From assembly GCA_002686955.1 (NCBI GenBank), contig NYZA01000120.1, forward strand, positions 1,066 through 65,065: a DNA stretch of 64,000 nt, written 5' to 3'. This DNA is from Gemmatimonadota bacterium (GTDB lineage Bacteria; GCA-2686955). Below, one piece after another: positions 1 through 64,000 of this stretch. Each line of letters starts with the position of its first letter. Positions within the stretch are counted from its first letter, which is position 1. A program made the position numbers and the translations under genes. The notes below the pieces were generated by a model that saw only the letters and a list, made by a program, of their open reading frames with translations, was not told the origin of the DNA and did no database searches.

Positions 1-794
1 TGCATCGAATCGAGTCCACCTTGGCCTTCCACCCAGCGGGCGACGAGTCCCACGATATAGATCGCCCAGCAGGCCGGAGTATTGTACAGGGAGCCCTTTT
101 CGGCATGGGTTCGATACCGGAGCATCGAGCCGATCGTCTTGGGGGCTCTGTCCTGCACGTCCTTCCTTATGACCACAAGCGATACTCCCGCCGGTCCCAA
201 GTTCTTCTGCGCACCAGCGTAGATCAGTCCGAATCTGGTCATGTCAATCGGCTTCGACATGATATCGGACGAGACATCGGCGACCAACGGAACAGAGCCG
301 GTCTCCGGAATGTAGTCCCATTCCGTTCCGTAAATAGTGTTGTTCGTGGTGATATGTATGTAGTCGGCTGAGGGATCGAGATCGAGCTCGTTCTGGCGAG
401 GAATTCGAGTATAGGATTCCTCTCGGGAGCTGCCCGCGATACGAACCTCCCCGACCTTACCGGCCTCCGCGATTGCCTTGGCCGACCAGGCGCCGGTGTC
501 GACATAGTCCGCCCGTCGAGCCTGGAACATCAGATTCATCGGCACCATCGAGAATTGTAGGCTCGCACCTCCTTGTAAGAAGAGAATGTCGTGCTCGTCC
601 TCTGCTTGGAGCAAGCGCCGAAGTGTCGCTACAGCTCCCAGGTGAATCTCGTCGTATGCTGGTGAGCGGTGGCTCATTTCCATGACACTCATTCCGGTGC
701 CCTGGTAGTCCACGAGATCTCGCCGGGCCTCCTCGAGAACAGATAGAGGCAGAATCGCGGGGCCGGCGCTGAAATTGATGGCGCGCTTTGTCAT
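1..794 (-). CDS. serC: Phosphoserine aminotransferase (partial, runs off left edge)
   Basis: Not in ORF track. Manual translation from ATG at 794: MTKRAINFSAGPAILP...SVMEMSHRS...FLQGGASLQF...YAGAQKNLGPAG...SLYNTP, all SerC signatures; directly downstream of serA. Confidence 0.95.
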   Translation of the reverse strand, partial: MTKRAINFSAGPAILPLSVLEEARRDLVDYQGTGMSVMEMSHRSPAYDEIHLGAVATLRRLLQAEDEHDILFLQGGASLQFSMVPMNLMFQARRADYVDTGAWSAKAIAEAGKVGEVRIAGSSREESYTRIPRQNELDLDPSADYIHITTNNTIYGTEWDYIPETGSVPLVADVSSDIMSKPIDMTRFGLIYAGAQKNLGPAGVSLVVIRKDVQDRAPKTIGSMLRYRTHAEKGSLYNTPACWAIYIVGLVARWVEGQGGLDSM

Positions 795-813
795 TGCTTG
801 TTTCTCCAGTCAC

Positions 814-2022
814 TCAGTTATCGAGTGCGTGCACTTCGACCGCGAGCACATGCTCACTCGCGCGGATCTCCTTCAAGGTTTCGGTCTCGGGATCGCGATC
901 GAGCTCGATGCGCGCTACCGCCGCCTCGCCGCCCAAGAAGACGACGTTTTCCATCTGCTGAACGTTGATCCGCGCGGCACGGAGCCGATCGAGCACATTT
1001 GCCAGAACACCGACTCGATCACGGTGACGAATCACGATCACATGTGAAGCCGCTGTTCGGCTGGCGAGATTCACGCAGTTGGGTACATCGCTCTCTTCGA
1101 TCATAGTCTTCACGATTCGCACCGTTTCGGCAGCGACGGCATCCTGGGCCTGGATGGTGGAGGCCCCAATGTGGTGACTCCCCTGCACGCCGGGAAGACG
1201 AAAGAGAGAGGAGTCGATTTCGCCGGTCTTGGCGGACGGCTCACCCGTGAAAACATCGAGCGCGGCCCGCAGGCGCCCAGATCGCAGATGGCGCTCCAGT
1301 GAGGGTTGATCCAGAAGCTCTGCACGTGCCGTGTTGATAACGAGGGCGCCGTGCGGGAGCGCGCCGAGAACCCTGTCGTCGATCAGGCCGCGCGTCTCAT
1401 CGTTCAATGCGAGATGGATGCTCATGATATCGCATTGTCCAGCAACCTCTTCGGGCGAGCTCGCTCTCATCACACCGCACCTCTCGGCCTCCTCCGACGT
1501 CAGGGACCGGCTCCATGCTACGACGTTCATTTCGAAAGCCTTGGCGCGGGGGATCATCTCGCTCCCGATATTGCCGAGCCCGACGAGACCCAAGGTTTTG
1601 CCTTTGATCCCCGCTGCCTTCGCGAACTCCTTCTTGTTCCAGCGCCCTTTGCGGAGCTCGAGCGCACCATCAACCAATCGTCGATCGGTCGACAACAGGT
1701 GGGCGAAGGCTAGCTCGGCGACCGCGACCGCATTCCTCCCCGGGCAGTTCGCCACATAGATTCCTCGGGCGGAGGCCGCCGAGACATCGATGTTGTTGAA
1801 GCCCGCACCGGCCCGGATGATCAGGCCAAGTTTCGGCGCGCAGTCCAAATGGGCTTCCTCCACGCGCGTGCTGCGCACGATGAGCACCTCGGGATTCTCG
1901 CCCGCCAGCGCTTCTTTGAGAGGTTCGCCGTTGAGCTCCGGATCACAGGTCAGGTCGCAGCCGAGCGCGCGCATTGCTTCGAGCCCGGTCTCGGGAAACT
2001 TGTCCGCCAAGAGGATTCTCAT
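814..2022 (-). CDS. serA: D-3-phosphoglycerate dehydrogenase with C-terminal ACT domain
   Basis: RAGAGFNNID, GLVGLGNIG Rossmann motif, NTAR, DVFTGEP, HIGAST; ACT-like tail (HRDRVGVLANV); next to serC. Confidence 0.9.
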   Translation of the reverse strand: MRILLADKFPETGLEAMRALGCDLTCDPELNGEPLKEALAGENPEVLIVRSTRVEEAHLDCAPKLGLIIRAGAGFNNIDVSAASARGIYVANCPGRNAVAVAELAFAHLLSTDRRLVDGALELRKGRWNKKEFAKAAGIKGKTLGLVGLGNIGSEMIPRAKAFEMNVVAWSRSLTSEEAERCGVMRASSPEEVAGQCDIMSIHLALNDETRGLIDDRVLGALPHGALVINTARAELLDQPSLERHLRSGRLRAALDVFTGEPSAKTGEIDSSLFRLPGVQGSHHIGASTIQAQDAVAAETVRIVKTMIEESDVPNCVNLASRTAASHVIVIRHRDRVGVLANVLDRLRAARINVQQMENVVFLGGEAAVARIELDRDPETETLKEIRASEHVLAVEVHALDN

Positions 2023-2066
2023 GCTCGTCCTTTCAGGCCGTCTCGGCCCGACTCATGTCTTTTCTT

Positions 2067-3296
2067 TCAAAACAGGTGGATGACCAATCCCGATCGGAGC
2101 TTGGGTTCGAACCACGTCGATTTCGGGGGAAGGACCCTGCCCGCGTCGGCGACCGCCATCAGTTGGTCGACGCTGAGTGGATGGAGCGAGAATGCAATCC
2201 CCGACCCACGGCGGTCCACCCTTCTCTGAAGCTCGGTCGTTCCCCGAATCCCTCCGACGAATTCGATCCGTTTCGATGTGCGAGGGTCGGAGATGCCCAG
2301 CAGAGGCCCCAGTACGGTGGATTGGAGGATCGCGGCATCGAGCGAGGCGACAGGGTCGGGGTCGGCCAATGCGGACCTTGGCGCGCGCAGACCGTACCAA
2401 CGGCCCCCCAAATAGGCGGAGAAGTGTCCGCGTCGGGGTGGGATCGACGCCGCGTCTTCGACGATCTCGAACACTGCGTCCAGATTCGAAAGCAGTTCGT
2501 CGGTGGTGTGCTCGGCCAGGTCGTGAACGATTCGATTGTAGGCCAGGATTCGCAGCTGATCCGCCGGGAAGAGAACGGCAAGAAAGCGATCGTACTCGCC
2601 GCCCTTTCCGCCGGCCTCCTGGACATCACGAAGCACAGCTCTCGCGCGGCTCGCCGAGGCCGCACGATGGTGGCCATCCGCCACGTACAGAGAGGGGACC
2701 AGCTCGAACGCCCGCTCGAATGGACTGGAGTCGACGACCCGCCAGACCGCATGGGCGATGCCGTCGGGGGCCATGAAATCGTAGACCGGCTCGGTGGACT
2801 CGATCACTTCTCTCACCATTCGGTCGACCGTGGGCTCACCGCGGTAGGTGAGGAATACCGGCCCCGCATGCGCGCGTAGCGAGAGTAGGTGCTTGGTGCG
2901 ATCGTTTTCTTTCTCGGGTCGCGTCGTCTCATGCTTCTTGATCGTATCGGCGTCGTACTCGTCCACCGAGCAGCAGCCGACCACACCGACCTGGGTGTGC
3001 GCGCCCATCTTCTGGCGATAGAGGTAGAGCGCCGGTTCATCGTCCTGGACGAGTACTCGCGAGGCGATCAATCGATCCAGGTTCGTGCGCCCTTGTTGGT
3101 AGACGGACTCGTCGTACGGATCGGTTCCTTCCTCGAGGTCTATTTCGGGGCGAACGACGCGGAGGAAGCTCCGATCGTTCCCCGCGGCCAGGGCGCGAGC
3201 CTCTTCTGTGTCAACGACATCGTAGGGAACGCTCGCCACGCTCGCCGCTTGCGCGGGATCGGGGCGGACGGCTGCGAAGGGGCGAAGGATGGCCAT
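2067..3296 (-). CDS. DUF1015 family protein
   Basis: Start refined to MAILRPF (AGGAG upstream); PYDVV, IKKHETT, YVADGHHR, PPKSTWFEPKLRSGL motifs; usual serA/serC neighbour. Confidence 0.88.
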   Translation of the reverse strand: MAILRPFAAVRPDPAQAASVASVPYDVVDTEEARALAAGNDRSFLRVVRPEIDLEEGTDPYDESVYQQGRTNLDRLIASRVLVQDDEPALYLYRQKMGAHTQVGVVGCCSVDEYDADTIKKHETTRPEKENDRTKHLLSLRAHAGPVFLTYRGEPTVDRMVREVIESTEPVYDFMAPDGIAHAVWRVVDSSPFERAFELVPSLYVADGHHRAASASRARAVLRDVQEAGGKGGEYDRFLAVLFPADQLRILAYNRIVHDLAEHTTDELLSNLDAVFEIVEDAASIPPRRGHFSAYLGGRWYGLRAPRSALADPDPVASLDAAILQSTVLGPLLGISDPRTSKRIEFVGGIRGTTELQRRVDRRGSGIAFSLHPLSVDQLMAVADAGRVLPPKSTWFEPKLRSGLVIHLF

Positions 3297-3382
3297 GGGC
3301 GAATACTCCTGTCGTCGCGACGATCTGGGTTGGAGGAGCCTTCTCGGGGATCGTATCCCCAGGGAACTCGAATCGACCGTAC

Positions 3383-3422
3383 ACAACAAAGAGCCCGCGA
3401 AGAAACAACTTCGCGGACCCTC
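3383..3422 (-). terminator. Probable intrinsic terminator of the lipoprotein gene
   Basis: Minus-strand stem GAGGGTCCGCGAAG / CTTCGCGGGCTCTT followed by a T-rich run, about 20 nt after the stop at 3445. Confidence 0.6.
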
Positions 3423-3444
3423 GGCTCGGTCTTCCTCGCGAGCT

Positions 3445-4254
3445 TTATGGCTCGACGTGGTACGGCATGCCCCATGCGGCAGCGGAGTACGGGGACGTTT
3501 CGTCCGTGATCGCTTCGTGGTCGAAGAGATCGACATAGGTGAAATAGCGCCCTGCTTCGTCGGGCGCGTTGTAGACGTTTCGGAGCTCGGTCGCATTGAC
3601 CGGATCGAGCAGTCTTTGCGAGAGCGGTGTCACATCTGCGGTGAGCTGGTGGATCACTCCGACTACGTCGGAATCGTTGGCCTCGACCGTGACCGTGATC
3701 TCCTCGCCGGGGGCGAAAGTAAGGACCCCGACATCATGGAGCGCATCCAGATCGTCGAAGACCACAGTGTGGTCGCCCCACATGACCGTCACCCGAACGA
3801 TCTCGGTCTCCCCATCTTCCGATCGCCCCTCGTAGATCGAAACTTGATCCAGGTTCCACTTGCCGCCGGCGTTTTCTCTGGCGACGACATTGCGCGACGC
3901 GACGTCGTTCGAAATCGATTTGTTGTAGGTCGATCCATCATCGAGGACGACCTCGAGCTCGCCCGAGGCGGTCCTGAGCACCTCGGCATCGGCGCGATCC
4001 CCCTCCCTTTGAATGGAATAGTCCGTATCGACATCATCGTAGTTTCGCCCGAAAGACGCGATGCCCTCGGTTGAAATTGCGAGGTCCGGGCTCTGCTCCG
4101 CGTCCCAGCTCAGCGCGACACCGGACCCACCGTCGTCGTTGATGCCGTTGCGAACCAGGTCGTCGATCGAATCGCCCAGCAGGCCCTCCCCGCAGCCCGC
4201 GAGAATCAGGCCCGCGGCCAAGGTTGTGCTCGTTGCTCCGGTAGCTCGTCTCAT
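3445..4254 (-). CDS. Hypothetical lipoprotein
   Basis: Acidic ORF with lipobox LILAG-C; GAGGAA RBS before ATG 4254 (alternative start 4275). Confidence 0.7.
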   Translation of the reverse strand: MRRATGATSTTLAAGLILAGCGEGLLGDSIDDLVRNGINDDGGSGVALSWDAEQSPDLAISTEGIASFGRNYDDVDTDYSIQREGDRADAEVLRTASGELEVVLDDGSTYNKSISNDVASRNVVARENAGGKWNLDQVSIYEGRSEDGETEIVRVTVMWGDHTVVFDDLDALHDVGVLTFAPGEEITVTVEANDSDVVGVIHQLTADVTPLSQRLLDPVNATELRNVYNAPDEAGRYFTYVDLFDHEAITDETSPYSAAAWGMPYHVEP

Positions 4255-4370
4255 GTTCTTCCTCGATTCAGTCATGCGTTTCGCGCCACCGTCGATCGCC
4301 GGCTGATGGGCGGTGGCGAGAACTGCGCGTTGATGTTAAGCCGACTTGGGCCGACCGAGGGTCCACCTTG

Positions 4371-4387
4371 TGCAGGGAATGTGCCAA
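4371..4387 (-). promoter_or_regulatory. Sigma54 (-24/-12) promoter of the lipoprotein gene
   Basis: Minus strand TTGGCACATTCCCTGCA has exact GG-N10-GC spacing; IHF-like TATCAACGAGTAG at 4392-4404 lies just upstream. Confidence 0.6.
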
Positions 4388-4515
4388 CATGCTACTCGTT
4401 GATAGACAACGGCTAAAGGTCTGCAACCCGGCGTGCCTGCCCTCTCTGAAGGACGCCGGTGCTCTGTTTTCGGTCGCTGTTTTCCGGATCAACCGGATGG
4501 CGATCAAGGAAAGGG

Positions 4516-4544
4516 TTGACTTGGGTAGAGGCCCTGCTTATGAT
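4516..4544 (+). promoter_or_regulatory. Sigma70 promoter of the cytochrome c oxidase operon
   Basis: TTGACT (4516-4521), 17-nt spacer, TATGAT (4539-4544). Confidence 0.7.
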
Positions 4545-4552
4545 GCTGGTCA

Positions 4553-4579
4553 TTGATTCGCATCATTGATCATCATCAA
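4553..4579. promoter_or_regulatory. Tandem FNR/Anr-type boxes
   Basis: TTGAT-TCGC-ATCAT (4553-4566, 1 mismatch) and perfect TTGAT-CATC-ATCAA (4566-4579), immediately downstream of the -10. Confidence 0.75.
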
Positions 4580-4636
4580 TCCTATCGGCTCGCCGGTGCT
4601 CACTGACGGCTCGTGACGAGCCTCCAGGAAGGTCAG

Positions 4637-5314
4637 ATGCTCGACTTCTTGCCTGAGAACATCTCCAGCTTTGGTGGAGAGATCGATGGAGTGATCACCT
4701 ACATCTGGCGGATCATCCTCGCCTGGCTCGTCGCCACCGAGGCGGTCTTGGTCTACCTGCTCGTCCGGTATCGTCGGCGAGAGGGGAGGCGCGCCGCATG
4801 GCTGCCGGCGACCACCTGGCGAGCCAAAGCATGGATATTGGTTCCCGCCGTGTTCGTGACGATCTGTGACATCGGGATCGAGGCGCGGAGTGCTCCAGTG
4901 TGGGATGAAGTGAAGCTGGAGCTGCCGGAACCAGATCTGCTCATTCGCGTCACTGGTCGCCAGTTCGTCTGGACCTTCACCTACGCCGGTCCTGATGGAG
5001 AGCTCGATACGGCCGACGACTTCGAAGCGATCACCGATCTCTATGTTCCGCGCGACCGAGTCGTTCGGTTTCAACTCGAGTCGGCCGATGTATTGCACTC
5101 CTTCTGGGTACCGGTCTTGCGTCTGAAGCAAGATGCAGTGCCGGGGCGCAGCATACCGGGCTGGTTCGAGGCGACCGCCGACGGTCGATACGAGATCGCT
5201 TGCGCCGAGCTTTGCGGAGCATCTCATACGGCGATGCGGGGACGACTCACGGTTCAACCGCCTGAAATCTTCGATGCATGGTCTTCGACGATGGCCGAGC
5301 AACAGTCCCTTTAG
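4637..5314 (+). CDS. coxB: Cytochrome c oxidase subunit II
   Basis: Two TM helices; CuA ligands DVLHSFW and CAELCGASHTAM; no fused cytochrome c. Start refined to MLDFLPE. Confidence 0.95.
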   Translation: MLDFLPENISSFGGEIDGVITYIWRIILAWLVATEAVLVYLLVRYRRREGRRAAWLPATTWRAKAWILVPAVFVTICDIGIEARSAPVWDEVKLELPEPDLLIRVTGRQFVWTFTYAGPDGELDTADDFEAITDLYVPRDRVVRFQLESADVLHSFWVPVLRLKQDAVPGRSIPGWFEATADGRYEIACAELCGASHTAMRGRLTVQPPEIFDAWSSTMAEQQSL

Positions 5315-5327
5315 GAGACGCGAGACG

Positions 5328-7034
5328 ATGAGCCACGGCGAACCCGAGAGCTTCGTTCGAAAATACATATTCAGCGTCGATCACAAGGTGATCGCAAAGC
5401 AGTATATGATCACGGGGCTGTTCATGGCACTGCTCGGCGGCTTTCTGGCATATGCGCTTCGAAGCCAGCTCGCCTGGCCGGGGGACTCGATCGTTGGGCT
5501 GGGAGTGATCGCCCCCCATGCGTACAATTCAGTAGTCACCTTGCACGGCACCATCATGGTCTTTTGGGTGGCGATGCCGATTCTTGTCGCCGGGTTCGGA
5601 AATCTCTTGGTGCCCTTGATGGTGGGTGCGGAAGATATGGCCTTCCCCCGCCTCAACATGCTCTCCTACTGGGTCTTTTTTCTCAGCACAATTGTAATCA
5701 TCGCGTCGTTCTTCGTGCCTGGGGGCGCCGCAGGCGGAGGTTGGACCGCCTATCCGCCTCTGAGCGGAACGGTACACGCATCAGGCGTCAACTGGGGCAT
5801 GAACCTGTGGATTCTCGCGGTCGCGCTCGAATTCGTCGCTTTTCTCATCGGCGGAATCAACATCATTACCACCGGGATCAACATGCGGGTGCCCGGCATG
5901 TCGATGTGGGACCTGCCGCTCTTTGTATGGGAAGAGCTCATAGCAAGCATCGTTTTTTTGCTGGCGGTGGGACCGTTGATCGCAGGTGCGGTTATGTTGT
6001 TGCTGGATCGATCCTTCGGCACAGGCTTCTACGCGCCCTCGGCAGGCGGAGATCCGCTGCTATTCCAGCACCTATTCTGGTTCTTTGGACATCCCGAAGT
6101 TTACGTACTGCTGCTTCCCGCGCTCGGCATAATGGGTGAGGTGCTGTGTGCATTCTCGCGAAAAACGATCTTCGGCTATCGCACGATCGTATGGTCGGTG
6201 ATCAGTGCGGGCCTGCTCAGCTTCGTCGTATGGGCGCATCACCAGTTCGTCAGCGGTCTCGATCCACGTCTAGCGTTCCCTTTCAGTGTGACGACGATTC
6301 TGATCTCTGTGCCCTTTGCTGTTCACCTCTTCGCTTTCATAGCAACACTGTACAAGGCATCCATCCGGTTTACCGTCGCGATGGCGTTCACGCTGGCGAT
6401 GATTGCACTGTTCATGATCGGCGGCGTGACCGGAGTCATCAATGGATCCGCCGCCGCGGATATCTTCATTCACGACACATATTTCGTCGTCGCTCATTTC
6501 CACTACACCCTGGTGCCGATCGTCTTTTTCGCGACCTTCTCCGGCATCTACTTCTGGTATCCGAAGCTCTTTGGGCGACTCATGAACGAGGGATTGGGCT
6601 GGGTCCATTTTGCCGGCACCTTCTTCTTTTTCAATTTGACCTTCATTCCGCAATTCGCGCTCGGCTTGATGGGGCATCACAGGAGGATCGCCAATCCACA
6701 GATCTTCGAGTTCCTGCGGGACGGGCAAGGGCTGCAAGTTCTCTCGACCATTGGAGTGATCGGCTTGCTGGCTGCACAGGTGCCCTTTGTCTACAATTTC
6801 TTCGCCAGCATGGTTCGGGGGAAACCGGCCGGCCGGAATCCCTGGGAGGCGACTACCCTGGAGTGGGCAACCGCGTCTCCGCCGCCGCATGGGAATTTTG
6901 ACGAGCCGCAAACCGCATACCGCGGGCCCTACGTCTACAGTCCGCCAGGCGAGGGGCCTGATTGGATTCCGCAATTCGAGCCACCGGCCGAAGCGCTCGA
7001 GCCCGACACCGCAATCTCCGAAACCGCGAGCTGA
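5328..7034 (+). CDS. coxA: Cytochrome c oxidase subunit I (type A1)
   Basis: DHKVI, HGTIM, WFFGHPEVY, VWAHH, HDTYFVVAHFHY; AGGAG RBS before MSHGEPES. Confidence 0.97.
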   Translation: MSHGEPESFVRKYIFSVDHKVIAKQYMITGLFMALLGGFLAYALRSQLAWPGDSIVGLGVIAPHAYNSVVTLHGTIMVFWVAMPILVAGFGNLLVPLMVGAEDMAFPRLNMLSYWVFFLSTIVIIASFFVPGGAAGGGWTAYPPLSGTVHASGVNWGMNLWILAVALEFVAFLIGGINIITTGINMRVPGMSMWDLPLFVWEELIASIVFLLAVGPLIAGAVMLLLDRSFGTGFYAPSAGGDPLLFQHLFWFFGHPEVYVLLLPALGIMGEVLCAFSRKTIFGYRTIVWSVISAGLLSFVVWAHHQFVSGLDPRLAFPFSVTTILISVPFAVHLFAFIATLYKASIRFTVAMAFTLAMIALFMIGGVTGVINGSAAADIFIHDTYFVVAHFHYTLVPIVFFATFSGIYFWYPKLFGRLMNEGLGWVHFAGTFFFFNLTFIPQFALGLMGHHRRIANPQIFEFLRDGQGLQVLSTIGVIGLLAAQVPFVYNFFASMVRGKPAGRNPWEATTLEWATASPPPHGNFDEPQTAYRGPYVYSPPGEGPDWIPQFEPPAEALEPDTAISETAS

Positions 7035-7037
7035 ACC

Positions 7038-7619
7038 GTGACCAATTCAGCGATCATCGAGCAGCCGATGGAAACCGCTACGGAATTGCCGAATTCGCGC
7101 ATGGCGATCTGGTGGTTTCTCGCCTCGGAAGTCGCCATCTTTGGTGGACTCATCGTGGCCTATGTTCTCGTGCGCTTGCACCACCCGGAGTGGGGGGAGT
7201 ACGCGTCGCACACGATCAACGCGGCGGGCGCGATCAATACGATGGTCTTGCTCACGAGCAGCCTGGCCGTCGTGCTCGCCCACCAAGCCGTGGAAGAGGG
7301 GAAATTGGAGAAGGCGTCGAAGCTGCTCCTGACAACCGTTGCTTTCGGTTTGGTGTTTCTGGCAATCAAGGCCTACGAGTACACCCACGAGCTTCATGCG
7401 GGCTTCACCCCGGTGACCAACCTCTTCTGGTCGTTCTACTACTTGATGACCGGATTGCACGGCTTGCATGTCGTCGGAGGGATGATTGCCATGATCGCCG
7501 TATCTCGGAGTGTGCGGCGAGGAGAGCATAGTGCGCGGGTCGAATGCGTCGGCATGTATTGGCATCTGGTCGACATCGTCTGGATCTTCCTCTTTCCACT
7601 CCTCTATCTGGCCTCGTGA
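7038..7619 (+). CDS. coxC: Cytochrome c oxidase subunit III
   Basis: WFLASEVAIF, NTMVLLTSS, TGLHGLHV, YWHLVDIVWIFLFPLLYL. Confidence 0.92.
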   Translation: MTNSAIIEQPMETATELPNSRMAIWWFLASEVAIFGGLIVAYVLVRLHHPEWGEYASHTINAAGAINTMVLLTSSLAVVLAHQAVEEGKLEKASKLLLTTVAFGLVFLAIKAYEYTHELHAGFTPVTNLFWSFYYLMTGLHGLHVVGGMIAMIAVSRSVRRGEHSARVECVGMYWHLVDIVWIFLFPLLYLAS

Positions 7620-7625
7620 GGACAC

Positions 7626-7922
7626 ATGAGTGAGACTACCGAACATCGCTCGAACTACTTCATGGTCTTTGGCATTCTGGTCGCTGCATTGGCGATCTCC
7701 TTGGCGCTGGCTGCAGTCTCGACTGGACCGATCGTGGTCGCGGCGATCTTCGCCATCGCTACAGTGAAAGCCTACTTGGTGCTCACTCACTTCATCCACC
7801 TCAATGTCGAACCCCGTTTCATCAAGGTGTTGGTCATTGGGCTTCTGGCTGTTCTCACGGTGCTCTACATTGGGCTCGTCCCTGACATAGTATGGGTCTT
7901 CGGGCGAATGGAAGGGGCGTGA
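7626..7922 (+). CDS. Cytochrome c oxidase subunit IV family protein
   Basis: Three TM segments, KAYLVLTHFIHL resembling the KAxLVxxxFMHL motif; operon position. Confidence 0.85.
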   Translation: MSETTEHRSNYFMVFGILVAALAISLALAAVSTGPIVVAAIFAIATVKAYLVLTHFIHLNVEPRFIKVLVIGLLAVLTVLYIGLVPDIVWVFGRMEGA

Positions 7923-8515
7923 TGTCCGCGATGGCTCAGGCAGAGATTTGCTCATCGAGCCGACGGATCGTTTCCAGCGCCGTGCTGGGCACCGTTGTCT
8001 TCTTGATATCCGAAGTGATGCTATTCTGCGCGTTGATCAGCGCCTATATCGTCCTCCGTGGGCAAAGCGGGATCTGGCCTCCGCTCGATCAGCCACGATT
8101 GCCGGCGGTAGCCACTGGGGCCAATACCTGTGTATTGATTGCGAGCGGCCTCTTCATGTGGAGGAGTCTTGCCGCAATCGAGAACGCGGACCGCATTCGC
8201 TTTCGTCGCGAACTCGTGACCGCGTTCGTGTTGGGCGCCCTCTTTCTGGTGGGGCAAGGAACCGAGTGGATCTTTCTCGTGCGCTACGGGCTCACAACCA
8301 CTTCTAGTGTATACGGCGCCTTGTTTTACACAATCGTCGGCTGCCACGGACTTCATGTCGCCGCTGCGCTGGCCGTACTGGGATTCGTTTTGATCAGGGC
8401 AGTCCAAGGGTACTATGAATATGGGCGCCGTGATGGATTGAGGGCCCTGCGACTCTATTGGACCTTTGTCGTCGGCATCTGGCCACCGCTCTATGGATTG
8501 GTGTACTTGTGGTGA
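7922..8515 (+). CDS. Second cytochrome c oxidase subunit III paralog
   Basis: FLISEVMLF, NTCVLIASG, GCHGLHV, YWTFVVGIW; TGATG coupling with subunit IV. Confidence 0.88.
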   Translation: MSAMAQAEICSSSRRIVSSAVLGTVVFLISEVMLFCALISAYIVLRGQSGIWPPLDQPRLPAVATGANTCVLIASGLFMWRSLAAIENADRIRFRRELVTAFVLGALFLVGQGTEWIFLVRYGLTTTSSVYGALFYTIVGCHGLHVAAALAVLGFVLIRAVQGYYEYGRRDGLRALRLYWTFVVGIWPPLYGLVYLW

Positions 8516-8772
8516 GATACGCATTCCTTTCGTTGATGCTGGCTCTAGTGACTTTTCCTGCGCGGGCTTGTCCGAGCTGCGCGGGAGCGAGCACCGACAA
8601 TGGTGCCGCCTATCTCATGGCGACCGGCCTGCTGCTCCTCATGCCGCCGGCGTTGATTGCGGGTCTGGCGGCGTGGTTGCTGCGGGCGGGGCGCAACTCC
8701 AAGAGAAGCACTGAACACTGCCTCACCGTGGTGTCGCTGATCGCCTTTTCGGGAGTTCACGGATGGATATGA
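8512..8772 (+). CDS. Small membrane protein with ACPSC motif
   Basis: GTGA overlap with upstream stop; signal-like N-terminus, ARACPSC, then a TM helix; fills the operon gap exactly. Confidence 0.6.
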   Translation: MRYAFLSLMLALVTFPARACPSCAGASTDNGAAYLMATGLLLLMPPALIAGLAAWLLRAGRNSKRSTEHCLTVVSLIAFSGVHGWI

Positions 8773-9821
8773 CGGTTGCCTTAACGAGAATGTTGGTCCT
8801 GCTGACTCCGCTCGCGGTTTTCGGCGTTGGATGCGCCTATGAGGCGCCGGAGCCCTTCGTTCAATCGCAGTGGTTGGGGGGGCGCGAGGTAGATGCGGCG
8901 ACCTTGAACGCTGGGCGGGAGGCCTACAGCTTCTACTGCTATCCTTGTCATGGAGAAAAGGGAGACGGCCGGGGGCCATCGGCGACTGGCCTGCGCACTC
9001 CCCCGCGCGATCTCCGCGCGGCGACCTTCAAGTTCGCGGGCGTGATCGACGGATTGCCGCACGACGAGGATCTGGCGAGAATCGTCAAGAACGGGCTCTC
9101 AGGAACCGCCATGCTTCCCTGGCCTGTTCCGGAGGAGGAGCTGAACGACATCATCCAGTACATCAAGACCTTTTCGCCTGAGGGCGAGGGATGGCGCGAC
9201 GAGGATTTCGAACTTGGTGAGCAGGTGCTCCCCGGTGCCGATCCATGGCAGGGGAAGAGCGAAGAAGCAGCCGTCGAGCAGGGACGGACGCTCTATCACA
9301 GTATGGTGATGTGTTACCAGTGTCACCCGGCGTACGAGACGCCGGCGCGAATCAACGAGTATCGAGCGGAGCTAGGCATGGCTCCGGTGGCCGGCTTCAG
9401 GGAATCCCTCTGGCGTCCCGCTCCGAAAGCGAGCGCGACTTTTACGCGGCCGATGCCGGGAGACCCTCCATGCTCGGAAGACGACGAGTGCGGGGGGGAT
9501 GACCAAATCTGTCGTTTCGGGCGATGTGAACAGGCCATGATGGTCTTACCCCCTGATTTCACTTTCAATGAGCTACGAGACGGTACCTCTCTTCCCGACC
9601 TGTACCGAACCATCGCTGTCGGCATTCCTGGAACGGCCATGCCCTCGTGGATCGACGGACTATCCGAAGAGGACATCTGGTCGTTGGCGCACTATGTTCA
9701 ATACCTCACCGGGCTGCGCGGGTCAGCCGAGCGCGAGAGAATAGCGGAGAGGCTCCAAATCGATACCATCTCTATCGCCATGCGTGACAAGACGGGCGAC
9801 GAGGCTCGTTCTTCCCCATGA
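8763..9821 (+). CDS. Diheme c-type cytochrome, probable lipoprotein
   Basis: CYPCH and CYQCH; two GxxGTAMP axial-Met motifs; lipobox-like FGVG-C. Confidence 0.88.
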   Translation: MDMTVALTRMLVLLTPLAVFGVGCAYEAPEPFVQSQWLGGREVDAATLNAGREAYSFYCYPCHGEKGDGRGPSATGLRTPPRDLRAATFKFAGVIDGLPHDEDLARIVKNGLSGTAMLPWPVPEEELNDIIQYIKTFSPEGEGWRDEDFELGEQVLPGADPWQGKSEEAAVEQGRTLYHSMVMCYQCHPAYETPARINEYRAELGMAPVAGFRESLWRPAPKASATFTRPMPGDPPCSEDDECGGDDQICRFGRCEQAMMVLPPDFTFNELRDGTSLPDLYRTIAVGIPGTAMPSWIDGLSEEDIWSLAHYVQYLTGLRGSAERERIAERLQIDTISIAMRDKTGDEARSSP

Positions 9822-10543
9822 GCGCGCGCGATCCGAACCTTGCCGCGGGCGTCGACGAAGCGACAGGCAGTTGCCTCACATGCGCCAAGAGAACCCATCT
9901 CTTTCTCGGACCCTTGGGTGAGAGTCGATTGCGGGATCTGGACGGCAAACGAGAGAGTCGCTTGCGCAGCGCCGGTACTTGTCTCTTCAGGCAGGGTGAG
10001 GAGGTCTCGAATGTGCACTGCATAGACAGTGCCGTGCTCAAGTTCTCGCGAAGATCTCCCGGTGGACGAGACACGATCGTCGATACCGCCGGGCAGGGCC
10101 GACTCGCCGGGCTCGTGTCGATCTTCGGCAGAGGAGATCACGCCTACTCCGCGGAAGTCGTGAGAGCGGGCAATGTCTGCACCTTCGACCGGGCCACAAT
10201 CGAGGTACTTGCGCTCGAATGCTCTCAATTCGCACGGGCGCTCTACAGAGAGCTTGCGCTGGAGCTGCACAGGGCCGCGAGCCGAATTGGACTGCTGTCC
10301 TGTTCCAAGCTGGAACCGAAGCTCGCGCTCCTTCTGCTCGATTTGGCCGAGACCAGGGATCCGTCGGAGCCGGTCATAGAAGACTTCTCTCGGCGCGACT
10401 TGGCGCAGATGTGTGGAGTCTCCACCGAGGCTCTGGTGCGTTGCCTCAGCCGGTGGAAATCCGCGGGAGTGATCGACACCGATTCCGGCGCCATCATGAT
10501 CAGAGACGGCGATCATCTCAAGGAGCTCGGACGCCAAGTCTGA
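9818..10543 (+). CDS. Crp/Fnr family transcriptional regulator
   Basis: N-terminal CLTC, cNMP-binding-like LFRQGE, C-terminal HTH SRRDLAQMCGVSTEALVRCLSRW. Confidence 0.88.
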   Translation: MSARDPNLAAGVDEATGSCLTCAKRTHLFLGPLGESRLRDLDGKRESRLRSAGTCLFRQGEEVSNVHCIDSAVLKFSRRSPGGRDTIVDTAGQGRLAGLVSIFGRGDHAYSAEVVRAGNVCTFDRATIEVLALECSQFARALYRELALELHRAASRIGLLSCSKLEPKLALLLLDLAETRDPSEPVIEDFSRRDLAQMCGVSTEALVRCLSRWKSAGVIDTDSGAIMIRDGDHLKELGRQV

Positions 10544-10549
10544 GCGGAT

Positions 10550-11554
10550 ATGTCGATGAACGAACGCACGATCGGCCCAACCGACACAATCGCCGACTTT
10601 GGGACGGAGCCAACTCTACATCGGTACGCCTGGGTTTGCGTAATCACGACCTTCTGCCTTCTGGTGTGGGGTGGCCTGGTACACGCGACAGGCTCGTCGC
10701 TCGCCTGCCCGGATTGGCCCCTCTGCTACGGCCAGGTTTTCCCCGAGATGCAGGGAGGAGTAGCAATCGAGCACGGCCACCGTCTGCTGGCCTCTCTCGT
10801 CGGCGTCTTGAGCATCGGTCTTCTCGTGCTGGTCCGGAGATCCCGTCGAGTGAAGACGATGGCCGCGACGGCAGTCTTGCTTGTGGTGGTTCAGGGCGCC
10901 CTTGGCGGGCTTACGGTGATCTTCCGCCTGCCACCGCTGGTCTCGACCGCCCATCTGGCCCTGGGGAGTGCTTTCTTCTGCCTCCTGATTGCAATCGCTC
11001 TGCGAATCCAAGACGGGAATCGGTCGCAAACGAGGCAAAGTCCGTCCCGGGGCATTGTCCGGTTGGCGTCGATCGGGACCATTCTCGTGTACGTTCAGCT
11101 GGTTGTCGGAGCGCTCGTGCGGCATACCAGCGCGGGGCTTGCGTGCAACAACCAGGTTGTTCTCTGCAACGGAGCATGGTGGCCGACGGAACCGGGCAGC
11201 GGGCCGGCGATGTTGCACATGGGACACCGTGCGCTCGGACTTCTGGTCGCTCTGTATGTGACTTGGTCGGCGGTGCGTGCGATTCGAAGTGCCAGGAGCG
11301 CCGGAAGAATCGATCTCGCGCGTCACGCCGTGGCTGGTCCGTTCCTGGTGATCGCCCAGATCGCATTGGGCATGTGGACGGTCCATTCGTTTATTGATGC
11401 TTCATTCGTAACCGCGCATCTGGCCGGCGCCGAGCTTCTTCTCGCGCAGCAGTGGACCCTGAAACTTTTGGCTCAGCGGCCGCCGCGGATTCGCGAACGG
11501 CACTCCGAGCGAGCTCATCCGGGACTCGGCGCGCCACTGGAGTCATGCGGATGA
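10550..11554 (+). CDS. ctaA: Heme A synthase (COX15/CtaA)
   Basis: GGLVHATGSSLACPDWPLC, EHGHR, TAHL, HMGHR. Confidence 0.92.
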   Translation: MSMNERTIGPTDTIADFGTEPTLHRYAWVCVITTFCLLVWGGLVHATGSSLACPDWPLCYGQVFPEMQGGVAIEHGHRLLASLVGVLSIGLLVLVRRSRRVKTMAATAVLLVVVQGALGGLTVIFRLPPLVSTAHLALGSAFFCLLIAIALRIQDGNRSQTRQSPSRGIVRLASIGTILVYVQLVVGALVRHTSAGLACNNQVVLCNGAWWPTEPGSGPAMLHMGHRALGLLVALYVTWSAVRAIRSARSAGRIDLARHAVAGPFLVIAQIALGMWTVHSFIDASFVTAHLAGAELLLAQQWTLKLLAQRPPRIRERHSERAHPGLGAPLESCG

Positions 11555-12432
11555 CTGTCACGGCTACTGGAACATCGAGAATCGATCTCGGGCGAGATAT
11601 CGCGGGGCTGGGAAAGCCGAGGATCACGGTTTTCGTGCTGATCACGACCGCGATCGGGATCTTCGTCGCTCCTCAATCGATGCCCTGGATCGCCGGCATG
11701 CTCTCGATCTGCGCTACGGGGCTCCTCGTTGCGGCCGCGAATACTCTGAATTGCTATATCGAGCGAGATACCGACGCCCGCATGGAGAGAACGCGCAAGC
11801 GCCCACTTCCCGATGGTCGAATCCCCGCGAATTGGGCTTTGGGCGTGGGCCTCATGTCGGCAGCGATCGCCGTGCCGACACTCGTTCTGGCCGCCAATCG
11901 CCTGACGGCGACCTTGGGACTGGCCGCGTTGCTGATCTATGTGCTCGCCTACACACCACTCAAGCGTGTTGGTCCTTTTGCTCTTCAGGTGGGGGCGTTC
12001 GCGGGTGCGATGCCGCCCTTGATGGGATGGGCTGCCGCCACCGGAAGGATCGGCGGCCTAGGTGCGGTTCTCTTCGCCATCCTCTTCCTCTGGCAAATGC
12101 CCCACTTCTTGGCCCTCTCTTTGCTCTACGAAGAGGATTACCGGCGAGGGGGCATAGCAACGCTCTCGGTTCGCCGCGGACCGGAGGTCGCACGGCGGAG
12201 ACTCCCGATTTGGGCGGGAGCTCTCACCATCACGAGCCTTCTTGCCCTTCCCGTCGGAGCCGCGGGACTTCTCTACGCAGTTCCCGCGTCCCTCGCGGGA
12301 CTGGGGTTCGTGGCGGTCGCGTGGGCCGCTGGACGGGAATCGAGTGCTTCCCTTTGGGCGCGGCGAGCGTTTCTGTACTCATTGGCATACTTGCCGATCG
12401 TGCTCGGCGCCCTGCTCCTGGATGCCCGGTGA
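11551..12432 (+). CDS. ctaB: Protoheme IX farnesyltransferase (heme O synthase)
   Basis: KPRIT, NCYIERDTDARMERTRKRPLPDG, YTPLKR, WQMPHF; ATGA overlap with ctaA. Confidence 0.93.
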   Translation: MTVTATGTSRIDLGRDIAGLGKPRITVFVLITTAIGIFVAPQSMPWIAGMLSICATGLLVAAANTLNCYIERDTDARMERTRKRPLPDGRIPANWALGVGLMSAAIAVPTLVLAANRLTATLGLAALLIYVLAYTPLKRVGPFALQVGAFAGAMPPLMGWAAATGRIGGLGAVLFAILFLWQMPHFLALSLLYEEDYRRGGIATLSVRRGPEVARRRLPIWAGALTITSLLALPVGAAGLLYAVPASLAGLGFVAVAWAAGRESSASLWARRAFLYSLAYLPIVLGALLLDAR

Positions 12433-12854
12433 TGGCGCAGGCCCCGAGTCTCCTATCTCAGGCCGAGGCCTTCTGGAACGCCGCTGCGCTCTGCCAGGTC
12501 GTCGGCGCCCTCTACGCGATCAACCAAGGAAAGCAGCGCCTGCATCGGGGACTCATGATGGGAGCGATCGCCGCTTCATTCCTCTTCCTCGTCTTCTATG
12601 TGATCCGACACTACGTGGAAGGTACCGTGCATTTCACCGGACCCGATGCGATTCGGCCCTTCTATCTCTTCATCCTCTCGACTCACACCGTTCTGGCGGC
12701 AGTGGCGCTGCCGATTGTGTTGCGAACCGCCTATCTGGGTGTGAAGGGGAATCACCCCAAGCACCGCCGCATCGCCCGCATCACGGTTCCTGTATGGCTA
12801 TACACCTCGATCACGGGAATAGCGATATTCGGGATGATCTACGGGCTCGATTAG
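12432..12854 (+). CDS. DUF420 family membrane protein
   Basis: HRGLM, FLVFYV, YLFILSTHTVLA, HRRIARITVPVWLYTSITG; coupled to ctaB stop. Confidence 0.85.
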   Translation: MAQAPSLLSQAEAFWNAAALCQVVGALYAINQGKQRLHRGLMMGAIAASFLFLVFYVIRHYVEGTVHFTGPDAIRPFYLFILSTHTVLAAVALPIVLRTAYLGVKGNHPKHRRIARITVPVWLYTSITGIAIFGMIYGLD

Positions 12855-12994
12855 ACCCTTTCCCTTCCGGCCGCCACCACCCCCCTCGTGAAGCGCTATA
12901 CTGAGCCGCTTCATTCTGATAGTGCCGAACCGACAGCAAGACCGAACTCGCCCGTGGGTCGGCAATCGGGCCGCAGGTCTGCAGGAGCATCCGC

Positions 12995-15256
12995 ATGAGC
13001 GCCGTCATGGCCGATATCTTCGGCCGAGCCCGCGAAGCTGGTAGGAGCTGTCTTTTCGAGCACGAGGTGTACGCTCTCCTCGCCGATCAGGGAATCGACA
13101 CACCTGCTCACGTCTTCGTCCCGATCGGATCCAGCCCCTCATCCGAGGCGATCGAGTCGATTCCTTCGCCCGATGTCGTCCTGAAGATTGTCTCTCCCGT
13201 TCTCACCCACAAGAGCGATGTCGGTGGGGTGCGCTTCGTCGAGCGCGATTCGGTTGCGGTGATGTGGGCTCTAGAGGAAATGCTCGCCGATGTCGCGGAG
13301 AGAGCTCCCGACGCAGAGATTGCCGGCACTCTGATAGCGCAACGGATTGGCTTCGACGCCGATCTTCCCGGTGCGGAGTATCTGCTGAGCTGTCGTCGTG
13401 ACGAGGCATTCGGCCCAGTGGTCGTATTTGGGATCGGCGGCTTGCTCACGGAGTGGTACGGACGGGTAACCCGTGGTGAGTCGAAGACGATTCTCGCGGC
13501 CACGGATGAGGCGGTGCTCCAAGCGGTGAGCGACATCGAGCGAACGCCGATCGGCGAAGTGGCGCTGCGGCCAGGCCGTCTGCATAGTGAGACCCCCGTA
13601 TCGGCAGAAAACCTGTCGGCGGCTCTATCCGGTTTGGCCACACTTGCCCGACGTGAGATCGATGGCATCTGTCTGCTCGAATTAGAGATCAATCCGATGG
13701 CCGCCGTCGATGGTCGCCTTGTGGCCTTGGACGGATTCGCACGCATCGGCGAGCCGGCCCAACCCGATCGTCCCCCTAGACCGATTGCTACGGTGCGGGA
13801 CCTCCTGCACCCGAGAAGCGCCGCGGTGATCGGCGCCTCGACGCGCGGCCAGAATGCCGGGCGGATCATTCTGCAGAATCTCAAGAGATCGGACGGGATC
13901 GAATATGGTCACCTCTTCGCCGTTCACGAAAAGGCACGTCGGATCGACGGAATCCACTGCTTCAAGTGCGTGGCGGATCTGCCGGAAAGAGTGGATTTGG
14001 CCGTTGTGGCACTTCCGGCCGAGGTGGCCGTCAGGGCGATCGCGGAGCTCGTCGATCTGGATAGAGCGCGCTCGATCATTCTGATTACCGGCGGGTTCGC
14101 AGAAACGGGAGACACTCGCCGCGCCAACGAGATCCGAGAGGGGATGAAGGCGGCCAGGATGCGAGATGATGGCGGGCCTGTCTTGGTGGGCGGCAATTGT
14201 CTGGGAATTGTCAGCAAGCGAGAATACAACACCTTTTTTCTCCCCTCGTACAAATTGCCTCTGAGTGACGCGCCGGGAAGCAATCTCGTCGCGATCAGCC
14301 AATCCGGCGCCTATCTCGTGTCGTTTACCAGCAACCTCGACGGGATCATTCATCCCAGGGCATCGGTGAGCTACGGCAACGAGATGGACCTTACAGCGAG
14401 CGATTTTCTAGAGTACTACCTGGAAAATGAACCCGATGTGACGGTCTTCGGTTTCTACATCGAGGGCTTTCCGCCGGGAGAGGGAGAGCGATTCGTTCGG
14501 CTGACCCGGCGAGCGACGAGGGCTGGAAAAGCAGTTGTCATCTACAAGGCCGGGCGCACGGAATACGGTGCGCGTGCCGCCGCAAGCCACACTGCCTCGA
14601 TGGTGGGAAGTTACGAGGTCGCCCAAGCACTTCTCACCGATGCAGGCGCCATCGTGACGCCGACACTGAATCGCTTCGAGGATTACACCAAGGCTCTCAC
14701 GATGCTCGATGGCCGCGCGCCCAAAGGAAAACGGGTCGCGGTCGTCACCAACGCCGGATTCGAGGCGGGCGCCGTCGGCGACCATCTATACGGTCTCGAG
14801 CTCGCGGAGTTCGAAGACGAGACGCGACGGCGGCTTTCCGAAGTGTTGCCCACCATAGCCCATTCCGGCAACCCGGTGGACACAACGCCGATGGCCGATA
14901 GTGAGGCTTTCTCATCGAGCGTGGAGATCGTCGCGAGCGATCCGGGTGTCGACATGATTATCGTCTCGGCGATTCCGGCAACGCCGACTCTCGATATTCT
15001 TGCGCCGGATCTCAGCGGGGCGCATCGCGAAAATGTGTTTGCGATGGAATCAGTCCCCGCCCGCATCATTCGTACTTTTCAATCGATCGACAAACCGATG
15101 GTCGGGGCGGTCGATTCCGGACGCCTCTATGACCCGAGTGTGCTCATGCTTCAGCGTAACGGGATTCCCGTCTATCGAAAAATCGACCGGGCCAGCAGAG
15201 CATTGGCCGCTGTTTGGTGGGTTCGAGGGTCGCGAGATGTGGCGTCGGACAACTGA
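12995..15256 (+). CDS. Acetate/acyl-CoA ligase (ADP-forming), ATP-grasp-first fusion
   Basis: N-terminal ATP-grasp (HKSDVGGV, FGPVVVFGIGG, EINP), then CoA-binding PRSAAVIGAS, GGNCLG, SQSGA and catalytic ASHTA. Confidence 0.88.
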   Translation: MSAVMADIFGRAREAGRSCLFEHEVYALLADQGIDTPAHVFVPIGSSPSSEAIESIPSPDVVLKIVSPVLTHKSDVGGVRFVERDSVAVMWALEEMLADVAERAPDAEIAGTLIAQRIGFDADLPGAEYLLSCRRDEAFGPVVVFGIGGLLTEWYGRVTRGESKTILAATDEAVLQAVSDIERTPIGEVALRPGRLHSETPVSAENLSAALSGLATLARREIDGICLLELEINPMAAVDGRLVALDGFARIGEPAQPDRPPRPIATVRDLLHPRSAAVIGASTRGQNAGRIILQNLKRSDGIEYGHLFAVHEKARRIDGIHCFKCVADLPERVDLAVVALPAEVAVRAIAELVDLDRARSIILITGGFAETGDTRRANEIREGMKAARMRDDGGPVLVGGNCLGIVSKREYNTFFLPSYKLPLSDAPGSNLVAISQSGAYLVSFTSNLDGIIHPRASVSYGNEMDLTASDFLEYYLENEPDVTVFGFYIEGFPPGEGERFVRLTRRATRAGKAVVIYKAGRTEYGARAAASHTASMVGSYEVAQALLTDAGAIVTPTLNRFEDYTKALTMLDGRAPKGKRVAVVTNAGFEAGAVGDHLYGLELAEFEDETRRRLSEVLPTIAHSGNPVDTTPMADSEAFSSSVEIVASDPGVDMIIVSAIPATPTLDILAPDLSGAHRENVFAMESVPARIIRTFQSIDKPMVGAVDSGRLYDPSVLMLQRNGIPVYRKIDRASRALAAVWWVRGSRDVASDN

Positions 15257-17034
15257 GGACGCCGTTCGACGGCAGAAACAATCTTCCGAAAGCCCGCCAG
15301 AACATAGCCGTCTGGATCGGGCTCGACGTCGGTAACCGTGCCGCTCACGTCGAATAGAAACTGTTGCACGCTCGAGCTGTCCACGATGGTCGTGAATATG
15401 TCTGGAGCCCCCGCTCGATCGAGGCGCAGGGTGATCGGCATGCGGTAGGGATTGAACCCGGTCTGGGTTTGCGTGATCACCAATTCCACCCGCGTCGAAT
15501 CGCCCGGCAGTGCCGTCAGATCGATTGCGTAGTCGTAGCGGGGTCTACCCGCCTCGTAAAGCCACGGATCGAAGAACCAATCCAGATCCTCACCTACGAC
15601 GGCAGCCGCCAGCTCAGTGAACTGGGAGGTAACCGCGGAAGCGTGGGCGTAGGTCTCGCCCCACGTTCTCAGGATCTCGATGGTTCTTTCTCGTCCCACG
15701 ATCCCCCGAAGCATATGGAGCACCCACGCGCCCTTGTCATAGACCGTGCTGTTGAAAGTGTAGTTAGGCGCATAGATCGGGCCGGAGAACGAGGGCCGAG
15801 CCGTCGCTTGCATGTAATCCAGATAGGCGGCTTCTCCCAGTAGGCCCTCGATCCAAATCGCCTCACCCCAGGTCGCGAAACCCTCGTTGAGCCAGATGTC
15901 GTCCCATGTGCCGCAAGTGACAAGATCCCCCCACCACTGGTGCGCGAGCTCATGGGCGGCGATCCAGTCGTAGTAGTGAGTTCCGGTGTAGAGGCCGGAT
16001 CCGTAACTCGTCAGCGTGGCGTGCTCCATGGCGCCACCCCATGGGAACTCGATCTGACCGTACTTCTCCTCCGCGTAAGGGTAGTCGCCCCATTCGGTCT
16101 CGAAGATCGCCAACATTCCCGGAATCGCGCTCACATCCTCTGTTGCCTCGGTGACCGTTTCCGGCCAAGTGTAGTAGGCCAGCGGCAGGGTTCCGCCGGA
16201 CAGGAGCTCGTACGAGTCCTCGATGAGCACGAAATCGGTGGCCGTGATCGCTACGAGATAAGGTGGGATCGGGTAGCCGATCGACCAGTTGTGTGTGGCG
16301 GTTCCGTTCTCGTTGTCGACGACTGATTGAAGCAGGCCGTTCGATCCAACCGTGAAGAGTGTGTCCATAGTGACCGAGATGTCGGCGGTTGCCTTGTCGT
16401 CGGGGCGGTCCTTGCACGGCCACCACGCCCGCGCCTCTTCCGGCTCCGAGAGCGTCCAGACCACCGGGGGGTTGCGATCCCAATAGATGCCGAATCCCCC
16501 GAAGCCGTCCGGGATCGGCGTTCCGTGATAGTCGACCGCGATGGTGGCGATCTGACCGGCGTGAAGGGGTGGATCGAGGGCGATCGCAAGCTGGTCCCCC
16601 ACATGATCGAAAGGCTGAGTCCCAGCGCCGTTTCTGTCCACCCCGTCCACGTTCATATTGGCGGCGAGGTCGAGCTCGATTTCGTATACCGTGGGGCCGA
16701 CCGGCTCGAAGACCACTTCGATCGTGCCGGCGACGACGCGATCGGCATCCCAGGGATCGATGTCGAGATCCAGGGCGTAGTGCAGCACATCGAAGCTTTC
16801 CTGCGAAGGGCTGGGCGGAGGACTCAGAATCGGAAGTTCGGGACGAGGAGTGAGCGGGGCGGATGCGGAACGATGCGCGTGCGCGGCGCGGACAACCCGA
16901 TGATTGTGACGGATGCGGCGCGCCCAGTCAGAGTCTGCCGGGCGGCGCGGGGTGCTTTGGGCCAGGTTGCGTGCACCGGGAAAGGCGAGAGTCGCGGGGC
17001 CGAGCATGAACGCCAGGAAGCGGTAGAATCGCAC
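15172..17034 (-). CDS. Secreted M1 family metalloaminopeptidase
   Basis: GGAMEH, HELAHQWWG...WLNEGFA zinc motif, YDKGA; signal-like N-terminus. Confidence 0.92.
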   Translation of the reverse strand: MRFYRFLAFMLGPATLAFPGARNLAQSTPRRPADSDWARRIRHNHRVVRAAHAHRSASAPLTPRPELPILSPPPSPSQESFDVLHYALDLDIDPWDADRVVAGTIEVVFEPVGPTVYEIELDLAANMNVDGVDRNGAGTQPFDHVGDQLAIALDPPLHAGQIATIAVDYHGTPIPDGFGGFGIYWDRNPPVVWTLSEPEEARAWWPCKDRPDDKATADISVTMDTLFTVGSNGLLQSVVDNENGTATHNWSIGYPIPPYLVAITATDFVLIEDSYELLSGGTLPLAYYTWPETVTEATEDVSAIPGMLAIFETEWGDYPYAEEKYGQIEFPWGGAMEHATLTSYGSGLYTGTHYYDWIAAHELAHQWWGDLVTCGTWDDIWLNEGFATWGEAIWIEGLLGEAAYLDYMQATARPSFSGPIYAPNYTFNSTVYDKGAWVLHMLRGIVGRERTIEILRTWGETYAHASAVTSQFTELAAAVVGEDLDWFFDPWLYEAGRPRYDYAIDLTALPGDSTRVELVITQTQTGFNPYRMPITLRLDRAGAPDIFTTIVDSSSVQQFLFDVSGTVTDVEPDPDGYVLAGFRKIVSAVERRPQLSDATSRDPRTHQTAANALLARSIFR

Positions 17035-17142
17035 GGGATGACTCCGGGTCGGTGTGGATCAGAGCTGACCACCCCCAGGTCAGACCCTTCCATAGTAGTC
17101 TCAAGAACTCGAGAGGGATCCCTCGACGCCGCAGGACCCCTT

Positions 17143-17171
17143 TTGACAACCCCCCCGGGCGCTGCTATATG
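17143..17171 (+). promoter_or_regulatory. Putative sigma70 promoter of the phoH operon
   Basis: TTGACA, 17-nt spacer, TGn-extended TATATG. Confidence 0.5.
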
Positions 17172-17294
17172 TACCACCATAAGGGTGGATCGACAGAGCC
17201 GCGGAGGGGGGATCGAAGGCCGAGATTCGACCGGAACGAAATGGGATCCAAGAGAACACCAGAGGGGAGCCACCCCTGACCCAGGACTACTTCT

Positions 17295-18341
17295 GTGGGT
17301 AGGAATCAGAACGCGCCGGAGCTGCAAGACGCCGCCGATTCGACGCCGCGAATCGCCCGCATACGACTGGACACCGTGCCGCCGATCGAGCTGCTCGGCA
17401 GTCGTGATATCTACCTGAAGCAGATCGATGCGGAGTTCGAGGCTCATATCTCCGCACGGGGTAACGAGATACTGGTTCAGGGCGAAGATGACGAGGTGGC
17501 GGAGGTCCATGCCGTCGTCGAACACCTCGTCGAGCTGATTTCGGCCGGGACCCCCCTTTCCCGCCAACGAGTGCGCTATGCCATCGAGATGATTCGCGAT
17601 CGCAGGGCGCCCGAGCTTTCGCGGCTAGTAGACCGCTCGGAACCTCTGCGTCCCACCGCGGGCACACGCACCGTCGTTCCCAAGACGGTGACGCAGCAGG
17701 CCTACGTCGAGGCGATCCGCTCCCATGACGTCTCTCTCGGCATCGGTCCCGCCGGCACCGGAAAGACATATTTGGCAGTGGCTTGCGCGGTCGAGGCGTT
17801 GACCCGTGGGGAAGTGGAGAGGATCATTTTGACGCGCCCGGCGGTCGAGGCCGGAGAGTCGCTGGGCTATTTGCCGGGTGATCTTCGGGACAAGGTCGAC
17901 CCCTATTTGCGCCCCCTTTACGATGCGCTGGGCGATATGATGCAGACCGATCGGGTCAATCGCCTGATGGAGAACGGAACGATCGAGGTGGTTCCCTTGG
18001 CCTACATGAGGGGGCGCACGCTCAATCGCTGCTTTATCATCCTGGACGAGGGGCAAAACGCCACGCGCTTGCAGATCAAGATGTTCCTCACGCGCCTGGG
18101 CAACCGAGCGAAGGCCGTGCTCACGGGCGACGTGACTCAGGTCGATCTCGACGATCGCAGCAAATCGGGCCTGGTTCACGCGCGCAAGATCCTCTCCGAT
18201 ATCCCTGGTATCGCCGTTGTCGAGTTCGGCGAAGCCGATGTTGTTCGTCATGCTCTGGTGCGCAAGATCCTCGGGGCGTACGATCGTGACGGACAAGGCG
18301 AGAACGCCGAGCTCTCGGGACTGACCGAGTTCGATGTTTGA
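17295..18341 (+). CDS. phoH: PhoH family ATPase (YbeZ-like)
   Basis: GPAGTGKTYLA, LTRPAVEAGESLGYLPG, PLAYMRGRT, DEGQN, GDVTQVDL. Confidence 0.93.
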   Translation: MGRNQNAPELQDAADSTPRIARIRLDTVPPIELLGSRDIYLKQIDAEFEAHISARGNEILVQGEDDEVAEVHAVVEHLVELISAGTPLSRQRVRYAIEMIRDRRAPELSRLVDRSEPLRPTAGTRTVVPKTVTQQAYVEAIRSHDVSLGIGPAGTGKTYLAVACAVEALTRGEVERIILTRPAVEAGESLGYLPGDLRDKVDPYLRPLYDALGDMMQTDRVNRLMENGTIEVVPLAYMRGRTLNRCFIILDEGQNATRLQIKMFLTRLGNRAKAVLTGDVTQVDLDDRSKSGLVHARKILSDIPGIAVVEFGEADVVRHALVRKILGAYDRDGQGENAELSGLTEFDV

Positions 18342-18371
18342 TAGATCCGGACCGGGCATGAGATACCCCGC

Positions 18372-20651
18372 ATGACAAGCCGCTCGAAGCCGCCAAAACC
18401 CGGGCGGCGGGCGAGAGGTGCCGCGCGCGCCGAGTCGACCGTCGCGACGCGGACTGTCTGGGCGTCTTTTGGAATCGCCCTCGTGGTCGTTGCCCTCTTG
18501 GTGGCGGCGCATCCCCACAGCGGGGCCGTTCAGATACACCCGCTCTTCGCCGCGGGTGAGGTCGCCGATAGAGAGGTGATCGCGACCCTGGACTTCGTTG
18601 TCGAGCGAGACGCTCAGACCATGGCCGCGGAGCGACGGGCAGCGAGATCCGCCGCGCCGATCGTTCTCGCGCACCGCGAGAGCGTTGAAATTGAACGTCG
18701 AGCCGTTCTCGACGCTTTCTACGATGATCTGGACGGCGGGCAATCCGACGCCTCGGAGTTGTCCCGTAGGTGGAGCTTCGGGCTTTCCGGCGAGGAGCTC
18801 GTGAGATTCTCCGGTCCCTCGTCCGGCGCCAAACGTCTTCGCCGCTACGTTGATCGACTCGTCGAGAGACTCTTCGATCACGGCGTTGCCGATGCGAATT
18901 TCGATAGGGCGGATCGTCCGGTGGTGGTCCAGCGCGCCGGCAGAGAGATGGCGGTCGATGGAGCCGAGGTCGTACGAGCGGATCGCTGGGTCGAAGAGGT
19001 CGCGAATCGGGTCGCCCAGTTGACATCCGATCCCGATGAGAGGCACCTGGTCGCCACGCTGGTCGGCGCGATCGTCGAGCCTAATCTGATACTGGATGAG
19101 GAAGAATCGGGCCGGAGGGCTCGCGCGGCGGAAGCAGAGGTATCGAGAACCATCGCAAGAGTGCGGCGAGGCGAGCGGATCGTCCGGGCCCACGAAGTCG
19201 TGACACCTTTGCAGGCGAGGAAACTGATCGCGTTTCGAAACGCGACAACGGGACCCTCCGCATCCGCGGCGCTGCTGGAACGCCTGCACGGAGTTTTGAT
19301 CCATGCCGGTGTCTTCGCACTGCTCATCTCATGTGTCGGAGCGTACCTCTGGCGCTACCGGCCCGATATCGCGGGAGATCCCAAGAAAGAGATCCTGGTT
19401 GGCGTCTTGATACTCATAGCGGCGCTGCCGTCCGCCCCGGTGGTCGCCGCGGGATTCCTCGAGGACGTAGCTGCACCGGTGATGATCGGTGCGGTATTAG
19501 CGACCATTCTCCTGGATGCCCATGTCGCGATCGTGTTGGCCGTCGTCACTGTCTTTGTCGTGGCGTCCTACAGCGCCGGCTCAGCGCTATTCTCTCTCAC
19601 GGCACTCATCGTTTCTCTTACTACGGTGTTCGCTCTCGAAAACATCCGAAAGCGCTCCTCTTACTATCGATCGATCCTCGCCGTGATCGGTGTTGGTATC
19701 GTGACAGTCTTTTTTGCGGATCAGGTCTACGGCGTGGCTCTCGAGCGGACCTTGGAGCGTGTCATTGGTCAGAGCGGCGCGGTTCTGATCTCCTTCATGG
19801 TCGCGCTTTTTCTGCTTCCCGCTTTCGAACGTTTCTCCGGTCTGACCACCGATTTGACGCTGAACGAGTACTCCGATCTCAATCACCCCCTCTTGAGACA
19901 GCTCGCCGTTCGCGCCCCCGGCTCGTTCCACCACTCGATGATGATGGCCAATCTGGCGGAGGCCGCCGCAACGAGCATCGACGCGAACCCTCTTCTAGCG
20001 CGGGTCGGTGCCTACTATCACGATGTCGGCAAGATGTCGAAATCGGAGTACTTCATCGAGAATCAGTTCGGTTCGACAAACAAGCACGATCAACTCGCCC
20101 CCTCGATGTCGGTTCTAGTGATACAGAATCACATCAAAGAAGGGATCGAGATGGCCAGGCAGAATCGGCTACCCCAGGCGATCATCGACTTCATTCCGGA
20201 ACACCACGGAACAAGTGTGATTTCATATTTCTACAACAAAGCGGTTTCCGCGACATCTCTGGGTGAGGTTCGAATGGATGACTATCGCTACCCTGGACCC
20301 AAGCCTCACAGTCGGGAAACCGCGATCGTGATGATTGCGGATACCGTTGAAGCAGCCTCCCGCTCTCTCGATGATCCGACCCCACTGAAGTTGGAGCAGA
20401 TGGTTCAGAAGAGCATTCGCGACAAATTCCTGAATGGGCAGCTCGACAACTCCGGACTGACACTAGACGACCTTCGCAGGATCGGCGAGGCATTCTCACC
20501 GATCCTCAATGGCGCATTCCACCAGCGGGTCGCCTATCCCGAAACGGATGAGGAGAAGATGAAAGAGCCGAGCCGCGGGCCTTCGAAGCGTACCCAGGAC
20601 CGCCGCGGGAGCGAGTATGACTCCAAAACGACGGAGCGAGGGGCGTCCTGA
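18372..20651 (+). CDS. 7TM-HDIG phosphohydrolase (PgpH-like)
   Basis: Extracellular domain, 7 TM helices, then APGSFHHS, YYHDVGK, EHHGT, YRYPGPKP, MIADTVEAA. Confidence 0.9.
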   Translation: MTSRSKPPKPGRRARGAARAESTVATRTVWASFGIALVVVALLVAAHPHSGAVQIHPLFAAGEVADREVIATLDFVVERDAQTMAAERRAARSAAPIVLAHRESVEIERRAVLDAFYDDLDGGQSDASELSRRWSFGLSGEELVRFSGPSSGAKRLRRYVDRLVERLFDHGVADANFDRADRPVVVQRAGREMAVDGAEVVRADRWVEEVANRVAQLTSDPDERHLVATLVGAIVEPNLILDEEESGRRARAAEAEVSRTIARVRRGERIVRAHEVVTPLQARKLIAFRNATTGPSASAALLERLHGVLIHAGVFALLISCVGAYLWRYRPDIAGDPKKEILVGVLILIAALPSAPVVAAGFLEDVAAPVMIGAVLATILLDAHVAIVLAVVTVFVVASYSAGSALFSLTALIVSLTTVFALENIRKRSSYYRSILAVIGVGIVTVFFADQVYGVALERTLERVIGQSGAVLISFMVALFLLPAFERFSGLTTDLTLNEYSDLNHPLLRQLAVRAPGSFHHSMMMANLAEAAATSIDANPLLARVGAYYHDVGKMSKSEYFIENQFGSTNKHDQLAPSMSVLVIQNHIKEGIEMARQNRLPQAIIDFIPEHHGTSVISYFYNKAVSATSLGEVRMDDYRYPGPKPHSRETAIVMIADTVEAASRSLDDPTPLKLEQMVQKSIRDKFLNGQLDNSGLTLDDLRRIGEAFSPILNGAFHQRVAYPETDEEKMKEPSRGPSKRTQDRRGSEYDSKTTERGAS

Positions 20652-21100
20652 TGGCGATCCACCTGGCGTCAGATGCAGGTGTTTCCGACTATGAGATCAA
20701 CACGAGCGATGTTGAGCGAGCGCTGAATCTCGTGCTGGAGGGAGAGAGACGGGATTCAGAGCCCACGATCGACGTCGTTCTGGGAAGCGACGATCTGCTG
20801 GCCAGGCTTAACGAAACCTATCGAGGAAAAGCCGGCTCGACGGACGTTCTCTCATTTCCACTGATGGATGGAGTGAAGGCACCCAATGATCTCTTGCTCG
20901 GCGAAATATATATATCGCTGCAGATGGCGTCCGAGCAGGCACGAGATACCGACACTTCGCTCGAAGTGGAACTCGCACGATTGGTAATCCACGGTGCGTT
21001 GCATCTCTTCGGCTATGATCATGTTAGTGACGAAGACGCTCAGATCATGGAGCCGCTCGGGGACCGATACCATACCGCTTGGAGGAACGGAGCGCCGTGA
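20651..21100 (+). CDS. ybeY: rRNA maturation endoribonuclease YbeY
   Basis: LNETYRGK, TDVLSFP, LGEIYIS, HGALHLFGYDH. Confidence 0.95.
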   Translation: MAIHLASDAGVSDYEINTSDVERALNLVLEGERRDSEPTIDVVLGSDDLLARLNETYRGKAGSTDVLSFPLMDGVKAPNDLLLGEIYISLQMASEQARDTDTSLEVELARLVIHGALHLFGYDHVSDEDAQIMEPLGDRYHTAWRNGAP

Positions 21101-22401
21101 CGGAGATGACCTCAATTCTGTTCGGCGCAGGCTCCGTTGTCGTTCTGCTCGGACTGAGCGCGGTCTTCAGCGGCTCCGAAACGGCGATCATCTCATTGTC
21201 GTCAAACGACGTGGATCGCCTTCCCGACGAAGAGGGGGCGAGTGGGAAGGCGATCGCCGAGCTGCGAGAGGATCCTACACGTTTCTTGGTGGGGGTGCTT
21301 TTGGGCAACACACTCGTAAACGTTGCGGCCTCGTCGGCGGCTGTTGGGCTTGCGCTGGCCGCCTGTGAGCTGGGAAACCTGCCTCCTTGGACCGGCGTCG
21401 TGGGCACGGTCGTGGTGATGCCACTTGTGCTGCTGGTGTTCGGTGAAGTGACTCCGAAGTCGATGGCGTTTTCGAATGCGCGCCGATTTGCTCTAAAGAC
21501 CGCGGTCCCCGTTCATATATTCTTCCGCCTCTGTTCGCCACTGATCGGCGCTCTCCACCGACTTACGCGCCTCGGAAGACTCGTGGGGGGCCCAGGCGCG
21601 ATCTCGTCGCCGGAAGAGATTCGCACTCTCTTGAGGGTCAGCGATGAAGAGGGGCTCATCGATTCCGACGAGCGTGAGTTGATCGACTCGGCGGTCGAGC
21701 TATCCGAGACACTCACGCGGGAGATCATGGTGCCTCGGCCCGATATGAAGGCAATCGAAGTGACCGCTTCCCACGCCGAGGCGCTCGACATGATCGATTC
21801 CTCTCGCCTTTCGCGCTTGCCGGTTTACCGGGAGAGCGTCGATCAGATCATCGGCGTACTGCATGCCAAAGACCTGCTTCAATTCATCAACCGAGAAGAC
21901 GAGTTCGTGCTGGAGGGAACGATTCGTCGCGCCCATTTCGTGCCGGAAGCGATGAGCATCATCGATTTGCTGCAAGCCATGAAGGGCTGGAGCTCCCAGA
22001 TGGCGGTTGTCGTGGACGAATACGGCGGCACATCGGGGCTGGTGACGCTCGAAGATGTACTTGAGGAGCTCGTCGGCGAGATATGGGATGAACATGACGA
22101 GGAAGAGGTTCTCCACGAATTGTTGGGCGATGGATCGATCGTGGCCGATGGGCGGATGAGCGTGGACGATCTCTCGGAGTTGGTCGGCGTCGACCTCGAG
22201 GGGGAAGGGTACGACACTGTCGGCGGGTTGATTCTCGATCGGATCGGAGATATTCCGAAAGCTGGGCGGATTCTGAACGAGCGAGGCGTCACATTTCTAG
22301 TTGAAAAGGTAGTGCGAAACAGAATCAGGCGAGTGCGCGTCACATTGCCTGAAGCCGACGCGGTCGTTGATTCGGAGAAGGGCGAAAGGGGGGCGCCGTG
22401 A
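21097..22401 (+). CDS. CNNM/hemolysin family protein (DUF21-CBS-CorC)
   Basis: FSGSETAI, GNTLVN, FGEVTPK, SRLPVY, VDEYGGTSGLVTLEDVLEELVGEIWDE; GTGA overlap with ybeY. Confidence 0.92.
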   Translation: MTEMTSILFGAGSVVVLLGLSAVFSGSETAIISLSSNDVDRLPDEEGASGKAIAELREDPTRFLVGVLLGNTLVNVAASSAAVGLALAACELGNLPPWTGVVGTVVVMPLVLLVFGEVTPKSMAFSNARRFALKTAVPVHIFFRLCSPLIGALHRLTRLGRLVGGPGAISSPEEIRTLLRVSDEEGLIDSDERELIDSAVELSETLTREIMVPRPDMKAIEVTASHAEALDMIDSSRLSRLPVYRESVDQIIGVLHAKDLLQFINREDEFVLEGTIRRAHFVPEAMSIIDLLQAMKGWSSQMAVVVDEYGGTSGLVTLEDVLEELVGEIWDEHDEEEVLHELLGDGSIVADGRMSVDDLSELVGVDLEGEGYDTVGGLILDRIGDIPKAGRILNERGVTFLVEKVVRNRIRRVRVTLPEADAVVDSEKGERGAP

Positions 22402-23651
22402 TTGTAGGGGCATTGATCGCTTGGGCCTTCGCCTGCTCGTTCTTCTTTGCGGGCACGGAGACGGCATTCACGACGCTAAATCGCCTGCGGATCCGTACCT
22501 GGTCAGAGGGAGAAGGGAACCGCGCAGAGGCAGCCCGATCGGTCGAGGGGTTCACGGCGGAGCCCGATCGATTCCTCACTACGACATTGGTCGGCAACAA
22601 TATCGCGATAGTCGCGGTGACCGCTCTCGTGGGCTTCTTGTTGGAGCGAAAGCTCGCGGATGGAGATCTCGCGGGAGCGATCGACGCGCTAAATGTGTTG
22701 TTGGTGACACCGGCGCTGCTCGTTTTCGGCGAGATCATCCCGAAGTCGCTGGCTCGGCGCTACCCGAACCGGACAGCGCTGATCTCGATCCGACCTCTAC
22801 GAGCCGCCCATTGGGTGTTGCGACCGATCGCGTGGCTCGTGGGGCGTATTGCCGGGCGCGTTCAAGCCACATTTCGTCTCCCGAGTGGTACGGCGCGCTT
22901 CGCGTTGCGTCGCGAAGATGTACTCGATCTCTTGAGAGGACAGGAAGAGGATGGGGCACCGGACGAAGAGGACAAGATCATCTCGGGGATCCTCGATTTT
23001 GGCAGTACGACGGTGCGCGAAGCCTGGACGCCGCGAACGCGCATGGTCTGTCTCGACGTCGATGCGGGGGAGGAAGAGATACTAGAGGTAATCTCAGACG
23101 GTCGCTTCTCGCGCTTGCCGGTCTTCAAAGAGGATGTCGACCATATTGTCGGGGTCGTGCATGCGCGCGATCTCCTGCTCGCTTCGAGAAAAGGCCCGAT
23201 TCGGCTGGAATCCCATCTTCGTTCCGTTCTCTATGTTCCGGAGCAGAAGAAGGCGGATGAGCTGCTCGAAGCGCTCAAAGGGCGAAAAGAGCATCTCGCC
23301 GTCGTGCTCGACGAGCACGGAGGCACCGAGGGTATCGTGACGCTGGAAGATCTGCTGGAGCTTATCGTCGGCGATATTCGAGACGAGCACGATGCGCCGG
23401 ACGACCTTCTGCGCCCAATCGACGATCGGGCGTGGACCGCAAGCGGGCAGATCGAGCTCGATGATCTGGAAGAACGAGTGGGGTTGGAGCTGCCGGAAGG
23501 GCAGTACGAGACCCTCGGCGGCTACGTCATCGACACGATGGGCCGCATCCCTCGCAAGGGAGAGGTGGCGTTGGCTCCGGGAGCGCGCATCACCGTGCTG
23601 AAGGCTTCCGATCGAGCGGTTCAGCTCTTGAGGGTCGATCTGCTGGACTGA
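22398..23651 (+). CDS. Second CNNM/hemolysin family protein (DUF21-CBS-CorC)
   Basis: FFAGTETAF, LVGNN, FGEIIPK, SRLPV, DEHGGTEGIVTLEDLLE. Confidence 0.92.
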   Translation: MIVGALIAWAFACSFFFAGTETAFTTLNRLRIRTWSEGEGNRAEAARSVEGFTAEPDRFLTTTLVGNNIAIVAVTALVGFLLERKLADGDLAGAIDALNVLLVTPALLVFGEIIPKSLARRYPNRTALISIRPLRAAHWVLRPIAWLVGRIAGRVQATFRLPSGTARFALRREDVLDLLRGQEEDGAPDEEDKIISGILDFGSTTVREAWTPRTRMVCLDVDAGEEEILEVISDGRFSRLPVFKEDVDHIVGVVHARDLLLASRKGPIRLESHLRSVLYVPEQKKADELLEALKGRKEHLAVVLDEHGGTEGIVTLEDLLELIVGDIRDEHDAPDDLLRPIDDRAWTASGQIELDDLEERVGLELPEGQYETLGGYVIDTMGRIPRKGEVALAPGARITVLKASDRAVQLLRVDLLD

Positions 23652-23665
23652 TCGCCTGTCGGCCG

Positions 23666-23815
23666 AGGAACCTGTTGCGCTAGCCCGGATATCTCACGAG
23701 ATTCCGTAGCGAGACCGTGCAGGTTCTTGTCCTGCCGGTGCTTCGCACCGTTTCGCGCGGAGGCGTGCTGGTTGCACGTCGCACAAAGCGAAACGGTGGG
23801 GGAAGCGCCGCCAGG
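23666..23815 (+). other. Two long adjacent hairpins in the mgtE leader (candidate cis-regulatory RNA)
   Basis: Hairpin 1 spans 23666-23728; hairpin 2 spans 23731-23815 and includes a perfect 11-bp CACCGTTTCGC/GCGAAACGGTG stem; several mismatches are G-U compatible on the + strand. Confidence 0.5.
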
Positions 23816-23911
23816 GTGCGGAGATGCGTCGCCACAGCAGAAAGTTGGTGAGATATGTGGGCTAGGCTCATGGGCGTCATTCCGGTCGAGATCCGGCGTA
23901 AGCTCTCACCC

Positions 23912-25276
23912 ATGGACGGCCGCACCCCCGATCTGCCTTCGCGCGACGAAATCATCGACCTCCTCAATCTGGGTGCCAAACCAGCGCTGAGAGAGGCGAT
24001 TGCGCCGCTGCACGCCGAAGACGTGGCCGAGCTGGTGGAATCGCTCGGACCCGAAGTTGGGTCCCGACTTTTGGCGGCTCTGGAGAGTGAGGCCGCCGGA
24101 GAAGCGCTGGCCGAAATGCCGGACCAGGCCCGCGAGCACGTGCTCGAGGAGATGAGCTACGAAGCGATCGCCGACGCGGTCGACACACTTCCCGCCGACG
24201 ACGCGGCCGACGTCATCGGAGATCTCCACGGCGATCAGCGCATGCAGGTTCTGGGCGATCTCGACGTCCAGGAACCGAAGATGGTCGCCGAGCTCCTCTC
24301 CTACCCCGAGGATTCAGCCGGCGGGATCATGACGCCGGAAGTGCTGGCCGTGCCCTACGACAGCTCGGCGGCGGACGTGATCGAGCGCTTGCGCGGGGCG
24401 CCGACCGCCCACGACGACGTGTTCACGGTCTATGTCGTGGATGCGGACGGGCGGCTCGCGGGCCGGCTGCCGCTCCAGAATCTCGTGACCGCCGCTCTCG
24501 CGACACCCGTCGAGGCGATGATGGAAAGACCGCTCGTCTCCTGCCGGGTCGACGAGGATCAGGAGCAGGTCGCCCAGATCATGGCCAAGTACAATCTGGT
24601 CACGATCCCGATCGTCGACGATTCCGAGCGTTTGGTGGGCAGGGTCACCTTCGATGATGTCATCGATGTCATTGCCGAAGAGGCGACCGAGGACATCTTG
24701 CGGATGGCCGGCTCGAACGAACGCGAAGTCGCGGAGCGTTCGTCGATTCGGATCGCACGCGTTCGCCTACCATGGGTCGTGGTTGGACTCCTCGGGGGAC
24801 TCTTCTCGGGAGTGCTGATGTCTCGTTTCGAGTCGGTCCTTCAACAGGTGCTCGGCCTCGCCTTTTTCGTCCCAGCCGTCGCGGCATTGGGCGGCAACGT
24901 GGGGATTCAATCGTCGACGATCGTGATACGCGGCATGACCGTCGGGGACTACACCTTCACGGGTGTTTGGACCCCGATCCTGCGCGAGATCAGGGTGGGG
25001 CTGGCGATCGGTGCCGTTTGTGGCGTTGTCGCGGCGGTCTTTGCGCAGTCGTGGCTCGGTGACCCGGGAATCGGGCTGATCGTGGGACTGGCGATGTGGG
25101 GGACGGCGCTTTGCGCGGCGATCGTGGGAGCCGGGCTCCCCTTCCTTCTCTCGCGTTTCGACGTCGACCCCGCCGTGGCGACCGGTCCTTTCATCACCAC
25201 GGCGAACGATGTGTTGGGCGTCTTGCTCTACTTCTTGCTGGCAGCCGCGCTCTTCGGGCTGATCGGGCAGCCGTGA
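23912..25276 (+). CDS. mgtE: Magnesium transporter MgtE
   Basis: MgtE_N acidic repeats (DDAADV), YPEDSAGGIMT, CBS pair, RLPW, GGNVGIQS, DPAVATGPFITTAND. Start could be 23855-23912. Confidence 0.95.
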   Translation: MDGRTPDLPSRDEIIDLLNLGAKPALREAIAPLHAEDVAELVESLGPEVGSRLLAALESEAAGEALAEMPDQAREHVLEEMSYEAIADAVDTLPADDAADVIGDLHGDQRMQVLGDLDVQEPKMVAELLSYPEDSAGGIMTPEVLAVPYDSSAADVIERLRGAPTAHDDVFTVYVVDADGRLAGRLPLQNLVTAALATPVEAMMERPLVSCRVDEDQEQVAQIMAKYNLVTIPIVDDSERLVGRVTFDDVIDVIAEEATEDILRMAGSNEREVAERSSIRIARVRLPWVVVGLLGGLFSGVLMSRFESVLQQVLGLAFFVPAVAALGGNVGIQSSTIVIRGMTVGDYTFTGVWTPILREIRVGLAIGAVCGVVAAVFAQSWLGDPGIGLIVGLAMWGTALCAAIVGAGLPFLLSRFDVDPAVATGPFITTANDVLGVLLYFLLAAALFGLIGQP

Positions 25277-26043
25277 GCTCATATCTGGTCGAATTGGAAG
25301 GGATCGTCTGTGGCGGCCGACCCACAGGCGAGACGAGTCTTCTGATCACCATCTTGACCGAGAACCGCGGCAAGCTCACCGTCTACGCTCGTGGTGCACT
25401 TCGCGACCACCGTCGGATCGGCGGCGCCCTCGACACCTGTTCGCGGAGTGCGTGGAGTCTTCTCCCGCGTGGCGGCGGCGAGGACCGAATCCCCCTCGTC
25501 GACCAAGCCGATCTGATCGATGCGCACCCTTCGCTACGCCGCGACCTGGGTCGGTTGTTGCGGGCACTTTTCATGATCGAAACCGTGAGGCTCCACTACG
25601 GAGGAGGCGGGGCCCTCTACGATCACCTGGCGGCGGGGTTGGCCGCCGTCGATCGGCGTCCACACACCGGCAGGGGATTTCTCTGGTGGTTCGTCTCGAG
25701 ACTTCTGGAGCTCTCGGGCCATGCGCCGGAGCTCGCGCGCTGCGTCGTCTGCGCGAAGGGAGAGACGATCGTGGGCCTCGACCCTTCTGCGGGAGGAGCG
25801 ATCTGTGGGGCGTGTGCTCCAGGCCGCGCCCGGACCATGGCTCTCGGGCCACAGGGTCTGAGGGTTCTGCGGGGCTTGGCCTCCGCGGGCGGCGTCGATC
25901 CGAGCGCAACGCGGGATCTGTCCCCCAAAACGTCCCGTGAAATAGGCTCGATACTGAGGGCATGGATCGAATGGCCGGTCGGGGGCGACGTGCCTTTGCC
26001 CGCCCTTGACGCCCTTCAGCTGTTGGGATCGACCTCCAGATGA
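25273..26043 (+). CDS. recO: DNA repair protein RecO
   Basis: EGIV...GETSLLITILTENRGKL...ARGA OB fold; CVVC...CGAC zinc finger; GTGA overlap with mgtE. Confidence 0.88.
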   Translation: MSSYLVELEGIVCGGRPTGETSLLITILTENRGKLTVYARGALRDHRRIGGALDTCSRSAWSLLPRGGGEDRIPLVDQADLIDAHPSLRRDLGRLLRALFMIETVRLHYGGGGALYDHLAAGLAAVDRRPHTGRGFLWWFVSRLLELSGHAPELARCVVCAKGETIVGLDPSAGGAICGACAPGRARTMALGPQGLRVLRGLASAGGVDPSATRDLSPKTSREIGSILRAWIEWPVGGDVPLPALDALQLLGSTSR

Positions 26044-28106
26044 TGGCTCCCCTTCTCATCGCGTCGATCGTGGCCGTGCAGCCGATCGCGCGCCACGGCG
26101 GCGCGGTGCATCCCAGCGAGACCGACTGCACCCCCTGCGACGCACGTTGGGATGTCGACCTATTCGGCACCACTCTCAGGAGTGGATCCGACCCCGGCGG
26201 CAGCCCCGTCGACAGTGTTCAGTGGGCGCTAGACCCGCTTCACGATGACGCGGTGGTCCGGCGCCTGGCCCTCGGCTTCGAGATGCCCTTCTACTACGAT
26301 CGCTACGACAGCATCGCCGTTGGAGTGAACGGATTCCTGAGCTTTCTCGGCAACGATCTACCTTCGATCGCGGGCGATCGGCCGGCCCCGCTCCCCTGCC
26401 CCGTGCAGCCTCACGCGAGCATTGCGCCCTTCTGGGCCGATCTCGCGCTCGGGAGTGTCGGCGCCCTCTTCTTCCGCACTACACCGGACTCGGCGCTCGT
26501 GGAGTGGCGGGGGCTCGAAGATGATTCGGGGGCGGGACCGTACACCTTCCAAACCCGCATTTTCCCCAGCGGAGAGATTCGCTTGATCTGGATGGAGCTT
26601 CCGGCGCAGCTCACGGAGCATGTCGTTGGTGCAACGGACGCCCGCGGCGTCGACGGACTGAGCGTCTCCGCAACGCCGGTCGCGGGCACCGCACTCACGA
26701 TGACGCGTCCCGGCGATTTCGACGGGCTGGCGCTGCTCGAAATTGTGTTGCCGAAGCATTCCATTCCAGCCGGCACCATCGATCGCCCGACCATCCTCGT
26801 GGCGAACCCAGGGGATGACGCGATCGAGGGAGATCTTCTGGTTACGGTGACACGCGTCGAGGATTCCCAGCTGGTCGCCACGCTTGCTCCCGATCCCGCG
26901 GTCCTTTCCTTCCCCGCCCGCTCGCAGACCGAAGTTCGCATGGAGTCGTGGACCCCGGGTCCTCCGGGGCGATATCGCTTCGACGCGGCGGTGACACCGG
27001 GGCTCGCGATGTACGAATTGCGGGACGAGGTGCTGGCGGCGGCCACCCGCGACACGAGCGCGGTCCTCGGCGGATTCAAAGCGAGCGAGCTATCCGACGC
27101 GTACGCACTCCGCGATCCCGGCGAGTGGGCGATTCGCTTCCTGGCCGACTCCTTGGCGGGAGCCGAGGCATCACTCGTTCGGGTGTCGTTTTGGGAGGGG
27201 TGGCCCGACACCGAGGCGCAGGAATTCGAGATCGAGATCTTCGGAACGGGACCGGGTGGCGGTCCCTCCGACGAGGGGCTGCACTCCCCGGTCAGTGCGT
27301 CAGGTTCGGCCGGCTTCGTCGACGTCCCCCTCCCGCTCGGAGTAGCAATCAGCGACACTTTTTTCGTGATCATCCGCCAACCCCTTCCCTTTCCTGATTG
27401 CGACGCAGTTTCATCCGACGCGAGCCAAGATGTCACGCTCTATCCGCGTCATTGGGCGCGCAGCTGTGGCACGGACAACTGGGAGAAGCTCGAGTCTCCG
27501 GGCCTTGGCGGTGATCTCTTCGTGGAGCTCTATCTCAGCAGCCCCGTGGGTGTCGCGGGGGGAGCACCACCGGCCCCGCATTGGAAGATGGTCGAGGGGC
27601 GTCGAATACAGATCGATTGGGAGTATATCGAGGGAGCCCGGTCGTACCGTCTCTTGCGTGCCATGCCACCATCGGCGGACTGGACCGTCGTGGCGGAGCT
27701 GGGACCCCACGAGACTTCGTATGCCGATCGTCCGCCGCGCTCGCGCGGTGTTGTTCGCTATGCCGTCGCCGCCATCGACAAGAAGGGGCTTGCCCTGATC
27801 TCCGAATCGATCGACGTCCCGATCGGGCGTGGTCGTCTGCTTGCTCCGGCTCCGGTGCCGGCCAATCCGCGCGTCGAGATCGGGGTCGAGCTGCCGGAGG
27901 GCGCCGCCGGCGTGTCGGTCCGAGTGTACGATGTCGCGGGCGCTCTCGTGCGAACGCTGCACGAGGGTGCGCTTCGCCCCGGCGTGCATAGATTCGTGTG
28001 GCAAGGCGAGAACGAGCGAGGCGGGGCCGCCCCCTCGGGTGTCTACCTCTTGCAACTCGATGCCGGTGGGGAGATCGACACCAGGCGGATCGTCCTTCTG
28101 CGCTGA
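26040..28106 (+). CDS. Secreted multidomain protein with C-terminal FlgD Ig-like domain
   Basis: NIDO-like FEMPFY...VGVNGFLSF...IAPFWADL, FN3-like segment, tail PVPANP...VYDVAGALVRTL...WQGENERG...PSGVYLLQL. Confidence 0.8.
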   Translation: MMAPLLIASIVAVQPIARHGGAVHPSETDCTPCDARWDVDLFGTTLRSGSDPGGSPVDSVQWALDPLHDDAVVRRLALGFEMPFYYDRYDSIAVGVNGFLSFLGNDLPSIAGDRPAPLPCPVQPHASIAPFWADLALGSVGALFFRTTPDSALVEWRGLEDDSGAGPYTFQTRIFPSGEIRLIWMELPAQLTEHVVGATDARGVDGLSVSATPVAGTALTMTRPGDFDGLALLEIVLPKHSIPAGTIDRPTILVANPGDDAIEGDLLVTVTRVEDSQLVATLAPDPAVLSFPARSQTEVRMESWTPGPPGRYRFDAAVTPGLAMYELRDEVLAAATRDTSAVLGGFKASELSDAYALRDPGEWAIRFLADSLAGAEASLVRVSFWEGWPDTEAQEFEIEIFGTGPGGGPSDEGLHSPVSASGSAGFVDVPLPLGVAISDTFFVIIRQPLPFPDCDAVSSDASQDVTLYPRHWARSCGTDNWEKLESPGLGGDLFVELYLSSPVGVAGGAPPAPHWKMVEGRRIQIDWEYIEGARSYRLLRAMPPSADWTVVAELGPHETSYADRPPRSRGVVRYAVAAIDKKGLALISESIDVPIGRGRLLAPAPVPANPRVEIGVELPEGAAGVSVRVYDVAGALVRTLHEGALRPGVHRFVWQGENERGGAAPSGVYLLQLDAGGEIDTRRIVLLR

Positions 28107-28131
28107 AACGGATCCGCGCCGGACCGACGGG

Positions 28132-28908
28132 TCAATCGTCGCCGAGCATCGACTCGATCAGCTCGATCGCCTCCACGGCCTGCCCCTGGAAATGGTTGTT
28201 GGCATAGACAAAAACGTCTTCCGCTTCTTGTAGCATGCGACGGATTCGTGGCACCCACTCCTTGAGCTCGTCGGATCGATAGCGGTAATCGTAGCGCTGC
28301 CAGGCATTGTCGTGCTCCCACCAACGTTCGGTGTTCCGTCCGTGCAGGCGCAGATATCCGGGATTCGCGGTCACGATGGCCTCACGCGGCGGCAAGCCGG
28401 GGAGCGCGGGCAGATCCACACTCGCTAGAGCAACGCCGCGCCGACTCAGGCCCTCGGTGACAGAAGCGCGCACCCACGAGTCGTGACGCACTTCGACGAC
28501 AGCAGCGCGCGTGTCAAAGGCCTCGAGCGATCGAGAGAGGTATCGCCGGTTGGTCGCCGTGTAGTGAAACGAGAATGGGAATTGAAGCAGGACCGGCCCA
28601 CGCCCGAGCGGGGCGATCGCGTTGAAGAACTCGCTCAGGATCGGCACGGGATCTTCCCGCCGGACGTGGGTCACATCTCCGGGTGCCTTCACGCTGAATA
28701 CGAATTCGTCACCGACCTTGGCTCGCATCGCGGCGTACGAGGACTTCGGCCCTACGCGGTAGTAGGTCGAGTTGATCTCGACCGTGTCGAAGCGTTGCGC
28801 GTAGAAAGAAAGCCACTCCCCTTGTGGAACCCCGGGTGGATAGAAGGGACCGACCCAGTCTTTGTATGCGTACCCGGAGGTTCCGAGTCGCAGGCGAGCG
28901 GGAAGCAT
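28132..28908 (-). CDS. DUF72 family protein
   Basis: GTSGYAYKDW, FDTVEINSTYY, VEVRHDSW, YLRLHGRN, RYDYRY, YANNHFQGQA. Confidence 0.92.
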   Translation of the reverse strand: MLPARLRLGTSGYAYKDWVGPFYPPGVPQGEWLSFYAQRFDTVEINSTYYRVGPKSSYAAMRAKVGDEFVFSVKAPGDVTHVRREDPVPILSEFFNAIAPLGRGPVLLQFPFSFHYTATNRRYLSRSLEAFDTRAAVVEVRHDSWVRASVTEGLSRRGVALASVDLPALPGLPPREAIVTANPGYLRLHGRNTERWWEHDNAWQRYDYRYRSDELKEWVPRIRRMLQEAEDVFVYANNHFQGQAVEAIELIESMLGDD

Positions 28909-28976
28909 GGAGCGATTCTACCCTTGGAGGATATGGTACACTGCGCAATTCTCTTCCCCTCACGAGATTGAGAACA

Positions 28977-30032
28977 TTGAGCTCCAAAAAGACAAAGCGT
29001 CGTCCAAAGGCCGTTGCCCTTCTATCGGGCGGACTCGACTCGACCTTGGCCCTTCGCATGATGAAAGACCAAGGGGTCGAGGTGCATGCGGTGAATTTCT
29101 ACACCGGCTTCTGCGTTGTCGAGTCGAAACGGGGCCAGGGGCGTAAGAACAGCAAGGGGGAGCCGTACCGGAACGAGGCGCTACGCGCCGCGGCTGATGT
29201 TGGGGTCGAGGTAGAGCTCGTCGACATCTCGAAAGAGTATATGGACATGGTCGTGAGCCCCCGCTTCGGCTATGGGGCCAACGCCAATCCGTGCATCGAC
29301 TGTCGCATCTTCATGCTGAAGAAAGCGCGAGAGATCATGGAAGAGGTTGAGGCAGATTTCATCGTGACGGGCGAGGTGCTGGGACAAAGGCCGATGTCGC
29401 AACGACGGCATCCGATGCAGGTGATCGAAAGGGCATCGGGACTCGAAGGCAAGATCGTGCGTCCGCTCACGGCGCGCTCCTGCGCTCCTTCCGACGCCGA
29501 AAAGGAGGCGCTGCTCGATCGAGAGAAGCTCGGCAAGATAACCGGCCGCTCTCGCAAGCCGCAGATGCAGCTCGCGCGCGAGCTGGGCATCGAGGACTAC
29601 CCATCGCCCGCGGGGGGGTGTTGCTACCTAGCGGACGAGTCCTACGCGAGAAAGTTCTACGACTATCTCGATCATCTGGACGAGCGCCACTTGACCGCAC
29701 GCGATGCGATCGTTCTGGCCACAGGTCGCCATTTTCGAATCGGGAATCGCACTAAGGTGATCGTTGGCCGCGACGAAGAGGAAAACCGCGTACTCGAGAC
29801 ACATATCGGGTCGGAGACAAGGCTCTTTGCAAGAGACTTCCGCGGCCCGCTCACTTTGCTCCAGGGTGAAACGAACGAAGGCAACTTGCGCATCGCGGCC
29901 TCTCTCGCCGCGCGCTACGGCGATGGCAAGCGGGAGTCCCAGGTACGCATCGGCCTCGAGACCGCTGACTCGGAGCGCACCCTGACCATCGCCCCATGCT
30001 TCGACGAGGATCTGGATCGGTGGAGAATCTGA
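28977..30032 (+). CDS. PP-loop tRNA sulfurtransferase-like protein (ThiI/MnmA-like, DUF814-type C-terminus)
   Basis: ALLSGGLDS, NPCIDCR, TGEVLGQRPMSQ, PAGGCC, GRHFR, VGRDEEEN; TTG start uncertain (28968 or 28977). Confidence 0.8.
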   Translation: MSSKKTKRRPKAVALLSGGLDSTLALRMMKDQGVEVHAVNFYTGFCVVESKRGQGRKNSKGEPYRNEALRAAADVGVEVELVDISKEYMDMVVSPRFGYGANANPCIDCRIFMLKKAREIMEEVEADFIVTGEVLGQRPMSQRRHPMQVIERASGLEGKIVRPLTARSCAPSDAEKEALLDREKLGKITGRSRKPQMQLARELGIEDYPSPAGGCCYLADESYARKFYDYLDHLDERHLTARDAIVLATGRHFRIGNRTKVIVGRDEEENRVLETHIGSETRLFARDFRGPLTLLQGETNEGNLRIAASLAARYGDGKRESQVRIGLETADSERTLTIAPCFDEDLDRWRI

Positions 30033-30268
30033 ATTCGGAGGCCCCGGTCGTCGACGCTCTCGGCGAGCTCTGTCCGGTGCCGATCATCGAGATCGCCAAG
30101 GCGATCAAGGCGGTCAAGCCGGGTGGGTTGGTAAGGCTTCTGGCCGATGATCCCGGGGCCGAAAGAGACATGCTGGACTGGGCCAAGGCAACGCGTCACG
30201 AGATCGTCGAGCTTCTTCATGGTCCGGGCCAGCGGCTCGAAGTGCTCGTTCGTCATCGACACGATTAG
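30020..30268 (+). CDS. TusA family sulfur carrier
   Basis: DALGELCPVPII (CPxP) and LLADDPGAERD; GTG start estimated. Confidence 0.88.
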   Translation: MENLNSEAPVVDALGELCPVPIIEIAKAIKAVKPGGLVRLLADDPGAERDMLDWAKATRHEIVELLHGPGQRLEVLVRHRHD

Positions 30269-30271
30269 GGA

Positions 30272-30751
30272 GTGCGGACCTTGTCGGGACGAAGTTTCAA
30301 GCTGATTGCCCGGAATCGGAAGGCCCGGCACGACTACGAAATCCTGGAGACCCTGGAAGCCGGAATCGCGCTCCTGGGAAGCGAAATCAAGTCGTTGCGC
30401 GCCGGAAAGATCAGCCTCCGGGAGGGGTACGTGCGCGTCGACGCCAACCAGGCGTGGCTGGTCGGAGGGCATATCAACCTCTACGAGGAGGCCTCCCGTT
30501 TCAACCACGACCCTCTTCGAGCACGGAAGCTGCTCCTCCATCGGCGAGAGATCGAGGGGCTCCGAGCCAAGATCGAAGAAAAAGGGCTCACGGTCGTGCC
30601 GCTCGCCGTATACATCAAGGGCGGTTGGGCCAAGGTCGAGATCGGCCTGGCGCGCGGCAAAAAGCACCACGATCGGCGGCACGAGGAGCGCCGGCGACAG
30701 GAAGAGCGCGACGCGGCGAGCGAGGCGGCGAGGATGAGAGGAAGGTCATAG
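30272..30751 (+). CDS. smpB: SsrA-binding protein SmpB
   Basis: NRKARHDY, EAGIALLGSEIKSLR, RKLLLHRREI, GKKHHDRR. Confidence 0.97.
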   Translation: MRTLSGRSFKLIARNRKARHDYEILETLEAGIALLGSEIKSLRAGKISLREGYVRVDANQAWLVGGHINLYEEASRFNHDPLRARKLLLHRREIEGLRAKIEEKGLTVVPLAVYIKGGWAKVEIGLARGKKHHDRRHEERRRQEERDAASEAARMRGRS

Positions 30752-30759
30752 TCGTGCGG

Positions 30760-31887
30760 ATGCTTTTGGTGATCGCGGTCTTGCTCGCGTCTCAGGCCCG
30801 GGGGGCGAGCGTAGCGCTGGTCCAACCGATGGTCGCCGATTCTCTTCGCTTGCTCCAGCACCTCTCGACGACGCGCGTGGGCGATGTCGAGCTGGTGCGG
30901 ATCTCCGATCTGGCGCGAATCGCGGGCGCCACGCGCTACTGGAGGGCGGATGTCCGAAAGGTCGTGCTCAAGAAGGATGCCCACAAGCTGCGGGTTGCGA
31001 TGGACAATCGATACGCGGTCCTCGACGGGACGGCGATGAACCTGCGCGCCCCCGCTCACGGGATCGATGGGGAGCCGGGGATTCCCCTCGTGGCGGTGGT
31101 ACCGGTCCTCTCGGCACTCACGGATGATCGCTTCGCCTGGAATGCGGAGAGGCGCGAGGTCGAGGTTCCGGCTTCGGTCGCGCTGCAGATGCGCCCCCCT
31201 TCTGCCGGTGCTGCTCCGGCGCCTGCTCCATTCGAGGGGTTCGCGGCGACGATCCGGCCCATTCGGCTCGTTGTGCTCGATCCCGGTCACGGTGGGCTCG
31301 ATGCCGGATCGATCGGTGCCAAGGGGGTGCGCGAAGCGACCGTAACGCTCGACATCGCGCGTCGCACGGCGAAGCTGCTGAGGGCAAGGAAGATCGAAGT
31401 CGTCTTGACACGAGACAGAGATCGAACACGTTCGACGATCGAGCGGGCCCAGATCGCCAACGGCGCCGGGGCCGATCTTCTGGTCTCGATCCACGCCAAC
31501 TCCTCCTGGGCGGCCGACGCGGAGGGATTCGAGATCTACTGCCTCGGCGAGGGAAGGATCCCGGAGACGAAATCGAGCGCATCGATCGATTTCGTGTCCT
31601 GGGATGTTGCGCAGTCCTCCCACGTCGCTCGCTCTTGCGATGTCGCCCGAGCGGTCCAGCTCTCCCTCGCACGTGAGCTGGGGCTGCGAAATCGCGGGGT
31701 CAATCACGCGCCCTTGCCACTCTTGCGCTGCGCGAACCTGCCCGCCATCGAGGTCGATGTCGGGTTCCTTTCACATCCCTCCGACGAAGCGCTCCTGGGA
31801 ACAGCGGTATTCCGGGAGCAGGTCGCTCGTGCCGTCGCCGCCGGCATCGAGCACTATGGCGCAGCGGATCAGGAGGCGATCCGATGA
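30760..31887 (+). CDS. N-acetylmuramoyl-L-alanine amidase (Amidase_3)
   Basis: Signal peptide; VVLDPGHGG, EATVTLDIA, LTR, SIHANS, VGFLS. Confidence 0.88.
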   Translation: MLLVIAVLLASQARGASVALVQPMVADSLRLLQHLSTTRVGDVELVRISDLARIAGATRYWRADVRKVVLKKDAHKLRVAMDNRYAVLDGTAMNLRAPAHGIDGEPGIPLVAVVPVLSALTDDRFAWNAERREVEVPASVALQMRPPSAGAAPAPAPFEGFAATIRPIRLVVLDPGHGGLDAGSIGAKGVREATVTLDIARRTAKLLRARKIEVVLTRDRDRTRSTIERAQIANGAGADLLVSIHANSSWAADAEGFEIYCLGEGRIPETKSSASIDFVSWDVAQSSHVARSCDVARAVQLSLARELGLRNRGVNHAPLPLLRCANLPAIEVDVGFLSHPSDEALLGTAVFREQVARAVAAGIEHYGAADQEAIR

Positions 31888-32498
31888 CCCACGATCTCGA
31901 TGTTCCGGGACGATCTAGATGGATCGCTCCATTCGTGTTGGTCGTCATCGGTCTGGCCCTACCAACCGGCTATTTGGCTTGGCGAGGGCTGCTGCCGGGG
32001 GGGGGTGAGACCCTGTCGGCGGCACGTGGCGCGGACGATCCGGCGGCCGAGACCGGGGCGATGATGGAAGAGCTGCGACCGGTCGGCTCTGTCGTGCTCT
32101 ACTTTTCGGATCGATCGGGGGAGAGGCTCATTTCGGAAATGCGCGATGTGGCCGGATCGGAAGATCCGAGCTCCAGGGCGGCATCGATCGTTCGGGAGCT
32201 GGCGGCGGGATCGCGCTCCGGCCTGGCCCGAACCGTGCCCGCGGATGTAGAAGTCCTCCATGTCTTCGTGGACGACGTGGGGGTCGTCTATCTCGATTTG
32301 AGCGGCGACCTGGTCGATCGGCATACCGGCGGCACGCGGGGCGAAATACTGACTCTTCGCTCGATCGCCCGGTCGATCTCGGCGAACGACCCACGTGTGA
32401 GCGGGGTTCGGTTGCTCGTGGATGGGCGCGAGCTGGACTCGATCCACGGCCATGTCGATCTGTCGCGAGAGCTCCGCATCGGCGTGGAGAGCGGTTGA
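31884..32498 (+). CDS. GerMN domain protein
   Basis: TM anchor, VLYF...LISEMRDV, VYLDLS, VRLLVDG...GHVDLS; typical amidase-GerMN-murI-rph context. Confidence 0.85.
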   Translation: MTHDLDVPGRSRWIAPFVLVVIGLALPTGYLAWRGLLPGGGETLSAARGADDPAAETGAMMEELRPVGSVVLYFSDRSGERLISEMRDVAGSEDPSSRAASIVRELAAGSRSGLARTVPADVEVLHVFVDDVGVVYLDLSGDLVDRHTGGTRGEILTLRSIARSISANDPRVSGVRLLVDGRELDSIHGHVDLSRELRIGVESG

Positions 32499-32499
32499 A

Positions 32500-33300
32500 G
32501 TGGGCGCGATAGGGATCTTCGATTCGGGTGTCGGGGGATTGACCGTGGCACGCGCGATCATGGAAGAGCTTCCTGGCAGGCGGGTGATATACCTGGGCGA
32601 TACGGCTCGCGTCCCTTACGGCCCGAAATCTCCTAGAACGATTCGGCGATTCAGCAAGGAGAACGGAGATTTCCTGGCCGACCATGGGATAGACGCTCTC
32701 GTCGTCGCGTGCAATACCGCGTCGGCGCTCGCCATCGAGGAGCTCCATTCTCGATACCCCTTCCCGGTGTTAGGGGTCTTGGAGCCGGGTGTACGGGAAG
32801 GACTTCGGGCGGCGAAAGGTGGGCCCCTCGGCGTAATCGGCACCGTGGGAACGATCAAGAGCGCTGCCTACCGGCTCGCCGCGGCACGGCTGGACTCCGC
32901 GGCGGTCGTCGAGTGCCGTGCCTGCCCACTCTTCGTGCCGCTGGCCGAAGAAGGGATGGTCGATCATCTTGCGACGGAGTTGATCGCCCGCGACTATTTG
33001 GAGCCGCTCACCACCGCCGGGATCCGAGCCCTTGTTCTTGGCTGCACGCACTACCCACTGCTCGCACCGATCATTCAGCGGGTCGTTGGAGCCGACGTCA
33101 CACTGGTCGACTCGGCCGATGCGGTCGCCAGAGAGCTGGTCGCGCGTCTTCCGGACGCACAGGCCGGGTCTGAAGCCACGGTGCCCCCATCGCCCAATCG
33201 CTTTTTCGTAACCGACATCGCCACCCGTTTCAGCGAAGTGGGAGCCCGTTTTCTCGGATCGGAGCTTCCCGCGGTGGAGCTGGCCGACCTTGTAGAGTGA
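32500..33300 (+). CDS. murI: Glutamate racemase
   Basis: [34 protein letters not shown]. Confidence 0.96.
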
Positions 33301-33317
33301 ACCGCGCAGGAGACCCG

Positions 33318-34046
33318 ATGGAACAGACCCCGATTCGTCCCGATGGACGCAAGCCCGATCAGCTGCGGCCCCTTCGACTCACGACCGATTTCATCGATCA
33401 TGCCGAAGGGTCGGTCTTGGTCGAGATGGGGCGAACGAGGGTCGTCTGCACAGCGACCATCGAGAACAAGGTCCCGCCGTGGATGCGCAACGGTGACAGT
33501 GGTTGGCTGACGGCCGAGTACTCCATGCTCCCGCGGGCCGGCAAGGAACGGACGCCGAGGGAATCGGTGCGCGGCCGGATCAAAGGGCGGACGCACGAGA
33601 TCCAGAGGTTGATCGGGCGGAGCATCCGGGCCGCGGTCGATCTCAAGGAGCTGAAGGGGAAGACGATCTGCCTCGACTGCGATGTCTTGCAGGCCGACGG
33701 CGGCACGCGCACGGCCTCCGTGACCGGCGCGTGGGTGGCGACCGCCCTTGCGATGCAAGGGGCCGCCGGCGCCAGAGGGGATTGGCGCGAAATCGTCCGC
33801 CACCCGGTGGCCGCGGTCAGCGTTGGCTCAGTACAGGGTCGGGTGCTTCTTGACCTCTGCTACGAAGAGGATGTGCGGGCCGATGTAGACATGAATGTGG
33901 TGATGACTGGGGACGGAAGATTCGTTGAGGTGCAGGGGACGGCGGAGGGTGCGCCCTTCGATCGGGCAGCCCACGATCAGCTATTGGACTACGCGGCGGC
34001 CGGGATCGAGGAGCTGATCGGCCGACAGCTCGAGGCCCTGGGCTGA
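33318..34046 (+). CDS. rph: Ribonuclease PH
   Basis: [51 protein letters not shown]. Alternative GTG start at 33297. Confidence 0.96.
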
Positions 34047-34669
34047 TGAAGGGTCAAGGTGCGACCTTGGTGATCGCATCGCGAAACCGCGACAAGATCC
34101 GGGAGCTGGCGAATCTGCTCGAGGGACTGCCCCTGGCCGTTCGAGCGGCGGAGGAGTTCCCGGATGTGCCGGTGGTGATCGAGGAGACGGCACCCGATCT
34201 CCACGGCAACGCGCTGATCAAGGCTCGCACGGTGGCGAAGGCGAGCGGGCAATGGGCGCTGGCCGACGACACGGGACTCGAGGTCGACGCGCTCGGTGGG
34301 GCGCCCGGAGTGGAGACCGCCAGATTCGCTGGGCCGGACGCCACGTACGAAGAAAATGTCGCGATGCTCCTCGAGAGGATGGCGGGCGCTGGGCCGGGGC
34401 GGCGCGGAGCGCGATTCCGCACTGTGGTGGCTCTCTGTGATCCAGATGGGAGAGCCACGACGGTCGAGGGGGTTTGTGAGGGGAAGATCAGCCGGACACC
34501 GGTGGGCAAGTCGGGGTTCGGCTACGACCCGGTCTTCGCTCCGGAGGAGGCGGGCGGGAAGACCTTCGCGCAGATGTCGATGCAGAGCAAGGGCGCGATC
34601 AGCCATCGCGGCCGAGCCATGGTCGCGGCGCTGTCGGAGATCGAGAGGCGAATCTTGGGGCAAGGGTGA
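34046..34669 (+). CDS. rdgB: Non-canonical purine NTP pyrophosphatase (RdgB/HAM1)
   Basis: ASRNRDK, ADDTGLEVDALGGAPGV, GFGYDPVF, KGAISHRGRA. Confidence 0.95.
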   Translation: MKGQGATLVIASRNRDKIRELANLLEGLPLAVRAAEEFPDVPVVIEETAPDLHGNALIKARTVAKASGQWALADDTGLEVDALGGAPGVETARFAGPDATYEENVAMLLERMAGAGPGRRGARFRTVVALCDPDGRATTVEGVCEGKISRTPVGKSGFGYDPVFAPEEAGGKTFAQMSMQSKGAISHRGRAMVAALSEIERRILGQG

Positions 34670-34744
34670 GACGGACTTGCATTCCCGCCGTCCAGCTCAC
34701 AAGATACGAAGACACGAAGAATCGATCCGACCACGGGATTCGGT

Positions 34745-34819
34745 CGGGGCGTGGCGCAGTGGAAGCGCACCTGCTTTGGGAGCAGGGGGTCGCGAGTTCA
34801 AGTCTCGCCGCCCCGACCA
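34745..34819 (+). tRNA. tRNA-Pro(TGG)
   Basis: CGGGGCG/CGCCCCG acceptor stem, anticodon arm CCTGC-TTTGGGA-GCAGG, TTCAAGT T-loop, encoded CCA. Confidence 0.95.
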
Positions 34820-34844
34820 GCCCTCGGGTCGATCGAACCTTCAC

Positions 34845-34920
34845 GCCGGAGTAGTTCAATGGATAGAACGGCGGCCTTCTAAGCCGCATGTTGGGGGTTC
34901 GATTCCCTCCTCCGGTGCCA
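34845..34920 (+). tRNA. tRNA-Arg(TCT)
   Basis: GCCGGAG/CTCCGGT acceptor stem, anticodon arm GCGGC-CTTCTAA-GCCGC, TTCGATT T-loop, encoded CCA. Confidence 0.95.
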
Positions 34921-34927
34921 CTACGCA

Positions 34928-34960
34928 CGAGGGCCGCCGATTCGATCTCGGCGGCCCTCG
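34928..34960. terminator. GC-rich hairpin between convergent tRNA and ferredoxin genes
   Basis: Perfect 13-bp stem CGAGGGCCGCCGA / TCGGCGGCCCTCG with a 7-nt loop; no clear U-tract. Confidence 0.6.
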
Positions 34961-34983
34961 GCCGGTCTCTGGCTACGGATCGG

Positions 34984-35328
34984 TCAACCCGCCAATCGGG
35001 CTCCCGGCTCTTCGCCTTCCGCCAACTGATGGTCGTCGTTGCGGAATCGTGAGGTCGACTCATCGAGCTCGCCGAAACCCTCGTCCGGGTGGATCTCCTT
35101 CGCGCGCTCGAAAAGCTCTGCTTCAGTCTCGATCTTGTTCGGGTCGGGGATGCAGCAGTCCACGGGACAGTTGGCCTGACAGGCCTCTTCGTCGTGGAAG
35201 CCGATGCACTCGGTGCATAGACTCGCGTCGATCACATAGATGTCATCGGCCTCTGAGATGGCCTCGTTCGGGCATTCCGGCTCGCACGCGCCGCAAGAGA
35301 TGCAATCGTCGGTGATATAGGTCGCCAT
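34984..35328 (-). CDS. YfhL-family 2x[4Fe-4S] ferredoxin
   Basis: CISCGACEPECP and CTECIGFHDEEACQANCPVDC. Confidence 0.93.
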   Translation of the reverse strand: MATYITDDCISCGACEPECPNEAISEADDIYVIDASLCTECIGFHDEEACQANCPVDCCIPDPNKIETEAELFERAKEIHPDEGFGELDESTSRFRNDDHQLAEGEEPGARLAG

Positions 35329-35488
35329 TTCGACAGGTCTCCGTCAATGAAGGAACTAGGCCGTTTCTTCCCACGCCGCCGGGGCTTGAAACGTGGCCGG
35401 GGTTTGAGCCGACCATCAACTCCTAGAATCCCGTTTTCATAGCATTGTCTTGGGGTCCGAGGCAACAAGATCCAGCGCTCTGCCCGTA

Positions 35489-35517
35489 TTGACCGGGTGG
35501 CATTGCGCACCTAGCCT
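35489..35517 (+). promoter_or_regulatory. Putative sigma70 promoter
   Basis: TTGACC, 17-nt spacer, TAGCCT, 45 nt upstream of ATG 35563. Confidence 0.45.
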
Positions 35518-35562
35518 CGTTTCTCGATACTCGACTCGCAAGAAGCCGGAGTAGACCGATAG

Positions 35563-36789
35563 ATGAAACCTCCCGGCGACCCGGAGAGGGCGCGGAAGCA
35601 TCTGGCCAAGACCGGGGCCCGGCTGACCTACGTGGATCCCGAGGGGAGGATTCGCGTCTTCATCCCCGGTCGCTCCAACCGAATGCTCGCGCTACCGGGG
35701 CGGCCGCCCGGACTTCCCGCGATGGACGGCGTCGAGACGCCGAAGTGGCCGAGCTGGAGCCCAACCGGCGAATGGATCGCGGCGGCAGGGGTCGCAGACG
35801 ACGGAAAGACCGGCGGCGTCTTCGTGTTCGACGCGCATAGATCGCGCCGCTCCCGTTGGATCCCGCTTCAATCCGCACCGATGTACAGCTGCTGGCTGCC
35901 GGGCCACAAGGCGATTGGCGCCCTGATCTCCGAGAAGGATCGGCTGCATCTCTTCGCCCTCGACGCGACTCGACGCGTCGTCGTACCCCGCAGCATCGCG
36001 AAAGGGATGCCCCTGTTCTTTCACGCCCGGCCCGACGGGACGGAGATAGCGATCCATACCACCGAGATGGCGACGGGGCCGGGGCGCCACGTTCGGATCT
36101 GGGACACACGGGAGGCTCCCGAGAGCTCGCTGGTGCTCACCCAAAGGGCGGGTCGTTTGAGAAGTCCGGTCTTTTCGCCCCAAGGCGCCCTCTTGGCCTA
36201 CGGCGAGAAATCGGAGAGGGGGCGCGAGTACACCGACCTGTGCATCGTCGACCTGAAGGGCAAGAAGGTCCGCCCCCCGATCGCGTTCAAGGGGCCGGGC
36301 GCGGCCTCTTTCTCCCGGGACGGGCGGCACCTTGCCTTGGTGGCCGGTGAAGTCGGCAACATCCCGCTCTTCGGTCAGGCGGCGATCATCTCCGCTTGGG
36401 GCGGCGAGCCCTCGCCTCTGTACGAAGGCCCGATAGGCAGTATCGAGTGGGTGGACGACTCCCGGCTCATTGCGGTCGTGGCTGGGGAATCGGGAGTGCA
36501 TTGGGTGCTATTCGATCGGCGGAGCGCTTCCTGTTCTCGGATCTCGCCACCGCTCAGCCCGACCCGCGACGCGCTCTTCTACGCCCATTTCTTCGATCAG
36601 TTCTCGCGGACCCACCCGCTCGTATCTGCCAACGGACGCTATGTTTCCTATGCGGCTCAGTACGGCGGGGAGCGCGCGGGCGTTGAACCCCACATCTTCT
36701 TGCTCGATCTCGAGAGATCCTCTACTCCGGAGATCGTCGGTCCCGGAATGATGCCGGCGTGGGAGCTGCCGGCTCTCATGTCCGAATAG
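35563..36789 (+). CDS. TolB/WD40-like beta-propeller protein
   Basis: Repeated PSWSPTG, PVFSPQG, SFSRDG, VSANG motifs; no signal peptide evident. Confidence 0.7.
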   Translation: MKPPGDPERARKHLAKTGARLTYVDPEGRIRVFIPGRSNRMLALPGRPPGLPAMDGVETPKWPSWSPTGEWIAAAGVADDGKTGGVFVFDAHRSRRSRWIPLQSAPMYSCWLPGHKAIGALISEKDRLHLFALDATRRVVVPRSIAKGMPLFFHARPDGTEIAIHTTEMATGPGRHVRIWDTREAPESSLVLTQRAGRLRSPVFSPQGALLAYGEKSERGREYTDLCIVDLKGKKVRPPIAFKGPGAASFSRDGRHLALVAGEVGNIPLFGQAAIISAWGGEPSPLYEGPIGSIEWVDDSRLIAVVAGESGVHWVLFDRRSASCSRISPPLSPTRDALFYAHFFDQFSRTHPLVSANGRYVSYAAQYGGERAGVEPHIFLLDLERSSTPEIVGPGMMPAWELPALMSE

Positions 36790-36805
36790 CGCGCGCACAC
36801 GTCTC

Positions 36806-37576
36806 TCACCCCGTCGCGACCAGCCTCCTCACTGCCTCCGCGGCGCATTGAATCGCTCGATCTTCGGTGTTGGCAACGACTTTCGAGTCTACTGCCTCGG
36901 AGGTCGTTCGGTTGACGATGACTCCAAGGACCGCTCCCGCGGCGAGTCCCATCGTTCGGGTTATTGTGAAGAGCGTGGCCGTCTCCATCTCGTACGACAA
37001 GCAGCCCAAGCGTTTCCATTCCTCGAGCGTTCCTTGGTGAGAGAGTGGTACGTAGCCCGTAAAGGAGTCGTAGCGCTCCTGACCCGGGTAGAAGGTGTCA
37101 GTCGATACGACCAGCCCCACGTGGTGGTCCTGTTTCCGCGACACCGCGGAGGCGATAAGCTCATTCACGAGACGGTGGTCGGCCACCGCGGGAAACGAAA
37201 GCGGTGCGTATTGCGAAGACGCACCGTCCAGTCGGACCGCCCCCGCTGCCACGATTAGATCTCCAACTCCAACCGACGGCTGGATCGCACCGGTCGTCCC
37301 TATCCGCAGAAAGGTCCTGACCCCGAGACCCGCCAGCTCCTCGATTGCGATTGCCGCGGAGGCCCCTCCGATGCCGGTCGATGTCACTAGGACCGCAGTC
37401 CCTTGGAGATCGGCCAGAGCGCTCCTGAATTCGCGGTGGTGTGCAATCTCGATCGGATCGTTGTCGAGCGTAGCGGCTATTCGAGGCACCCTGAAAGGAT
37501 CGCCCGGCAATAGTACAATCTCAGCCCCACGAAGATCCTCACGCGAGAGCCCCAGGTGATAGGCGTTCATAACCAT
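36806..37576 (-). CDS. udp: Uridine phosphorylase
   Basis: YHLGL, LPGDPFRV, HREF, STGIGG, RIGTTGAIQ, DTFYPGQERYD, YEME. Confidence 0.93.
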   Translation of the reverse strand: MVMNAYHLGLSREDLRGAEIVLLPGDPFRVPRIAATLDNDPIEIAHHREFRSALADLQGTAVLVTSTGIGGASAAIAIEELAGLGVRTFLRIGTTGAIQPSVGVGDLIVAAGAVRLDGASSQYAPLSFPAVADHRLVNELIASAVSRKQDHHVGLVVSTDTFYPGQERYDSFTGYVPLSHQGTLEEWKRLGCLSYEMETATLFTITRTMGLAAGAVLGVIVNRTTSEAVDSKVVANTEDRAIQCAAEAVRRLVATG

Positions 37577-37582
37577 TCATCC

Positions 37583-38167
37583 CTAACGAAAGAGGTCGAG
37601 CTGATCGTCGATCTTATCTGAGACGGGCATGGGTTCCCCCCGGATACAGGCGACGGTCGCCGCGCACGCGCTGGTGATCCACCGGTTACGTCCCAGTCCG
37701 GCCAATTCATGAACATCCACATGCATCTGCCTGATCAACGCCTGAATCTGACGATCGATCGCCCGTTGAAAAGCGGGGTCGAGATCCCGCACGCCATCCA
37801 TCGAGATGCGGCCGGTGGCCGGCACGCGGAAGAGCAGATCGTACGATCTGATCCAGCTTTCAACGAGTCGTTCGGTCGTCATCTGCCGGCCACTCGCCTG
37901 GCGCAGGTACGCGTAGTTGTCGAGCACGCTGCGATCGCAGACAACTACTTCGGATCGCGCTCCCACTTCGATTTCGCGCGCGATCTGTGTGTGGAGGATC
38001 CAAAGCTGGGCGGAGAGGGTTGTGCTCTGATTGATCGGCAGGGGCGAGGAGCGTGCGACTTCCTTGACGATATCCGCATCGAGGCCCACCTTCTTAAGAC
38101 GGGCCGCGAGTTCATAGCAGAGCGTGGTCTTGCCGACTCCGTGTGTTCCGATGAACGCCACTTTCAT
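37583..38167 (-). CDS. P-loop kinase-like ATPase (AAA_28, NadR/Ttd14-like)
   Basis: MKVAFIGTHGVGKTT, KEVAR, CDRSVLDNYAY, DGVRD; C-terminal QLDLF. Confidence 0.8.
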   Translation of the reverse strand: MKVAFIGTHGVGKTTLCYELAARLKKVGLDADIVKEVARSSPLPINQSTTLSAQLWILHTQIAREIEVGARSEVVVCDRSVLDNYAYLRQASGRQMTTERLVESWIRSYDLLFRVPATGRISMDGVRDLDPAFQRAIDRQIQALIRQMHVDVHELAGLGRNRWITSACAATVACIRGEPMPVSDKIDDQLDLFR

Positions 38168-38277
38168 GCCCACGAGAGTACCAGAGGCTACCTCGGGTGG
38201 CCAATGCAAGACGGCGAGTGCCACGTCCGAGTGGGCTCGATAGGGCCGCGAATTCCACGCCGAGCAGGATGTAAGAT

Positions 38278-39519
38278 ATGAAGTCCACGCTGCCGTCGAG
38301 CCGCTCTGGACTGGGACGAATCGCTTTCATCGATTTCGCGAGGGCGACCGCGATCGTGTTGGCGTTGTTGTCGCACACGCTGGCCGATTTCGGCGTGTGG
38401 AAGCTGATGGGAGCGGATCTTGCGCTCTTGCCTCATGCCTTCACGCGATCGGCCACGCCGACCTTCGTGCTGCTTTTCGGCATCATGCTGGAGCTCGTGT
38501 ACTTCCCTCGCATCGATAAGTGGGGGATGGAGGGCGTCGCGGAACGATTGCGCCGGCGTAGTTTCCAGTGCTACGCGGCCTATCTCGCCACGGTAGCGGC
38601 CTGTGCGGTGGGCGGAACCCGTCAGCCGGTTCAGGCACTCATGGCCGCCTTTCTAGTGCGAGATGGTTACCTCGGCAACATACTGAAGTTCTATACCGTG
38701 GCCCTTTTGATGGCCATCCCCTTGGTGCGCTTCCGCCACAAGAAGGGGATGACCTGGACGATGCTGCTGGCGGTGGGGATCTGGGCACTGGCCCCCGTCC
38801 TGGAGTGGTTGCCTTGGAAGGGACTGGGAATGCGGACCGATCCGCTGGCGGTGCGCTGCCTGGCCTCATTTTTCTTCGGCGTGGGAAGCGCGACTGGCCC
38901 GAGTGTTTTGAACGGGTTGACTCTGGTCATCCTGGGGATGGGTTTGGGAAACGTGCTTCGCAGGCACAGGCGCGGGGATCTGGCCAGTTTCTATGGGGTT
39001 TGCGTTCTCGTGGCGCTCTTCTGTGGGGCGATCGTGACCTACCTGATCGCGGGGTCCTCGGTGCTCGATGTGGCGCACAACTACGTCAATATTAAGGGGT
39101 ACCGGAACAGCAACCATCCTGGCTACTACGCGATCGGAGCGATTTCGGCGATGGTCATTCTCGTGGCCTCCTCGCTTCTGTCTCCGATAGCCCGGAAGGT
39201 CCCATATCCACTGAGCGCACCCAGGTGCCTGGGTCAATCCTCGCTCTTGGCGTTCACCATGGGCAACATCATCCTCAATCTGAGGCCCCATTCGTGGAAG
39301 CCTTCCGGGGTTGGGGAGGGACTTCTCGCCTCCGCCTGCGTTCTCTTTGCGGTCACGGTCATCGTCCACATTCGACTGCAGGTCACCGCCTGGCTACACA
39401 CGAGGCGCACCGTGCCCGTGGTCGAGCCCCCCGTCGCTCCGGCGGACGCAGCTATTCCCATGCTCGCCGAAGTATCCGTCGCGGATGTGGAGGCGCGGCC
39501 CGTTGGGCCCGCGGTCTGA
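38278..39519 (+). CDS. OpgC-like membrane acyltransferase
   Basis: RIAFIDFARA...SH, FVLLFG, NILKFY, GQSSLLAF; about 10 TM segments. Confidence 0.7.
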   Translation: MKSTLPSSRSGLGRIAFIDFARATAIVLALLSHTLADFGVWKLMGADLALLPHAFTRSATPTFVLLFGIMLELVYFPRIDKWGMEGVAERLRRRSFQCYAAYLATVAACAVGGTRQPVQALMAAFLVRDGYLGNILKFYTVALLMAIPLVRFRHKKGMTWTMLLAVGIWALAPVLEWLPWKGLGMRTDPLAVRCLASFFFGVGSATGPSVLNGLTLVILGMGLGNVLRRHRRGDLASFYGVCVLVALFCGAIVTYLIAGSSVLDVAHNYVNIKGYRNSNHPGYYAIGAISAMVILVASSLLSPIARKVPYPLSAPRCLGQSSLLAFTMGNIILNLRPHSWKPSGVGEGLLASACVLFAVTVIVHIRLQVTAWLHTRRTVPVVEPPVAPADAAIPMLAEVSVADVEARPVGPAV

Positions 39520-39570
39520 AGGTCGTTTCCGGCCGATCGCCAGACCCTGAAGGCCTCGAAGTAGCGCTGG

Positions 39571-42500
39571 TCAGGTCCGTTTCACAGAGACTTCGAGGGT
39601 CTTCCCATCGATATCGAAGGCGGAGGGGGCGTCCAGGGGTGCATCGAGCCATCGCTCCACCAGCGCCTCTCCGGCTATGTAGTCATCGAAGCGCTCGGCC
39701 GCCCGCAGCAACGCGGGATCACCCCCGAGATGAACCGCGATCCGTTCGACGTACCCAAGATCCAGCTCTTTGCGGAGATTCTGCATCCGATTCACGATCT
39801 CCCTAGCCAGCCCTTCCTCGCGCAAATCGTCATCGAGATCGGTGTGCAATGCCACGACGGCGACCGCCGACCCGGCGGCTTGAAAATGCTCCCGCGCCTG
39901 GACCTCTACGAGCACGTCATCGGGGCCCAGGTTGACCGCGGAGCCATCCGGCAGCTGCAGCTCCAGCCCTCCACGGAGGGTTTTCGCCCGCACTTCCGAC
40001 GCGGGCATCGCCGCCAGCGCCGCCGCGCATGCCTTCACGCCACCGCCCAGCCGGCTGCCCAACGATTTGTAGTTCGGCTTGACTCGAAACTCCACGAAAC
40101 GATCAGCATCGGAGGCGAAGTGAACTCGGCGTACATTCAGCTCTTCGGTGATCAAGCCCAGCATCGGCTCGAGTGAGGGCGCACGATCCCCGTCGGCCAG
40201 GACGACTTCGATCGCCGACAGCGGTTGACGCACCCGCACACCGACCTTCTTACGCGCAGCCAAGGCAAGGCTGGTGATGTCGCGAACGAGTGCCATGTCC
40301 TGCGCCAGTGTCTCGTCGAGCAAGGCGCGATTCGGCTCGGGATAGGGCGTGTGGTGCACGGACTCGGGCGAATCGGGCTTCGGTCCTCTCACTAGATCGA
40401 GATAGAGCGCCTCCGCCAGGAAGGGCACGAATGGGGCGACGATCGCGGCGAGATCGGTCAGCACTTCGTAAAGGGTCCACAGCGCATCGTCGGACTCCTT
40501 CCCCTCGGTCCAGAAGCGGCGTCTCGAACGCCGTACATACCAATTCGCCAACCCCTCGACGAAGCGTTGGATGTCCCGTGCCGCCTCGTAGAGTAGGAAA
40601 GCGTCCATTCGCTCCACTACGCGTTCGTTGAGCGCGGCGAGCTCGTGGTGAATCCAGCGATCGAGTAGCGATCTCTCGGCCACGGCTCGAGGTGGAGCTT
40701 TCGTAGGATCGAAGCCGGCAATGTCGGCGTAGATGCAGAAGAAGGTATGGACGTTTTTCAGCCTCATCAAGAACTCACGTTGCGCGTTGCGGACCGCTCG
40801 TAGCGACAATCGAGTTCCCGAGCCGGGCGGGTTCGCTGAGTAGAAGAGCCAGCGAAAAGCGTCCGCCCCTGGCGCATCGAAGGGCGCCTTGAGAGTGACA
40901 GTGTCGCTCAGCCCAAGGTCCTTGATATCGTCGGGATGCAGGTGAACAGTGTCTTTCGTGGTAACTTCAGCCTGGACGACCTCGAGTGGACGTTCCGAGA
41001 CGCCGTTCCTTCCGAGCGCGGTCATCCGCTCCTTCGAACCCAAGCTCAGCGACTTCACCTGCGCCTGCATGAATCCGACTTGCCCCGGTGCGAGCTTCTC
41101 ATCGGCAGCGACATTGAGGCGTGTGCGACCAAGCATCACCAAATCGGGACTGGTGTAGTTGCCCTTCGACTTCGATTCCTTTTTGCCGTCGGTGTCGGTG
41201 ATATGCCCCAGCACGATGCAGGTCCTATAGGGGCGCGGGAAGCCGGGGGTCTCCAGTCCGAACTCCGAGCAGGTCTCTTCATCGAAGAGAAGCGTGGAGA
41301 TCATTAGAAGGGAGTAGAACCATCCGCGTGTTTGGTCAACCGCCTCAGCTATGAAATCCGCGGGGAAGTTCGCCGCGAACGGCTCTTTTCCTTTATGGGG
41401 AAATCCCCATTGCGCGAAAGGCATGCAGCCGGCATCGAACCAACAGTCGATGACCTCGGGCACGCGCGACATCTCTCCGCCGCAAGATCGGCAGGGCAGT
41501 TTCACGCCATCGATCCAGGGCCTATGCAGCTGCAGATGCTTATCCACGGCCGAATCGAAGGCATCAGGATTCAGAGCCAGGATCTCCGCGGCGGAGGCCG
41601 GAGCGGTGCTTTCGCCGCATGCCCCGCATACCCAGATATTCAGTGGCGTTCCCCAGAACCTCTCCCGCGACAATGCCCAATCAACGTTGTTTCGAAGGAA
41701 GTCCCCGAATCGACCGTCTCTGATGTGTTCGGGGATCCAATTAACCGCGGCGTTGTTCTCGAGCGCCTCGCGATTGAGAGCTGTGGTGCGCACGAACCAA
41801 GCCGGCCGAGCGTACTGTATCAGCGGATCGTCCTCGGCTCTCCAGCAGAAGGGGTAGTCGTGACGCATGGTCTCTCGTTTGAAGAGCAGTCCCCGATTCT
41901 TTAGGTCGCGAATGATGTCTTTGTCGGTGTCCTTGCAGAAGCGTCCCTCGAGAAAGCCGGTTCCTTCGACGAAGTTCCCGTTGGGTGCGACGAGCTGGAG
42001 CATGCCCATGCCTTGCTCTTTTGCGATTCTGAAATCGTCTTCACCGAAAGCGGGGGCAGTGTGGACAAGGCCGGTGCCTGCATCGAGCGTCACATGCATG
42101 CCCGCAATCACCTTCCATTTGTCTCCACCAGTCGGCTCGGCGAACTCGTAGAGCGGTTCATAGCGCAATCCCGTCAGTTCCGCGCCAAGCACTGTCTTTT
42201 CGACTTTGCCCTCAACTTGATCTTGTCGTTCAGAAGCGACGATCAGCAAGTCGTCACCACAGCGGACGTAGGCGTATTCAAGCTCTGGATGAACCGATAT
42301 CGCCACGTTCGACGGCAGCGTCCAAGGTGTCGTAGTCCACGTCAAAAGGTAAGTGTTTGGTTCATCAGTGACACGAAAGCGAACCGTGATCGATGGATCG
42401 TCGACTTCTCGGTAGCCCTGGCCGACCTCACCCGCGGAGAGCGTCGTTCCGCCCTGGGGCCACCACCAGACCACTTTGTGCCCTCGATACAGCAGCCCCT

Positions 42501-42996
42501 TTTCGAATAGACGGGACAGCGCCCACCATACACTTTCGACGTACTCTCGATGGTAGGTGACGTACGCTTTGTCAAGGTCGACCCAGAAGCCGGAGCGCTC
42601 CGTGAGTTGCTCCCAGTCGCGTGTGTAGGAAAAGACCGATTCGATGCATTTTCGCGCGAAAGCCTCGATTCCATACGCTTCGATCGCTTCGCGCCCATGG
42701 ATTCCCAGCGTCTTTTCGACTTCTACTTCGACCGGTAGGCCGTGTGTATCCCAACCGGCCTTGCGGTCGACATGGTAGCCGCGCATCGTCTTGTATCGGG
42801 GAAAGAGATCCTTGATGACACGGGTGAGTACGTGCCCGTTGTGAGGTGTGCCGTTCGCGGTCGGTGGGCCTTCATAGAAGACGAAGGAGGGGCGCCCTTT
42901 GGTTAGTTCGAGACACTTGTGGAATATGTCGTGTGTTTTCCAGTAGTCCAGGACTTCCGACTCAAGTGCATGAGGAGGTTTCAGCTCACGGAACAT
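39571..42996 (-). CDS. ileS: Isoleucine--tRNA ligase (type 2-like)
   Basis: YEGPPTANG.PHNGH, GWDTHGLPVE, WTTTPWTLPSN, GTGLVHTAPAFGEDD, DWALSRERFWGTP, EAVDQTRGWFY, KESKS, EEGLAREIV tail. Confidence 0.96.
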   Translation of the reverse strand: MFRELKPPHALESEVLDYWKTHDIFHKCLELTKGRPSFVFYEGPPTANGTPHNGHVLTRVIKDLFPRYKTMRGYHVDRKAGWDTHGLPVEVEVEKTLGIHGREAIEAYGIEAFARKCIESVFSYTRDWEQLTERSGFWVDLDKAYVTYHREYVESVWWALSRLFEKGLLYRGHKVVWWWPQGGTTLSAGEVGQGYREVDDPSITVRFRVTDEPNTYLLTWTTTPWTLPSNVAISVHPELEYAYVRCGDDLLIVASERQDQVEGKVEKTVLGAELTGLRYEPLYEFAEPTGGDKWKVIAGMHVTLDAGTGLVHTAPAFGEDDFRIAKEQGMGMLQLVAPNGNFVEGTGFLEGRFCKDTDKDIIRDLKNRGLLFKRETMRHDYPFCWRAEDDPLIQYARPAWFVRTTALNREALENNAAVNWIPEHIRDGRFGDFLRNNVDWALSRERFWGTPLNIWVCGACGESTAPASAAEILALNPDAFDSAVDKHLQLHRPWIDGVKLPCRSCGGEMSRVPEVIDCWFDAGCMPFAQWGFPHKGKEPFAANFPADFIAEAVDQTRGWFYSLLMISTLLFDEETCSEFGLETPGFPRPYRTCIVLGHITDTDGKKESKSKGNYTSPDLVMLGRTRLNVAADEKLAPGQVGFMQAQVKSLSLGSKERMTALGRNGVSERPLEVVQAEVTTKDTVHLHPDDIKDLGLSDTVTLKAPFDAPGADAFRWLFYSANPPGSGTRLSLRAVRNAQREFLMRLKNVHTFFCIYADIAGFDPTKAPPRAVAERSLLDRWIHHELAALNERVVERMDAFLLYEAARDIQRFVEGLANWYVRRSRRRFWTEGKESDDALWTLYEVLTDLAAIVAPFVPFLAEALYLDLVRGPKPDSPESVHHTPYPEPNRALLDETLAQDMALVRDITSLALAARKKVGVRVRQPLSAIEVVLADGDRAPSLEPMLGLITEELNVRRVHFASDADRFVEFRVKPNYKSLGSRLGGGVKACAAALAAMPASEVRAKTLRGGLELQLPDGSAVNLGPDDVLVEVQAREHFQAAGSAVAVVALHTDLDDDLREEGLAREIVNRMQNLRKELDLGYVERIAVHLGGDPALLRAAERFDDYIAGEALVERWLDAPLDAPSAFDIDGKTLEVSVKRT

Positions 42997-43006
42997 GGTT
43001 GGCCCC

Positions 43007-44032
43007 TCAGTCCTCTTTGTTCAGATCCGGGTACTGCTCGGCATAGTAGCGTCGAAACTCCTCGGATTCTTCCTTGATGGCACGCCACCACGCCTCATTG
43101 GAACTGTACCACTCCACCGTTTGGGTGAGGCCTTCATTGAATGAATGAGCGGGTTTCCAGCCGAAAACTTCCCTGAACTTCGAGGAGTCGACCGAGTGGG
43201 CGACAACATGGCCGGGCCGGTCGGTGACCATATGGATCAGCTCTTTGCTCTTTCCGAGCAGTTTCAAGAGCGCGTCGGTAACATCGAGAATCGAGAGCTC
43301 GACGCCGCTGGATACATTGAAGACCTCACCGAGGTGACCGGTGTCGTGAAGCAATATATCGACCGCTTCACAATGATCTAGAACGTGAATCCAGTCTCTG
43401 GTGTTGCCACCCGATCCGTAGACTGGAACTGAACGGTCTTCCAGCAGATTGGTCGTGAAGAGGGGGATCAGCTTCTCGGGGTATTGGTAGGGGCCATAGT
43501 TGTTGGTGCAGCGGGTGATCACGACCGGCACCTCGAAAGTCTGATAGTAGGAGTAGGCCAATCGATCGGCTCCAGCCTTGGAGGCGGAGTAGGGAGATTT
43601 CGGATTGAGTGGAGAAGTCTCGAGTGAAGGGCCGTCGAGGGCGTCGCCATAAACTTCGTCCGTGGAGATGTGGACGAATCTCGTGCAGGCATGCTTGCGA
43701 GCGGCCTCGAGCAGTACGAATGTGCCGTTGACGTCGGTCGAGATGAAGCTCCCGGCCTCCATAATGGAGCGGTCGTTGTGGGTCTCGGCGGCGAAATGCA
43801 CGACCCATTCGTGCTCGGCCACGAGATGATCGACGAGCTCGACATCTTGGATGTCGCCGTGCACGAAATCGATGTTGCCCGCGGACTCGAGATCGGCGAG
43901 GTTCTCGCGCCTGCCGGCGTAGGTTAGAGCGTCGAGCACAGTAATCTTGTAGTCGGGATGTCGTTCGCAGAGCATGCGGGTGTAGTTGGATCCGATGAAG
44001 CCGGCTCCCCCGGTGATCAGGACGCTGCGCAT
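43007..44032 (-). CDS. rfbB: dTDP-glucose 4,6-dehydratase
   Basis: ITGGAGFIGSN, DALTYAG, HFAAETHNDRS, STDEVYG, YSASK, NNYGPYQYPEKLIP. Confidence 0.93.
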   Translation of the reverse strand: MRSVLITGGAGFIGSNYTRMLCERHPDYKITVLDALTYAGRRENLADLESAGNIDFVHGDIQDVELVDHLVAEHEWVVHFAAETHNDRSIMEAGSFISTDVNGTFVLLEAARKHACTRFVHISTDEVYGDALDGPSLETSPLNPKSPYSASKAGADRLAYSYYQTFEVPVVITRCTNNYGPYQYPEKLIPLFTTNLLEDRSVPVYGSGGNTRDWIHVLDHCEAVDILLHDTGHLGEVFNVSSGVELSILDVTDALLKLLGKSKELIHMVTDRPGHVVAHSVDSSKFREVFGWKPAHSFNEGLTQTVEWYSSNEAWWRAIKEESEEFRRYYAEQYPDLNKED

Positions 44033-44119
44033 GATGGACTCCACATGGGATTGCGATAAGTGATGGGAAAAAGATGCTATGAGGGCGGGGGTACGGCGGT
44101 CAAGGAAGAGGGCAGCCGG

Positions 44120-45073
44120 TCAAGTCACATCCAGCACCGCGGCCTCGAGCCCCCGCCCGCGCCGAACCTCCAGAACCGGCGCTCCGGCATCCAGCAAGAT
44201 GCGTAGCAGCGAAGGGATCGTGCCGATGTCGTTGGGATCGAAGCTGACCACGAGGGCATCCGCGCCCTCGGTCCAGTCGATCGCCCGAACGCTCCCGTGG
44301 TCGCCGATTCCTTGTCGAAGAGTCTCCACTTTCTCGCGATCGGTGCCCTGCGTCCAGCCGCCGGCGAGCACGAAGCGGACCTCGGCGTGAGATCTCGTGA
44401 GCACGGCCATGTCGCCTTCGTCAACCACCGCACCACCGCGCAGAATAGCGGCTCGGTCGCAGAGGGATTCCAGCTCGGCCAAGTTGTGACTCGAGACCAG
44501 TATCGTGGATCGGCCGCTGAGCGCGTCGATCGTTCGCCGTACGAGCGCGGCCGCTCTCGGGTCGAGGCCATCGGTCGGCTCGTCGAGAAGGACCAGCTCC
44601 GGCTCGCCCAGAAACGCCTGGGCGAGCCCCACTCGGCGCGCCTGGCCATGGCTCAGGGTCCCGATTCTGGCCCCTGCTTCATCTCTCATCCCGGTCTTTA
44701 GGAGTGCCTCGTGGGCAGCCTCTTTGGCGAGATCCGGCGTGAGGGCCAGGAGACGAGCACAGTCTACTAGAAAGCGCGACACACTCTCGTGCCCCGGCAG
44801 TCGTGCCCCTTGGGGGAGCACCCCGATGCGCCCGAGCAGATCCTTGCGGCGTTGCGGCAGCTGTCGGCCGAACACCCGCACGACCCCCGCTCCCGGGCGC
44901 AGGAACCCACTCAGGATGCCCAGGAGGGTTGTCTTGCCCGCTCCGTTCGGCCCGATGACGCCGTAGACCAAGCCCTCCGCGACCCTGAGATCGAGACCCG
45001 CGAGCGCACGCACGGCCCCGTAGCGTTTCTCTAGGGCGGTCGCCTCGACCGCCCAATCAACCCGCTCAGACAT
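44120..45073 (-). CDS. ABC transporter ATP-binding protein
   Basis: GPNGAGKTT, LSHGQ, LLDEPTDGLD, SSH; start refined to MSERVD. Confidence 0.92.
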   Translation of the reverse strand: MSERVDWAVEATALEKRYGAVRALAGLDLRVAEGLVYGVIGPNGAGKTTLLGILSGFLRPGAGVVRVFGRQLPQRRKDLLGRIGVLPQGARLPGHESVSRFLVDCARLLALTPDLAKEAAHEALLKTGMRDEAGARIGTLSHGQARRVGLAQAFLGEPELVLLDEPTDGLDPRAAALVRRTIDALSGRSTILVSSHNLAELESLCDRAAILRGGAVVDEGDMAVLTRSHAEVRFVLAGGWTQGTDREKVETLRQGIGDHGSVRAIDWTEGADALVVSFDPNDIGTIPSLLRILLDAGAPVLEVRRGRGLEAAVLDVT

Positions 45074-45914
45074 CGCGCCGCTCGAGTGCCACCGCGGCCG
45101 CCCCCAGCAGACCGAGCGCGAAAGCAGCATGGATCGCGGTTCCGCCCACGACCTGGTCGGGGATCAAGAGTCGGCGCCAATGCGCATATGGAGCCAGGAG
45201 CGAGAAGTCGAACGAGACGGCTTCGGGTCCGGCGATCCAGACAAGGAAACCGAAGACGAGTGAGAGCACGCCGAAGAGAAGGGCAGTTCCGGGGCTCGAA
45301 GCCACGGTCGAAATCAGGATCGCAGCGCCGACGAAGACTGATCCGAAGACAATACCGACAAACCAGTAACGGAAGATGTGTGGGAGTGTCGCGATCCACC
45401 CGGGCTCTACTTCCCGAATCGCACCAAGAGCCAGCATGGCCATGGCGCACGCCCCCGTGAGCATCGAGAGCAGAGCGATCTGGCCCAGGGCCTTCCCTGC
45501 GAGATAGCTGGTGCGCCCGCAACGCGTCAATGTGTAGCGGATCGACCCCGACCGCAAATCATCCGCGATCGAGTCGTACGCCATAAGGGTTGCGAGGAGC
45601 GGTAGCGACAAATAAGAGGTCACCAAGAAAAAGAGTGCTGTCGCCGGCACGCCGGCCATCGCCCCCGCGAGCTCTCCCCCGGCTCCTTGGCCGAGCAGGT
45701 CGAACAATGAAGGCGCTTCGTTCCCACTCCCGAATCCGAGGAACGAGACGGAGAGATGGAACGTATCCTGCGCTCCGCTCAGGATCTTGGCGAGTATGTT
45801 GCCCCAGAATAGATAGAAGCCCAGATAGAGCGCGGCCAGCACCAAGCCACGCTTGCCTCGCATGACGCGTTTCGATTCCGCCCGGCACACGATCAGGCAG
45901 TGAAGCGCGTTCAT
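45066..45914 (-). CDS. ABC-2 type transporter permease
   Basis: Six TM segments, DSIADDLRSGSIRYTLTR...YLAGK, terminal ERRDV. Confidence 0.88.
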   Translation of the reverse strand: MNALHCLIVCRAESKRVMRGKRGLVLAALYLGFYLFWGNILAKILSGAQDTFHLSVSFLGFGSGNEAPSLFDLLGQGAGGELAGAMAGVPATALFFLVTSYLSLPLLATLMAYDSIADDLRSGSIRYTLTRCGRTSYLAGKALGQIALLSMLTGACAMAMLALGAIREVEPGWIATLPHIFRYWFVGIVFGSVFVGAAILISTVASSPGTALLFGVLSLVFGFLVWIAGPEAVSFDFSLLAPYAHWRRLLIPDQVVGGTAIHAAFALGLLGAAAVALERRDV

Positions 45915-45928
45915 CTCGATCGCAACAC

Positions 45929-48898
45929 CTAAAGGATCCCCGGCTTGCCCTGCGCGAAGCGGCGAAATCCCGTTGCCAACAGATCGATGTGTTCGATCTC
46001 CTCCGCCTCGAGCTCCTGGTAGAGCGTAAATGCGGGAGAGTCGGGGTCAAGCTTCTCGCGTTCTTGGGCGAAGAAGTCTCGTGCCCTCTCTTCCAGATGG
46101 ATCGCCAGTTTCAGCACATCGATGCCGTCGTTCAGCGGCTCATCGAAACCGGAGTAGACGGCGACCTGAGCAGCTGTCATTCGTGCGCCTTCGACCCTCT
46201 CGGGCGGATCGACATGGTAGCGAAGCGCCAAGGTCTCCGCGTGCTCGCGCTCCATGACGGCCAGACGCCTGAACAGCTCTCCGAGCTCCGCGTCGTCGAC
46301 CTCGTCGGCATGGCTCTCATAGAAGGCGGCCGCACCCAGCTCGATCTCGAAGGCCTGCCGGATCGCCTTCATCGCGTCTGCGTCGGTCGCCTCGGCGCGC
46401 TCGTGCTCTTCTTCGACCGACATCGCGCCTCCGCAGACCGGGCAGAGACCGAAGGGGAATGCGAAGCCCTCATAGACTTTCTTGCAGCTCTCGCAGTGCC
46501 AGGTCAGCTCGGTCTCGGCGCAGCAGACATAGGTTTCGCGCCCCTCGAGTGGGCGGTGACACCGACTGCATACGAACGACATTTTGCTCTCATCGACCAC
46601 ATCGGCGTCTTCCAGCTCCGGAGCGTGCCATTCCCAGCGCTCGAGGTACTCGGCGATCGCCGCGGCTGCTCGGCGCCCGGCTCCCATCGCCAGAATTACC
46701 GTGGCTCCTCCGGTCACGATATCGCCGCCCGCGAACACACCTTCGATATTGGTGGCCTGCGTTTCAGGATCGGCGACGATGTAGCCGTTGCCTCTTGTAT
46801 TCAAGTTGGGCGTGGATTGGGCGATGATCGGATTGGCTCGCGTGCCGAGCGCATAGATCACCGTGTCGCACTCGATCGTCTCGATCTCGTCTTCGACCGC
46901 CCGCGGGCGCCGGCGGCCGGAATCGTCCGGCTCACCGAGCTCCATTACCTGGCAACGCATGGCCCGTACATCTCCCCCGTCTTCCGTTACGATCTCGATC
47001 GGACTGCGCAGCCAATGGAAGTGGATCCCCTCTTCCTCTGCGTGGCGCAGCTCCTCCAGGCGCGCGGGTACCTCCGCCTCGGTTCGACGGTAGACGCAGT
47101 GAACCGACTTCGCCCCCAGGCGCCGCGCGACCCGCAGGCAGTCCATCGCCGTATTCCCGGCGCCGATCACCACCACGCGAGGCCCCATCGCCACCGGAGT
47201 GTCTTCCAGCGGGAACTGGTCGCCTCGCATCAGATTGACGCGCGTCAGAAACTCGTTCGCGCTGTAGACCTGCCCCGCGAATTCGCCGGGGATGCCGAGG
47301 AATACCGGGAATCCGGCGCCGGTCGCGATGAACACGGCGTCGTAGCCCATCTCGCCACGGAGCTGCGCGATGGAGAAGGTCTTGCCAACGATCTTGTTGA
47401 GCTCGATCTTCACGCCGGCTCGCTCCAGGCAGCCCAGCTCCTGCGCGATCACACGCCGGGGGAGCCGGAACGCCGGGATTCCGTACGAGAGCACCCCCCC
47501 CGCCACGTGGAGCGCTTCGAAAATCGTCACCTCCGCCCCTCTTCGCGTCAGATCGGCGGCGCAGGCGAGGCCACCCGGTCCCGATCCGACGATCGCCACC
47601 CGACCGGTCGATCTCCGGTGCTCCCCCGAGCATTTCAGGGGGCCCGCCGCATGGTCACCGACGAAACGCTCCAGCCGCCCGATCGCCACGGGCTCGACCT
47701 TCTTGCCGATGATGCACTGCGCCTCGCACTGGCTCTCCTGGGGGCAAACCCGCCCGCAGATCGACGGGAAGACATTCGCTTCTCGAATCACCGACAAGGC
47801 CCCGTCGATGTCTCGCACGACCACGTGGCGGATGAACCTGGGGATGTCGATCGAAACCGGGCAGCCGGCGACGCAGAGGGGGCGCACGCACTGAATGCAA
47901 CGCTCCGCCTCGGTCACGGCGTCGGCCATGCCGTAGCCGAGGTTCACCTCCTGAAAGCTGGAGACCCGTTCTGCGGCGGGCCGTTCGGGCATCGGAATCG
48001 CCTTGGGAGGCAGGTCCTTGATCTTCTTGTAGTTCCGTTTTTCATGCCGGAAGAGCTCGGTCTCGATATTGCAAATCCGCGCGTAGTCCTCCTCCGCGTG
48101 TTGCTCGTGTCGTTTGAAGCGCTGCTGCCGGAGCATCAGCTCTTCGAAATCGACCACGTGGGCGTCGAACTCGGGGCCGTCGACACAGGCGAAACGCACT
48201 TCGTTATCGACGGTTACACGGCAGGAGCCGCACATTCCGGTCCCATCGACCATGATCGCGTTGAGGCTCACGACCGTTCGTATGCCGCTCTCGCGCGTGA
48301 CCTCGGCGCAGGCCCGCATCATTGGCAGGGGGCCGACCGCCACCACCAGATCGGGTGGAGTTTCGGCGGAGATGACGTCGTGGAGCGCTTCGGTAACGAA
48401 GCCGGAGCGGCCGTACGATCCGTCGTCGGTGCAGACGATCAGTTCATCGCTGTGCGGGCCGAATCGATCTTCCCAGAAAACCAGGTCCTTCGAGCGGAAT
48501 CCGATTATTGAGGTCGTCCGATTCCCCGCTTCGTGGAACGCGCGGAGTTGGGGGAAGATCGGTGCCACGCCCAGTCCCCCACCCACCAGGACCACATGCC
48601 CGACCTTCTCGATCTCACTCGCAAGTCCCAAGGGTCCGGCGAAGTCGGCCACCGTGCTTCCGGCATTGTAGTCATTGAGCATCTTTCGCGTGCTCTTGCC
48701 CACGGCCTGAACGACGATCGTAATCGTGCCCGCCTGCTCGTCATAGTCGGCGATTGTGAGGGGAATCCGCTCGCCGCCCTCGTCGAGACGGACGATCACG
48801 AACTGCCCGGGCAGCGCCGATCGGGCGACATCGGGAGCATGCACGAGCCAGCGGAAAGTCGTGTCGGAGAATTGTTCTTTTTCGAGAATCTGGTACAT
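45929..48898 (-). CDS. Fused NfnA-NfnB (GltD/SudA-like) oxidoreductase with C-terminal Cys cluster and rubrerythrin/ferritin-like domain
   Basis: NfnA: PGQFVIVR, ERIPLTI, GPLG, MVDGTGMCGSCRV, CVDGPEF. NfnB: CIQCVRPLCVAGCP, CGRVCPQESQCE, GSGPGG, GAGNTAMD, GGATVILAMG. Tail: CSRC..CC..CESC..CPVC then two ExxH motifs (EREH, EIEH). Confidence 0.9.
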   Translation of the reverse strand: MYQILEKEQFSDTTFRWLVHAPDVARSALPGQFVIVRLDEGGERIPLTIADYDEQAGTITIVVQAVGKSTRKMLNDYNAGSTVADFAGPLGLASEIEKVGHVVLVGGGLGVAPIFPQLRAFHEAGNRTTSIIGFRSKDLVFWEDRFGPHSDELIVCTDDGSYGRSGFVTEALHDVISAETPPDLVVAVGPLPMMRACAEVTRESGIRTVVSLNAIMVDGTGMCGSCRVTVDNEVRFACVDGPEFDAHVVDFEELMLRQQRFKRHEQHAEEDYARICNIETELFRHEKRNYKKIKDLPPKAIPMPERPAAERVSSFQEVNLGYGMADAVTEAERCIQCVRPLCVAGCPVSIDIPRFIRHVVVRDIDGALSVIREANVFPSICGRVCPQESQCEAQCIIGKKVEPVAIGRLERFVGDHAAGPLKCSGEHRRSTGRVAIVGSGPGGLACAADLTRRGAEVTIFEALHVAGGVLSYGIPAFRLPRRVIAQELGCLERAGVKIELNKIVGKTFSIAQLRGEMGYDAVFIATGAGFPVFLGIPGEFAGQVYSANEFLTRVNLMRGDQFPLEDTPVAMGPRVVVIGAGNTAMDCLRVARRLGAKSVHCVYRRTEAEVPARLEELRHAEEEGIHFHWLRSPIEIVTEDGGDVRAMRCQVMELGEPDDSGRRRPRAVEDEIETIECDTVIYALGTRANPIIAQSTPNLNTRGNGYIVADPETQATNIEGVFAGGDIVTGGATVILAMGAGRRAAAAIAEYLERWEWHAPELEDADVVDESKMSFVCSRCHRPLEGRETYVCCAETELTWHCESCKKVYEGFAFPFGLCPVCGGAMSVEEEHERAEATDADAMKAIRQAFEIELGAAAFYESHADEVDDAELGELFRRLAVMEREHAETLALRYHVDPPERVEGARMTAAQVAVYSGFDEPLNDGIDVLKLAIHLEERARDFFAQEREKLDPDSPAFTLYQELEAEEIEHIDLLATGFRRFAQGKPGIL

Positions 48899-49184
48899 GG
48901 CGAATCGAGACCGCGTGCGTGGAATCTGCATGGGGGCCAGCTTCGTCTCGAAGCGTAGGAGCGAGCTCCAAAACCGCAAGCTAGCATGAGTCGACCCAGT
49001 CCCGAGGTCTCGATTCACCTCGCGTCCGTGGGCAAATCCCCCGACGGGTCGGCCGATCTGAGCGATTCCGCCCGCATGGCCCCGCGCGCGGCCGCCGCTC
49101 GGCTCTCGCCGTGATGGCCCGCCATCCCTCTTAATCGCTTGCTACGCGGTTGTTTCTGCTGTCAACGCCTCATCACCGATTCGA

Positions 49185-49199
49185 TGGCATAGCGCTTGC
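49185..49199 (+). promoter_or_regulatory. Sigma54 (-24/-12) promoter of the matrixin module
   Basis: TGGCATAGCGCTTGC, exact GG-N10-GC, near consensus TGGCAC-N5-TTGC. Confidence 0.65.
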
Positions 49200-49357
49200 C
49201 AGCAAACCGGTGTTGTCCCCCAAGAAGTACCTTCGCGCGAGTTTTCGGTCCCTCCCCTTCGAAATTGCGGCCGTTCCCCCAAGCCCCCAACGCAGTGGCG
49301 GTCGCGCCGAGTGCGCGATGCAAGTTGCGCCGCTTCGACGGCGAATAGGAGATCTCG

Positions 49358-49837
49358 ATGAGAAAGAAGACCGCACTAGCGGCGGCGGTGACCGGGCTTC
49401 TCGCCCTTTCGACCGCGTCGAACGCAACCGTGCTGATCAAGAAGACGCTGGTGGATCTGGCCGGTGATGCCGATCTGATCCTCTCGGGAACGGTTACGGA
49501 GGTTTGGTCGGAGCAGGACGGAGCGTCGATAAGCACCTACGCGGACGTCCAAGTCATCGACCTGCTCAAGGGTGCAAGCGAGTCCGAGATCGTCACCGTC
49601 AAAGTGCCGGGGGGCGCGGTCGGCGACCTCTCCATGGCGGTCCCGGGAACGCCGGAGCTCAGCGAGAATCAAGAGGTCTATCTCTTCCTGAAAAATGAGA
49701 TGGGCACGCTCACCAACGTCGTTGGGTGGGCTCAGGGCGCCTTCCACGTCGAAGACGGTGTCGTCCTCGAAGTGGGAGTTCCCCAGCGAGCCTTCGAGCG
49801 TCGAGTCGAAGCCATTCTCGGCAGTGCAGCCAACTAG
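49358..49837 (+). CDS. Secreted protein resembling metalloprotease-associated N-terminal domains
   Basis: AGGAG RBS; signal peptide ending SNA; ADLILSGTV...LKG...VPGGAVG...PGTPEL...VYLFL...GWAQGAF. Confidence 0.75.
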   Translation: MRKKTALAAAVTGLLALSTASNATVLIKKTLVDLAGDADLILSGTVTEVWSEQDGASISTYADVQVIDLLKGASESEIVTVKVPGGAVGDLSMAVPGTPELSENQEVYLFLKNEMGTLTNVVGWAQGAFHVEDGVVLEVGVPQRAFERRVEAILGSAAN

Positions 49838-49862
49838 CACCTGAAATAGGAGGTTCGAAGCG

Positions 49863-50423
49863 ATGCGAAGCACCACGACAATCATGACTTTGGCCGCACT
49901 GGCGTTCTCGGCGTCCACAGCCACGGCGTATACGTTTTGGGGCACCAAGGACGGCAATGGGCGGATGGACTGCTCCGCCAACACCGGCTACCAGAGCGGC
50001 GAGTACTCTGCGATCGAGCGCGGAGCCATCTCCTGGATCAACGTCTCCTGCTCCTCATTCCAGTTTCGCAGGGATTCTCCCCTCTTGATCAACCGAACGG
50101 TCCCGAGGCGCGATGGAAGCAACCACATCATCTTCGGCGACGCCGACGGCGCGCTGGCCGTTACCTGGTTGATGAACAATTCCTCGAGTCGCGAATGCGA
50201 CATGATCTTGGAGAACAACATCAACTGGAACAACGGGCCCGGACCCTCGGGCTGGAACCAGTACGACCTCGAAGGTGTTGCCTGCCACGAGTTCGGCCAT
50301 TTCCTCGGGCTTGGTCACTCCAACACAGCCGCCGCGACGATGTACTACGCGATCGGTTCTGGCGACGACTCCAAGCGCTCGCTCCACAGCGACGATCAGA
50401 ACGGAGTCTGCGCTCTGTACTAG
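49863..50423 (+). CDS. Matrixin (M10) family metalloprotease
   Basis: AGGAGG RBS; signal peptide; HEFGHFLGLGHS zinc motif, ATM Met-turn, LHSDDQNGVCALY. Confidence 0.9.
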   Translation: MRSTTTIMTLAALAFSASTATAYTFWGTKDGNGRMDCSANTGYQSGEYSAIERGAISWINVSCSSFQFRRDSPLLINRTVPRRDGSNHIIFGDADGALAVTWLMNNSSSRECDMILENNINWNNGPGPSGWNQYDLEGVACHEFGHFLGLGHSNTAAATMYYAIGSGDDSKRSLHSDDQNGVCALY

Positions 50424-50448
50424 ACTGGATCTCCGAAGCACCACCCCG

Positions 50449-50497
50449 ATCGGCCCGGTTCCCCTCACGAGAGACGGAACCGGGCCGATTCCATTTC
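50449..50497 (+). terminator. Probable terminator after matrixin
   Basis: 14-bp stem ATCGGCCCGGTTCC / GGAACCGGGCCGAT followed by TCCATTT. Confidence 0.6.
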
Positions 50498-50582
50498 CCG
50501 CCGTTGCGTCGGTCGACATCGACTACGATTCGCTCTTCCCCGCGAACCCGAATCTCAGGCTTTCGACCAGGTAAGGTGATCG

Positions 50583-52526
50583 ATGTGGGGCAGGATTGCG
50601 GTCACGTTTTTTCTGGTGGCCGAGGTGCTGGTGTTCCTTCCCCAGCATTACAGCCCGGTGCATATCAAGTCGGTGCTCTTCCACATCGGTGCACTCGTCG
50701 TGGCCGGTGCTTTGGTGATTCGGCCCATGCGTTGGCCGGCATCGCTCGATCGTATCGGGCTCGCCGGCGCTTTGCTCGTGCTCTGGAGTGCGCTTTCGGT
50801 CGTATGGGCCTCTGATCATCGGATCGCGCTGGAGGCGACCGGCGATCTCGCGGCGCGGGCCACCTGGGCCGCCGGGGGTGCCATCCTTTTCGCGGCTTGG
50901 GGATCGAGAGTCGGCTCCCGCGTGTTCGACGGCCTGCTGGCCGCAACCGTGCTCGCCGCCGTCTACGGATTCGCTCAGCACCTCGGCTTCGACATCGTCG
51001 AGTATCGCGAACTGCCGTCCACACCGCGGGGGACACTCGGCAATCCGAACTTCCTCGCGGGACTTCTCGTATTGGTGCTGCCCTTGGCGATCGTGCGTCT
51101 GATCGAGCTCCGAGAGGCATCCAGGTCAGGGGCGGACGGGAACCTCGGCGTGTTCTTCGGGGTCGTGAGTGTGGTCGTGCTAGCGGCGGCACTGCTCACC
51201 AGTGGCACGACCGGGGCGATCCTCGCGGCGGGGCTCACCGCTCTCGCCTGGGCTGGCTGCTACCGCGCCGGCCGCGGCCTTCGGCTAGTGGGCGGCGTCC
51301 CGCTCGTGGCGATCTCAGCCTGGTTGCTCTTCGAGATCGTGATGGCTCTGCAAACGGCTCCGAGCGAGTTGGAAGGCCTGGCTGGACGGATTCGAGCCGG
51401 GACCACCGAGACCCGGTTGGCGATCTGGGCGGGATCGGTGTCGGCCTTTCTCTCAGCCCCGGTCCTGGGTGTGGGCGCCGGCGGGTTTCCGGTCGCATTC
51501 GCGCTCCATCGTCCATGGGATTATCCACTCCGGGCGGTCAGTCTGAATACTCGCCATGCACACGACGAGCCGCTGGAGTTGGCGGTCGAGCTGGGCGTCA
51601 TCGGGCTCGTGCTCGCCGCCTTGCTCGTGGCGGCGGCGGCGCGGGTCGCCTGGCGCGCCGGCAGCGATGTCCGCTCTGACCGGGATGCGCGGATCGGCCT
51701 GGCGGCGATTTTTGGTGTCGGAGGGCTTCTTCTGCACGGCTTGGTCGAAGTGGTCACACGGTGGACGGTGCCTGGTGCTTTGGCTTGGCTCGTTGGGGGG
51801 ATGGGACTGGGGCTCATGCAGCGTTCGACCTCGCGCGAGGCGCGGACTTCCCCCGGGGCCTCAATGGAGTCGCTGGCGGCCGCGGGGCTCTTCCTGCTGA
51901 TCATTCCCGCGGCCTGGGGAAGTGTGCGTGATCTCCGGATCCAGGCCGATCTCAACCGAGGCGAGCAGGCGCTCTACTCTCAGAGGCTAGATGCGGCACG
52001 CGCCTCGCTCGAGAGGGTAGTGGAGCATTCCCCTCGAGATCTGGAGGGTCTGTACAAGCTCGCTTTCGTGGAGCAGGAGGCCGGCCGATTCGCCGATGCA
52101 CTCGATCTGTACGATCGGATCGGCTCGATCTCTCCCGAGTTCTCCGAGATCCATCTGAATCGCGGCGTCTCCCATCTGCGCCTCGGAAACCATGTAGCCG
52201 CGATGACCGAGCTCGAAAAGCACCACAATCGATCGTGTTCCGACATTGCCCTTTTCTATGCCGCGAGAATCGCACTGTCACTGGGGGATCCAACCCGAGC
52301 CCGCGCCCATCTCGAGGAGCTCCGCCGATTGCAGCGTATCTATCCAGCGGGCAGAATGCCGATCGGTTGGAAGCCATTCCTTCGCCGCATCGAGCCCACG
52401 CACCTCGACGCACTCGAGGACGCGTTGGATTACGCCCCGAGTATTCCGCAAGGCCGATCACTGGGAGTGCGGGGAGGGTCGAACACCGGGCCCCACCTGA
52501 CCGTTCCCGGAAGCGGCGACCATTGA
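50583..52526 (+). CDS. O-antigen ligase (Wzy_C) family protein with C-terminal TPRs
   Basis: GTLGNPNFLAG, RLAIW, PVLGVGAGGF, HAHDEPLELAVELG; TPR helices in tail. Confidence 0.85.
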   Translation: MWGRIAVTFFLVAEVLVFLPQHYSPVHIKSVLFHIGALVVAGALVIRPMRWPASLDRIGLAGALLVLWSALSVVWASDHRIALEATGDLAARATWAAGGAILFAAWGSRVGSRVFDGLLAATVLAAVYGFAQHLGFDIVEYRELPSTPRGTLGNPNFLAGLLVLVLPLAIVRLIELREASRSGADGNLGVFFGVVSVVVLAAALLTSGTTGAILAAGLTALAWAGCYRAGRGLRLVGGVPLVAISAWLLFEIVMALQTAPSELEGLAGRIRAGTTETRLAIWAGSVSAFLSAPVLGVGAGGFPVAFALHRPWDYPLRAVSLNTRHAHDEPLELAVELGVIGLVLAALLVAAAARVAWRAGSDVRSDRDARIGLAAIFGVGGLLLHGLVEVVTRWTVPGALAWLVGGMGLGLMQRSTSREARTSPGASMESLAAAGLFLLIIPAAWGSVRDLRIQADLNRGEQALYSQRLDAARASLERVVEHSPRDLEGLYKLAFVEQEAGRFADALDLYDRIGSISPEFSEIHLNRGVSHLRLGNHVAAMTELEKHHNRSCSDIALFYAARIALSLGDPTRARAHLEELRRLQRIYPAGRMPIGWKPFLRRIEPTHLDALEDALDYAPSIPQGRSLGVRGGSNTGPHLTVPGSGDH

Positions 52527-54185
52527 TCTGCCTTTCCCTTGCACGAGTGTCGCATACCGATCCGCTTTCAACTCGTCGAAGCGCTCACTCTCCCCGCCCG
52601 TCCACCTGACCTCCACCGACACGATCTCAGCGTCGTCGCCGAGGCCGAAGTGCATCCTTGGGTCGTTGCTCGATAGGTAGCTCGTTGCCCATTGGTTGAC
52701 GGCGACTTGTGTCCGAGATTCGGATTGCACCGTGACCTTGGCCCCGATCGCCGACCCGGGGCCCGATGTGCCGACGAGGCTGAATCCGATCCAGTGTCGC
52801 CGATTGCCGCCATCGTTCCTCAAAAGTGTGGCGGTCGCTTGTAGATCGACATGTGAAACTATGATGTCGAGATCGCCATCGTCATCATAGTCCCAAACCG
52901 CGGCGGATCGGCCGGATCGTTTCGACCTGAAGTAGTCGCTGACAGCGGGTCCGCTGTTCTCGAAATGACCCAGACCGTCGTTCTCCAGGAGCAACGGGGG
53001 CTGCAGAACGAGCTCCTCGGCTGTTCCATTGGTCGCGAAGAGATCGAGATCGCCGTCGTTGTCGTAGTCGAAGAGCGCGGCACCCCACTGCCCTTTGCCG
53101 CGAAACAGATCGGCTACACCGCTGCTCGCGGTGATGTCTTCGAAGGTACCGTCGCCGAGGCTGCGGTAGAGAGCGCCGTATCGAAGATCGGTAACGAGCA
53201 GATCGATCAGGCCATCTCCGTCGATGTCGCCGACCGTTCCGTGCATCGAACCGGTCGGCTCCCCACGGTCGTTCGCGGCAACACCCGCGCTTTCCGCCAC
53301 CTCGGAGAAATGGTCGTTGCCTTCGTTGCGGAACAAGAAGTTCGGCTGATGGTCGTTGCCCTGGAAAAGATCGAGATCGCCATCATCGTCGTAGTCGAAA
53401 AGCGTGAGCCCCATACACTTCGACCGCGGATAGTGGAATCCCAGCGCCTCGGTTGCATCTACGAAACGACCGTCTGGGCGCCGGCGGTAGAAGATCGAGG
53501 GTTGCCCATCGTACTCGTTTGGGTGAGGCATCATATCGGGAGCCGTGGGGGAAAGGTACTCGGGGTCGAAGGCGAGGAAGTTCCCGAGCATGAGATCCAA
53601 CAACCCGTCCCGGTTCTGATCCCAGAAAGAAACGCCGACACTCCACTTGGTGAACCCGTTCAGCCGGCTGGGGCCCCGGAGCCCGAGCTCGTCGGTCGCA
53701 TCTCGAAACAGACCGGTTCCATCGTTTTCGTAGAAGATGTTGGGGCCGTAATTGAGCAGATAAAGATCGATGTCGCCATCAGCATCGTAATCGATCGCAC
53801 CCGCAGCCATGCTCCAATGTCCGTCATCGACGCCGCAGGTCTCAGCGACTTCAGTGAAGGTGCCGTCACCATTGTTCCGGTATAGGGAGTTGGCCATATT
53901 CGAATTCAGTCGACCGTAGGCATCGCTAATCCCTTCGAGAAAGGTCCCATTCAGCATGTACAGATCCATATCTCCGTCGCCGTCATGGTCGAATACAGTG
54001 ATTCCGGAACCGCTGCTTTCCAAGATGTTCTCGTAGGTCGTATCGCCGAATGTGTAACGGAAATCGATCCCCGCTTCGAGAGTTGCATCGTTGAAGGTGA
54101 GATGCGCGGACTCGCCGCACGCGGATACGAGAAATGCCATCGGCGCCAGCGCGGGTCGGCGAAACCGGCCGAAATACCTACCCAT
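52458..54185 (-). CDS. CRTAC1 family protein (FG-GAP repeats + ASPIC/UnbV)
   Basis: Multiple DxDxDGDxDL repeats, AIGAKVTV, SYLSSNDPRMHFGLG; start uncertain (54140-54230). Confidence 0.9.
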   Translation of the reverse strand: MGRYFGRFRRPALAPMAFLVSACGESAHLTFNDATLEAGIDFRYTFGDTTYENILESSGSGITVFDHDGDGDMDLYMLNGTFLEGISDAYGRLNSNMANSLYRNNGDGTFTEVAETCGVDDGHWSMAAGAIDYDADGDIDLYLLNYGPNIFYENDGTGLFRDATDELGLRGPSRLNGFTKWSVGVSFWDQNRDGLLDLMLGNFLAFDPEYLSPTAPDMMPHPNEYDGQPSIFYRRRPDGRFVDATEALGFHYPRSKCMGLTLFDYDDDGDLDLFQGNDHQPNFLFRNEGNDHFSEVAESAGVAANDRGEPTGSMHGTVGDIDGDGLIDLLVTDLRYGALYRSLGDGTFEDITASSGVADLFRGKGQWGAALFDYDNDGDLDLFATNGTAEELVLQPPLLLENDGLGHFENSGPAVSDYFRSKRSGRSAAVWDYDDDGDLDIIVSHVDLQATATLLRNDGGNRRHWIGFSLVGTSGPGSAIGAKVTVQSESRTQVAVNQWATSYLSSNDPRMHFGLGDDAEIVSVEVRWTGGESERFDELKADRYATLVQGKGRSMVAASGNGQVGPGVRPSPHSQ

Positions 54186-54189
54186 GATC

Positions 54190-54921
54190 TCAGCGCTCGA
54201 AAACGAGGAAGTGCTGGTAGGGAAGAACATCTACATGGTCACTGACCAGGCGAAATCCCGCGCCGTTCATCAGTCGCAGGATCTCGGGTCGGGAGATCTT
54301 CATGGCTTCGGGAGGCCCCTGTGGAAGCTCTCCCTCGCGAAACTCGATCAGCGCGATCTTCGCGCCGGGCCGGAGCGCGCCCTGAAGTCGCTTCAGCCAC
54401 GCGCTTTGTTCTTGCACGTGGTGCAAGACATCGCAGACGAAGACCAGATCGGTGCCCTCTGGGACGCTGGGATCGTCCAGAGCAGTGAGCACCGACTCGA
54501 TATTCGAGACCTGGGTCGTAAGTGCTTTGTGGTGGATATGCCGGATCATTTCGGGCTCGATATCGATCGCCCACACCTTGCCTTTGGGTACGGCCGCGGC
54601 TAGGCGGAAGGAGAAGTAGCCCGATCCAGCGCCCAGGTTGGCGATCGTCTCGTTCCCTGAAAGAGCCAGCGCTTCGACGACCGAATCCGGCTTCTGCCAT
54701 TCCGCACGATCGGGCCGTTCCAGGAATTCGATGTAAGTCTCCACTTCGGCGAAGGGCCGAAGGGCGTGCGGATCGACTCCATGCTTTCGCAGAGGGCAAT
54801 CGATCGCAGGTTTCGTCGCGTGTGGCGCCGCTTTTTCGTCGATCGCGAAGGCGTTCGCCCCGGTGAGACAGATCAGGATCGCCACAATCGATCCGAAACT
54901 GGAGATCTTAGGGGAGTTCAT
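54190..54921 (-). CDS. Class I SAM-dependent methyltransferase with signal peptide
   Basis: ERPDRAEWQKP, NLGAGSGYF, AIDIEPEM, DVLHH, LRPGA, LPYQHFLVF. Confidence 0.88.
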   Translation of the reverse strand: MNSPKISSFGSIVAILICLTGANAFAIDEKAAPHATKPAIDCPLRKHGVDPHALRPFAEVETYIEFLERPDRAEWQKPDSVVEALALSGNETIANLGAGSGYFSFRLAAAVPKGKVWAIDIEPEMIRHIHHKALTTQVSNIESVLTALDDPSVPEGTDLVFVCDVLHHVQEQSAWLKRLQGALRPGAKIALIEFREGELPQGPPEAMKISRPEILRLMNGAGFRLVSDHVDVLPYQHFLVFER

Positions 54922-55058
54922 TCAGGGAGGGTGCTCCGACTTTGGATTCGCTGACTATCAACCGCCGGTGGCTCGCGGCGGCGAGGTCCCGTCATCCTAT
55001 CGCGAACCGGGCCTCGGTTCCGTGTGGATATCGGTTAGGGAGTGTGGGGCAAGAGCAC

Positions 55059-57218
55059 CTATGCAACCCAATGCTCGGCGCGCGGATCCCCTTCCGAGAT
55101 CTCGATGCGAATGGTGTCATGCTCCGGAAATGAAACGGGATCATCGCCTTTGTCGCGATGCAGTATTAGACGCAGTGCCAGTTCCATTCCCGGTCTTGCT
55201 CCCAGCAAATCCAGTGGACACGCAAGCTCGAGACAGTTCGCATAGGCTACTTCTATTCCGGTGCCGGCGATCGGCGTCCAGAGATCCTCTCTTCCGTCGC
55301 CGTCTTCGAAGCGGGCTGTGATCGGGTCGGATTGTGAGGACATCTCGATGCACAGGCGACGGCGGCACGGCTTCACGAACTCGATCGTTAGACGCGATCC
55401 AGGAGAGAGCACGCTGTCGAGCGAAGCGCCGTTTCCGCTGAGGAGCAGGTACAAGGTCGCGGGATCGAAGCCGAAACGAAGATGTCCAAATGGTGGCGCT
55501 TCATCGGAGCGATGCGCCGGCCCTTGCGGGGATCCGATCTCCGCCACTCCTCCCTCGAGCCACTCGAAATAGTGGGTGACCTCGCCGTCGATGATTGGGC
55601 GGAGATGCGCCCGCGGCATACGCACCCGGGGACCTTGTGCCGCAAGATTCGCGATCGGCGCCAGGAGCTCGGCGGGAACGGGTTGTCCCACGAGCTCGTA
55701 CACCCGTTGAAGGTGAGCACGGTAGAGGCGATCGAAAAGATCGAGATCGGGCGTATGGTGGTCCGGGCCGTACCACCAGTTCCAATCCGAGCCCTCCGCG
55801 ATGTGAATCTGCTTCCAGGCCGCCGCTCGCGTTTCTCCGTCCAGCCCCTTCTCGTGGCGCGTCAGGCATTCGCGCGCTCTGGCGAGAAGATCCCAAGCAT
55901 GATTGTCTTCCGCGTGACCGATCCAAACCGAGAAATCGGATCGAATCCATGAGCCGGCTCTTATTCGGCCGAGCTCCGCCACGGCACAGTCCCGCTCTTC
56001 CACCAGATCGCCGATCGTTCGGCATCGAATATCGGGAGCCGCCGCCAACGATTCGTAGAGCTGTCGAAGGAAGGGCGCCCCATCCTCGGGGAAATGCTCC
56101 CAGGCGTTCTCTCCGTCTAGAATGAGCGGAATGACACATTTGTCCGGATCGGAGCTTTGCGCCGCGCGCCGCCGTATTCGCGTCAACAGATCTTCGACCG
56201 CCTCGCTCGCGCCCCATTTCGAGTAGACGAATCCGATCCGATCCGAGAGCGTATGGTCTCTGAAGACCATTGCGACATCTTCGAAGAGGTAGAGCTTCAT
56301 GGGATCGGCGCGGGGATCGACCGATTGTTTCAGGACCTCTTCATCCGAAGCGCACCACTTGAAGCCCTCCTCCCCTACAAGGCGCAGGGCTGATTCGCTG
56401 ACAGAGCCTTCGGCCGGCCAGAGCCCAACGGGCTCGGTGCCGAAGTGTCGAAAATATGTCTCCTTGGCCGCCACGATCTGAGAACGTGCGTCCTCGATAT
56501 GCGCGAACGGAATCCGAGGTAGATCGATCGCCGGAAGCGCTTCTCGCGCGGAGCGATGATCGATCAGCAAGGGCAGAATCGGGTGGTAGAAGGGGGTCGT
56601 GCTGATCTCGAGTCGGCCGGCTTCGGCGAGCGATCGATAGGTAGGCACGATTCTGCCCAGTAGCTCCCGATGCAGATCGAGCACGCCCCGCACATCGGCC
56701 ATCGTGAAATCGCGGTCCTTCTCGAGCAGCTCCGCGGCACAGGTGCCCCTTCGCAGAGTCGGATCGACCCAGGCGAGGTTGAAATGAACCGCGAGGTCGA
56801 TGTAGTCCTGGGTGGAAAAACGAGGGGCCGCGTCGGCGAGCGATCGACGATCGTCTCCACGCTCGAGCAGAAGCTCGTAGTAGCGGGGCGAAGGGCGGAT
56901 CATCGTCGGGCCGTGGGCGCTGAAGAAGTGGCGGAGCATCTTCTCGGCTTCTTCGGCGCTGAGGGAGTCAGCCCGGAGCGACCACTGCTCGAACTCGTCA
57001 ATCGCACCTCCGCCGACATAGTCCTCGACCTGCTCGAGCAGAGAAGGCACGAGGTTGAAGTTCACCGCGACCCCGTCCACCGCCGCGGAGACGAGCGGCA
57101 TGTCCACATAGTCCTTGGCGGCGTGCAGGCGCACCCAGGGCAGCTCGTAGATACCGGTTTTCGGGTGCCGATAGTGTGGCTGGTGCATGTGCCAGAGAAT
57201 GACGAGGTTGATCGGCAT
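55059..57218 (-). CDS. Glycoside hydrolase family 57
   Basis: WHMHQPHY, PWVRLHAAKDY, PFYHPILPLL, LWPAEGSVS, LDGENAWE, AEGSDWNWW. Confidence 0.93.
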   Translation of the reverse strand: MPINLVILWHMHQPHYRHPKTGIYELPWVRLHAAKDYVDMPLVSAAVDGVAVNFNLVPSLLEQVEDYVGGGAIDEFEQWSLRADSLSAEEAEKMLRHFFSAHGPTMIRPSPRYYELLLERGDDRRSLADAAPRFSTQDYIDLAVHFNLAWVDPTLRRGTCAAELLEKDRDFTMADVRGVLDLHRELLGRIVPTYRSLAEAGRLEISTTPFYHPILPLLIDHRSAREALPAIDLPRIPFAHIEDARSQIVAAKETYFRHFGTEPVGLWPAEGSVSESALRLVGEEGFKWCASDEEVLKQSVDPRADPMKLYLFEDVAMVFRDHTLSDRIGFVYSKWGASEAVEDLLTRIRRRAAQSSDPDKCVIPLILDGENAWEHFPEDGAPFLRQLYESLAAAPDIRCRTIGDLVEERDCAVAELGRIRAGSWIRSDFSVWIGHAEDNHAWDLLARARECLTRHEKGLDGETRAAAWKQIHIAEGSDWNWWYGPDHHTPDLDLFDRLYRAHLQRVYELVGQPVPAELLAPIANLAAQGPRVRMPRAHLRPIIDGEVTHYFEWLEGGVAEIGSPQGPAHRSDEAPPFGHLRFGFDPATLYLLLSGNGASLDSVLSPGSRLTIEFVKPCRRRLCIEMSSQSDPITARFEDGDGREDLWTPIAGTGIEVAYANCLELACPLDLLGARPGMELALRLILHRDKGDDPVSFPEHDTIRIEISEGDPRAEHWVA

Positions 57219-57244
57219 ACTCGGTCCATCGGACCATCATTGCT

Positions 57245-57720
57245 TTACTTCTCCTTCGACGGTGGCCGGTAAAGGGTTCGCGCAAGAATAGCTTGTCATT
57301 TTGGCGCCCAGATGTGCCGCGGATCTGGTCGATCGCCGATCTTCGAAACCGGAGGAATAGCAGAGCCATTTCGAGGATTTCGGAGGTCGGCGATCGGCCG
57401 GAGACGTCGTACAGATGGGATGCCAAATGACAAGTCATTCTTGCGCGGACCCAAAGCAGAAAGGTCCGTCCGATCTGGCCGGCGCACTCCGCCTCGACCG
57501 CGGCGGCGAGGGCCGTGGCGACCTTGGGCCGTTCGAGAGGGCATTCCCGCGCGAGCCTCACCTTGATCAGCTCGTTGGCGTCCAGACATTCTCGGACCGA
57601 CTGAATCACAGCTTCGGTCGGTCCTGCCTTTCCGAGGGTCACCGCGGCGGTCAACCTCTGCCCGGCGCGGCGCAGCTCGGCCCGATCCCGACTCTGGAGC
57701 GGCAGCGGATAGACCCTCAC
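57245..57720 (-). pseudogene. yhbY: YhbY RNA-binding protein, frameshifted at codon 90 by a MITE-like insertion
   Basis: LRRAGQRL...LGKAG...NELIKVR...QIGRTFLL; removing 57274-57452 plus one AAA gives ...IGRTFLLYRPPSKEK* (97 aa, TAA at 57247-57245). As is, the frame reads through to 56998. Confidence 0.8.
57274..57452. mobile_element. 179-bp palindromic MITE-like element with AAA target-site duplication
   Basis: 44-bp imperfect terminal inverted repeats (57274-57317 / 57409-57452), inner 22-bp arms (57327-57348 / 57378-57399), flanking AAA at 57271-57273 and 57453-57455. Confidence 0.82.
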
Positions 57721-58887
57721 TCAGCCTCTCCGAGCATCCAACAGCCCATCGTATTCCTCTCGATAGAAAGCGGCCATGCGGTCCGCCGCGAAGAGCTCAC
57801 GGGCACGGCGACGGCCGCCCTCCGCCAGTCGCCGCGCTTCGTCGCGGTCGCGGAGCAGCCGGAGGATAGCGTCGGCCAGCTCCTTCGCTCGGCGAGGCGG
57901 CACCAGAAGCCCACTCCGCTCGTGTTCGATCACCTCGTTGTTCCCCTCGGTGTCGGATGCGACCACCGGCACGCCGAGGGCCATCGCCTCCATCAGCACC
58001 AGACTCGAGCCCTCGCCGAAGATCGACGGGAGAACTTTGACGCTGAGCGAGGAAAGTAACTCGGGCACGTCCTCCCGGAAACCGATGGTTCGCACCCGTT
58101 CCGAAACGCCACGCTCCCGAACTCGTCGCCGCAGCACTTCCAGGTAGTCCTCGCCCTCGACCCAATCCCCGTGGCCGGCCAGCACCAGCCGCGCCTCGGG
58201 GAGCTCCTCGAGCACATGGGCCATGGCGTCGATCAGATACTCAGCCCCTTTTCTCGGGCGGAAGCTCGCCACCATGCCCACGAGCGGAGCGTGCTCCGAT
58301 AGCCCGAGCTCGGCGCGCAAAGCGGGGCGATAGGGCGCCGCATCGATGAGTGCCGGATCGAAGCTGTTGTAGACCACGCGGATCTTCCTCTTTGGAACCC
58401 CGAGAGATCGGAGGTCGTCGGCAACGGCACGGCTTACCGCGATATATCGCGTCGTCAGAAACGATGTGATCCGCTCGACGATCGCGTTGACCCGCCCGGG
58501 CGATTGGGCGTTAGTGTCTCGGGAGATCGGTGCCTGCACGATCGTCAAGATCGGGACTCCACTGATCAGCCGGGCCAGGCGACCTATAAGGTTCGTTCGG
58601 GCCGTTTGGGTCACTATCAGATCGGGGTGGACCCGATCGATCACCTTCGCCAGCCTGAGCGCGACGCCCAGATCGGCCTTGCCGCGCATCGACATGATTT
58701 CAACCGGGATTCCGAGCTCTTCCACCCGTTCGCGGAGCAGGCCGTCGGCCAGACAGACCAGTATGGGCTCGAAGCGGGAGCGATCGGTGTACTTGAGCAG
58801 CAGATAGAGCGACTGCTCGCCACCGCTCCAATGCTCGCCGTGAATCAGGTGAAGAACGCGCCGGGGAGGAGGAGCCGAAGAGCTCAA
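57721..58887 (-). CDS. Glycosyltransferase family 4
   Basis: VLHLIHGEHWSGGE, RPRKG, GFREDV, EGSSLVLMEAMALGVPVVAS; TTG start overlapping the upstream stop. Confidence 0.92.
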   Translation of the reverse strand: MSSSAPPPRRVLHLIHGEHWSGGEQSLYLLLKYTDRSRFEPILVCLADGLLRERVEELGIPVEIMSMRGKADLGVALRLAKVIDRVHPDLIVTQTARTNLIGRLARLISGVPILTIVQAPISRDTNAQSPGRVNAIVERITSFLTTRYIAVSRAVADDLRSLGVPKRKIRVVYNSFDPALIDAAPYRPALRAELGLSEHAPLVGMVASFRPRKGAEYLIDAMAHVLEELPEARLVLAGHGDWVEGEDYLEVLRRRVRERGVSERVRTIGFREDVPELLSSLSVKVLPSIFGEGSSLVLMEAMALGVPVVASDTEGNNEVIEHERSGLLVPPRRAKELADAILRLLRDRDEARRLAEGGRRRARELFAADRMAAFYREEYDGLLDARRG

Positions 58888-60536
58888 ACCGAGAGAGAGC
58901 CCGCCCGGAGCTCGTTCGCCCCGATCGGAACGTTGATCACGTAGGGACAATCCGCTTCGAGTCCGCGCCGGATCGCGGGACCGAGCTCGCCGGCGCTCTC
59001 GATCGCTTCGCCACCGCCGCCCATGGCGCGCGAGATGAGCGAGTAGTCGGTCGGCGCCAGGCCGGTCGCCACGGCCCGTTCTTCTCCGTACATCTGCACC
59101 TGTCCGCGCCGGATCTGCGACCAGGCGGCATCGTTGCCGACCACCGCGACGAAGGGGATCCCCTGTCGAACGCAGCTTTCTATGTCGAAGCCGTTGAAGC
59201 CCACGGAGCCGTCGCCCCATGCGATCACGACCGCTGCCTCGGGATGCGCGAGCTTTGCCGCCATTGCATAGCCCGGGCCCACGCCCAAGGTCCCCAGCGG
59301 ACCGGCATCGAGCCAGCGGCCCGCTCGGCTCGGCCGGATCATGCCGGCCACCGATGCAACGAAATCGCCACCGTCCCCGATGACGAAGGCGTCGTCGGGA
59401 ATCGCTCGGGCGATCTCGGCTCCGACCCGGATCGGGTGCATCGGGAACTCGCCCCGCCCCGCCAACTCGTCCAGCTTCGATCGTTTCGCGGCGTCAGCGG
59501 CCCGAAGGCGCCCCAGCCATTCGCCCGACTCGTCGAGGGGCATTGCGTCGGTCGGCAGCGCCGCCAACATCCCTTCGAGCGCCAGTCCCACGTCCCCGGC
59601 GATCCCGACGCCGGCGGCCCGGTTCCTTCCGATCTCGGTCGGGTCGAGATCGACGCGGATCAGCTCGAGATCTTGGGGCCAGGCAGGAGCCAACCCGTAC
59701 CCGATCCGGAAATCGAGCGGAGTGCCGATCACGAGCGCGAGATCGGCTTCCGCGATCGCTCTTGCCCGCCCGCCCGTCAAGTACGAAGGGTGGTCGGGCG
59801 GCAAACAACCGCGGCCCTGGCCGTTCAAGAAAGCCGGCAGGTTCAGCCGATCGCAGAGATCGCGCAATCGACCGGCCGCGTCACACCAGAACACCTGAGA
59901 GCCCGCGACAACGACGGGGCGTTCCGCCGCCGCCAGTTTGGCCGCCGCCTCCTCGATCTTGGCGGGGTCCACACCGGTCCTCGGCCGGTCCGAAAGCGGG
60001 TCGCCGTCCGGCGTGTTCGTGGCTTCGAAGGGGGTCATCATCGTATCGAGCGGAACCTCGAGAAAGACCGGCCCCGGAACGCCGGCGAGCGCCTCCCGAA
60101 ACGCCGCCGCGACGTACTCCCCCGCCCGAGCGGCCTCTGGCACACGACGGGCCCATTTGGTAACCGGCCCGACCATGGCGATGTGGTCGCTTTCCTGGAG
60201 CCCGCCCCGGTCTCTCAGCGCATGGGGCGCCTGGCCGCCGATAACGACCATCGGCGTGTTCGATTGCATGGCGTTCGCCATGCAGGTGAGGCCGTTCGTC
60301 ACACCCGGGCCGGCCGTGAGCAGCGCCACACCCGGGCGCCGCGTGACCCGCGCCCACCCTTCGGCCGCGAAGCCCGCGCTCTGCTCGTGGCGAAGGTCGA
60401 CCACCCTCAGCCCATGATCGAGGCAGCCCTCGTAGATCTCCATGATGTGTCCGCCACAGAGCGTGAAGACATGGGTGACACCTTCCGCCGCCAGGGCACG
60501 CGCGATCAGCTTGCCGCCGGAGAGCAGATCAGTCAT
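58884..60536 (-). CDS. Thiamine-diphosphate enzyme (IlvB-like / 2-hydroxyacyl-CoA lyase-like)
   Basis: FTLCGGHI, RHEQSA, TAGPGVTN, GPLGTLGVG, GDGSVGF...GNDAAW ThDP motif. Confidence 0.9.
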   Translation of the reverse strand: MTDLLSGGKLIARALAAEGVTHVFTLCGGHIMEIYEGCLDHGLRVVDLRHEQSAGFAAEGWARVTRRPGVALLTAGPGVTNGLTCMANAMQSNTPMVVIGGQAPHALRDRGGLQESDHIAMVGPVTKWARRVPEAARAGEYVAAAFREALAGVPGPVFLEVPLDTMMTPFEATNTPDGDPLSDRPRTGVDPAKIEEAAAKLAAAERPVVVAGSQVFWCDAAGRLRDLCDRLNLPAFLNGQGRGCLPPDHPSYLTGGRARAIAEADLALVIGTPLDFRIGYGLAPAWPQDLELIRVDLDPTEIGRNRAAGVGIAGDVGLALEGMLAALPTDAMPLDESGEWLGRLRAADAAKRSKLDELAGRGEFPMHPIRVGAEIARAIPDDAFVIGDGGDFVASVAGMIRPSRAGRWLDAGPLGTLGVGPGYAMAAKLAHPEAAVVIAWGDGSVGFNGFDIESCVRQGIPFVAVVGNDAAWSQIRRGQVQMYGEERAVATGLAPTDYSLISRAMGGGGEAIESAGELGPAIRRGLEADCPYVINVPIGANELRAGSLSV

Positions 60537-62256
60537 TGCGGGTATCCCCATACCGGGGATCCATCATGCTCACACAACCCGAGTCCCCGACCGCGAGCCA
60601 CAACAATCCCCCGGGGCCACCGTACGCCCCCAAATCGGGCGTCGCGGAATTGAACGACCCGTAAGTACTGTCGACCGCCGACCAGGCGATTCCGTCCGGA
60701 TCGCCCGTGCCTGCATCGATGCACGGAGAGTATGGATGCAACACCGATTCGAAGGGGCCGAAGTCAAGCAGAAAGGGGTCCTCCTCGAAATTCCCTTCCC
60801 CTTGCCAGCCGCCCTCGACACAGGAATAGACGAGATCCGGCGCGGTACCCAGGCTGTCCACCGCGGACGGGGAATTGTCCCAGAGGATGCAGTTTTCCGC
60901 GAAAGGAACGCCCGAACCGAAGATCGTAATGGCGCCGCTGGCAGAGTTGTCGGTCGAATTGTCGAGGATCGTGCAGTGGCGAATCGTCGGCGTACTCCAG
61001 AGCATCGCTCCGAACGCGCTGGACTTGAATGTGAAAGCTCCTCCCGTCGTTCTGGATACATTCTCTGTAACCACACAATTGCTCAACACGGGATCCGCAT
61101 CGAAGGCATAGAGCGCGCCTCCACTTCCTCCGAACGGTCCCCACGCCCGATTGCCCTTGATCGTGCAAGCGTCGAAGAAGGCGCGGGATCCGGTGCAGTA
61201 GATGCCGCCGCCTTCGGGAGAGGTATCCGCCATCAACCAATTGTCTTGAATCGAGGATCGAACGAAGACAGGTGATGATGAAAGTATGTAGATGCCACCC
61301 CCTCGAGATTCAGCGACGTTTTCGGTGAATTCGCACTCAACCCATCTCGCCTCGGCATCATCCGCGAAAAGAACGTACGCGCCACCGCCAAAGCTAGCGG
61401 TGGCCCTGTTCTCTGAAAAAGTGCTTCGTTCGAATCGAGCCGCGGAGCGCCCGAGAACGAAAATACCTCCGCCGGCACGGGCCGTGTTGTTGTCGATCAG
61501 GCAGTCGGCGACCAGCGGCGCCGCACTCGAGAGGTAGACGCCGCCACCATCTATTCCCGCGGTGTTTTCGGTGATGTTGCACCGGGCGAACCAGTTGCCG
61601 GTCGACTCGGCGACGGCCGAGCCGTCTCCCAGGCCGTAGACCGCCCCCCCGTAGGTCGCTTGGTTCTTGTCGAGCGTGCAATCCAGCACCCGCACGACCG
61701 ACTCTTCGTCGAAGAAGATCGCTCCCCCGAATCCACCGTTCAGTGCGGCGTTGCTCGAGAAGGCGCATCTCTGAAACTCCGCCGTCGAGCTGCCCATGAC
61801 AACGACTCCTCCCCCGCGACCACCGAAGGAATGGGCGGCGTTGTCCGAGATCACACATCGCCAGATCGAAGGCGCAGCATGGTCGATGTGAATGCCCCCT
61901 CCATCTTCCGCGAATCCTCCGGTGATCGTGAATCCGAAGAGGATGGCACTAGGAAAGGTCGTATCGGGGGAAGAGAAGCTCACGGCCGAGGCGATGTCAA
62001 AGCCGTCGATTACGGTTCCCGCCACCGTTTCGTCATCCCAAGGATCGATCGAGGTCACGAACGGACCCTTCCCGGCGATGCTGATTCCGCCGCCGTAGGT
62101 ACCCGGAGAGACGATGATCCGTTGGCGATCGACCGCCACGTCGACGGCCTCCTGCAGGGAGGGGAAGTCCGCCGGGACGTGAATGGGGGGCAGAGGTCCC
62201 GCCATCGCTCCGGTGGCTATCCATGGAAAGCTGAGAGTTTTTTTGATCGCGTTCAT
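60529..62256 (-). CDS. Right-handed parallel beta-helix repeat protein
   Basis: IHVPADFPSLQEAVD, repeated NxA...GGG[IV]Y motifs, NCILWDN, SPCIDAG, DLGAYGGP. Confidence 0.85.
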   Translation of the reverse strand: MNAIKKTLSFPWIATGAMAGPLPPIHVPADFPSLQEAVDVAVDRQRIIVSPGTYGGGISIAGKGPFVTSIDPWDDETVAGTVIDGFDIASAVSFSSPDTTFPSAILFGFTITGGFAEDGGGIHIDHAAPSIWRCVISDNAAHSFGGRGGGVVVMGSSTAEFQRCAFSSNAALNGGFGGAIFFDEESVVRVLDCTLDKNQATYGGAVYGLGDGSAVAESTGNWFARCNITENTAGIDGGGVYLSSAAPLVADCLIDNNTARAGGGIFVLGRSAARFERSTFSENRATASFGGGAYVLFADDAEARWVECEFTENVAESRGGGIYILSSSPVFVRSSIQDNWLMADTSPEGGGIYCTGSRAFFDACTIKGNRAWGPFGGSGGALYAFDADPVLSNCVVTENVSRTTGGAFTFKSSAFGAMLWSTPTIRHCTILDNSTDNSASGAITIFGSGVPFAENCILWDNSPSAVDSLGTAPDLVYSCVEGGWQGEGNFEEDPFLLDFGPFESVLHPYSPCIDAGTGDPDGIAWSAVDSTYGSFNSATPDLGAYGGPGGLLWLAVGDSGCVSMMDPRYGDTRND

Positions 62257-62322
62257 ATTCGTGGACCGGGTTTCCGCCTCAACTCCGAATCAAGGGAAAA
62301 TACACCAACTTTCGCCGGGCGA

Positions 62323-63390
62323 TCAGAGCGTGTCGTGAAACGCTTCCGTCACATACCAGTTCGTCGGCTCGGCCAGAACCCGGCGACGCACCTGCTTCTC
62401 GTCGAAAACCCAGTAGACGAGCGGTTGCTCCCTCCCCTCCCAGTAGAACCCCGCATCGAGCAGTGCCGCATAGTGGGGTTCGCTTGCCGCGAGGTGGATT
62501 TCCAGCCACCCCACCCGGCCCAATGCCCATCTCGTGATACCCCTGGCCATGGCACGCAGGTCGTCCGGATCGGTCGTACCGAAGAGATCGACGACATGCC
62601 AGGTCCCGTCGCCGGGTTCAGGCGTCCGAATCAACGCATAGCGTTGCACTCTCTCGCCCTCTTCCAACGCGAGAATCGTGTAGCTCCGTCCGGGCGCATC
62701 GTCGAATCGCCACCGAAGCCAGTCCAGGCCCCGCTCCTCGACGCATACATACTGATCCCGGCAGCGCTCCCAGAGATCCTCGAACCGCTCGTCGAAGCCT
62801 CGGACCTCCTTCACCTGCGCGCCACGCGGGTGAACCCAGCCCGCTTTCCGTTCTCGCAAGCGGAAGCCGATGCGGTGCCGGCGAGACGACAGGTTCGCTC
62901 TAAGGGCTTTCATCCAGGCCAGATTCTCGTACCCGAGAAGGCGTTTGCCGATCTTGTAAGCCGTGGGATTGGGAGCGCCGATTCCCCATGCGACTTCCCC
63001 CATCTTCGCCCACTTCCCCTGATTCTCGTAGAGGCGCATCTGCAATCGCCCTCCCCGGTAACGCTCCTGCACCATATTGTCGACCGGCACCCCGGTCTCG
63101 AACAGCTTCGCGCCGAGCTGAAATCGGCGAATCAGGCTGCCGTAGTGCCCGACCACACTCCCGTTTCGGTCCACCGCCACGCTCGCCGCTGTCTCACCCA
63201 GATGTGCGCCGTTGAATTTCCAGTCCCACTCCGCGCGCCACTGCTCCGCCGGCACCTTTCGGTCGGCCCCGAACACCTCGACGGCGAGCTCCGCGATGCC
63301 TTGCCGGTCCGAAAGGCGGCATGGACGGATCACGAGCCCCTCGAACTCCCAGCTCAGCGATCGATCGTTTCTGTGCGAAAGCAGATCCAA
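62323..63390 (-). CDS. GNAT family N-acetyltransferase
   Basis: [32 protein letters not shown] tandem GNAT-like pattern. Confidence 0.75.
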
Positions 63391-63505
63391 AGTTCGACTC
63401 CGTCACGTTCCCCAGTTGTTATGCTCCCCGCCTTTCCGATGCAATCGACCGAACGAAGATCCGCATCATAACGCGGCGTCAACCACGAAGCAGGAGTGCG
63501 AACCG

Positions 63506-64000
63506 ATGATCAAAACGAAGCTCTTCCGGGCCAGTGTCCTTCTGATCCCCATGATCGCTCTCACCGGCTCGAGCAGCGCCGAAGGGGGAGCCGACGCCTG
63601 GCGCGGCAAGCGGGGGCTCTACGCCGTCTTCAACACCAACCACGGGCGTATCGTCTGCCGCCTATTCCCCGACAAGGCCCCGAAGACGGTAGAGAACTTC
63701 GTCGGGCTCGCCGAGGGCACCAAGGAGTGGACCCATCCCGGCTCCGGCAAGAAGATGACCGGTGAGCGCTTCTACGATGGTCTCATCTTCCACCGTGTCA
63801 TCCCCCGATTCATGATTCAGGGTGGCGACCCCCTCGGCAAAGGCTTCGGCGGCCCCGGCTACCAGTTCGAAGACGAGATCGACCCGAGCCTGAAATTCGA
63901 CCGACCCGGACGGCTGGCGATGGCCAACTCGGGACCGGGCACGAACGGCAGCCAGTTTTTCATCACCGAGGTGCCGACCGAGCATCTGAACGGCCGCCAC
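63506..64000 (+). CDS. Cyclophilin-type peptidyl-prolyl isomerase (partial, runs off right edge)
   Basis: Not in ORF track. AGGAG RBS; signal peptide; [53 protein letters not shown]. Confidence 0.93.

Follow-up and report, generated by a model that had tools for sequence, protein, structure and literature searches.

A probable non-autonomous DNA transposon (MITE) of a G+C-rich family, recently inserted in yhbY of a Gemmatimonadota bacterium and better folded on one strand

The yhbY gene of an uncultured marine Gemmatimonadota bacterium, which codes for a small RNA-binding protein, is interrupted near its 3' end by a 179-bp near-palindrome that is very probably a non-autonomous DNA transposon (MITE) of a G+C-rich family, recently inserted and with its + strand kept foldable. 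The element occupies positions 57274-57452 of the window, by which we mean the whole stretch of 64,000 nucleotides that was analysed, and its insertion point lies 8 codons short of the yhbY stop. As is expected of a MITE, it is small and non-coding, and its dispersed copies share terminal inverted repeats, are bracketed by a duplication of fixed length, 3 bp, and have filled and empty sites. The element has no protein-family or RNA-family match. It is a MITE of the ordinary kind except for its one-strand hairpin signature, which looks selected.

The ends and flanks of the element were found as described in the original prediction, which was made from the letters of the window alone. The left target-site duplication, AAA, is at 57271..57273 and the right one, also AAA, at 57453..57455; the same flanks surround two other full-length copies, on contigs C144 and C250 of the source genome. 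The left terminal inverted repeat (GGGTTCGCGCAAGAAT..., + strand, 57274..57294) is of the A-type and is conserved in 42 full-length copies aligned with their flanks. Its partner on the right (reverse complement GGGTCCGCGCAAGAAT..., - strand, 57432..57452) is defined by sequence, fold and copy alignment together. A repeat finder returns two arms of 88 nt each, 57274-57361 and 57365-57452, which are 73% Watson-Crick complementary with 3 nt between them, and the inner arm pair that had been claimed appears at 57335-57346 and 57387-57398. The RNA fold of the + strand is a single rod with an energy of -126.3 kcal/mol (z -15.1), equalled by 0 of 200 shuffles, and the - strand reaches -93.3 kcal/mol (z -9.0), in agreement with the remark that the arm mismatches are G-U compatible on the + strand. 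With DNA parameters the values are -59.1 and -51.2 kcal/mol, respectively. The better-folding + strand is antisense to the yhbY-GH57 operon. An Rfam search, suggested partly to exclude 6S RNA, had no family reaching its gathering score, the best match scoring 24.6 bits against cut-offs of at least 80; all matches, the best being to microRNAs, were to microRNA or snoRNA models and are taken as chance.

All genes at the locus lie on the - strand, in an operon-like row that runs from a family-4/group-1 glycosyltransferase gene (57721..58887), which abuts the yhbY start, through yhbY to a GH57 glycoside hydrolase gene (55059..57218; Glyco_hydro_57, E 5.6e-59). The first 88 codons of yhbY occupy 57456..57720, and the displaced original 3' end, consisting of the last 8 codons and the stop, is at 57245..57270, as judged from removal of the insert by script and from the homologous intact tails of two related genomes. 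The frame used across the element has no stop codon. The result is an aberrant read-through ORF of 240 aa (56998..57720) that continues through the element and on into GH57, out of frame; the overlap past the GH57 start at 57218, put at about 220 nt in the original prediction, measures 221 nt. Deletion of the element plus one AAA by script restores, as had been proposed, a 97-aa YhbY ending QIGRTFLLYRPPSKEK; the junction then reads GGTAAAGCAG, and 26 nt separate the gene from the GH57 ATG. The insertion thus accounts for the aberrant 240-aa "gene". The disrupted protein still matches the CRS1_YhbY profile (E 1.3e-17) over positions 1-83 of 84; the CRM domain is thus preserved, nearly whole, and the replacement affects the tail alone.

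In the sequence of events that we propose, the insertion at AAA would have kept the CRM domain and exchanged the 8-residue tail for 152 residues of read-through. A tblastn search of the source genome assembly returned no second yhbY-like match; the single yhbY copy of this genome has lost its natural end. On the transcript that yhbY shares with GH57, the hairpin would come to lie between the two genes, with possible consequences for expression; that transcript would bear the weaker version of the hairpin, at -93 kcal/mol. Ribosomes reading through the element would cross the GH57 ribosome-binding region in another frame, and this read-through may lower or couple GH57 translation. The hairpin may also be a processing site on the operon transcript.

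The empty site is found in a genome of the same genus as the source, here G001, where the element flanks are contiguous and 182 bp shorter. Flank query positions 1-575 and 756-1301 align to 998-1572 and 454-999 of one G001 contig, so that the two loci differ by exactly the element plus 3 bp. The empty allele had been predicted to read GGTAAAGCAG; G001 reads ...CCGGTAGAGCAGG..., one substitution away. Its YhbY is intact, with 97 aa ending IGRTFLLYRPASKAK, and is followed by GH57, in the same glycosyltransferase-yhbY-GH57 order as in the source genome (G000). In another genus, represented by G003, YhbY has 99 aa and an intact tail with the same LLLYRPP end. Of these three genomes only G000 carries the yhbY insertion, and the empty site in G001 together with the intact tail in G003 marks the insertion as specific to the G000 lineage. 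The empty site with its intact 97-aa YhbY also makes the insertion a real and recent one, which would have entered at an AAA 8 codons ahead of the yhbY stop once the source lineage had separated from the species of G001. The nearest paralogues of the yhbY copy within the source genome are 93% identical to it.

That the repeat was instead misplaced in a metagenome bin, making the insertion in yhbY an assembly artefact, is a notion with something to recommend it, since the source genome is a 270-contig assembly (4.28 Mb, 84.5% complete, 63.4% G+C), the repeat breaks many contigs, and none of the listed metagenome contigs spans the whole element. We nevertheless regard an artefact as extremely improbable. 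The AAA duplication is perfect at both junctions, and the flanks differ from G001 by just the element and 3 bp. The recommended check of the junctions also came out in favour of the insertion: contigs from a public marine-metagenome run (X1, which may be the source sample itself) pass from unique flank into both ends of the element without mismatch, over 29 and 30 letters where the bridging rule of the tool is 31. They do so at the flank depth of about 8-9, the summed depth inside the element being up to about 1500. These contigs lend weak support to a real insertion.

The dispersed copies with 3-bp target duplications that the original prediction called for are present in the source genome. 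An nhmmer search with a profile built from the first matches gives 135 non-overlapping matches in G000. Both termini are present in 64 elements, 40 of them 150-240 bp long, 21 of 79-99 bp and 3 of 40-57 bp. Most full-length copies measure 177-182 bp, and almost the whole length is self-complementary. The elements of 79-99 bp retain about 43 nt of each end, and those of 40-57 bp are barely more than two termini. By our own count, at least 19 further matches end at contig ends; a repeat family at many contig ends helps explain why the G000 assembly is fragmented. The 42 full-length copies with flanks have the same termini, each copy standing between 3-nt brackets. The terminal inverted repeats are about 21 bp long and start GGGTYCGCGCAAGAAT in the A-type, to which the yhbY copy belongs; a second, B-type terminus reads GGGTCGGCGAAGAAAT, and a core is common to both types. 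Searches with a terminus pattern, set against a reversed-pattern control, gave 64 matches v 1 in G003, 129 v 1 in G001 and 165 v 1 in G173.

Of the 64 elements of G000, 32 have identical 3-nt flanks and another 25 have flanks one base apart. Identical flanks are TTA (12), TAA (9), TCA (5), AAA (3), and TGA, TTG and ATA (1 each). Taking both sides together, position 1 is T in 78%, position 2 is A or T in 90% and position 3 is A in 89%, while TAA and TTA combined make up just 0.23% of G000 triplets. The target of the yhbY copy, AAA, is not the commonest form, TWA. Insertions are intergenic in 39 of 64 cases and fall exactly on a stop codon in 4, with several more no farther than 45 nt away, according to our own crude gene caller; for most of the 21 "genic" insertions, the nearest end of the gene is no more than some dozens of bases off. 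Placement at gene ends and between genes would fit a T-W-A target in a G+C-rich genome. From these footprints, a transposase supplied in trans would cut the element out and paste it in elsewhere, making cuts staggered by 3 nt at T-W-A-like triplets, of which a genome of 63% G+C has few.

The family occurs in five of the 401 genomes sampled: G000, G001, G003, G173 and G250. Within the phylum, for which the search set comprised five genomes only (G000-G004), it was not found in G002 or G004. Two genomes from beyond the phylum, G173 (98% complete) and G250 (92%), also carry the family, with copies that are 69-77% identical over the full length and 80-90% over some short partial matches; G250 has 37 terminus-pattern matches against 1 for the control. 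Presence in these two genomes suggests horizontal spread among marine bacteria. The element has no match in 72,556 plasmids, and exact 16-mers of both terminus types hit viral contigs at 34 loci, none of them MITE-like.

The one-strand signature extends to the whole family. With the + strand defined by similarity to the yhbY copy, that strand folds better in 42 of 42 G000 copies (mean difference 30.5 kcal/mol), in 26 of 27 copies from G001 and G003, and in 15 of 15 from G173 and G250. Combined, one strand has the better fold, by 10-58 kcal/mol, in 83 of 84 full-length copies, although these are not 84 independent observations, as the copies have a common ancestor and were oriented by their likeness to the yhbY copy. 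In an alignment of 50 copies from three genomes, compensatory double changes are seen at 37 of 73 consensus pairs, and columns 21-25 with 157-161 occur in several mutually complementary forms. The same alignment holds 503 G·U cells vs 59 A·C cells, and pairing is 95.4% on the + strand vs 83.2% on the - strand. A wobble is the majority state at five pairs in all three of these genomes (G000, G001 and G003), and the copies in G173 and G250 have 8-13 G·U pairs each.

Parsimony states on a maximum-likelihood tree of the copies give, on internal branches, 31 changes from Watson-Crick to G·U v 5 to A·C (p 1e-5), and on terminal branches 106 v 45. In unpaired columns the two transition classes number 23 v 23, which argues against strand-biased mutation, since this would show there too. 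Singleton changes within G000 alone, 24 to G·U v 19 to A·C, have no asymmetry, which speaks against selection on copies in situ. The asymmetry between G·U and A·C lends real support to the earlier suggestion of selection on the structure as RNA or ssDNA, and the pattern points to selection on a single-stranded form of one strand, whether RNA or ssDNA. The inverted repeats by themselves would then not account for the hairpin: in lineages giving rise to new copies, one strand would be kept foldable, with G·U tolerated and A·C not, and the constraint would act on copy-generating elements through a single-stranded form of fixed polarity. Of the two forms we think RNA the likelier, because the strand difference for the yhbY copy is 33 kcal/mol with RNA parameters vs 8 with DNA parameters.

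Orientation relative to neighbouring genes is unbiased (41 co-oriented v 57 opposite, p 0.13, again by our own crude gene caller), so that read-through transcripts from the host cannot explain a strand-specific RNA. A scan for sigma-70-like promoters and intrinsic terminators in or beside the yhbY copy returned 0 sites. It is conceivable, though we hold the idea only tentatively and lean against it, that these repeats are not inert selfish DNA and instead amount to a mobile gene for a structured RNA, or to an element for which a folded single-stranded stage of one polarity is obligatory, with the + strand a 180-nt rod under purifying selection. Since one strand folds whatever the orientation of the host genes, such an element would carry its own signal for making that strand. 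If this is true, an internal promoter, for instance, might feed a regulatory or transposition-guiding RNA.

A hairpin that looks selected on one strand also raises the question of whether the repeat is a cut-and-paste MITE at all, and not a hairpin recombination site or an element transposed as a single strand, of the REP/RAYT or integron attC kind. The favoured strand would fit such an element, as would the conservation of structure over sequence in parts of the arms, of which columns 21-25 with 157-161 are an example. The family departs from it in having clear terminal inverted repeats and 3-bp direct duplications, whereas REP and attC elements are not known to make such target duplications. 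An exact empty site exists, the internal-deletion derivatives retain both termini, and the copies are single and dispersed, with no arrays; we therefore consider a REP- or attC-like nature very unlikely. For a cut-and-paste MITE the matter of the parent element arises. The original prediction noted no transposase in the window, and no cognate transposase was found in any of the five MITE-bearing assemblies (84-98% complete). Two insertion sequences of G000 and its relatives nonetheless appear at first sight to share the ends of the MITE. One of them, in G000 itself, is an IS with a Transposase_29 gene (Pfam PF21804), of which the MITE would be a deletion derivative. It was reached from orphan MITE termini on contig C108, where a 2.5-kb element has two ORFs, one with an HTH and the other, of 607 aa, aligning with Transposase_29 along its entire length (E 3e-190); remnants lie on C99, C102 and C22. 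Every visible IS end in G000 (C99, C102, C108, C22, C131) is joined directly to the outermost 20 nt of a MITE terminus, giving an apparent shared end of 21 nt. The IS likewise makes 3-bp duplications, and IS and MITE are found together in G000, in G003 (as a remnant) and in G173. We judge this parentage very unlikely all the same. In other taxa the IS starts TCAGA... and duplicates any sequence (CCC, GGT, ACC, GAT, ATT and GGG), and, in a reading by eye only, its ends do not obviously resemble the MITE terminus. On C108 the IS has simply inserted in the right arm of a MITE, with AGT duplicated on both sides, and the G173 copy has no MITE around it, its ACT duplication lying in ...TAAACTTGG...; as ...ATAACTTGT... 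occurs in each MITE arm, a target preference of the IS would explain the nesting. In G001 and G250, moreover, the MITE is present and no Transposase_29 gene was found. With IS termini of TCAGA... in three lineages, and MITE sequence outside them, derivation of the MITE from this IS was rejected.

The other apparent parent is an IS630-family element in G003, which would have mobilised the family and which is bounded by perfect B-type MITE termini. This 1133-bp element (G003:C1:14694-15826) has GGGTCGGCGAAGAAAT at both ends and encodes an intact 343-aa IS630-family transposase (NF033545, E 4e-73). There is precedent as well, IS630 elements being the proposed mobilisers of the pneumococcal RUP MITE (PMC2229807). 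The details of the G003 copy point the other way: it reads MITE-end(15 nt)-TA-IS-TA-MITE-end(15 nt), an insertion at the central TA of a terminus-only palindrome. Among 76 IS630 relatives from metagenomes, our own script recognised terminal repeats in 43, of which 36 start (T)TACTAA..., the sequence that forms the inner part of the G003 element ends, and the six bases outside the ends of these relatives are MITE-like in none. An IS630 remnant in G001 ends ...CTTAG-TA and is followed by non-MITE DNA. The MITE duplications TCA, TGA and AAA contain no TA, and an IS630-type gene was not found in G000, G173 or G250. We accordingly give this parentage little credence, quite improbable as it is, and an IS630-derived, RUP-like MITE was rejected on the grounds that the duplications are of 3 bp and not TA and that IS630-family ends here read CTAA... 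after TA. Two unrelated types of IS thus nest in these MITEs, and shared "ends" can mislead the pairing of a MITE with a transposase.

Other candidates for the partner of the MITE were likewise set aside. Matches to DDE_Tnp_1 belong to IS4- or IS701-like elements with unrelated ends, and an IS30-family element at the ends of contigs C22 and C147 also has unrelated ends. Where two MITE termini in G000 stand 0.3-6 kb from each other, the genes between them are ordinary ones; a 2-kb terminus pair in G001 encloses an amidohydrolase. Comparison of G000 with itself, for repeats of at least 300 bp, revealed no IS with MITE termini. Literature searches on PF21804 and on IS630/MITE/TNA found nothing on this MITE family.

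Multi-copy relatives of the Transposase_29 element, about 2.41 kb long, occur in a Methyloprofundus MAG and a Desulfobulbus MAG, and the G173 copy is intact, with an open frame of 734 aa. The protein has no sequence relative in PDB and no match in plasmids. Its structure model is poor (pLDDT 59.9, pTM 0.34), and the top six Foldseek matches to that model are all Tn5 transposase (E 2.6e-3 to 1.1e-2, TM at most 0.25), which is only a hint of a relationship in fold.

IS5 subgroups that duplicate 3 bp include the IS1031, ISL2 and IS427 groups, with PIF/Harbinger and the Tourist MITEs as eukaryotic relatives. A 3-bp T-N-A/T-W-A duplication together with termini that start with G, as in the IS5 family, is what we take to be the best fit to the present footprint. 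Because that footprint combines 3 bp, T-W-A and G-rich termini, our best guess is that an IS5-type or Harbinger-like enzyme may move the family. Pfam searches of whole genomes, however, gave no DDE_Tnp_4 in the five genomes of the phylum (G000-G004) and no DDE_Tnp_1_2 in seven genomes.

Among bacterial MITEs, the family resembles RUP of Streptococcus pneumoniae, Correia/NEMIS of Neisseria and ERIC of enterobacteria, as these are described in PMC2229807: they are under 200 bp, have terminal inverted repeats and a target duplication, reach about 100 copies per genome, have no gene of their own and are mostly intergenic. RNA hairpins of these elements can sit in operon transcripts, and fusion to reading frames occurs occasionally, as at yhbY. 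RUP is also reported to land within IS elements and to inactivate the transposase genes there (PMC2229807); the MITE-into-IS direction is seen here at one locus (L051), and at the other nested loci the IS is inside the MITE. Most bacterial MITEs are, in that same source, A+T-rich with a TA motif at their ends (PMC2229807), whereas the present family is G+C-rich, has ends of the form GGG...CCC and duplicates 3 bp of the form T-W-A rather than TA. It differs from the classic bacterial MITEs, too, in that nearly its whole length is one rod, in its strong one-strand G·U signature and in having no orientation bias relative to host genes. A palindromic repeat in a conserved gene, with the frame open through the repeat, recalls the Rickettsia palindromic elements (RPE), mentioned in PMC2229807, and other MITEs that lie within reading frames; unlike an RPE, the yhbY insertion removes the stop codon and extends the frame into the following gene, with no in-frame addition of a peptide.

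With this family, the few kinds of MITE known from bacteria gain a G+C-rich member that duplicates 3 bp of the T-W-A form, from a phylum represented by just five species genomes among those searched. Its one-strand wobble signature offers a clean and testable case for the idea that the hairpins of MITEs may be selected as RNA.

Locus L149 (contig C1, 13700-16800) of G003, a genome from another genus of the phylum, has two MITE termini that together form a palindrome of 32 nt, with an intact IS630-family element (995-2127 of the locus) placed exactly at its central TA. This element only mimics an autonomous parent of the MITE. Nesting runs in the opposite direction from that of the other nested loci in L051 (contig C805 of the same-genus genome G001), where a remnant of a DDE_Tnp_1 transposase is broken by a B-type MITE, that is, one with the second type of termini, located at 843-1022 and flanked by TTA duplications. 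A further arrangement in G001, at L253 (contig C295, 1400-4000), looks like a composite element: a short MITE and a solo MITE terminus, 2007 bp apart, bracket an amidohydrolase-like gene of 539 aa, with no transposase in the bracketed stretch.

At C17:57845/57849 of the source genome, two MITE-family termini adjoin head to tail and have a single TTA in common. A single contig from a public run links the MITE right end back to the left end, the joint going from window position 57452 to 57272 ("goes back 181", side 31). This joint reflects either MITE copies that abut at other places or the junction of a circle.

Several other features were recorded. Elsewhere in the window, 55 nt at 39515-39569 weakly match the MITE interior with 79% identity, which may be a chance similarity or an old fragment. 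A repeated unit of about 1.8 kb in the source genome (C163:9106-10891, C132:1-1025, C11:1-521, C18:19044-19520 and C176:2528-2858), with copies 90% alike, has a long ORF ending in an HNH-nuclease-like motif. An IS30-family transposase gene of the source genome is divided between two contig ends (C22:2-676 and C147:3-227), and the ends of this IS element are unrelated to the MITE. Between yhbY and GH57, G003 has about 1.1 kb (L063, contig C35, about 2007-3128) that the source genome and G001 lack. The stretch has two additional ORFs, and the product of one is similar to an ATPase in its C-terminal portion.

The other apparent parent is built on Pfam model Transposase_29, and is found in the source genome at about 184-2660 of L053 (C108:63300-66500), with other loci at L055, L054 and L307 (contig C77 of G173, a genome outside the phylum). 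The element measures about 2.4-2.5 kb and has TCAGA... termini and 3-bp duplications; its coding part has an HTH at the N-terminal side, and the transposase occurs as a fusion (about 750 aa) or as its own ORF. Residues D183, D274 and E378, the last within RWSQENFF, are unchanged across all 19 sequences, and there is a weak hint that the protein may adopt a Tn5-like fold. The gene was found in none of 14 control genomes, and no NCBIfam transposase model matches the protein. Transposase_29 comprises at least 7995 protein clusters, spread over numerous phyla and located for the most part on 2-3 kb contigs, and the IS family based on it is apparently uncatalogued.
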